Below the pieces are notes generated by a model. The model was not told the origin of the DNA. It saw only the letters and a list, made by a program, of their open reading frames with translations, and searched no databases. The position numbers were made by a program, and so were the translations under genes. A stretch of DNA of 29,640 nt from a virus, in IMG/VR virus record IMGVR_UViG_2922401287_000005, positions 1 through 29,640 of that record; one strand, written 5' to 3'. Every line of letters begins with the position of its first letter. The stretch's first letter is position 1. Below, in pieces: positions 1-29,640 of the stretch.

Positions 1-246
1 CTACTTGAAAAGCTCTTTGACGAAAGAATCCGAAAAATGCTTGGTGATCGGCTCTCCGAGATCTCGGCGCTCCAGTTCAGTCTTCTTCACTAATCCCTTC
101 ACGACGAACTCGAGAGAAGAAATACGATCTTCTGCCACGCCGATGGCGGTAGCTATGCTAGCTATTTCGCTCCTAGTTTTGGCGTCTGGTGCTTTGGTGG
201 CAAGCCGCTCAAGCAAGATTTTGGCGTGATCGAGCCTCGTGTTCAT
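1..246 (-). CDS. Hypothetical protein (~81 aa, helical; start at ATG 246 or GTG 264)
   Basis: ORF ending in TAG at 1-3, in an AT-richer segment. Amphipathic helical sequence; no recognised motif. Confidence 0.45.
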   Translation of the reverse strand: MNTRLDHAKILLERLATKAPDAKTRSEIASIATAIGVAEDRISSLEFVVKGLVKKTELERRDLGEPITKHFSDSFVKELFK

Positions 247-426
247 GGTGAGAGCTATTGGCACGGTGAGTATTCCTCGCTGGTGATTCGAAACGCTCTC
301 AGCTTGGTAGAGAAACCGGGCAATACTACTGGCGGTTGGCGGCTATCCACGATCCCCACAGGCATGCTCAGCTTTAAAGCAGCCAGTTTTTCAGAGGAAT
401 TTTGTTGGCCGGTGTGTATTAATGTA

Positions 427-461
427 TTGATCCCCTCCCAAAAGTGTGTATTAATACACAC
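427..461 (+). promoter_or_regulatory. Putative hicAB promoter with a palindromic operator
   Basis: TTGATC (427-432) and TATTAAT (449-455) lie next to and within a perfect 18-bp palindrome GTGTGTATTAATACACAC (444-461). A partial second copy GTGTGTATTAAT is at 412-423. RHH-type HicB proteins typically autorepress through such sites. Confidence 0.7.
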
Positions 462-650
462 ACGAGGTCAGCAGATGTCATCAGGGTCCTGAAGGACGAT
501 GGGTGGAAGCCGGTGGCCCAGAAGGGCAGCCACATCCAGTTCAAGCACCCGACAAAGAGCGGCCGCGTGACGGTACCGCATCCGAAGCGTGACATCCCTA
601 TCGGCACTTTGAGGAGCATCGAAAAGCAAGCCGACCTGAAACTAAGATGA
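462..650 (+). CDS. hicA: HicA-family mRNA interferase toxin (start codon ACG at 462, or GTG at 444)
   Basis: (T)RSADVIRVLKDDGWKPVAQKGSHIQFKHPTKSGRVTVPHPKRDIPIGTLRSIEKQA, with the GSH catalytic His motif; directly upstream of hicB. Confidence 0.9.
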   Translation, partial: TRSADVIRVLKDDGWKPVAQKGSHIQFKHPTKSGRVTVPHPKRDIPIGTLRSIEKQADLKLR

Positions 651-698
651 GATCGCAGACGGGGCATCGCGCCCTGATCCCAAGGAGGGGAGAATAAC

Positions 699-1091
699 AT
701 GCGACACTACATTGCACTGATCCATAAGGATGCAGACAGCGACTACGGCGTGTCATTTCCGGATCTTCCTGGCGTTGTAACTGCTGGAACGAATTTAGAT
801 GATGCGCGCGCCATGGCAACGGAAGCTCTGGCTCTTCATCTAGAGGGTATGGTTGAAGACGGCGAAGCCGTCCCAGAACCCTCCTCCCTTGAGGAGATCA
901 TGGCAGATGCCGAGAACAGAGACGGCGTTGCCGTTCTAATTCCTGTACCAGCGACGGAAGTGAAGACGGTACGCGTCAACGTCACTCTTCCCGCCGATGT
1001 CTTGAACGAGATTGACCACTACGCTGAACAGCATGGTTTCACGCGTTCTGGTTTTCTCGTTCAAGCCGCAAAGAAAGCGATCGCGGCGTAG
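699..1091 (+). CDS. hicB: HicB-family antitoxin with C-terminal ribbon-helix-helix domain
   Basis: YIALIHKD..SDYGVSFPDLPGVVTAG..LDDARAMATEAL..HLEG N-domain; VRVNVTLP...RSGFL RHH; strong SD (AAGGAGG) upstream. Confidence 0.95.
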   Translation: MRHYIALIHKDADSDYGVSFPDLPGVVTAGTNLDDARAMATEALALHLEGMVEDGEAVPEPSSLEEIMADAENRDGVAVLIPVPATEVKTVRVNVTLPADVLNEIDHYAEQHGFTRSGFLVQAAKKAIAA

Positions 1092-1128
1092 CCTGATCAA
1101 CAGGCCGCGGCGCCAGCCGTAGACACAC

Positions 1129-1444
1129 ATGCACCTCTTCCTCCGCCCCACCCGTCATAGCCGGCGACAAGCTTGAGAACGATTTCGCGGTGATCCACGA
1201 GGGCCGGAAGGTTCGCCGGATCAGGTTGGCTACTGAGCGCGCCAGCCTCCAGCCCGGATGGGACTGGCACATCACCGTCCCGCTTCCGGTCCACCCGTGG
1301 TGCAACGGCACGGCAACCGATCTGGAAGGCGCCAAGGCGGCGTTCCGGGAAGCGTGGGAGCGGTTCTTCGCGACCCTCTCGCCTTCCGACATCGAATACT
1401 GGCACCACGATCAGGACGCCGCCGCGCGGCGCTTCGGCCGGTAA
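1129..1444 (+). pseudogene. Small hypothetical gene with a probable +1 frameshift near 1150
   Basis: ATG 1129 reads MHLFLRPT and stops soon after. Removing one C from CCCCACCCGTC joins it to VIAGDKLENDFAVIHEGRKV...WDWHI...GTATDLEGAKAAFREAW in the 1190..1444 frame. Confidence 0.6.
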
Positions 1445-1829
1445 GATTCGCGGTCCCCATCCCGGATACCAAATCGCCCTATGCACCCTGCCTGCCGACC
1501 CGGGGAACCGCCGTTCCCGCGCGCGACGAATGGCTGCACGAGGTCAAGCATGACGGCTACCGGCTGATCGTCCAGCGCGCCGGCAAGGTCGTGCGCCTGT
1601 TCACCCGCAACGGCCACGACTGGACCCCGCGCTACCCGCTGATCGTCGAGGCGGCGCTGCGCCACCGCGCGCAGCGGTTTGTGCTGGACGGCGAGGCGGT
1701 CCTGCTGGGCGTCGATGGCCGCTCTGACTTCGACGGCCTGCAGAGCTGGCTCCGCAAATTCGGACAGTAGCTTGAGTGGATTTTCTGCCTGACAGCGGCG
1801 AGGATTCTTGCCGCGAATCAGGAGCGAAG

Positions 1830-2135
1830 ATGACGAAGAAGAGCCGCCGGATGCATTCTCCGGCATTCAAGGCGAAGGTTGCTTTGGCTGCGGTCAAAGG
1901 CGACAAGACGCTGGCGGAGCTGGCGCAACTGTTTGATGTTCATCCGAACCAGATCACGATCTGGAAAAACCAGCTCCTGGAAGGCGCCGCCGGCGTGTTT
2001 GGGCATGACAAGGCGTCGGCCGAGACGCCGGTCGATTTGAAGGCGTTACATGCCAAGATCGGCGAGCTGGCGTTGGAAAACGATTTTTTGTCCGGCGCGC
2101 TCACCAAGGCGGGCCTGCTGAGCGCAAAGCGATGA
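1830..2135 (+). CDS. IS3 transposase OrfA (HTH)
   Basis: MTKKSRRMHSPAFKAKVALAAVKGDKTLAELAQLFDVHPNQITIWK; SD AGGAG before ATG 1830. Confidence 0.93.
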   Translation: MTKKSRRMHSPAFKAKVALAAVKGDKTLAELAQLFDVHPNQITIWKNQLLEGAAGVFGHDKASAETPVDLKALHAKIGELALENDFLSGALTKAGLLSAKR

Positions 2136-2959
2136 TCGACCGCGGTCATGATCTTTCTATCGTGCGCCAGGCGAAGGTCCTGAAGCTGGCTCGCAGCACG
2201 GTCTACTATGAACCTCGGCCAGTTTCGGCCGAGGACCTTGCCTTGATGCGTCGGCTCGATGAGCTGCATCTCGATTATCCCTTCGCGGGAGCGCGTATGC
2301 AGCGATCGTTGCTGCGGCGGGAGGGCGTATACGCCGGTCGCCGCCACATCGCGACGCTGATGAAGCGCATGGGGATCGAGGCGGTCTATCGTCGCCCGAA
2401 CACGAGTAAGCCGGCACCGGGTCACAAGATCTACCCGTACCTGTTGCGCGGATTGAAGATCGAGCGGCCCGACCAGGCGTGGGCAATGGACATCACCTAC
2501 ATTCCGATGCGGCGTGGCTTCGTCTATCTCGCGGCGGTCGTCGATGTGTTCAGCCGACGGGTCCTGGCCCATCGCGTCTCGATCACAATGGAGGCGGCCT
2601 TCTGCGTCGAAGCGGTCCAGGAGGCGTTGGCGAAGCACGGCAGGCCCGAGATTTTCAACACGGACCAGGGCAGCCAGTTCACCAGCCTCGAGTTCACCGA
2701 TGTGCTGCTGGACGCGAAGATCGCCATCAGCATGGACGGCAAGGGCGCCTGGCGCGACAACGTGTTTGTCGAGCGGCTCTGGCGCACGGTCAAATACGAA
2801 GAAGTTTATCTCCGCGCCTACGACAGCGTGTCCGAGGCGCGAGCGTCAATTGCCAAGTATCTGGCCTTCTACAATCAGGGACGCCCTCACTCGAGCCTTG
2901 ACGGGCGCACGCCCGACGAGGCTTACTTCGGCACGCAAGCTATGGTGATGGCCGCATGA
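2132..2959 (+). CDS. IS3 transposase OrfB (DDE integrase core)
   Basis: WAMDITY, FNTDQGSQF, DNVFVERLWRTVKYE, YNQGRPHSSL; ATGA overlap with orfA, in the -1 frame. Confidence 0.95.
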   Translation: MIDRGHDLSIVRQAKVLKLARSTVYYEPRPVSAEDLALMRRLDELHLDYPFAGARMQRSLLRREGVYAGRRHIATLMKRMGIEAVYRRPNTSKPAPGHKIYPYLLRGLKIERPDQAWAMDITYIPMRRGFVYLAAVVDVFSRRVLAHRVSITMEAAFCVEAVQEALAKHGRPEIFNTDQGSQFTSLEFTDVLLDAKIAISMDGKGAWRDNVFVERLWRTVKYEEVYLRAYDSVSEARASIAKYLAFYNQGRPHSSLDGRTPDEAYFGTQAMVMAA

Positions 2960-3452
2960 CCGTCGCCGACGATTTTGTCGTCGCTCTGGTCGGGCTACGC
3001 CCTCCCGACGCAACGACAAAATCGTAAGGCCCCGCGTTCAGCATAACCCGGCAGGAATCCACTTAAATCCCGCGGGGCGCTGTCCAAACAACCGGCGCCA
3101 GCTCTCTGCATTCCCGCCAGCACGACGACGAGGTCCAGCTCTACGCCTTCGACATGATCGAGCTCGACGGCGAGGATCTCCGCAAGCTGCCGCTGTCGAT
3201 GCGAAAGACCAATCTGGAACGGATGCTGGCGCGCCGGGTCGACGGCATCCATTTGGCCCCGTTCGAGACCGGTGAGATCGGGCCCGAGCTGTTCCGCCAC
3301 GCCTGCCTGATGGGCCTCGAAGGCATCGTCTCCAAGCGCGTGGACCGCCCCTACCGCGCCGGCCCCTCGAAGGACTGGGTCAAGGTGAAGAACCGCGAGC
3401 ACCCGGCCATGTACCGCGTCAGGGACGCGCGATCGCGCAGGCCCTGAAACGC

Positions 3453-3494
3453 AAAAAAGGCCCCCGAGCGCCCTGTGAGGGGCGCCCGGGGGCC
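3453..3494 (-). terminator. Rho-independent terminator ending the late/lysis operon
   Basis: Long GC stem (GGCCCCCGAGCGCCC / GGGCGCCCGGGGGCC) followed by T6 on the minus strand, between convergent genes. Confidence 0.85.
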
Positions 3495-3510
3495 AATTGA
3501 TGTTCCAGTC

Positions 3511-4164
3511 TTAGAGCGCGTTCAGCGCGACCTTGTCGTAGGCCGCGTAGACCTTCTTCAGCCACGCGCGCGCGTAGCCCTGCAACACCTCTGACTGCGA
3601 CTTGTCGGCGATGTAGGCCTCGAAGCCCACGCCGAGCCGGTCGATCGTGTCGTTCGCCATCGTGTTGAGCTGCGGGATCACGATGGCGTCCTTGGCGGAC
3701 GCCGGCAGGCCGGCGAACTTGGTGCCGTTGGTGTGGTTGAGCAGCACGTGATGGGTGGCGCCCTCCACCGCCTTGGCGGTCGCGTCGATCTCGTCGAACG
3801 ACGCCTGGCTGGAGCCGATGACGTGGACGACCGAGATCCGCAGCCGGCCTTCCTTGACGCCGTCGAGGAAGCCGATCTCCGACAGGGTCGCCAGCGTGGT
3901 CGAGAGCAGCGTCGCGCGGATGTCGATCAGCGTGACCTGCGCCTCGCGCAGCTTGTCGAACACCTTCATCTGGTCGTCGGACTGGGTGAGGTCCACGACC
4001 TCGACGTCCGGGTGGAAGCGCTTGAACACGCCGTTCGGCGCCTCGGTGTCGAACGCGCGAACCGAGATGCCGTGGGCGTGGAAGTAGTCGCGCAGAGTGC
4101 GGGAGACGGTCGTCTTGCCGACGCCGCCCTTGTCGGCGCCGACGATAATGACGTGGGGGCCCAT
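3511..4164 (-). CDS. ParA/MinD-superfamily (deviant Walker A) P-loop ATPase, 217 aa
   Basis: IIVGADKGGVGKTT (KGGxGKT), RAFDTE (A'), VTLID (Walker B); SD AAAGG upstream. Confidence 0.85.
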   Translation of the reverse strand: MGPHVIIVGADKGGVGKTTVSRTLRDYFHAHGISVRAFDTEAPNGVFKRFHPDVEVVDLTQSDDQMKVFDKLREAQVTLIDIRATLLSTTLATLSEIGFLDGVKEGRLRISVVHVIGSSQASFDEIDATAKAVEGATHHVLLNHTNGTKFAGLPASAKDAIVIPQLNTMANDTIDRLGVGFEAYIADKSQSEVLQGYARAWLKKVYAAYDKVALNAL

Positions 4165-4194
4165 GTAGGGTGCCTTTCTTTCTGTGATGGAGGA

Positions 4195-4698
4195 CTATTT
4201 CGCGACCACGCTCGACGGCAGGCCGCGGAGGCCGTCGTTCTGCCGTTCGAGCCGGTCGATCAGTTTCTGCATCTCGTCGTAGCGACGATTGACGAGAAGC
4301 ATTTCGAGGCCTTCGAGCCGCTCCACCCGTTTCTCGTCGGTGGCGGCTCGATAGTTGATCTCCTCTCGCGGAACGAGGTGTTCCTTGAGGGTCTTGATGT
4401 CGGTCTGGATCGGGGAGAGCGCTTGACTGCCGACGAACGCCAGCGTGGTGGTGATGAGACCCGCCGCCGAGATCAAGATGCCCCACGGCGTGCGATTGCG
4501 TTCGCCGAGCTGGGTGCCGAGGGACGACAGGGCCGAGCGAAACTCGGTCCCCAGCGCCGACCCCATCTTCTCGATCTTGCCGTCCAGCCCAAGGATGCGG
4601 TCATTGATCTGGCTGATGTCAGCATCAATGCCGCCCACCTTGACCTGCAGTGCCCTGACATCGGTCGCGAGCGTCGCTCCGTCAACTGCCGTCGTCAT
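4195..4698 (-). CDS. Coiled-coil single-transmembrane protein (167 aa), possibly holin-like
   Basis: ATG 4698 overlaps the o-spanin stop (TAATG). Heptad-rich N- and C-parts flank WGILISAAGLITTTLAFVG. Confidence 0.65.
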   Translation of the reverse strand: MTTAVDGATLATDVRALQVKVGGIDADISQINDRILGLDGKIEKMGSALGTEFRSALSSLGTQLGERNRTPWGILISAAGLITTTLAFVGSQALSPIQTDIKTLKEHLVPREEINYRAATDEKRVERLEGLEMLLVNRRYDEMQKLIDRLERQNDGLRGLPSSVVAK

Positions 4699-4985
4699 TA
4701 CTCGCTCCCCGCTGCGCGAGCGCGCACGTTGTCGTACCACTCACCGCTCTCCTTCAGCCGGCCATTCGCCTCGTCCAGCGCATCGCGCGTCTGTGCGAGG
4801 CGTGCCTTGCCGCTATCGTTTAGCTTTAAAGAAGGGACCGAGACGGGGGACATGAAGCCGGGACGCCCGGGCAGGTCGCGGGACTGGGCCGCAAACTGCG
4901 GGGAGGTGTGCCCGCATGCCGCGCAAATCGTCGCAAGTGAGAGCATCACCATTGACCGGAGGAGGAAGGTGAGCGGCCGCCGCAT
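4698..4985 (-). CDS. Putative o-spanin (Rz1-like lipoprotein), overlapped type
   Basis: MRRPLTFLLRSMVMLSLATICAA-CGH lipobox followed by a Pro-rich linker. Starts inside the i-spanin in another frame and runs past its stop. Confidence 0.75.
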   Translation of the reverse strand: MRRPLTFLLRSMVMLSLATICAACGHTSPQFAAQSRDLPGRPGFMSPVSVPSLKLNDSGKARLAQTRDALDEANGRLKESGEWYDNVRARAAGSE

Positions 4986-5337
4986 CAGCTTCGGCCTTCG
5001 CAGCACGCTGCTCGAGCTCCTTGACATAGTCTGCAGTCCTTTCCTTTTCATCGGCAGCGCGGCTCTCGAGCCCCGCAGCCTTGAGCTTGGCTTCGGCAGC
5101 GGCTTTCTGCGCGTTTTCCTTGTCGGCATTCGCCGCGTCGATCTGCGACTGCAGCGCGGCGGTCTGGCACTCGGCTTCGGCAGCCGAGCGGCCCATTTCG
5201 TAGAGCTTGAAGCCGGAAGCCCCGAGGGCTGCGGCGATCAGGCCGGCGACGATCGCGCCGGCCGCAAAGCCCGAGATCTTCAGTCCGAAGAGGCCCGCAA
5301 CACGGGCGAGGAAGGTGGCGACTGCGCCGGTAAGCAT
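4813..5337 (-). CDS. Putative i-spanin (Rz-like)
   Basis: N-terminal TM segment (FAAGAIVAGLIAAALGASGF), long Ala/Glu/Lys coiled coil, C-terminal Cys residues; follows the endolysin with a TGATG overlap. Confidence 0.75.
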   Translation of the reverse strand: MLTGAVATFLARVAGLFGLKISGFAAGAIVAGLIAAALGASGFKLYEMGRSAAEAECQTAALQSQIDAANADKENAQKAAAEAKLKAAGLESRAADEKERTADYVKELEQRAAKAEADAAAAHLPPPVNGDALTCDDLRGMRAHLPAVCGPVPRPARASRLHVPRLGPFFKAKR

Positions 5338-6551
5338 CAGGCCCTCCCCGCGCGGTAATCATCGACATGGCGTCGCTCGATCTTGTCGGCGACGAACCAG
5401 ACGGCCAGGCCAGCGGCCGCCAGCACGACCAGCACCACGACCGCCGCGCCGATGACGACCCAGCCGGTCTCGGAAATCCCGAGCCCGCCGACCGCCTCCT
5501 TGGCGCTGGAGATCGCGGTCGCCTTCTCGGTGACAAGGCCGAGCGCGCCGGTGACACCCAGACCGGTGCCGCCGCCGAACAGCCGCCCGCCCCACCCCTT
5601 CACCTTGTCGGTGAAGGAGATCGTGTCGGACCCCTGCTCGCGCAGATCGGAGGCCGAGGCGTTCGCCCGCTCCTCGGACACCTGCGGCGGCGTCGCCTTG
5701 GCGAGCGCCGTCAGGAAGTCGTCGTCGATGGTCGGCGTCAGCGGCAGGCCGTTCTTGTTGCGGAAGGCCAGGATCGCGTCCTCGGTCTTGCCGTGCGGCG
5801 TCAGGTTGCCGTCGACGGCGCCGACCTGCGGATAACCAAGCTCCCGGAGCTTCTGCTGCACATGGGCCACCGTGTCCGGATCGACGTGATCCGGCACGGA
5901 GGCCAGCGCGGCGAAGGCCTGCGGATGCGCCGTCTCGAGCCCCCTCTCGAACAGCGCAGCTTCCGCGTCGCGGCGGTCGCGCAGACCGCGCGAATCCGGC
6001 CACAGCCGCTTCATGGAGCGGATCAGCCCCGGGATGCGTTCCAGATTGCCGGACTTCACGCATGAGCGGATGTCCCGCATCTCAGCAAAGCGCGGGCCCG
6101 CGTTGGAGAACGAGGCGCCGCGGTTGAACACGACAGACAGGAGAACGCCCTTGCAGTCGGGCGCGAGCTCGTCGACGCCCGGACAGCCATGGCGGAGCAT
6201 CGCCATGTAGCGCGGCACGTCGTGATTGGAGAACACGTCCTCGGCGACATCCCACGGGATGTCGACCACGGCGCGGAGCTTCTGGGCAAGTGCCCGGGCA
6301 GGAACACCGGTGACGCCGCAGGTCTTGGCGAGCGCCTTGACCATGGCGTCGGGGATCTTGCCGGTCCAGTCGGCGATGAACTGAGCGCGGCTCGTCTGTC
6401 CGACATCGTATCCGATGCCGATGGTAACGCCGGACTGCTCGCCCGGCCACTCGGGATGACGATAGCGGTGCTCATAGACCTCGCGGCTCGAGACTTCCGA
6501 CTCGACAATAAGGTCGAATGCGGCCTGCGAAATGGCGTGCAAATCGAACAT
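5337..6551 (-). CDS. Endolysin: lysozyme (pesticin-C/T4-like) + PG-binding domain + C-terminal TM region (404 aa)
   Basis: ESE...SGVTIGIGYDVG and GLRDRRDAEAALF; VAHVQQKLRELGY...VDG...TEDAILAFRNKNGL; hydrophobic WVVIGAAVVVLVVLAAAGLAVWFVA. SD GGAGA before ATG 6551. Confidence 0.85.
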   Translation of the reverse strand: MFDLHAISQAAFDLIVESEVSSREVYEHRYRHPEWPGEQSGVTIGIGYDVGQTSRAQFIADWTGKIPDAMVKALAKTCGVTGVPARALAQKLRAVVDIPWDVAEDVFSNHDVPRYMAMLRHGCPGVDELAPDCKGVLLSVVFNRGASFSNAGPRFAEMRDIRSCVKSGNLERIPGLIRSMKRLWPDSRGLRDRRDAEAALFERGLETAHPQAFAALASVPDHVDPDTVAHVQQKLRELGYPQVGAVDGNLTPHGKTEDAILAFRNKNGLPLTPTIDDDFLTALAKATPPQVSEERANASASDLREQGSDTISFTDKVKGWGGRLFGGGTGLGVTGALGLVTEKATAISSAKEAVGGLGISETGWVVIGAAVVVLVVLAAAGLAVWFVADKIERRHVDDYRAGRA

Positions 6552-6583
6552 GGTTTCTCCGGATTTAAGATTGTGGGAGCCAG

Positions 6584-6614
6584 AAAAGCGAAGGCCGCCC
6601 GAAGGCGGCCCCGC
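6584..6614 (-). terminator. Terminator-like hairpin with a cUUCGg loop upstream of the lysis genes
   Basis: Minus strand GGCCGCC-TTCG-GGCGGCC followed by TTCGCTTTT. Confidence 0.65.
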
Positions 6615-6640
6615 TGGATCGTGGTTTGTGGTGAAGGCCG

Positions 6641-7069
6641 TCAGGCCGGGATGGTGATGCCGAGCGCGGTCGCGATCGCGCTCATGCGATCGGCGCCGAG
6701 GACCGTGACCAGCGTGCTCCAGCCGGCCTTGAAGCGGTCGTTGGTGGTATCCATCGGGTCGCGCTGCGCGAGCAGCGAGAACCAGAGCAGCGCAGCCTGC
6801 GGGTTGGACGAGATCGCAGTCTGGATCGCCGCGATGTCGGCAGCCGTGAGCTGCGCCAGCAGGTCCTGCGGCGCAACGAGGTAGTTCGACGCGAGCTTCG
6901 CCTGCTGGTTGGCGTATTCGGCGTTGAAGGCGTCCTCGGTCGGGATCGTCTGGACGGTGTCCATCCAGACGATGTTGGCGAAGCCGTCGCCCGTGGTGTA
7001 CCACTGGGCGAACGGCGTGAGCTGCTGCAGCGTGGCGGCGAGGATTTTCTGAGGAGAGATGTTCGTCAT
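6641..7069 (-). CDS. Small phage protein after the tail fibre (tail fibre assembly/chaperone-like)
   Basis: 142 aa, ATGA-coupled to the fibre gene. Called from position; no firm motif. Confidence 0.55.
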   Translation of the reverse strand: MTNISPQKILAATLQQLTPFAQWYTTGDGFANIVWMDTVQTIPTEDAFNAEYANQQAKLASNYLVAPQDLLAQLTAADIAAIQTAISSNPQAALLWFSLLAQRDPMDTTNDRFKAGWSTLVTVLGADRMSAIATALGITIPA

Positions 7070-8106
7070 TGCATCACCACTCCCCAGATTTGGCCGTTAC
7101 CCGAGCCGGTGTTTGTCGTGGTGAAGCCGGCTGTCGCGCTCATCCACGCGATCTCTGCGTGGTGCAGCACGAGCTCGGACAGGTCCGTCGCAATCTGCTG
7201 CGAGATCGTCGTGAACATTTGGCCGATCGTGCCGCTAAACGCTCCGTTCTGGCCCCACGTCTCGAGACCGCTGTTGTTCGATCCATCAATCCACAGCTCA
7301 AGCCATGACGTGGAAGCGGTCGTCCCGTTGTCGGCGAGGTCGATCGTCTGGCTGAACCCGAGCTGCACGGCGGTGCCGGCCCAGGTGATGAACTGGACGC
7401 GCTCCGCGCCGCCCCCCATCTCGGTGAATGAGGCCGTCGTCGTGGTGTACTGGCCGCCGGTGAGCTTGAGCAGCGGTCGCGGCCGCTGATTGAACCACGA
7501 CGCGCAGAAGCGCTGGGTTGGCGTGTCAAAAATGGTATTGCCGTTGAGGAGAAAGACCATTCCGACCAAGGAGCGGCTCTCGTCAGCGACTTTGACCTCG
7601 ATACCCAGATTTCCCGGCGCGGCGCTCGAGGTGTGCCCACTCTGCGAGAACTCCAGCGCGATCGCGCCAGTCCCGTTGACGAAGGCGTAGATGTAATAGC
7701 ATCCCTGCGTCAGGCCGGAGGGGACAATGGCAAGCACCCCATTGGCCGGGATCGTGTAGAGCTTGCCGTTGATTTGCAGCGCGTTGCCCCGGTAGGGGAT
7801 GAGCTGAACAGTGAACGTATTCGGAGCGATCAGCCGACCGCAGTGAACCGGCTGGGGCCCGACATTGATGTTGAGCAGTGCAGAACCGTCGACCGCCGGC
7901 AGCTTGCCGGAATTGTCGAGCTGAACGACGTTGCCCGGCTGGGCGCCGACATCCTCGGCCGCCGCGGTGCCCAGCGTGGGCAGTCCGGCCAGCGACGAAT
8001 ACTGCGTCGGCGCGGTGGTCACAGGAACGACAATCTGCAGCGCGGGGCTGTCCTGACTGACGACGACCGCGGGATCGGCAGTGACGACAATCGGAGCTGG
8101 GCTCAT
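7066..8106 (-). CDS. Tail fibre / receptor-binding protein 2
   Basis: LGTAAAEDVGAQPGNVVQLDNSGKLPAVDGS fibre shaft motif, YYIYAF...SLVGMV...SWFN block, and a beta-rich C-terminal domain. Confidence 0.75.
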   Translation of the reverse strand: MSPAPIVVTADPAVVVSQDSPALQIVVPVTTAPTQYSSLAGLPTLGTAAAEDVGAQPGNVVQLDNSGKLPAVDGSALLNINVGPQPVHCGRLIAPNTFTVQLIPYRGNALQINGKLYTIPANGVLAIVPSGLTQGCYYIYAFVNGTGAIALEFSQSGHTSSAAPGNLGIEVKVADESRSLVGMVFLLNGNTIFDTPTQRFCASWFNQRPRPLLKLTGGQYTTTTASFTEMGGGAERVQFITWAGTAVQLGFSQTIDLADNGTTASTSWLELWIDGSNNSGLETWGQNGAFSGTIGQMFTTISQQIATDLSELVLHHAEIAWMSATAGFTTTNTGSGNGQIWGVVMQ

Positions 8107-8480
8107 CGGGAGGCACCCAAGTTATTTTGCAGCGTGCCGCTCCAGACCGGGAGCGTCAGCGCCGGCCGACCGTTCGAGGCCGGCAGATTGCAGACGAGCG
8201 ACTGCTGGAAGAGCCCCGTGGGGCTCTTCTGCATTCGCACTTTCTTGATGAGGACGGAGAAGATCCCGTTCGGGCCGTCCCAGATCGAAATCACCCCGGC
8301 GTCCGAGAGCGTCGAGGTGAGCATGAACAGCGCTGCCGGGTCCTGCATCGTGCGGCGCACGCCCATGATGAACGTGGCGCCGACGATGGAGATCGGCGTG
8401 ATGCCGTCTGCTTCAGTGAACTGAAACAGGGTGTAGAAATCGGCATCGTTGCTGATCGTGATGTTGACGGTTGCGGGCAT
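8103..8480 (-). CDS. Baseplate/fibre adaptor (BppU N-terminal-like Ig fold), 125 aa
   Basis: MPATVNITISNDADF..F.F...PISIVGATFIMGVR...I.I.DGPNG.F.V...G pattern; SD AAGGTGG before ATG 8480. Confidence 0.6.
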   Translation of the reverse strand: MPATVNITISNDADFYTLFQFTEADGITPISIVGATFIMGVRRTMQDPAALFMLTSTLSDAGVISIWDGPNGIFSVLIKKVRMQKSPTGLFQQSLVCNLPASNGRPALTLPVWSGTLQNNLGASR

Positions 8481-8494
8481 CTCGCCACCTTCCG

Positions 8495-10765
8495 TTAGTT
8501 GTACTGGCCGCCGCTCTGCGCAGTGCCGGCGATCGAGCCCGGGAAGAAGTTCACGCCCTGACCCTGCGTGGTGATGGTGCCGTTCACTGACGCCAGCCAC
8601 TTCGCGCCCGTGACGTTGCCCGGGCTCACGAAGGTCGGGACGCCGACCGCCGGAACCGAGATGCTGCCGCCGCTCGATGCGACGCCCCACGCCGTGCACG
8701 TCAGCGCGACCGAGATCGTGAACACCGAGTTTTGCGCCAGGCCCACGAAACCACCGAACACGGCGTTGAGAGCCTGCGAGAAGTTACCCGCATAGGTGTG
8801 GTTGCCGACCGACACGAAGCACGGACCGAAGGCTTCGTGGACGGAGAACTGCACGAAGCCGGAAATCGTGTTCGCCGTGTTCAGCTGGGCGCCGGAGCCC
8901 TGCGCGATGAACAGGCAGGGAGGACCGCTGCCGGTCCCGGTAGTGCCCTTGAGGTTCTGCACCGTCATCTGGTTGGGACCATTGACGGCGAAGGTGTGGG
9001 CGTTGTTGGCGCCGGTCACCAGCACGTTGGCGGGGCTGGCAGCGTTGCCGGTGATGATGATTCCCGGGCCGGGGAACGACGGCGTCGAGACGGCCTCGTT
9101 GTAGGTTCCGTCCGCGAGCTGGATCGTGATGCTGAACACACTGGGCGGGAAGCTCCACGCCTTGTTGATCGCGGTCTGGATCTTCTGCAGCGGCCCCTTG
9201 GTGCCAGAGATGGTCGGCTGCGATCCATCGAAGTTGTCGTTGCCAATCGACGAATTGACGAAGATCGTCAGGTTCTGCTGCAGGGGCAGCAGCTGGTTCA
9301 CGATCTGCCAGTTGGCGCCGTCGTAGAGCATCCACAACATCTCGCCGGCGCGCGCCGCGCCGAAGCCGAGCGGCTGGCCGGCAAGGCTCAGAACCGGGAT
9401 GACGGTGCCGCCGCTGACCTGCAGGGTCGTCGGACCGGTGATCGGGTTCGCCAGCTTGACGATGATCGCAGCGCCTGCCGAAAGCGAGGTGATCGTCGGC
9501 GACGGCGTGACGGTGATGACGTTCGAGCTGGTCGAGGTGTCGGTGCCGAACGGAATGCCGACGGTATTGTTCGTCGTATTGGTGACGCCGCCGGAGCCCT
9601 GATAGTTTTTGATCTGCCAGTTCGCGCCATCGTAGATTAGGCCAACCACCTCGTTGGCCGAGATGTCGCCGGCGACGCTGGGGTTGCCGCTGGCGCGCTT
9701 GATGGAAACTACGCCGAGCCCGTTCAGGTTCAACGTCGCCGCACCGGAGATAGTGGTGCTCGACTGGATGTGGACTTCCATGCCGGGCACGAGCGCGCTC
9801 GGCACCGGAGAGACGTTCGCCACAAGCGCGTTGGTCGAAAACGCAATCGCGTCGCCGGAGTTGACGGTGGCGTTGACATTGGCCGAGAGCGTAACGGTGG
9901 TTGCGGTCTTGGATAGCACCGTCTGGCCGCCGCTGATGGCAGCCGGATTGGTGAGGTTGGCAGCCTTCATGCCGACCGCAACGTTCGCCGGCACGCTCGT
10001 GAACGTCAGCACGGCGCTCGAGGTAGCGGTCGAGGCGGACGTTGACGGCGCGAAGGTGCCGTTGGAGGTGTCCAGTCCGTAGAGCCACTTGCCCGACTGC
10101 ACGCCGGCCGGCACGTCCGGCAGCTTGGTCGAGATGAAAGGCGCCGAGACAAGCGCCACGATGTTGGCCGACGTGATCTGGGTGGCGCCGTTGGCAACCG
10201 TGATCGCGTACAGCCCCGTGAAGCCGGCGTCCGGCGACGGAGTGGCCTGCGTGCCGGTGGCGGCCGACAGGCCAGCCTTCAGAGCCACCACGCACTTCAC
10301 CTGACGGATGGTGAAGTTGCTGCTGCCCGCGTTAGCCGGACCCGAGAACGGGGCCGAGGGGTTGGCGGCATTGAAGTAGCTCAGCACCTGCGCGCCGGCG
10401 TCCACGTCCTGCAGGATCGCCTGCACGAGATAGACCTGGCTGAAGCCAGAGGTCCCCGGCGGGGTGATCGTCAGCTGCTGGGCCGACTGCAGGATGCCCT
10501 GCTTGTAGATCGTGGTGTTGTCCACGCCGAGGTCGCCATAGGCGCTCGCGTCAGTCGGGTCCTGCGCATAGATCGAGCCGACACCGACCGAAACGTGGAG
10601 GTCCGGCGTGGGCGACGTCGGCAGACAGACCAGTCCGTCGACATAGGTGTTGGTGCCGAGGATGGCTCGCATGCCGTAGGCCAGCGCCTGCATCATGAAC
10701 TTGTTGGTGTTCAGGACGTCGGTGGTCTGCGGCAGCGCGCCGGTATAGACGATAGCTCGATCCAT
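8495..10765 (-). CDS. Main tail fibre with repeated modules and a C-terminal beta-helix-like domain (756 aa)
   Basis: MDRAIVYTGALPQTTD baseplate-anchor N-terminus directly after gpI; two YDGANWQI modules; IFVNSSIGNDNFDG...IQTAINKA...ITIQLADGTYNE beta-helix cap. Confidence 0.85.
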   Translation of the reverse strand: MDRAIVYTGALPQTTDVLNTNKFMMQALAYGMRAILGTNTYVDGLVCLPTSPTPDLHVSVGVGSIYAQDPTDASAYGDLGVDNTTIYKQGILQSAQQLTITPPGTSGFSQVYLVQAILQDVDAGAQVLSYFNAANPSAPFSGPANAGSSNFTIRQVKCVVALKAGLSAATGTQATPSPDAGFTGLYAITVANGATQITSANIVALVSAPFISTKLPDVPAGVQSGKWLYGLDTSNGTFAPSTSASTATSSAVLTFTSVPANVAVGMKAANLTNPAAISGGQTVLSKTATTVTLSANVNATVNSGDAIAFSTNALVANVSPVPSALVPGMEVHIQSSTTISGAATLNLNGLGVVSIKRASGNPSVAGDISANEVVGLIYDGANWQIKNYQGSGGVTNTTNNTVGIPFGTDTSTSSNVITVTPSPTITSLSAGAAIIVKLANPITGPTTLQVSGGTVIPVLSLAGQPLGFGAARAGEMLWMLYDGANWQIVNQLLPLQQNLTIFVNSSIGNDNFDGSQPTISGTKGPLQKIQTAINKAWSFPPSVFSITIQLADGTYNEAVSTPSFPGPGIIITGNAASPANVLVTGANNAHTFAVNGPNQMTVQNLKGTTGTGSGPPCLFIAQGSGAQLNTANTISGFVQFSVHEAFGPCFVSVGNHTYAGNFSQALNAVFGGFVGLAQNSVFTISVALTCTAWGVASSGGSISVPAVGVPTFVSPGNVTGAKWLASVNGTITTQGQGVNFFPGSIAGTAQSGGQYN

Positions 10766-10862
10766 TTGCGCAAAGGTCCTCGGTTGCGCCCGCGCTACTC
10801 GCGCTGGCGACATTCGGAAGTGTTTGGGGTGTGGTGGGGTGAAGCCGCGCTGAGCCGCGGCC

Positions 10863-12137
10863 TCAGAGGATCTGCAGCCAGACCGTCACGCCGGTCGGCT
10901 TGGTGAACGTGATGAGCTTCTCGATGTGTTCATCGGTCACGCCGATGAGCCGGGTTGCATTGCCGACGAACTCGACTGAGCCGGAGCCGTAGCCTCCGGT
11001 GTATCCGCCGTAGCCGTCAGCGTTCGGGACGCCCGAGTTGGCGCCGCGCAGGACCTTCATGAACACCTGGCCCGGCAGGTTCATGCTGCCGTAGCCGCCC
11101 TGACCGACGCCGTATCCCATCTGGCCGTATAGCTGCGGATTGACCGCAACAGTGACAGCCGAGCTCGTGGTCGGAGTGTATGGCGTCGGCAAACTCAAGT
11201 CGGCGTAGCTGCCAACCTCGACCTGCGCACCCCAGACGTAGATTCCGGAGGAGCCGTCCCCTTGATAGGCCGAGTTGTTAAAGACGCCATCCTGCGATAC
11301 CGCCACCAGTATGCTTGGGGTGCCGGTTCCGTTGGCCTTCACGCAGAAGGACACGCGATACCAGCCGGTGGTACCTACCGGGACGCAGAGTGCAGCGAGC
11401 GGAGCGCCGGCGCCCACAGTGATGGTGCCGTTGCCAAGGTGAACTTCCAGGATCGTGAACGGAAAAGCGCCGCCACCAGTGGTGCAGCCGAGAAGCGCGG
11501 AGCCGCGCTCGGCTGCCTTCAGGTGGCAGCTGATGACATAGTAGATGCCGTTCGCGACGCTGAAGGTCTGAGTAATCCAGTGCTGGCCGTTGGTTGCGGC
11601 CTCGACCAGCTTGTCGGCGGTCGACGTGCCGTCCGGCGCGATAGCCACATTCGGTGTGACCGAGGTGAGCGTGTCGAGCCAGATCGCATTGTCGAACTGC
11701 TGCGACCACAGCAGCATGTTCTTCGTGGTGACGCTGCCAGCCCCGCTGTAGGCGCCGGTGTCGCCCGTATTCCACGGCTCGAAAATCCACGGCGCCGAGC
11801 CGGTCAGGGTCGCGACCGCGTTCGACATGCCGCTGCGCGTGACACGCTCGGTGAAGATCGTGGCGTCGATCAGCTTGCGGAATACCTCGTCGGAGGCTGA
11901 CCCGCGCGTCAAGTGCCGCTGCAGGAAGTCGTAGCAGAGCACGTCGAGCCAGATGCCGGTCGCCGTCGCGAGCCGCGTCTGCTTCCGCGCATACGTGGTC
12001 CAGTCGAAGCACCACGCCGCGAGATCGGAAAGGCCGCCGAGAATGGTATCGCGCAGCGGCGCGCCCCACTGCCACCACCTGCGCGGCAGCAGCCTCCGGA
12101 CGCGCTCGAGGATGTTGTCGCTATCACCGATTGCCAT
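10863..12137 (-). CDS. Baseplate wedge protein (gpI-like) with an inserted carbohydrate-binding-like domain
   Basis: QTRLATATGIWLD...ERVTR...IFEP N-part and KPTGVTVW C-terminus; follows gpJ. Confidence 0.8.
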   Translation of the reverse strand: MAIGDSDNILERVRRLLPRRWWQWGAPLRDTILGGLSDLAAWCFDWTTYARKQTRLATATGIWLDVLCYDFLQRHLTRGSASDEVFRKLIDATIFTERVTRSGMSNAVATLTGSAPWIFEPWNTGDTGAYSGAGSVTTKNMLLWSQQFDNAIWLDTLTSVTPNVAIAPDGTSTADKLVEAATNGQHWITQTFSVANGIYYVISCHLKAAERGSALLGCTTGGGAFPFTILEVHLGNGTITVGAGAPLAALCVPVGTTGWYRVSFCVKANGTGTPSILVAVSQDGVFNNSAYQGDGSSGIYVWGAQVEVGSYADLSLPTPYTPTTSSAVTVAVNPQLYGQMGYGVGQGGYGSMNLPGQVFMKVLRGANSGVPNADGYGGYTGGYGSGSVEFVGNATRLIGVTDEHIEKLITFTKPTGVTVWLQIL

Positions 12138-12144
12138 CTGCTGG

Positions 12145-13344
12145 TCAGCTCACAATCACTTCGTTGGCCTTGATGGTTCCGATCACGTAGGTGAGCGCGA
12201 GGTCGTCGGTGACTGCGGTCGGCGAAAGCGAGGCGCCGTCGCCGTAGAGACCGTTCAGCAGAACGTCGACAACCGACGTCACGCCGGGCACCGAGTAGGC
12301 CCACGATGCGATGATCGACCACGGCAGCGGATTGCCGAGGCCAAGCTGGTTGATGTTGGTGCCGACTACGGCGGCGACCTGGGCGGCAACGGTGTTGTGG
12401 TCGAAACCGTCGGCAGTGCCGATCTGCATCGAGACGGTAGCTAGGGTGATCCGCGGACCGAACACACCGCACATGATGCCGAGCGGCCGCACCGCCTGCG
12501 CCGCCAGCGTCACCGTGGTCAGGAAGGCGTTGGTCGGGTTGCCGCTGCCATCGTCCGCGACGACGAAGAAGTACCCGGGGTGGTAGCTGCCATCGAGGTT
12601 ATAGCCCTCGGTGACTGCGTACTGGACATTGACACCAGAGCCTTCGATCGAGGCGTTGAGGCCAAAGAGGTCGCCGCGCGCGAGGCCCAAGATGAAGTCC
12701 GAGAACCGCTTCTTGAGCTGGCTGTCGAGCTCCTGATCGACGCCGTTGATAAAGTCGGCGACGTTTATCACCGTGTCGATGCCGGTGATCGGCGACGTCA
12801 TGACGGTGATGCTGCCCGCCTTCACGTTGCCCGACGCCCCCGCCACGACGGCCTGCACCGGCACGATCATGGAGGCGAGATTGGCCGGCAGCGTGTAGCC
12901 GTTGAGCACCGGGTCGAAATACGCGAACATCGCGTCCGCGGTGACCGTGAACTGCGTCTGTGCGCTGTCGTTGGTCCGTACGGTCGCGCCGACCGGAACA
13001 AAGCAGGTCGATGGCGCGGCCGTGAAGCGCGCGAAGGTCATCTGCCCGGACGCCGCCTGCGCCCCGAGGCGCGGCGACGGCACGCCGTTCGAGGTGCCCA
13101 CCGTCGGCATGTAGTCGGCCGTGAAGGTGTCGACGTCGACGCCGGTCGAGGTCGATAGGCGCGAGGCCTTCAGGACCTCGAGCGCCAGCGCCTGAAACCA
13201 AAGAAAGGTCCCCGCGAAGCCCTCGGCGACGGCGCGGAAGGTCGAGCCCTGCGAGAAGTTGAGCAGCTTGCTGGCGCGCCCCTGAATGCCGGAGACCGTG
13301 TCCGTGACGATCTGGTTGAAGCTCTTGGTAGGAAGCGTAGCCAT
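12145..13344 (-). CDS. Baseplate J-like protein
   Basis: RLSTSTGVDVD...RLGAQAASGQMTF...VPVQAVVAGASGNV...GVDQELDSQLKKRF pattern. Confidence 0.92.
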   Translation of the reverse strand: MATLPTKSFNQIVTDTVSGIQGRASKLLNFSQGSTFRAVAEGFAGTFLWFQALALEVLKASRLSTSTGVDVDTFTADYMPTVGTSNGVPSPRLGAQAASGQMTFARFTAAPSTCFVPVGATVRTNDSAQTQFTVTADAMFAYFDPVLNGYTLPANLASMIVPVQAVVAGASGNVKAGSITVMTSPITGIDTVINVADFINGVDQELDSQLKKRFSDFILGLARGDLFGLNASIEGSGVNVQYAVTEGYNLDGSYHPGYFFVVADDGSGNPTNAFLTTVTLAAQAVRPLGIMCGVFGPRITLATVSMQIGTADGFDHNTVAAQVAAVVGTNINQLGLGNPLPWSIIASWAYSVPGVTSVVDVLLNGLYGDGASLSPTAVTDDLALTYVIGTIKANEVIVS

Positions 13345-13351
13345 TCAGCCC

Positions 13352-13720
13352 TCACGCCGTGATCGTGAAAGAGACGGAGGCGCCGGTCTTGGCGTCCCAG
13401 TATTGGATGTCGATCGAGACGAACCCCGGATCGGTAAGCGACCGGGTCACGTTCAGTTGCGCAGGCGGGTTCGGAGCGACGGAGGCTTCGAGTGCGAGCT
13501 GCGCCGCGCACACCGCCTTGATCTGCGGGACCGAGAGCACCGAGCCGATCTTCTGCGGCAGGCCTGCGCCGTAGTCGGGATGCCAGAGGTAGCCCTTCAC
13601 GGCCGTGAACAGCCGGCGCTCCAGCCTCTGACGGACCTCGACGTCGCCGTCCACGACCAACAGGTCGCCCGTGGCATCGAGCTGAAAATCCTCATGCCAC
13701 TCCAGCGAGACGTCTGCCAT
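13352..13720 (-). CDS. Baseplate wedge / sheath initiator (gp25/gpW-like)
   Basis: DFQLDATGDLLVVDG...QRLERRLFT..GYLWHPDYGAGL; located before gpJ. Confidence 0.85.
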   Translation of the reverse strand: MADVSLEWHEDFQLDATGDLLVVDGDVEVRQRLERRLFTAVKGYLWHPDYGAGLPQKIGSVLSVPQIKAVCAAQLALEASVAPNPPAQLNVTRSLTDPGFVSIDIQYWDAKTGASVSFTITA

Positions 13721-13721
13721 G

Positions 13722-14324
13722 TCACCATCCAGTCGTTACGTCATAGGCGATGAGCGCAGTCACCGTGGTGAGCGCGCTAAGGGCCGCCTTCTTCTGTGCG
13801 TAGGTTTGCAGGACCTTGAGGTCGTGCTCGTTGAACGCGCCCGCGACGTTCTGCAGATCGGCCGCGGTCAGCGTGATCGGCACGGCCAGGCCGAGCGGGA
13901 TCAGCCCGACCGACGACAGGTTCGTGACCGACGCGAAATAGCGCGACACGGCGAGATCGGAAGGGTCGAAGGCGAAGATACCGCTCGAGATCGACACCGT
14001 GAACGGCATCTGGCGGTTGATGCCGTAGAGCACGTCGAGCAGCGCGAGCCTGATCGCAAGGGCCTGCTTCACGGTCAGCGCCGGCGTCGCCGCCGCCATC
14101 GCCGTGAGCCACTGGTTGAGGTATCCCAGATAGGGCGTCGGATCGTCGAACCGCTCGGGGATCGCGACGCGGTCGTTGTAGTAGACCTCGCCGCCCTTCG
14201 TCACGTCGTACGACACGAAGGCGATATTGCTCGGCAGGCGATTGATGATCGGAGCCGGCACGGTGAATACGCGCATCACCGAGTTGGCCGTGTTGATCGA
14301 GAACTTGAGATTGAGGCTCGACAT
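13722..14324 (-). CDS. Phage protein with a DUF4376-like (fibre chaperone-like) C-terminus, 200 aa
   Basis: ATG 14324 coupled to the spike stop; ends ITLTAADLQNVAGA...YAQKKAALSALTTVTALIAYDVTTGW. Confidence 0.55.
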   Translation of the reverse strand: MSSLNLKFSINTANSVMRVFTVPAPIINRLPSNIAFVSYDVTKGGEVYYNDRVAIPERFDDPTPYLGYLNQWLTAMAAATPALTVKQALAIRLALLDVLYGINRQMPFTVSISSGIFAFDPSDLAVSRYFASVTNLSSVGLIPLGLAVPITLTAADLQNVAGAFNEHDLKVLQTYAQKKAALSALTTVTALIAYDVTTGW

Positions 14325-15085
14325 CAGGCAGGCACCGTGAAGGGCGGGATGGTGGGCTGGCTGCTCGGCGGGGAGACCGAGCTGTCGCTGACGCTGCCGC
14401 CGCCCTGCGCGGTGACGCCGCCGGACGCATCGAGGCCGACCGATCCGGAGGCCTGCACTTCGACATTGCCGCCAGCGCCGACGCCGGCATCGCCGCCGGC
14501 TTTGGCGATGAAGTTCTTCTGCGGCAGCAGCTTCACGTTGGCGCTCGCATCGACCTCGAGGTCCTTGCAGGCGATCTTGATGTTGCCGTTGCCGTCGAGC
14601 GTGATGGTCGCGCCGTTGCCATCGGTGAGGACGGCCGAGCCGTCCTTCTTGAAGTAGATCATCTGGCCTTTGCCGGCCTGTGCGCCGTTGGCGCTCTCGG
14701 CGCCGCCGTCCGACTTCTGGAAGCGGGTCCAGATCACCATCTCGCCGGATTGAACCTCCGGCGGCTTCTGGTCGTCGGAGTGCACGCGCTGGACGATCTT
14801 GCCGCCCTCGAAGTCGCCCTCCTGATAACGGACGACGACCTGATCGCCCGTGGTCTTGCCGTCTCCGGGCTGGAGACCGACCGCGATGCCGTAGCCGTCG
14901 CCGATGTGGCCGGTCTCGATCGGCAGCCAGCCGCTCTCCTGCCCTTCGGGCATGAACGTGACCTTGGCGAGGTGCTTCTTCGGGTCGTAGCTGGTGACGA
15001 GGCCGTGGCGCTCTGCGTAGCGGCTCGCGCTCCAGCGTTCGACGACGCCGAGAATGACGCGCTCGAGGTCGCCGTCTCCCATCAT
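14324..15085 (-). CDS. Baseplate central spike (gpV-like)
   Basis: GLVTSYDPKKHLAKVTF.PEGQESGWLPI...GDQVVV OB-fold followed by beta-strand repeats. Confidence 0.88.
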   Translation of the reverse strand: MMGDGDLERVILGVVERWSASRYAERHGLVTSYDPKKHLAKVTFMPEGQESGWLPIETGHIGDGYGIAVGLQPGDGKTTGDQVVVRYQEGDFEGGKIVQRVHSDDQKPPEVQSGEMVIWTRFQKSDGGAESANGAQAGKGQMIYFKKDGSAVLTDGNGATITLDGNGNIKIACKDLEVDASANVKLLPQKNFIAKAGGDAGVGAGGNVEVQASGSVGLDASGGVTAQGGGSVSDSSVSPPSSQPTIPPFTVPA

Positions 15086-16107
15086 GTTGCTGATCGTCCT
15101 GATTTGGCGGAGCGCGCCGTGATGTGGCTGGTGTGACCCGACATGCCGAACTCATGGACGACGGTGTCGATGTCGAAGGTTTGGTCGTAGTAGCGGGTGC
15201 CCTGAAGCGAGAGCCCCATGCCGGCGGCGACCGCAGGGTCGCCGACCACGGTGGCCCGCACCTTGAGTTCGTGGCGCGCCTTCTCGTTGGCTTGCGCCTT
15301 GGCGTGCGCCTCGACCTGATCCTGCTTCAGCGTCGGGACATGGTAGCTGTAGCGCTTGGTCCCGCCGAAGCCGGGAATGACGGCGGTGTGCTGGTGGACC
15401 TTCTTGTCCTTTGGGTGCCAGGCCTTGAAGTCGACCTCGATGGTCTTGCCGGCTTGCTTGTTCTCGGTCACGCGCAGATGCAGGCAGTCTGACTTGATTG
15501 GCATCGAGCTTTGATCGACGAAGATCGAGTAGGTGCTGGTCGGGCTATTCAGCTTCGCGTAGTGGAACTGGCCCTGCGCATCGACCCACCACCGCGCGCC
15601 ATCGCGCTCGGCGAGCTTGTGGATGACATAGGCGTAGCTGACGTTGTCGGAGAGCTTGACGAAGTCCTGCTCGAGGATCTTGCCCGCCATATTCTGCATG
15701 TCGTCGAACTTGCCGACCATGCCGATGCGGCCGATCAGGTCCTTCACAACGTCAGTGGTCGATTTGTTGACCCACTTCTCGCTCGACTTATTGTCGTGCA
15801 GTCCAGCCGACTTGTCGCGACCTGTGACGGTGATCTTCCGGCCGATGTAGTCGAAGTCGACGTCGTTGATCTGACCGGTGATGAGTCTGCTGGTCGCCCC
15901 GCGCGTCATCACGTCGATGGTAACTTCGTCGCTGCCGCCGATCTGGGCGAGCGCGTCGTAGGCGCCCTCCTCGTTGATCGGGATGATGCAGTGGAACTGC
16001 GAGCTCTTGCGCTGCGCGCTCTGCTGAACCTGGCCGCGCTCGATGAGAAAGCGGCCGCCGGCATTCAGCCACGCCGAATGCTTGCCGACGCCAGACGTGA
16101 TCGCCAT
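15082..16107 (-). CDS. Baseplate hub (gpD-like late control protein)
   Basis: LITGQINDVDFD...ITVTGRD...GQFHY...FDIDTVVHEF...SHITA; located between gpX and the spike. Confidence 0.85.
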   Translation of the reverse strand: MAITSGVGKHSAWLNAGGRFLIERGQVQQSAQRKSSQFHCIIPINEEGAYDALAQIGGSDEVTIDVMTRGATSRLITGQINDVDFDYIGRKITVTGRDKSAGLHDNKSSEKWVNKSTTDVVKDLIGRIGMVGKFDDMQNMAGKILEQDFVKLSDNVSYAYVIHKLAERDGARWWVDAQGQFHYAKLNSPTSTYSIFVDQSSMPIKSDCLHLRVTENKQAGKTIEVDFKAWHPKDKKVHQHTAVIPGFGGTKRYSYHVPTLKQDQVEAHAKAQANEKARHELKVRATVVGDPAVAAGMGLSLQGTRYYDQTFDIDTVVHEFGMSGHTSHITARSAKSGRSAT

Positions 16108-16114
16108 GAAATGA

Positions 16115-16336
16115 TTACAGCCCGAGGATGCCGGTCTGGACGCCTTGCGGCAGCACCGGAGGAATTTTGAGGTCGACCTGGCCGTCGATCCACGGATCGG
16201 TCAGCCCGTTGAGAGCTGCGATGGCGACCCACTGCAGCGGATCACCGGTCTCCTGCATGGCGACCTCGAACAGGGTCGTGCCGGAGATGCGGACGATCTT
16301 GGCCGGGATCGTCGCCGCGATGTAGCCGGTGCTCAT
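16115..16336 (-). CDS. LysM-like tail protein X
   Basis: GTTLFEVAMQETGDPLQWVAIAALNGLTDPWI...LKIP. Confidence 0.85.
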   Translation of the reverse strand: MSTGYIAATIPAKIVRISGTTLFEVAMQETGDPLQWVAIAALNGLTDPWIDGQVDLKIPPVLPQGVQTGILGL

Positions 16337-16647
16337 GATGGGACCTGATTGAGGTTGGCGGCCGCGCGCCCGGTCAGGCCCCGCATCAGCGAGAGCCTGT
16401 TCTGGTCGATCGCGGCCTGCGAGACGGTGAGGATGCCTTGCACGATCGAGGTGCCGTCGACCGGCGCCACGAACGTGTCGAGGATCGAGGGCGCGACCAG
16501 CGCATCCTGAATGTCGGAGACGAGCTGGGCGGCGTTGAGCTTGATCGCGGTGAGCGTGGCGCGACTGGCGGATGCCAGCGGGTTCGCCGCGTCGACCTGT
16601 GCCTGAAGGAAGGCAAGCTCGGCGAGGATGTTGGGAGAGATTGCCAT
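16333..16647 (-). CDS. Hypothetical helical baseplate-region protein
   Basis: 104 aa, SD GAGG, ATGA-coupled to gpX. Confidence 0.65.
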   Translation of the reverse strand: MAISPNILAELAFLQAQVDAANPLASASRATLTAIKLNAAQLVSDIQDALVAPSILDTFVAPVDGTSIVQGILTVSQAAIDQNRLSLMRGLTGRAAANLNQVPS

Positions 16648-16654
16648 ATTGCCC

Positions 16655-17143
16655 TCAGATCGGCGGCGTGCCGGCCGGAACGGCCGCGCCGCCGAATGGA
16701 TCGGTCGCCGCGCTCGAGGCCGAGCTCAGATCGCTTGAGACGTTGCTGTCGACGGAGGAGTCGACCGCGGTCAGGTCGCCCTGCGTGGGGTCCTGCGCGA
16801 CCACGCAGGAAATGTCGTAGGTCACCCAATTCGGTAAGCGCTTCACCTTGAAGGTGAACTTCTCGATCACGACCTGCTTGGTCTGGCCTCCCCAGATCAG
16901 CGGGATGACCTCACCGGCAACGCGCATGGCGTCCAGCGCCAGCGCCTGATCGAACGCATTGTCGGCGAACATCTGTCCGGTGAACGCAACCGGAGCGTCG
17001 TCCGGCCCGAGCGTGTCGATGACGCGCGAACCGCCCGGCAGCTTGTGCACGACCATGGCTTGATTGCCGCCGCCGGGCATCTCGTTCGGAACGGAGAAAT
17101 CCTCGAAGGCAAAGCCTCCGAGGATCAGGACGTCGGTTGCCAT
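16655..17143 (-). CDS. Tail tube initiator (P2 gpU-like)
   Basis: LILGGFAF..FSVP...HKLPGGSRVIDTLG...LDAMR.AGEVIPLIWG...VVIEKF; follows the tape measure. Confidence 0.8.
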   Translation of the reverse strand: MATDVLILGGFAFEDFSVPNEMPGGGNQAMVVHKLPGGSRVIDTLGPDDAPVAFTGQMFADNAFDQALALDAMRVAGEVIPLIWGGQTKQVVIEKFTFKVKRLPNWVTYDISCVVAQDPTQGDLTAVDSSVDSNVSSDLSSASSAATDPFGGAAVPAGTPPI

Positions 17144-17151
17144 GGAGCGCC

Positions 17152-19140
17152 TTACGTTGTGACGGTGTTGTGATCGCCGTCGAACCAGCGGCCCACGCCA
17201 TCAGGCGACGGGGCCCCGGTCGGGAAACCGAGCAGGGCCTCGAGCTCGTCGGAGATGGCCTGCGCCAGCGTCCGACCGTCGATCTGCAGCGAGAGCGAAA
17301 TCTGGCTCGGCTTGTTGCGCTCGATGCCCGGATTCCAGCTCTGCAGCTGGATGCCGGGCTTGAGGTTCGGGTGATAGCCCGAGCGCGGATTGTAGGAAGG
17401 CGGCCCAGATGGGGTCGCCTGCGTCGTCGGAGGCACGCCGCCCGGCACGATGCCGCCCGGCGCGACTTCCGTGCCCAGCACCATGCCCGCCGGCGGTGAC
17501 CACGCCGGTGACGGCGGAGCGGCCCCGTCGGACTTCGCGTCGCCGCGCGGCCCGCCTCCGGCCCTCGGGTTGTGGTTCGGCGCACTGCTGAACCAGCCGC
17601 CGATGGAGTGGTAGAGCGCCACGAGCTTGTCGACGAAGCCCGTGATCGCGCTGTAGATGCCGTTGAACGCGGCCTTGATGTCATCCCAGTGAAAGGCCGC
17701 GAAAGTCGCGGCCGCTGCGACGACAGCTGCGATGGCACCTCCGATCAGCGTCGCGCTGCCGACCAGCGCACCGATGGTCACCGTGCCGAGAGCAACAAGC
17801 AACACGGCGCCGATGGTCACGAGTCCCGCCGCAAGACCGGCCGTCACTTGGAAGATCATGTCGATGGTCTTGGGATCGAGGCCCCTCACCTTGTCGGTGA
17901 CCCACTTGATGCCGTCGGCGATCTTGTTGAGGAAGGTCGCAAAGCGCTCTCCCTCCGGCCCGCCGATGGCAACCATCAGGTTGTGCCACGCGGTGCTCAT
18001 GTTCTGCTGCGCGGCGTGGATGTTCTTGTCGTAGCCGGCAAGACCCTGATCGACGGTCGCGCCCTGCTCGAGGCCCTTGGTTTCGCGCTCGATCTGGGCG
18101 CGGGCAAGGTACATATCCGAGATGAAGCGCTGCGTCGTCTGGCGGCCCAGGATCTCCGAGATCGCCTGCATCTGCTTGTCGGTGTCGGTGATGCCCATCG
18201 CCTTGAAGCGATCGAGGATCGCGTTGACGAAGTTCATCGGGTCCTTGTTGACCAGACCGAGCAGGCGATCCTTGGCTTCGTCATGCAGGATGACGCGGCC
18301 GTGGTCGGTGTGAAATTCGCCGTCCTTGATAAGGCCGTACTTGTGCATCGCCTCGGCGTTGCGGGTGAACATCTGGCCCGTCATCTGCTGGCGCAGCGAC
18401 AGAAGCGAGGTGCCGGCGCGGGCGCCGCCCATCATCTGGGAGACGATCGCCATGTGCTCGTAGCCTTCTTGCGAGAGACCACGGAGCGAGACGCCACCGC
18501 CCTGCTGGGCGAGCTGGAACAGAACGTCGGCGTTGACCTGGCCGTGGGTCGCGGCCTCAAGCCGCGCAGCCATGTCGAACCAGTCCTTCACCTTGTGCGG
18601 GTCGATCTTGCCTTGATCGTCGGTCAGTCGGCCGGAGTCCTCGCCCGCGCGCAGCAAGGTGCGGATGCTGTCCTCGGGATGGCTCCCGGGATGGCGCATC
18701 TGCATGAGGCGCGCGTAGCGCGAGGCGTAGGGCAAAAGCTCCATCGCCTCTTCGGGGTCCTGAATGGCGCCAAAGATGCCGCCGTAGATTTTGCTGACGT
18801 CCTCGACCTTCATGCCGAGTTCGCCGCCGATCTTGAACGATTGCCTCTGGATTTCGCCCGACTTGACGAGCTCCGCGACCTTCGGGTTCAGCTGCGAGAC
18901 CTTGGTCATCACATCCTGAAAGTCGGCCGCCTTCTCCACGATCTTCGTCATGGCGCCGAGGATCGTGGCGCCGGTCAGGATCGCGCCGACGCCGAGCAGC
19001 GCCGTGCTCCAGCCGGCGAAGTTCTGGTTGATCTGTCCGGTCGAGGTATGGAGCTTGAGAAGATCCTGCCCTATGATTGCAAGGACCGGCGAGACGCCGT
19101 TGGCGAGAACAATGGAGACGCCAATCTGGTATGCGTTCAC
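17152..19140 (-). CDS. Tape measure protein (662 aa)
   Basis: Long helical protein: AYQIGVSIVL N-terminus, GGARAGTSL core motif, hydrophobic segments, ISLSLQIDGRTLAQAI C-terminal motif. Confidence 0.9.
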   Translation of the reverse strand: MNAYQIGVSIVLANGVSPVLAIIGQDLLKLHTSTGQINQNFAGWSTALLGVGAILTGATILGAMTKIVEKAADFQDVMTKVSQLNPKVAELVKSGEIQRQSFKIGGELGMKVEDVSKIYGGIFGAIQDPEEAMELLPYASRYARLMQMRHPGSHPEDSIRTLLRAGEDSGRLTDDQGKIDPHKVKDWFDMAARLEAATHGQVNADVLFQLAQQGGGVSLRGLSQEGYEHMAIVSQMMGGARAGTSLLSLRQQMTGQMFTRNAEAMHKYGLIKDGEFHTDHGRVILHDEAKDRLLGLVNKDPMNFVNAILDRFKAMGITDTDKQMQAISEILGRQTTQRFISDMYLARAQIERETKGLEQGATVDQGLAGYDKNIHAAQQNMSTAWHNLMVAIGGPEGERFATFLNKIADGIKWVTDKVRGLDPKTIDMIFQVTAGLAAGLVTIGAVLLVALGTVTIGALVGSATLIGGAIAAVVAAAATFAAFHWDDIKAAFNGIYSAITGFVDKLVALYHSIGGWFSSAPNHNPRAGGGPRGDAKSDGAAPPSPAWSPPAGMVLGTEVAPGGIVPGGVPPTTQATPSGPPSYNPRSGYHPNLKPGIQLQSWNPGIERNKPSQISLSLQIDGRTLAQAISDELEALLGFPTGAPSPDGVGRWFDGDHNTVTT

Positions 19141-19168
19141 GTCGACACCTTGATTTTAGAGGCTTTTG

Positions 19169-19729
19169 ATGCGTTTTTTCTTGATGGGCCCCCGAATGAT
19201 GGGCCTTCGCCCCGGCATCAGCTTCGGGGCAAATGATTTCCGTCGCGCGGTGTCCCGGCAGGGTGCTGCCGACAACCACATGACCGGTACTTTCGTCTAC
19301 GTGATCCGCGGCGCCGGAAATCGACACAAGATCGGCGTCTCCATCGACCCCATCACGCGGATCGCAGACCTGCAGACCGGCTCGCCCGAGCCGCTCGACT
19401 TCGCCTACATCGGCGTGACGCCCGGCACGGGCTACAACATCGAGAGCCTCGCCCACGACCTTCTGGACGACCATTGCGTCAGCGGCGAGTGGTTCGCGGT
19501 GCCGGCCTCGATCGCGATCGGCACCGTGCTGGAGGCCGCGAACCGGCTCGCCGAGCCGATCCAGCAGGTTCAGCCAGCGATGGTCCCGCAGATCATTCAG
19601 CTTGCGAAGCAGCCCGACCCGGCGACGGGCAAGAAGCCCGCGCCGCGGTGGATGTGGTGGACGCTGTGGGCCTGCATCGCGATCTTCGCGCTGCTGGTGC
19701 TGCTGGTCGAGACCGCGCCGAAGCACTAA
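19169..19729 (+). CDS. T5orf172/GIY-YIG-like domain protein with a C-terminal TM anchor (antisense moron)
   Basis: FVYVI...HKIGVS.DP..RI..LQTGSP...IE..AH..L...GEWF; WMWWTLWACIAIFALLVLLV; SD GAGG before ATG 19169. Confidence 0.8.
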   Translation: MRFFLMGPRMMGLRPGISFGANDFRRAVSRQGAADNHMTGTFVYVIRGAGNRHKIGVSIDPITRIADLQTGSPEPLDFAYIGVTPGTGYNIESLAHDLLDDHCVSGEWFAVPASIAIGTVLEAANRLAEPIQQVQPAMVPQIIQLAKQPDPATGKKPAPRWMWWTLWACIAIFALLVLLVETAPKH

Positions 19730-20187
19730 TCCTCGGTGATCCGGGCCTGTCCCGACAGCTTGCCGTGAACCGCCTTGCCGAGGCGCTCCAGCACTTCCGG
19801 CGTCTTTTCCTTCAGCGCCGGCTCGAGGAACGGTCGCGGCACCATGCGGCTGGTGCCGAGCTCCTGCCACACAGCGATCTTGCTGTCCGTGCCGATGGTC
19901 GCCTCGTTGTGCCCGACCCTGTGATGGATCGAGTCACGCAGCTCGCCGGTGCGCAGCAACGGCTTGTCGGCAGCGAAGCCCTTGTTGACGCGATCCCGCT
20001 TGGTTCGCTCCGAGAGCGGCAGCCAGGTCGTCGGCCAGTGCGCGTCGTAGGTGCCGATGTAGGCCTTGGCCTGCTTCTCGACGACCTTGGCCGCGCCCTC
20101 GAGGGCGCGATGGGTCTCGTGCTCGATCTCGAAGCCGACCGTTCCGAAGAACTTGGCGGCCTCGAACAGCGACATGGTCTTGGTCAT
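19726..20187 (-). CDS. Virion morphogenesis / tail completion protein (HK97 gp10 / Mu gpG-like)
   Basis: WLPLSERTK...KPLLRTGELRDSI...ATIGTD...WQELGTSRMVPRPFLEPA. Confidence 0.85.
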   Translation of the reverse strand: MTKTMSLFEAAKFFGTVGFEIEHETHRALEGAAKVVEKQAKAYIGTYDAHWPTTWLPLSERTKRDRVNKGFAADKPLLRTGELRDSIHHRVGHNEATIGTDSKIAVWQELGTSRMVPRPFLEPALKEKTPEVLERLGKAVHGKLSGQARITED

Positions 20188-21542
20188 CAGAGCTTCCCGT
20201 CGTCGTCTTTGGTGGCCTGCTGTTCGGGCGCCGGCGACCGCTCCGGCGTCGCTTCCTTGCCGTAGGTGAAGCCCGGGACGGACCCCATGTTGCGGAGCTG
20301 ATACTGCTCGTAGCGGCCGCGCTCGCCGTTGATGTCGAAGTGCATCAGGTCGCGCTCGCCGCCGCCGCCGAGCGCAGTGCCGAAGGCGCCGCCCCATGCG
20401 AACTGGCCGTTGAGCTCGGGATGGCGAGCCTGCTGCTCACCGTGCGCGTGACGGGCGAGCAGCTGATACATCCCACCCGGGTCCTCGCCACGATTGCGCA
20501 GCGTGTTGCCGTCGGGGTCGATGATGTGGAAGTCCGCGGCGCGGCCGTTGTGGTTGACCTGACCCGGGCCGCGAAAGCCCGAGGTCATCTCGACCTTGTA
20601 GCCGGGCGGAAGGTGCGCGGCAGCAGCGCCAACGATCTCAGGGATGCGCGGATCGACCCGGCTGTCGACATTGCCGACCAGTCGGCCGCCGCCCGTCGAT
20701 GGCCCCGTATAGGCCGGCGAGCTGGTCGCAGCCGAGGGGATGCTCATGGGGTTCGAGAGCTGCTCCTTGCGGCGCTCGACCTCCCTGCCCCAGCCCTGCT
20801 CGAAGCTGTCATGGGTCTGCGGACCGCGCATCCCGGGATACGGGTTGCCGCCGATGTTGGTCATGGCGCCGCGCGTGTAGAAACCGAGGCCCTGCTGGTG
20901 CATCAGGTACATCTCGGTGTCGGTCGGATCGCGGCCGAAGTTCTTCCTGAACGAGTTGCGGTTGGCGTCGAACATGCGGGCTGCCGCCATCGCGTTGTCG
21001 TGCGCCGAGTAAGGGTCACCACCCTGGCCGAAGCGCTCCCACTCGTTGCCCTCGCCGCGCGTCCCGACCTGATAGAGCCCCTTGTACTGGGTGTTCTTGT
21101 TCCGGTTGGACTCGGGGTCGTTGCTGCTCTCGATCGAGGCGACCGACCGCATGAAGTTCGGGTCGAGATGGTAGGCCTTGGCAGCGCCGACGATCTCCTT
21201 GTCGACCTCCGGCGAGCCGCGGTGGACGATGCGCCCGGTGGGGCGCGTCGGGCTCGGCAGCAGCGGATCGAGGTCGCCCTCGCCGCCGAAACGCTGCCTG
21301 ACAGGCTGCGGCGCGGCATCGCGGTGCCCTGCCGGGTGACCCGGATAATGGTGGTTGTTGCTCACGCGGGGGCTCGCGCCCCCGCCCGAGATCGAATAGT
21401 CGGAAGGGCCTCGCCCCTCGGCGCGGCCTTCCGGGACATAGTCGGCACTGCCAGCGGTCGGCGTGACGCGCTCGGGCTCACCCTCGGTGAGCATGACGAG
21501 CCCGATCTCGCGGCCGCCGACCGTGATCTTGCCGATTTGCAC
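20187..21542 (-). CDS. Two-domain peptidoglycan hydrolase: lytic transglycosylase (SLT) + M15-like Zn peptidase
   Basis: VASIESS.DP, YKGLYQ, YLMHQQG (SLT); VEMTSGFR, NHNGRAADF (HxxxxxD-type), DLMHFD (M15-like). Confidence 0.75.
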   Translation of the reverse strand: MQIGKITVGGREIGLVMLTEGEPERVTPTAGSADYVPEGRAEGRGPSDYSISGGGASPRVSNNHHYPGHPAGHRDAAPQPVRQRFGGEGDLDPLLPSPTRPTGRIVHRGSPEVDKEIVGAAKAYHLDPNFMRSVASIESSNDPESNRNKNTQYKGLYQVGTRGEGNEWERFGQGGDPYSAHDNAMAAARMFDANRNSFRKNFGRDPTDTEMYLMHQQGLGFYTRGAMTNIGGNPYPGMRGPQTHDSFEQGWGREVERRKEQLSNPMSIPSAATSSPAYTGPSTGGGRLVGNVDSRVDPRIPEIVGAAAAHLPPGYKVEMTSGFRGPGQVNHNGRAADFHIIDPDGNTLRNRGEDPGGMYQLLARHAHGEQQARHPELNGQFAWGGAFGTALGGGGERDLMHFDINGERGRYEQYQLRNMGSVPGFTYGKEATPERSPAPEQQATKDDDGKL

Positions 21543-21545
21543 TTG

Positions 21546-21728
21546 CTATGTCCCGATGAACGTCATGCGGTCCCAGTCGAACTGCTTGTTGCCGTTCTCG
21601 TACTGGGCAAAGGTGATCGCGTAGGAGACGAGCTCCCACTCTTCCATCGCGTGCGCGACATCGAACGGGACGCCGTTTTTGATGCACCAAAGGGTGAGCT
21701 TAAAAACGACGTCCTCGGTTAGTTTTTT
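21546..21728 (-). CDS. -1 frameshift extension of the tail assembly chaperone (gpGT-like); not in the ORF track
   Basis: Slippery A AAA AAC (21722-21728) just before the chaperone stop. The -1 frame reads LTEDVVFKLTLWCIKNGVPFDVAHAMEEWELVSYAITFAQYENGNKQFDWDRMTFIGT*. Confidence 0.8.
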   Translation of the reverse strand, partial: KKLTEDVVFKLTLWCIKNGVPFDVAHAMEEWELVSYAITFAQYENGNKQFDWDRMTFIGT

Positions 21729-22117
21729 GCCGTCTCTTTCGAGTCGACCTGGGTTTCTGCGGTCTGCAGCTTGGCGAGGGCGCGGCTGGCGGCGGCGAGA
21801 CCTTCGGCATCGAGCATGTCGAACACGGCATCGAGCTCGCCCCGCGTCCGGGGGAACGGGATCGGCGCGCTGTTGATCTCGCAGACCGCGGCCGCGATCG
21901 CGAGCGGCAGGCGGTCCGGGACGAAATGTTTGACGCCGTCGGGGGTGATATGTTCGCCGGAGCCGGCCAGGTCCGGCGTCATGCCGGTGAGCTTAGTCTG
22001 CTCGGAGGGGCGCAGCTTGCGCACGCCGATCACGCGGCCGAGGTCGTCGGCCTCGCGCTCGATGCGCTTGTAGCGCGCCATGATCATCTCGCTCTGGGTG
22101 GGGTTCATTGCGTTCAT
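21719..22117 (-). CDS. Tail assembly chaperone (gpG-like), 132 aa
   Basis: Follows the tube gene; DDLGRVIGVRKL...AAAVCEINSAPIPFP...LDAEGLAA; ends AKN at the slippery site. Confidence 0.85.
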   Translation of the reverse strand: MNAMNPTQSEMIMARYKRIEREADDLGRVIGVRKLRPSEQTKLTGMTPDLAGSGEHITPDGVKHFVPDRLPLAIAAAVCEINSAPIPFPRTRGELDAVFDMLDAEGLAAASRALAKLQTAETQVDSKETAKN

Positions 22118-22158
22118 CGAAATTCCTGTGGGGGCTTGGAGAGAGGACGTGATCCGGA

Positions 22159-22596
22159 TCAGGCGATCTGGATCTTGGTGGACGCCATGCCGGTCAGCGT
22201 CAGCGTCGTCGCCTTGTCGCGGCTGATGTTGCCGTGATTGTCGAGGAAGATGACGAAGTTGCTGTACTGGTAGCGCGACACGGAGCCATCGGGATTGGTG
22301 ATGCTCTCGTTGAGGAAGCCGGGCTTCTGAACCGCGCCAGCGTTGAAGTTCGCCTCGGACTTCACCATGAAGTCCTCGAGCGTCGGGCCGCTGCGGGTGA
22401 TCGTGAAGTCGACCTTGTAGCCATCCGGCACGAAGCCGTAGCGCGGGAAGTCGTTGTACGGCATCGTCTTGATGTCGTGCTTGAGCGCCTGAATCTTGAC
22501 GTCCTGCACGTCGCCCATGTCCACGATGGTGCCGGTGGCGCCATCGTAGAACGCAAGGCTGTAGTCCGTGCCGACGTTCATCCCATTGACGGGCAT
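22159..22596 (-). CDS. Tail tube protein
   Basis: 145-aa beta-rich protein after the sheath; PDGYKVDFTITR...ESITNPDGSVSRYQY. Confidence 0.85.
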   Translation of the reverse strand: MPVNGMNVGTDYSLAFYDGATGTIVDMGDVQDVKIQALKHDIKTMPYNDFPRYGFVPDGYKVDFTITRSGPTLEDFMVKSEANFNAGAVQKPGFLNESITNPDGSVSRYQYSNFVIFLDNHGNISRDKATTLTLTGMASTKIQIA

Positions 22597-22612
22597 TGGC
22601 AGTTCTCCAAAG

Positions 22613-22639
22613 AAAAAGCCCGCTCACAAAGGAGCGGGC
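22613..22639 (-). terminator. Terminator-like hairpin between sheath and tube
   Basis: Minus strand GCCCGCTC-CTTTGT-GAGCGGGC followed by T5. Confidence 0.6.
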
Positions 22640-22661
22640 CGGGTTACGGGATGGGTTGGGA

Positions 22662-24614
22662 TCAGACGCCGGAGTTGACCTGCGTCTGGAACTGCTGCGC
22701 GGTCGGCTGCGTCGACTGCACGGTGACGCTGACGTTGCCGCCACCCTGGAACTTGACCACGAAGTAGCGGACCACGTTCAGGTAGCGGACCGTCCAGTAC
22801 AGGAACAGGTAACCGCGGGCCTGCAGGTCCGGCGGGTTGTTCGAGAGATCGCAGACCACCGACCAAGGCTTGTCGATCATGCCCTGCCCGTTGATGCCGA
22901 GGCCGACCTGCGGCGAGGCGAGCTGCGCCGAGAAGCCGTCGAACAGCGCCTTCGCCTTCGCGCGGGTCTGGTCGTTGGGCTGAATGGACTGCAGCTGACC
23001 GATGATGCTGCCTGCCGCCTTGCTCTGCGCAGCGCGGATCAGGAAGTTCGTCATGCGGGTGTATTCGACACCGTTCGCTGCCGTGTTGCTCGAGGCGTTA
23101 CGGCCGGTGGCGAACGAGAAGTAGAACCCGCCGGGCGAGGAGCTCGGCGGCAGGATGGTGTCGATGCCGCCGAGGTTGATCTGCGACAACTCGGTGTCCG
23201 AATAGGTCTGTCCGAGCTGGCTGCGCTGCGTGGAAGTGACACCCCCCAGCGGCTTGTTCAGCGGCGACTGCTGCGGCGAGAGATTGCCGACGATGCCGAT
23301 GCCGAACGCAGCCGGGTTGATGAGCCGCGTGTAGCCGTTGAAGCTGTCGAAGAACGACGGCCAGTCGCCCATGAGGAGCCACATCCACGGCGTGTCGACG
23401 CCGGAATTGATCCGCGTCGCCAGCGCGTTGGCGATGCTGTCGCCCTTCACGGTGCCCATGATGGGCATCATGGTCTCGGAGAGGCCGAAAGACGTGATCG
23501 CGGCGTAGAAGGCCGGCGTCGACAGATCGCACAGCGTGAAGCAGTCGCAGCTCGAGTTGCGCAGGACATACATGCCCTTGCGCGGCACGACGTCCTGACC
23601 CATCAGCGTCGCGTCGGTGACACCGGCGGCGCCGTCGGTGCCGCCGGAGAACGTGTAGGTCTGGCCCACCACCGGCATCAGGGTCGAGACGCCCGCGGTC
23701 GCAACCACGAACTGGCTCTGGCCGCGCACCGCGTTGCCGTTGTTGATGACGTTGGCGAGATTGGTCCAGAAGGTCTGCCACGTGCCGACGCCGCCCGTGA
23801 GCGTCGCGCCAGAAACCGTGATGTTGGTCGAGACCTTGGCAAGCGTCAGCGCGTTACCGCCGGTGCCCGCGTTGGTGCCCGTCCCGGAGAACTGGTTCGC
23901 CGTGATCGAGAGCGTCGAGCCCGACAGGCCGTAGGTGCACTTGACGAGGCCGGTATCCTGCGAGGCCAGCAGGAAGGTCAGCAGGTTCGACAGCGTGACC
24001 GGCAGCGAGGTGCCGATGTTGACCTGCATCCCGGTCGCGCCGGACGCCACGAAGGTGATCGCGGAGCCCGCGATGGTCAGCGTGTCGTTGGCGGTGGGCT
24101 GGCCCGTGAAGGTGGCTGAGCCGGTCGCTGCCGTCGGACCCGCCACGTTGTTGAACTGCTCGGGCACCAGCCCGGGGAACGCCACGATCGCCATCAGCGA
24201 CTGCGCGGCCGTGCCGAACTGCAGCGATGCCGTGATCTGGTTGCCGAGCGACCCGGTGCACGCCCCGGTCAGCGTCAGCGCACCGGACTGGATCGACGCG
24301 GTCGCGGCCAGGTCGGTGCCGTCGGTGACGCGCACGCAATAGAAGCCGATCGAGCCGCCGACTTGCGTGGCTGCCGACACATAGGACGAGATGTCGTAGG
24401 GTCGCACCTGCGGCGGGCCGATGTAGATCGCCGCGTCAGCGGGCTTGGACACCGGGATCAGCGCGTTGGTCTTGCCCCACGAGGCAACGCCGACCAGACC
24501 TTCGATGTTGGTCGGCGTGCCCGCGATGAACGGGGTCGGAAGGATGATGTCGCCATAGACGCCCGGAACGCTGAGCGCGGCGAGGTTCTGCTGGCCGTCG
24601 AGGAAAACGGGCAT
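22662..24614 (-). CDS. Tail sheath protein (650 aa)
   Basis: LSVPGVY...GLVGVASWG N-terminus, FSGGTDGAAG, and a C-terminal YTRMTNF...VVCD.SNNP...VRYLNVVRYF sheath pattern. Confidence 0.92.
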   Translation of the reverse strand: MPVFLDGQQNLAALSVPGVYGDIILPTPFIAGTPTNIEGLVGVASWGKTNALIPVSKPADAAIYIGPPQVRPYDISSYVSAATQVGGSIGFYCVRVTDGTDLAATASIQSGALTLTGACTGSLGNQITASLQFGTAAQSLMAIVAFPGLVPEQFNNVAGPTAATGSATFTGQPTANDTLTIAGSAITFVASGATGMQVNIGTSLPVTLSNLLTFLLASQDTGLVKCTYGLSGSTLSITANQFSGTGTNAGTGGNALTLAKVSTNITVSGATLTGGVGTWQTFWTNLANVINNGNAVRGQSQFVVATAGVSTLMPVVGQTYTFSGGTDGAAGVTDATLMGQDVVPRKGMYVLRNSSCDCFTLCDLSTPAFYAAITSFGLSETMMPIMGTVKGDSIANALATRINSGVDTPWMWLLMGDWPSFFDSFNGYTRLINPAAFGIGIVGNLSPQQSPLNKPLGGVTSTQRSQLGQTYSDTELSQINLGGIDTILPPSSSPGGFYFSFATGRNASSNTAANGVEYTRMTNFLIRAAQSKAAGSIIGQLQSIQPNDQTRAKAKALFDGFSAQLASPQVGLGINGQGMIDKPWSVVCDLSNNPPDLQARGYLFLYWTVRYLNVVRYFVVKFQGGGNVSVTVQSTQPTAQQFQTQVNSGV

Positions 24615-24630
24615 CGAGTGCTTCTCCAAT

Positions 24631-24654
24631 AAAAAACCCGCCTTGCGGCGGGTT
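24631..24654 (-). terminator. Terminator-like hairpin (GCAA loop) just upstream of the sheath gene
   Basis: Minus strand AACCCGCC-GCAA-GGCGGGTT followed by TTTT. Confidence 0.7.
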
Positions 24655-24690
24655 CACATCGAGGGATGGACGGACGGGTGTGACGGCGGA

Positions 24691-24966
24691 TCAGGTCGCC
24701 GACGACGCGGATGAGGCGGCGGCAGGAGCCGGGGCCTGAACCGAAGCGGGCGTCGCGGCCGGAGCGGCCGAGGTCGCCGGAGCCGGGGTCACAGGCGCCG
24801 CGGGCGCCGGAGCTGCCGCTGCGGCGTTGGTCGGCGTGCCAGCCACCTTGTTGACGTGGACGTGGTTGTGGCTCGCGAGGATCTGCTCGATCTCGCTCAC
24901 CTCGGTGACGAGCTGACCCTTCAGGTAGTTGCCGAACTCATGGATGATGACGAGGACGTGGTTCAC
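24691..24966 (-). CDS. Small phage protein with an Ala/Pro-rich tail
   Basis: LVIIHEFGNYLKGQLVTE N-domain plus a low-complexity AP tail; typical pre-sheath position. Confidence 0.7.
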   Translation of the reverse strand: MNHVLVIIHEFGNYLKGQLVTEVSEIEQILASHNHVHVNKVAGTPTNAAAAAPAPAAPVTPAPATSAAPAATPASVQAPAPAAASSASSAT

Positions 24967-24977
24967 GGTGGTGCCCT

Positions 24978-25850
24978 TCAGCTGATGGCGTTGGTGACGA
25001 GAGGATTGTCGGGGTGGGTGATCGAGACCTGCGTCGAGGTGATCTCGTAGCCGTCGAACAGCTCGACGGTGGCGTATTCGACATCGAACACGAGGTCGCG
25101 CCGGTAGATCGCCTGCGTCTGCATCTCGTCGATGTTGGTGGTGCGGTTGTAGATCACGAGCGCCTGCGACGAGTCGGGCATCGTGATCTTGTTGGCCTTC
25201 TTCAGCGCAACGTCGATTGCCTTGCCGAGCGTGCCGCGGATGGCACTCGACGGCGCCCAGACGGTGGTCATGATCGACTGGCGTTGGCGATGCAGCACCT
25301 TGCCGAGCACGCCCTTGCCGCCTTGCCGGGCGACGATGGAGTGGGTGCCCGGGATCGTCAGCGTCGTCGCCGTGCTCGCGACTTGCGGATAATCAGTCTG
25401 AGCCTGAGATGCCAGCGCGGCCAGGAGCTCCGCAATCGTGCTGCCAGATGCAGAATAGACATGAGCATCATCGGCGATCACCGTGAGGTATTCGGCCGCG
25501 ACCGGCTGTCCCGACACCGTGATGACGTTGTCGGCGAGCGTGAAGGTCATGCCGTGGGTCGGTCGCGACACCACATAGGTCTCGTCGAGGATCTGATAGA
25601 CCGTGGCGCCCTGCCCCTGCATCGGGAAGATCGAGACGCTGGCGACCGGGCCACCCGGACGCGCGACCACCTGCTTTGAGGCGTCGAGCATCTTGCCCGC
25701 CATGTCGAGGTCGAGCTGGTCGGGCGTCGGCCAGCCCTCGAAGATACGGATGTCCATCGCAGCGATCGACGGCTGCGCGGTGCCGCCCGGATAGACCGCG
25801 GCGAACGCGGTCTGGGCGAAGTAGGCCGTGACGTCGGTAATATCGGCCAC
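24978..25850 (-). CDS. Tail completion/terminator-like protein
   Basis: IRIFEGWP...RQRQSIMTTVWAP...IYRRDLVFDVEYAT; located between head closure and sheath. Confidence 0.65.
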   Translation of the reverse strand: MADITDVTAYFAQTAFAAVYPGGTAQPSIAAMDIRIFEGWPTPDQLDLDMAGKMLDASKQVVARPGGPVASVSIFPMQGQGATVYQILDETYVVSRPTHGMTFTLADNVITVSGQPVAAEYLTVIADDAHVYSASGSTIAELLAALASQAQTDYPQVASTATTLTIPGTHSIVARQGGKGVLGKVLHRQRQSIMTTVWAPSSAIRGTLGKAIDVALKKANKITMPDSSQALVIYNRTTNIDEMQTQAIYRRDLVFDVEYATVELFDGYEITSTQVSITHPDNPLVTNAIS

Positions 25851-26234
25851 TCACGCCTCCAGACGGATGCACATCAGTTTGTATCCGAGGACGTTCCAGT
25901 AGGCCTGGCCGACCTCGTAGCGGTACTGCAGGTCGTCGACGATGATGTCGCGATCGCGCACCGCGCCCTTCGCGAGCGCGGTCACCGGGACGTAGATGTC
26001 CCACGTCGGGTTCGAGACGACGTCTTGCGGCAAGCCGCTGTCGCGCTTGCGCCCTGCTGCCCCTGCCTGAATGCTGGCAGGGATGTTGGTGAACAGCACC
26101 GCCTCGCCGCGCGGGTTGTTGGCATCGGTCGAGGCCTCGGCGCCGGAATAGCCGGTCAATCCGATGGCGTCGCTGGCGCCGGCGACGGTCTTGATGCGGC
26201 GGATTTCAATCCTGCTGACGTAGATCACGGCCAC
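25851..26234 (-). CDS. Head closure / head-tail joining protein (start GTG 26234 or 26228)
   Basis: PASIQ...WDIYVP...VRDRDIIVDDLQYRYEV...YWN.LGYKL; follows the connector. Confidence 0.7.
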   Translation of the reverse strand: MAVIYVSRIEIRRIKTVAGASDAIGLTGYSGAEASTDANNPRGEAVLFTNIPASIQAGAAGRKRDSGLPQDVVSNPTWDIYVPVTALAKGAVRDRDIIVDDLQYRYEVGQAYWNVLGYKLMCIRLEA

Positions 26235-27124
26235 ACCCCCTGCGAAGGCGTGGTGCGCTTGTAGCTGGAGAGCGTACCCAGCACGGTGACCGGGATTTGC
26301 GGATCGTCCTGCGCCATCTTGCTCGTCGTGCTCGAGCCGGGATTGGCGAACTCATACTGAGTGTCGCCCGCGCGCACCGAGGTGACGTTGGTCGGGATCG
26401 CGGTCATCTGCTTCTGCAGATAGAGGTCCTTGATCCAGTTGAGGCAGGCCTGCACGATGTCGTCAGGGACCGTCGCGTAGCCCGAATTGTAGACCAGCGT
26501 GACGTTCTGGAAGCCGCGCGTGAAGCGATAGCCCTTCACCGCCACCGCGTAGGCGTTGGCGCTATAGCCCGGATTGAACGAGCCGTTGGCGCTGACGGGG
26601 ATGACATGGCCGTCGATGGTGACCGACGACACGGAGTTCAGCGGCAGGTCAGGCACGAACAGCAACCGCGTCCCCTCGCCGTCGAAGGTCCGGGTGTAAT
26701 CGGCCTTCGCCAGCGAGTAACCGAGGTAGTTGGTGACTTGTCCGGAGATGCCGGAGATGATCCGCTGCACGGCGCAGTCGGGGTCGGAGGTCAATCCGAG
26801 CCAGTCGAGCGCGCGCGACAGCGGCACGAGGTCACCGGCCTTGGGACCAGTCCCCATCGGCAGCACCACGCGCTCGCAGAGCGTGTTGCCCGCAGCCGTC
26901 GTGACGATGTTCTGGAGGATGTAGTTGGCATCCTCCGTGCCGCCGGCGAGCGTGATCTGGGTGCGCGTGGTCGTGAACGTATTGGAGACGATCTGCAGCT
27001 GGCTGTCGCCGCTGATGATCGACCACGTCGAGCCCACGACTGTGTCGGTCCCGAGCTGCCCCGTCCAGTCAATGTCGAACGGTTCCTGATCGACCGGCCA
27101 TTTCGCGCCGCCCCACACCAGCAT
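26225..27124 (-). CDS. Head-tail connector (gp6-like) with an N-terminal fibre-adaptor-like domain
   Basis: DLVPLSRALDWLG...PL.SVSSVTIDG...NVTLVYNSGYATVPDDIVQAC...LSSYKR; ~93-aa beta-rich N-terminal extension. Confidence 0.75.
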   Translation of the reverse strand: MLVWGGAKWPVDQEPFDIDWTGQLGTDTVVGSTWSIISGDSQLQIVSNTFTTTRTQITLAGGTEDANYILQNIVTTAAGNTLCERVVLPMGTGPKAGDLVPLSRALDWLGLTSDPDCAVQRIISGISGQVTNYLGYSLAKADYTRTFDGEGTRLLFVPDLPLNSVSSVTIDGHVIPVSANGSFNPGYSANAYAVAVKGYRFTRGFQNVTLVYNSGYATVPDDIVQACLNWIKDLYLQKQMTAIPTNVTSVRAGDTQYEFANPGSSTTSKMAQDDPQIPVTVLGTLSSYKRTTPSQGVWP

Positions 27125-27142
27125 GTCGGATCGTCCTTTGTC

Positions 27143-28600
27143 TTACGTTTTGGGTGGAACGGACACCGTGCGGCTGGGCGCAGCCACGGTGGCAACTTGC
27201 GAGCCGGCGACTGCCGTCGCGACGCGATTGCTTGTGCCGACGGAGACGGCGCTTGTTGCGGGAGGGGCGACTGCAGCGCCCGGACCAGCGGGTGCAACAG
27301 CAGGCCCCGGCCCGGTGGGCGCGACAGCGGGGCTCGGCCCGGCGGCGGTGGCCGCCGAGGTGGACTGCGCCGGGCTACGCGCAACCCTCGTCGATGGTAT
27401 GAACAGGCTGGGCAAAGCGCGCCCGAACGACTTGACGAAGCTCGAGGCGGCCAGAAGGTGCAGCGTGCGGAACGCCACGCCGCCGGCCGCGCGACCGACG
27501 CCGCTCGCAAGGAGCGACACAGATCCACGGATCGCGGCGGAGCCTGCGCCCGACGCAAGGCCGCGCGCATGCAGCGCGGCGCTGCCGACCGGCTTGGCGA
27601 TGCCGTGAGCGACGGCCTGGCCGCGTGCAGCGAGCCGCATGCCGAGCCCGAAGCTCGCCTTGCCGGTCGCCTTGATGGCGCCGCGCACCGAGAGCGGCAG
27701 CGTAGCGGTGAGGCCGGCGCGCCCGATCGAGCGCGCGACGCCAACCGCCTGCATGAACAGGCTTAGCTTGATGGTGGACTGCCCGGAGGCTGCAGCGCGG
27801 CCGGAGGCGGTCAGCGAAGTAGTGCCCGCCATGGATCCCCGGCCCGTCGCCTTGGCGATGCCCCGGGCGAACAGCGCGACCGCCTCGGATGAGGACAATC
27901 GACCGAATGACCGTGCGGCGCCCTGCGCGAACAGAAGCGCCCTGCCGGTGAACCCGACGCTGCCCTTGGCAACGGAAAGTCCCCTGCCCGTGAGCCGCGC
28001 GCTGAACGACGCAGCCGCCACACTGAGCAACGCCGACTTGGTCGCAGCGCCGAGATTGGCGACCGCGCCAAGCGCGCTAAACCCGTGCGCAGCCGCCTTG
28101 CCGCTGGCCGTGATGCGCGCGACAAAACCGGCGGCAGTTCGACCGCTCGATTTTGCCGCGCTCCTGCCTGACAGGCTGGCGGCGCCTGCGACGCCGCCGG
28201 CGCCGAACGATGCTGCCTTGGTCGCGCCACGCAGTTGCGTGGTCCCTGCCGGGGCTGCGCGACCGGATGACACTGCCCGAGTCGCGCCTCGCAGCGGCGT
28301 GGAGCCGGCGAAGGTGATGCGGCCGAACGACGACGCCTTCGACAAGGCCCCCAGCTGGGTACTTCCGCCAGAGGTGGCCTTGCCGAATGCCCTGCCCGCA
28401 GTCGCAGCCGCGAGCGAGGCGCGCCCCGAAGGCGCGGCCTTGCCGAACGAGACCGAGATCGACGTCGCTCGAAGCGAGGTGCGGCCCGCGAATGCGACAC
28501 GCCCGAAGGTCCTTGCGGTGCCCTTTGCCTGCAGCGCGCGCGGGGTGGACCACCCGCCGAGAGCCTGCCGGCCGATTGCGTCAAAGCCGAGTAGAGACAT
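27143..28600 (-). CDS. Basic Ala/Gly/Ser-rich repeat protein, putative head/neck fibre (485 aa)
   Basis: SD AGAGG; 19 tandem 20-aa repeats; only one Asp and one Glu. Confidence 0.7.
   Translation of the reverse strand: MSLLGFDAIGRQALGGWSTPRALQAKGTARTFGRVAFAGRTSLRATSISVSFGKAAPSGRASLAAATAGRAFGKATSGGSTQLGALSKASSFGRITFAGSTPLRGATRAVSSGRAAPAGTTQLRGATKAASFGAGGVAGAASLSGRSAAKSSGRTAAGFVARITASGKAAAHGFSALGAVANLGAATKSALLSVAAASFSARLTGRGLSVAKGSVGFTGRALLFAQGAARSFGRLSSSEAVALFARGIAKATGRGSMAGTTSLTASGRAAASGQSTIKLSLFMQAVGVARSIGRAGLTATLPLSVRGAIKATGKASFGLGMRLAARGQAVAHGIAKPVGSAALHARGLASGAGSAAIRGSVSLLASGVGRAAGGVAFRTLHLLAASSFVKSFGRALPSLFIPSTRVARSPAQSTSAATAAGPSPAVAPTGPGPAVAPAGPGAAVAPPATSAVSVGTSNRVATAVAGSQVATVAAPSRTVSVPPKT
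27395..28534 (-). repeat. 19 x 60-bp (20-aa) degenerate tandem repeat
   Basis: Units such as LRATSISVSFGKAAPSGRAS and LRGATRAVSSGRAAPAGTTQ; L/I/M at position 1, G at position 11 in 18 of 19 units, no indels. Confidence 0.85.
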
Positions 28601-28622
28601 GCCTCTGACGCTTCCTCGCCGG

Positions 28623-29640
28623 CTATAGCTCCGCGGTTAGCAGGAGGTTGACGTTCGGCGATACGAACAGGTTGCCGTTGTCGCCTTGGCTACCGCTGTA
28701 GGCGGCAGTGCTGGAGAACCGCAGCAGGCCGCCGCGCGCAGACCCGCCAGAGAGCGATACCGAGATCGTGCCGGCGTTGGTCAGGAACCCGGGAACGTTG
28801 TTGTCGAAGAACGCCACGACGTTGCCGGAGGTCGGGTTCGACGCCTGCCACGTCGGCGTCGTTCCGACAAAGCCAAACGGCGGTATCCGCATCGGCAGCG
28901 GCAGCGATACCGGGATGTCGATGGTCGTGGATGACGTCCTTGCGCCAAGAGAAGGAAGGACGATCGAGGTTCCCAGCCCCACCTGTCCCTGCGCAACCGG
29001 GTACAGGTAGCGATAGGCGAGCATCAACTCGTCGGACGGATCGCGAAAGAAGATCGGCGGCGGGAAGCTCGTCAAGCCAGCAGGAAACGACGGGGTCGGT
29101 TGGAGATCGACCTCGGTGATGGCGATGGTCTTGGTGTTGGCGTTGAGCGCGCCGAAATCGAACCAGACCTCATAACCGTTCTTGGCATTCAGGGAGACCA
29201 AGAAGGTGAGCGCCACACGGACTACACCGTTGTTCGGGATGCTCTGAAACGAGACCGCGTTGAGATCGTTGGTCGCAGTCGTCCAGTTGTCGACGGCGTT
29301 GGGGAACGCGGCGCCGGCGGTCGGCGTGATCGTGGCGCCGCTGTTGTTGGTGATGAGCGCCTGCAGGGTGCAGCGTCGACCGGCGAGCTTGGCGGCCTTG
29401 TTCGACTCGATGCGCTGCATGAGCTGCACATCGGTGTTGCTGGTCGCGCCGGTGATCTGCGCGGCCCATTGCGAGTTTCCAGTAGCGAAAACCTGGGCAA
29501 TCGTGCAGGCGGCACCGACCGAATCCAGCATCCAGCCGTCCGGACCATACTGGAACGTTCCGGTGGCGGTGTTGGTGAACGACGTGCCGCGCTGCCAGAT
29601 GTCGAAGCAGCCGTTGCGCAGCGCGTTGGTGTCGCCCCTC
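28623..29640 (-). CDS. Fibre protein with a carbohydrate-binding-like domain (5' end outside the window)
   Basis: Frame open to the window edge: NALRNGCFDIWQRG...YGPDGW...QRIES...LAGRRCTL...ITEVDL...EL.LAYRY...LPLPMRIPP...LTAEL. Confidence 0.75.
   Translation of the reverse strand, partial: RGDTNALRNGCFDIWQRGTSFTNTATGTFQYGPDGWMLDSVGAACTIAQVFATGNSQWAAQITGATSNTDVQLMQRIESNKAAKLAGRRCTLQALITNNSGATITPTAGAAFPNAVDNWTTATNDLNAVSFQSIPNNGVVRVALTFLVSLNAKNGYEVWFDFGALNANTKTIAITEVDLQPTPSFPAGLTSFPPPIFFRDPSDELMLAYRYLYPVAQGQVGLGTSIVLPSLGARTSSTTIDIPVSLPLPMRIPPFGFVGTTPTWQASNPTSGNVVAFFDNNVPGFLTNAGTISVSLSGGSARGGLLRFSSTAAYSGSQGDNGNLFVSPNVNLLLTAEL

What the first reader, a model, noticed from the sequence alone, without database searches (positions are those of the whole stretch)
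3511..4698. ParA/MinD-type ATPase and a membrane coiled-coil partner at the end of the lysis operon
Seen: after the endolysin and spanins come a translationally coupled single-TM coiled-coil gene (TAATG overlap) and, 30 bp later, a deviant-Walker-A ATPase (KGGVGKTT). Both sit upstream of the operon terminator, and no parB or centromere array is nearby. Known: ParA/MinD-family ATPases position cellular cargo, and lysis cassettes normally have none. From recall (unverified), the ATPase resembles an uncharacterised Bradyrhizobium chromosomal ATPase beginning 'VVGADKGGVGKTT'. Inference: a late-expressed module that positions or times lysis in polarly growing Rhizobiales, or a captured mimic that interferes with the host ATPase. 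This is the best candidate here for an undescribed system.
Basis: partly seen in the sequence, partly recalled or inferred. Interest (0 to 1): 0.75.

Follow-up and report, generated by a model that had tools for sequence, protein, structure and literature searches.

The report
Orphan ParA-like ATPase in prophage late operon
A small ATP-driven switch protein of the ParA/MinD type sits at the end of a Bradyrhizobium prophage's lysis genes, but its relatives are scattered through many unrelated phages (mostly next to head and packaging genes) and match a conserved host gene pair, so it is an undescribed travelling accessory gene, not a lysis part.

Summary
A 217-aa gene with a complete deviant Walker A motif (3511-4164, minus strand) lies 30 nt after a 167-aa coiled-coil gene with one membrane helix (4195-4698). 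That gene overlaps the spanin stop codon (TAATG). A strong terminator follows, and there is no parB or repeat array.

The lysis reading is not supported. The ATPase belongs to a compact, uncatalogued branch of the ParA/MinD superfamily. In 64 distinct phage neighbourhoods it lies within five genes of head or packaging genes in 46 and of lysis genes in 11, before or after them. The 11 is about what a rough estimate gives for chance.

The coiled-coil protein follows spanins with or without the ATPase, so it belongs to the lysis cassette.

A host counterpart exists. 69 of 101 sampled genomes of the host family carry an orthologue (47% identical to the window protein in the one pair aligned). In most loci examined a degenerate paralogue follows it directly. 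The window gene is an old phage lineage, not a recent capture.

No close relative is on 72,556 plasmids, which argues against partition.

Most likely it is a late-expressed, partner-less ATPase switch that works through host factors. The mechanism is inferred.

The parts
3459..3494 (-). Intrinsic terminator hairpin (15 pairs, 14 G-C) followed by TTTTTTGCGT. It closes the transcription unit 17 nt after the ATPase stop.
   Evidence: sequence
3511..4164 (-). 217-aa orphan ParA/MinD-class ATPase. Deviant Walker A K12-G-G-V-G-K17-T-T, switch I D39, Walker B/switch II D81-I-R-A-T (position 85 varies: G in most relatives, T here). GC3 is 0.97 against about 0.80 for neighbouring genes.
4165..4194 (-). 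30-nt intergenic spacer with a GAAAGG Shine-Dalgarno sequence. The simple sigma-70 scan found no promoter-like site in 3300-7200. The equivalent spacers in the three syntenic relatives are 36-43 nt.
4195..4698 (-). 167-aa bitopic membrane protein. N-terminal coiled-coil (about residues 1-70), one TM helix (about 71-93), C-terminal coiled-coil. A lysis-cassette accessory with no known family. Its start overlaps the spanin stop (TAATG).
4698..5129 (-). o-spanin (Rz1-like) reading frame. It has a lipoprotein-type signal with Cys (…L-A-T-I-C-A-A-C-G), and the true start is probably an internal Met. It overlaps the i-spanin gene.
   Evidence: phrog_456, E 5e-5
4813..5337 (-). i-spanin (Rz-like), with an N-terminal TM helix and a coiled-coil.
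   Evidence: phrog_739, E 2.5e-3
5337..6557 (-). 406-aa endolysin: lysozyme/pesticin-like N-terminus, PG_binding_1 domain and a C-terminal TM helix (about residues 358-394).
6591..6612 (-). Terminator-like hairpin between the tail-fibre-region gene and the endolysin. It may mark the 5' limit of the unit endolysin, spanins, coiled-coil gene, ATPase.

Best explanation
The 217-aa protein is a catalytically complete ParA/MinD-class ATPase, an ATP-dependent dimerising switch. It belongs to a compact, uncatalogued subfamily shared by the chromosomes of Bradyrhizobium-group bacteria and many unrelated phages of that group.

In this prophage it is co-transcribed with the late lysis genes, as the last gene before a strong terminator. 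It is a self-contained single-gene accessory, not a lysis component. In other phages the same gene is slotted, in the same orientation, between TerL and portal, before TerL, after the major capsid protein, before the tail sheath, or on either side of a lysis cassette.

No phage-encoded partner travels with it. The hosts carry a conserved orthologue (ATPase1), in most loci examined followed directly by a degenerate paralogue (ATPase2). The most likely mode of action is therefore that the phage protein engages the host factors that ATPase1 normally works with, co-opting or disturbing that host system during virion production.

The 167-aa coiled-coil membrane protein is a separate accessory of the lysis cassette and tracks with spanins. 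Its position resembles the single-pass coiled-coil proteins that follow spanins in other phages (DUF1515 proteins, Mu releasin).

Shown: gene reality, intact motifs, fold, distribution, contexts, the host counterpart, and absence from plasmids. Inferred: late expression, action through host partners, and any role of the coiled-coil protein.
For: Motifs and fold:
- K12, G13-G16, K17, D39 and D81 are invariant in 29 relatives.
- The AlphaFold model has pLDDT 90.8.
- VIA-align gives Z 15.0 to TP228 ParF, 14.6 to MipZ and 14.6 to MinD over 182-196 residues.

A separate subfamily:
- Pfam, NCBIfam and PHROGs match only residues 3-74 and stay below their cut-offs.
- The profile finds only 1463 of 1.84 billion representatives at E <= 0.001, and 171 at E <= 1e-30.

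Contexts:
- TerS, TerL(phrog_15), [ATPase], gpW-size gene, portal.
- TerS-like, [ATPase], TerL(phrog_38), portal.
- Scaffold, MCP(phrog_212), [ATPase].
- MCP(phrog_29), one gene, [ATPase].
- [ATPase], head protease.
- [ATPase], tail sheath.
- [ATPase], endolysin.
- The upstream gene is on the same strand in 67 of 70 viral loci.
- Head/packaging genes lie within five genes in 46 of 64 distinct neighbourhoods, lysis genes in 11 of 64.

Host counterpart:
- Tandem ATPase1 + ATPase2 occurs in about 75 chromosomal loci with differing flanks: SMC, Rsm22, LemA, M48 in Bradyrhizobium/Nitrobacter/Afipia and HemY/MFS in Pseudolabrys.
- ATPase1 is found in 69 of 101 sampled genomes of the family, 11 of 201 of the order and 0 of 250 others of the class.
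- ATPase2 has S-P-R-P-x-V-G-K-T in place of the K-G-G signature.

Phage and host exchange: viral contigs L011-L014 carry a copy 76-78% identical to chromosomal ATPase1 and nested in its clade.

Co-transcription: the spacers are 30-43 nt with a Shine-Dalgarno sequence in all four syntenic loci, the simple sigma-70 scan finds no promoter-like site, and a terminator follows.

The coiled-coil protein is independent of the ATPase.
Against: - No expression, localisation or interaction data exist. Action through host partners is inferred from homology and from the lack of a travelling phage partner.
- The host ATPase1/ATPase2 pair itself has no known function, and literature searches found nothing.
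- In four loci with the same gene order the ATPase does sit directly after the coiled-coil gene, and about a fifth of contexts are next to lysis genes, so a lysis-related role in this lineage is not excluded.
- The strong head/packaging bias could instead mean that the protein acts on the phage's own assembly machinery.
- The high GC3 (0.97) and the terminal position with its own terminator would also fit a moron expressed in the lysogen.
- My gene calls in the loci are a crude GC3-based caller, and the locus sample is the best 80 of 126 viral hits, so it is phylogenetically non-independent.
Confidence: 0.45

Rival explanations
1. One reading: the ATPase and the coiled-coil membrane protein form a late module that positions or times lysis (for example polar lysis in Rhizobiales). 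The membrane protein recruits the ATPase to the envelope.
For: - The order endolysin, spanins, coiled-coil gene, ATPase, with 30-43-nt spacers, recurs in the window, L162, L163 and L167, although the ATPases are only 51-53% identical in L162/L163.
- Both genes also lie in the lysis region of L031.
- ppBeUSDA76-1, L027 and L031 have the ATPase directly before the endolysin.
- The N-terminal coiled-coil of the membrane protein could face the cytoplasm.
Against: - Only 11 of 64 distinct phage neighbourhoods have a lysis gene within five genes. My rough estimate for chance is about 25% for a 50-gene phage. 46 of 64 have head/packaging genes.
- The order relative to lysis genes is not fixed, and three different endolysin types are involved.
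- The coiled-coil family (7 clusters) occurs without the ATPase: L168 has a signal-peptide gene next, and L169 has a CHAP-domain gene next.
- The host orthologue sits in a housekeeping context with no lysis genes.
Confidence: 0.1
2. Virion-assembly or packaging helper: the ATPase organises the phage's own head assembly or DNA packaging in space. This would be analogous to VirC1 recruiting the relaxosome to the T4SS (from my own knowledge, not checked here). Its place after the lysis genes in this prophage would then be incidental.
For: - 46 of 64 distinct contexts are within five genes of TerS, TerL, portal, protease, scaffold or major capsid genes. These belong to at least five different PHROG types.
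- The gene is nearly always co-oriented with late genes.
- Some versions carry a basic N-terminal helix and a Pro/Glu-rich linker that could act as a tether.
Against: - The packaging and head proteins next to it are unrelated to each other, so there is no common phage-encoded client.
- In this window, and in L162, L163 and L167, the gene is about 20 kb or more from the head genes.
- The host chromosomal orthologue cannot serve phage assembly.
Confidence: 0.15
3. A moron expressed from the resident prophage. It would be a lysogenic-conversion, superinfection-exclusion or defence factor, or a dominant interferer with the host ATPase1/2 system, that benefits the lysogen and not the lytic cycle.
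For: - It is the terminal gene next to the prophage end and has its own strong terminator.
- GC3 is 0.97 against about 0.80 for neighbouring genes. ATPase GC3 exceeds that of its flanks in 62 of 74 viral loci.
- In the closest relatives, L001 and L003, the gene lies among accessory-looking genes. One upstream gene has a signal peptide and a C-terminal aromatic residue, which looks like an outer-membrane protein.
Against: - The simple sigma-70 scan finds no promoter-like site, and the spacer to the upstream late gene is only 30 nt with a Shine-Dalgarno sequence.
- There is no PADLOC hit.
- In most phages the gene is embedded in the middle of head operons.
- It is also present in the 121-kb phage BDU-MI-1, beside TerL.
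Confidence: 0.12
4. A partition ATPase (type Ib ParA/ParF-like) that segregates an extrachromosomal form of the phage. The HTH protein encoded downstream in related phages would act as the centromere-binding partner.
For: - The best structural match is TP228 ParF, with Z 15.0.
- In L001, L003, L162 and L163 a 410-460-aa protein with an N-terminal HTH_30 domain follows the ATPase.
Against: - That downstream protein is phrog_704 (exonuclease/phosphoesterase-like, E about 1e-118), not ParB, ParG or RHH. It is absent from the window and from L167.
- No iterated repeats flank the gene.
- No homologue above 25% identity exists on 72,556 plasmids.
- The prophage is on a 9.9-Mb contig.
- The gene lies inside late structural operons.
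Confidence: 0.05

Closest known systems
ParF of plasmid TP228 and other small type Ib ParA ATPases (PDB 5u1g, 4e09; Synechocystis ParA 3cwq)
   Same: About 200-220 aa, deviant Walker A with a signature lysine, the same alpha/beta fold (Z 15.0, rmsd 3.2 A over 187 residues), and no N-terminal DNA-binding domain.
   Different: Only 15-18% identity. There is no ParG/ParB gene and no centromere repeats. The family has no close relative on plasmids and lies inside phage late operons or as a chromosomal tandem pair.
MipZ of Caulobacter (PDB 2xit/2xj4)
   Same: Best profile-to-sequence hit among solved structures (E 3e-4, N-terminal 54 residues) and Z 14.6. One database record labels a Bradyrhizobium homologue 'MipZ'. 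Like this family, it is an alphaproteobacterial orphan ParA-like protein.
   Different: The Pfam MipZ score is 16.7 bits against a cut-off of 20.7, over residues 4-51 only. MipZ is about 280 aa. From my own knowledge, MipZ works with ParB and FtsZ. Nothing here links this family to either.
TraL of IncP-type conjugative plasmids (NCBIfam PRK13886)
   Same: Nearest named cluster by shape in the ESM Atlas (TM 0.86 over 214 residues). It is a small ParA-like ATPase, and to my knowledge it has no defined partner or function.
   Different: The NCBIfam score is 19 bits against a cut-off of 360. This gene is not in a transfer operon, and no close homologue is on plasmids.
Orphan cargo-positioning ParA/MinD ATPases (MinD, FlhG, McdA, PpfA, PomZ)
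   Same: A stand-alone deviant-Walker-A ATPase with no parB. Structural Z is 12.8-14.6 to MinD, FlhG and McdA.
   Different: No adaptor gene (of the MinE, McdB or TlpT kind) travels with it. No C-terminal amphipathic membrane helix was identified. None of these is known from phage late operons.
Plasmid-prophage partition ATPases (P1 ParA, N15 SopA)
   Same: A phage-borne member of the ParA superfamily.
   Different: From my own knowledge, those are larger type Ia proteins with an adjacent parB/sopB and centromere, in the maintenance region of an episomal prophage. Here the gene is a 217-aa orphan in the late operon of a prophage on a 9.9-Mb contig (NCBIfam SopA 16 bits against a cut-off of 725).
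For the 167-aa gene: Mu gp25 'releasin' (DUF2730) and the DUF1515 proteins of rhizobial phages
   Same: The same slot, directly after the spanin genes. All are small single-pass membrane proteins with a coiled-coil. The window cassette has a membrane-anchored endolysin and no recognisable holin.
   Different: No detectable homology: hhalign probability is 2% to Mu gp25 and 1% to the ppBeUSDA76-1 DUF1515 protein. The TM helix is central here, N-terminal in gp25 and C-terminal in DUF1515.

Membership tests
ParA/MinD (SIMIBI-class, deviant Walker A) superfamily | Deviant Walker A x-K-G-G-x-x-K-[ST] with a signature lysine and a P-loop lysine | tested here: met
   A-D-K12-G-G-V-G-K17-T-T. K12, G13, G14, G16 and K17 are invariant in 29 relatives.
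ParA/MinD (SIMIBI-class, deviant Walker A) superfamily | Switch I Asp and Walker B/switch II Asp (MinD D-S-P-A-G type) | tested here: met
   D39 and D81 (L-I-D-I-R-A-T in the window; the last position is G in most relatives) are invariant.
ParA/MinD (SIMIBI-class, deviant Walker A) superfamily | Fold of the family | tested here: met
   The model has pLDDT 90.8. Z is 13-15 to ParF, MipZ, MinD, SegA, Soj-type ParA and FlhG over 180-197 residues.
ParA/MinD (SIMIBI-class, deviant Walker A) superfamily | Score above the curated cut-off of a family model (Pfam CbiA, ParA, AAA_31, MipZ) | tested here: not met
   CbiA 23.4 bits against 25.4, ParA 18.8 against 27.1, MipZ 16.7 against 20.7. All matches cover only residues 4-51. 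This means a divergent subfamily, since motifs and fold are met.
Type I plasmid/chromosome partition system (ParABS) | An adjacent centromere-binding protein gene (ParB, ParG or RHH) | tested here: not met
   The neighbours are the coiled-coil membrane protein and a terminator. The downstream gene in relatives is phrog_704, exonuclease-like.
Type I plasmid/chromosome partition system (ParABS) | An array of centromere repeats near the operon | tested here: not met
   Only scattered two- or three-copy chance repeats of 12-23 nt occur in 3400-4800.
Type I plasmid/chromosome partition system (ParABS) | Occurrence on autonomously replicating elements | tested here: not met
   The best plasmid hit among 72,556 records is 24% identical and cyanobacterial.
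MinD | C-terminal amphipathic membrane-targeting helix and MinC/MinE partners | tested here: inconclusive
   The C-terminal helix 192-211 packs in the model, and no separate tail follows it. No minC or minE is nearby. Membrane binding cannot be tested with these tools.
IncP TraL (NCBIfam PRK13886) | Score above the subfamily cut-off and a place in a Tra1 transfer operon | tested here: not met
   19.1 bits against a cut-off of 360. There are no transfer genes in the window.
PHROG phrog_164 ParA-like partition protein | A full-length match to the family profile | tested here: not met
   E 7.3e-5, over residues 3-41 only.
Spanin (for the 167-aa gene) | i-spanin: N-terminal TM helix plus periplasmic coiled-coil. 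o-spanin: lipoprotein. | tested here: not met
   The TM helix is central (71-93) with coiled-coil on both sides. A separate i-/o-spanin pair is already present. There is no PHROG hit.
Releasin / DUF2730 (Mu gp25) (for the 167-aa gene) | Sequence membership in DUF2730 | tested here: not met
   hhalign probability is 2.3% to Mu gp25. Pfam DUF2730 reaches only E 0.021, in 3 of 8 members. Only the position after the spanins is shared.
Known anti-phage defence proteins (PADLOC-DB) | A match to any defence-system model | tested here: not met
   No hit at E <= 0.01 for the ATPase, the coiled-coil protein or the host ATPase1.

The most novel reading that the evidence does not exclude
Many unrelated phages of Bradyrhizobium-group bacteria carry their own copy of a lineage-restricted host ParA-like ATPase (ATPase1). 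The host protein normally works with a degenerate paralogue (ATPase2). The phage copies are minimal versions: they lack the two insertions and the C-terminal tail of the host protein. They would act late in infection by pairing with, or competing for, the host's ATPase2 or its cargo. That would make this a previously unknown case of phages taking over a bacterial intracellular positioning system. It would also give a handle on the unknown function of the host pair.
Probability: 0.25. Interest if true: 0.7.

Novelty: new variant of a known kind. Interest (0 to 1): 0.42.

Why it matters
ParA/MinD ATPases in phages are known almost only as partition proteins of plasmid prophages. This is different. 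It is a compact, uncatalogued subfamily: no Pfam, NCBIfam or PHROG model reaches threshold, and two sequenced Bradyrhizobium phages annotate it as 'hypothetical'. It is embedded, without a partner gene, in the late operons of over a hundred phage contigs.

The same subfamily appears as a conserved tandem pair of an active and a degenerate ATPase in the chromosomes of the soybean symbiont group and its relatives. If the phage copy works through the host pair's partners, that would be a new kind of host takeover. It would also be an entry point to an unstudied cell-organisation system in Bradyrhizobium, Nitrobacter and Afipia.

For annotation, the practical result is negative. The gene should not be called a lysis, partition or MipZ protein. 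The 167-aa neighbour should be recorded as a lysis-cassette accessory in its own right.

Tried and rejected
- **Complex prediction.** I tried an ATPase dimer with the N-terminal 75 residues of the coiled-coil protein.
- **Coiled-coil protein versus Mu gp25 releasin and versus the DUF1515 protein of ppBeUSDA76-1.** hhalign found no homology.
- **Pfam at E <= 1 on all 8 coiled-coil family members.** Only generic coiled-coil noise came back.
- **ESM Atlas look-alikes for the coiled-coil protein.** Only unnamed clusters were returned.
- **PADLOC.** No hits.
- **Rfam and tRNA scans of the region.** Nothing found, so no tRNA attachment site is evident.
- **Sigma-70 promoter scan of 3300-7200.** No site was found. 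The scan is crude and may miss Bradyrhizobium promoters.
- **Literature.** Searches for ppBeUSDA76-1, bll2492, and ParA-like with terminase found no paper. The two Bradyrhizobium phage papers I read do not mention the gene.
- **Earlier notes of this scan, searched by sequence.** Nothing.
- **Whole host chromosome.** It could not be searched, because the 'own genome' held is only the 105-kb provirus record. Presence of the ATPase1/2 pair in this particular host is therefore inferred from other Bradyrhizobium genomes.
- **Direction of transfer (phage to host or host to phage).** Not resolved. The only available root is the long-branch paralogue ATPase2.
- **First tblastn census with the window's own lysis proteins.** It undercounts lysis neighbours because lysis genes diverge fast. 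I partly corrected this by clustering neighbours and annotating the clusters.
Full report
**1. What is in the sequence**

All genes of the finding lie on the minus strand. Read 5' to 3' on that strand, the layout is:

- A terminator-like hairpin at 6612..6591.
- A 406-aa endolysin (6557-5337). It has a lysozyme/pesticin-like N-terminus, a PG_binding_1 domain and a C-terminal hydrophobic helix.
- Overlapping i- and o-spanin frames (5337-4813 and 5129-4698; phrog_739 and phrog_456).
- A 167-aa gene whose ATG overlaps the spanin stop (TAATG at 4700-4696).
- A 30-nt spacer with a GAAAGG ribosome-binding site.
- The 217-aa ATPase (4164-3511).
- A 15-pair hairpin with a T-run, 17 nt after the ATPase stop (3494..3459).

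No repeat array, parB-like gene, tRNA or Rfam element is nearby.

Beyond the terminator lies a convergent ATP-dependent DNA ligase gene. It is split by an IS3-family element with 26-nt terminal inverted repeats at 1742-1767 and 3080-3105.

**2. The ATPase is a real, intact but divergent ParA/MinD-class protein**

- It has the full deviant Walker A (K12-G-G-V-G-K17-T-T), the switch I Asp (D39) and the Walker B/switch II Asp (D81). These residues are invariant in 29 relatives that share 52-76% identity with it.
- AlphaFold2 gives mean pLDDT 90.8.
- Exhaustive structural alignment gives Z 15.0 to TP228 ParF, 14.6 to MipZ and 14.6 to MinD. These are ties, so no subfamily stands out. Foldseek TM-scores are only 0.5-0.6.
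- Pfam, NCBIfam and PHROGs recognise only the first 40-70 residues and stay below their cut-offs.
- A profile of the family finds only 1463 of 1.84 billion cluster representatives at E <= 0.001, and 171 at E <= 1e-30. The family is therefore sharply set apart from the huge ParA/MinD superfamily.
- The nearest named cluster by shape in the ESM Atlas is IncP TraL (TM 0.86).

**3. Where the family lives**

At 90% clustering there are 4281 hits. I fetched 80 viral and 80 genomic loci. I called genes with a GC3-based caller, clustered the neighbours and annotated the large clusters.

(a) Chromosomes.

- In about 75 loci the gene (ATPase1, about 235-250 aa) is followed directly by a distant paralogue (ATPase2, about 222-247 aa, 21-24% identical).
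- The flanks are housekeeping genes and they differ between genera. In Bradyrhizobium, Nitrobacter and Afipia the order is SMC, Rsm22-type methyltransferase, LemA, M48 peptidase, pair, then phosphoribosyltransferase and anthranilate synthase on the other strand. In Pseudolabrys the pair lies between HemY and an MFS transporter gene. The pair is the conserved unit.
- ATPase2 keeps G-K-T but has S-P-R-P where the K-G-G signature should be.
- ATPase1 was found in 69 of 101 sampled genomes of the family, usually once, at 56-94% identity. It was found in 11 of 201 genomes of the order and in none of 250 other genomes of the class.

(b) Phages. The gene is inserted, nearly always co-oriented (upstream gene on the same strand in 67 of 70 loci), at many different places:

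- TerS, TerL(phrog_15), [ATPase], 69-aa gene, portal(phrog_21).
- TerS-like, [ATPase], TerL(phrog_38), portal(phrog_145). The cultured 121-kb phage BDU-MI-1 belongs here.
- Scaffold, MCP(phrog_212), [ATPase].
- MCP(phrog_29), one gene, [ATPase].
- [ATPase], head protease.
- [ATPase], two genes, TerL(phrog_9).
- [ATPase], tail sheath.
- Several positions around lysis cassettes.

(c) Plasmids. None of 72,556 records has a homologue above 24% identity.

**4. Is it linked to lysis?**

Among 64 distinct neighbourhood signatures, 46 have a head or packaging gene within five genes and 11 have a recognisable lysis gene. None has both.

For a phage of about 50 genes, I estimate roughly that a ±5-gene window catches the lysis cassette by chance about a quarter of the time. 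On that estimate the lysis association is not above expectation, while the head/packaging association is about twofold enriched. Lineages are not independent, and lysis genes are under-recognised.

Where lysis genes are near, the arrangement varies:

- The ATPase is directly before the endolysin in ppBeUSDA76-1, L027 and L031.
- It is after the spanins in the window, L162, L163 and L167.
- It is two to five genes away in L001, L023, L062, L068 and L081.
- The endolysins are of three different types.

**5. The 167-aa protein**

- Its family is small: 7 clusters, all 159-167 aa.
- It has a central hydrophobic helix (about residues 71-93) between two coiled-coil halves.
- It matches no family.
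- In every context recovered it follows spanin-like genes. Four times the ATPase comes next (window, L162, L163, L167). Once a signal-peptide gene comes next, in a cassette with a PF00959 lysozyme and a two-TM DUF7940 protein (L168). Once a CHAP-domain gene comes next (L169). In L031 it follows the spanins while the ATPase lies upstream of the endolysin.

It therefore belongs to the lysis cassette, not to the ATPase.

The same slot is filled by a coiled-coil protein with a C-terminal TM helix (DUF1515) in ppBeUSDA76-1, and by the releasin gp25 in Mu. No homology to either is detectable.

This cassette has a membrane-anchored endolysin and no recognisable holin. A regulatory or release role in lysis is a reasonable guess, but it is untested.

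**6. Relation to the host copy**

In both trees (FastTree on 99 rows; IQ-TREE short search on 57 rows, LG+C20):

- ATPase2 is a separate long branch.
- Chromosomal ATPase1 forms one tight clade (support 99-100).
- The phage copies form several deeper clades around it.

The window protein groups (support 100) with prophage copies L001-L003 (62-70% identity). It is 47% identical to chromosomal ATPase1 and 21% identical to ATPase2. It is therefore not a recent capture.

One exchange is clear. Viral contigs L011-L014 carry a copy 76-78% identical to ATPase1 and nested inside its clade.

Rooted on ATPase2, ATPase1 nests among the phage lineages. That fits either an old domestication of a phage gene or faster evolution in phages, and the root is too uncertain to decide.

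Compared with the phage proteins, ATPase1 has two insertions and a C-terminal tail. Some phage versions instead carry a basic N-terminal helix and a Pro/Glu-rich linker.

**7. Most likely function**

Established: this is a functional-looking ATP switch, co-oriented with late genes and tightly spaced behind one (30-43-nt spacers in four loci with the same gene order). It has no travelling phage partner, is not on plasmids, and is confined to phages and chromosomes of one bacterial group.

Inferred: it is made late and acts through host factors shared with ATPase1, by co-option or by interference. I give this 0.45.

Rivals:

- It acts on the phage's own head or packaging machinery (0.15).
- It is a moron expressed in the lysogen. 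The terminal position, its own terminator and GC3 of 0.97 against 0.80 for the flanks speak for this. The 30-nt spacer and the lack of a promoter-like site speak against it (0.12).
- Partition (0.05).

No paper on the family was found.

**8. Verdict**

The ParA-type identity and the host homologue hold. The lysis role and the partnership with the coiled-coil protein do not.
- The gene is a member of an undescribed, phage-and-host-shared branch of the ParA/MinD superfamily, in an unusual setting. I class it as a new variant of a known kind, of moderate interest.

Noticed in passing
window 1258-3447 (+), IS at 1742-3105: An ATP-dependent DNA ligase gene (Pfam DNA_ligase_A_M in two pieces, 1258-1770 and 3154-3447) is split by an IS3-family element. 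The element has orfA at 1776-2135, orfB at 2132-2959, and 26-nt terminal inverted repeats at 1742-1767 and 3080-3105. Ligase homologues also lie a few kb beyond the ATPase or lysis region in prophage loci L001 and L031. The ligase is therefore either shared prophage cargo or marks a common integration neighbourhood.
   Followed up: partly
loci L083-L160, e.g. L136:6001-6702 (ATPase1) and the next gene downstream (ATPase2): Chromosomes of Bradyrhizobium, Nitrobacter, Afipia, Pseudolabrys and relatives carry a conserved tandem pair. The first gene is an active ParA-like ATPase. The second is a degenerate paralogue whose Walker A reads S-P-R-P-x-V-G-K-T, with no signature lysine. The flanks are housekeeping genes that differ between genera. 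No function for the pair was found in the literature searched.
   Followed up: partly
loci L011-L014 (IMG/VR contigs), ATPase at 6001-6705: These viral contigs carry an ATPase 76-78% identical to the chromosomal ATPase1 of Bradyrhizobium-group genomes and nested inside its clade. This is an apparent recent host-to-phage capture, distinct from the older phage lineages.
   Followed up: partly
L165:5650-6681 (Bradyrhizobium phage BDU-MI-1) and proteins P0133, P0134, P0146: Some phage versions are 308-347 aa. They have a roughly 30-residue basic N-terminal helix and a long Pro/Glu-rich linker ahead of the ATPase domain, which could be a tether or targeting peptide. The window version lacks it.
   Followed up: no
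L001:6724-7971, L003:6606-7982, L162:9308-10537, L163:9312-10544: In four related prophages the ATPase is followed by a 410-460-aa protein. It has an N-terminal HTH_30-like motif and a phrog_704 'DNA repair exonuclease'-like body (E about 1e-118). The gene is absent from the window and from L167.
   Followed up: partly
window 6591-6612 (-): A terminator-like hairpin (9 pairs, 7 G-C) sits in the 83-nt gap between the 142-aa tail-region gene and the endolysin start. In the syntenic locus L162 the equivalent gap is only 20 nt.
   Followed up: no
window 5337-6557 (-): The endolysin has a strongly hydrophobic C-terminal segment (about residues 358-394). The cassette has no recognisable multi-TM holin. 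The related cassette in L168 does have a two-TM DUF7940 protein before a PF00959 lysozyme.
   Followed up: partly
L001:4667-5716 and L003:4501-5724: In the closest prophage relatives, a gene one or two genes upstream of the ATPase encodes a 350-400-aa protein with a signal/TM region and a C-terminal aromatic residue. It looks like an outer-membrane beta-barrel moron and has no Pfam hit.
   Followed up: no
window 444-1091 (+): A HicA-like (444-650) and HicB-like (699-1091) toxin-antitoxin pair lies at the record's start, beyond the ligase.
   Followed up: no
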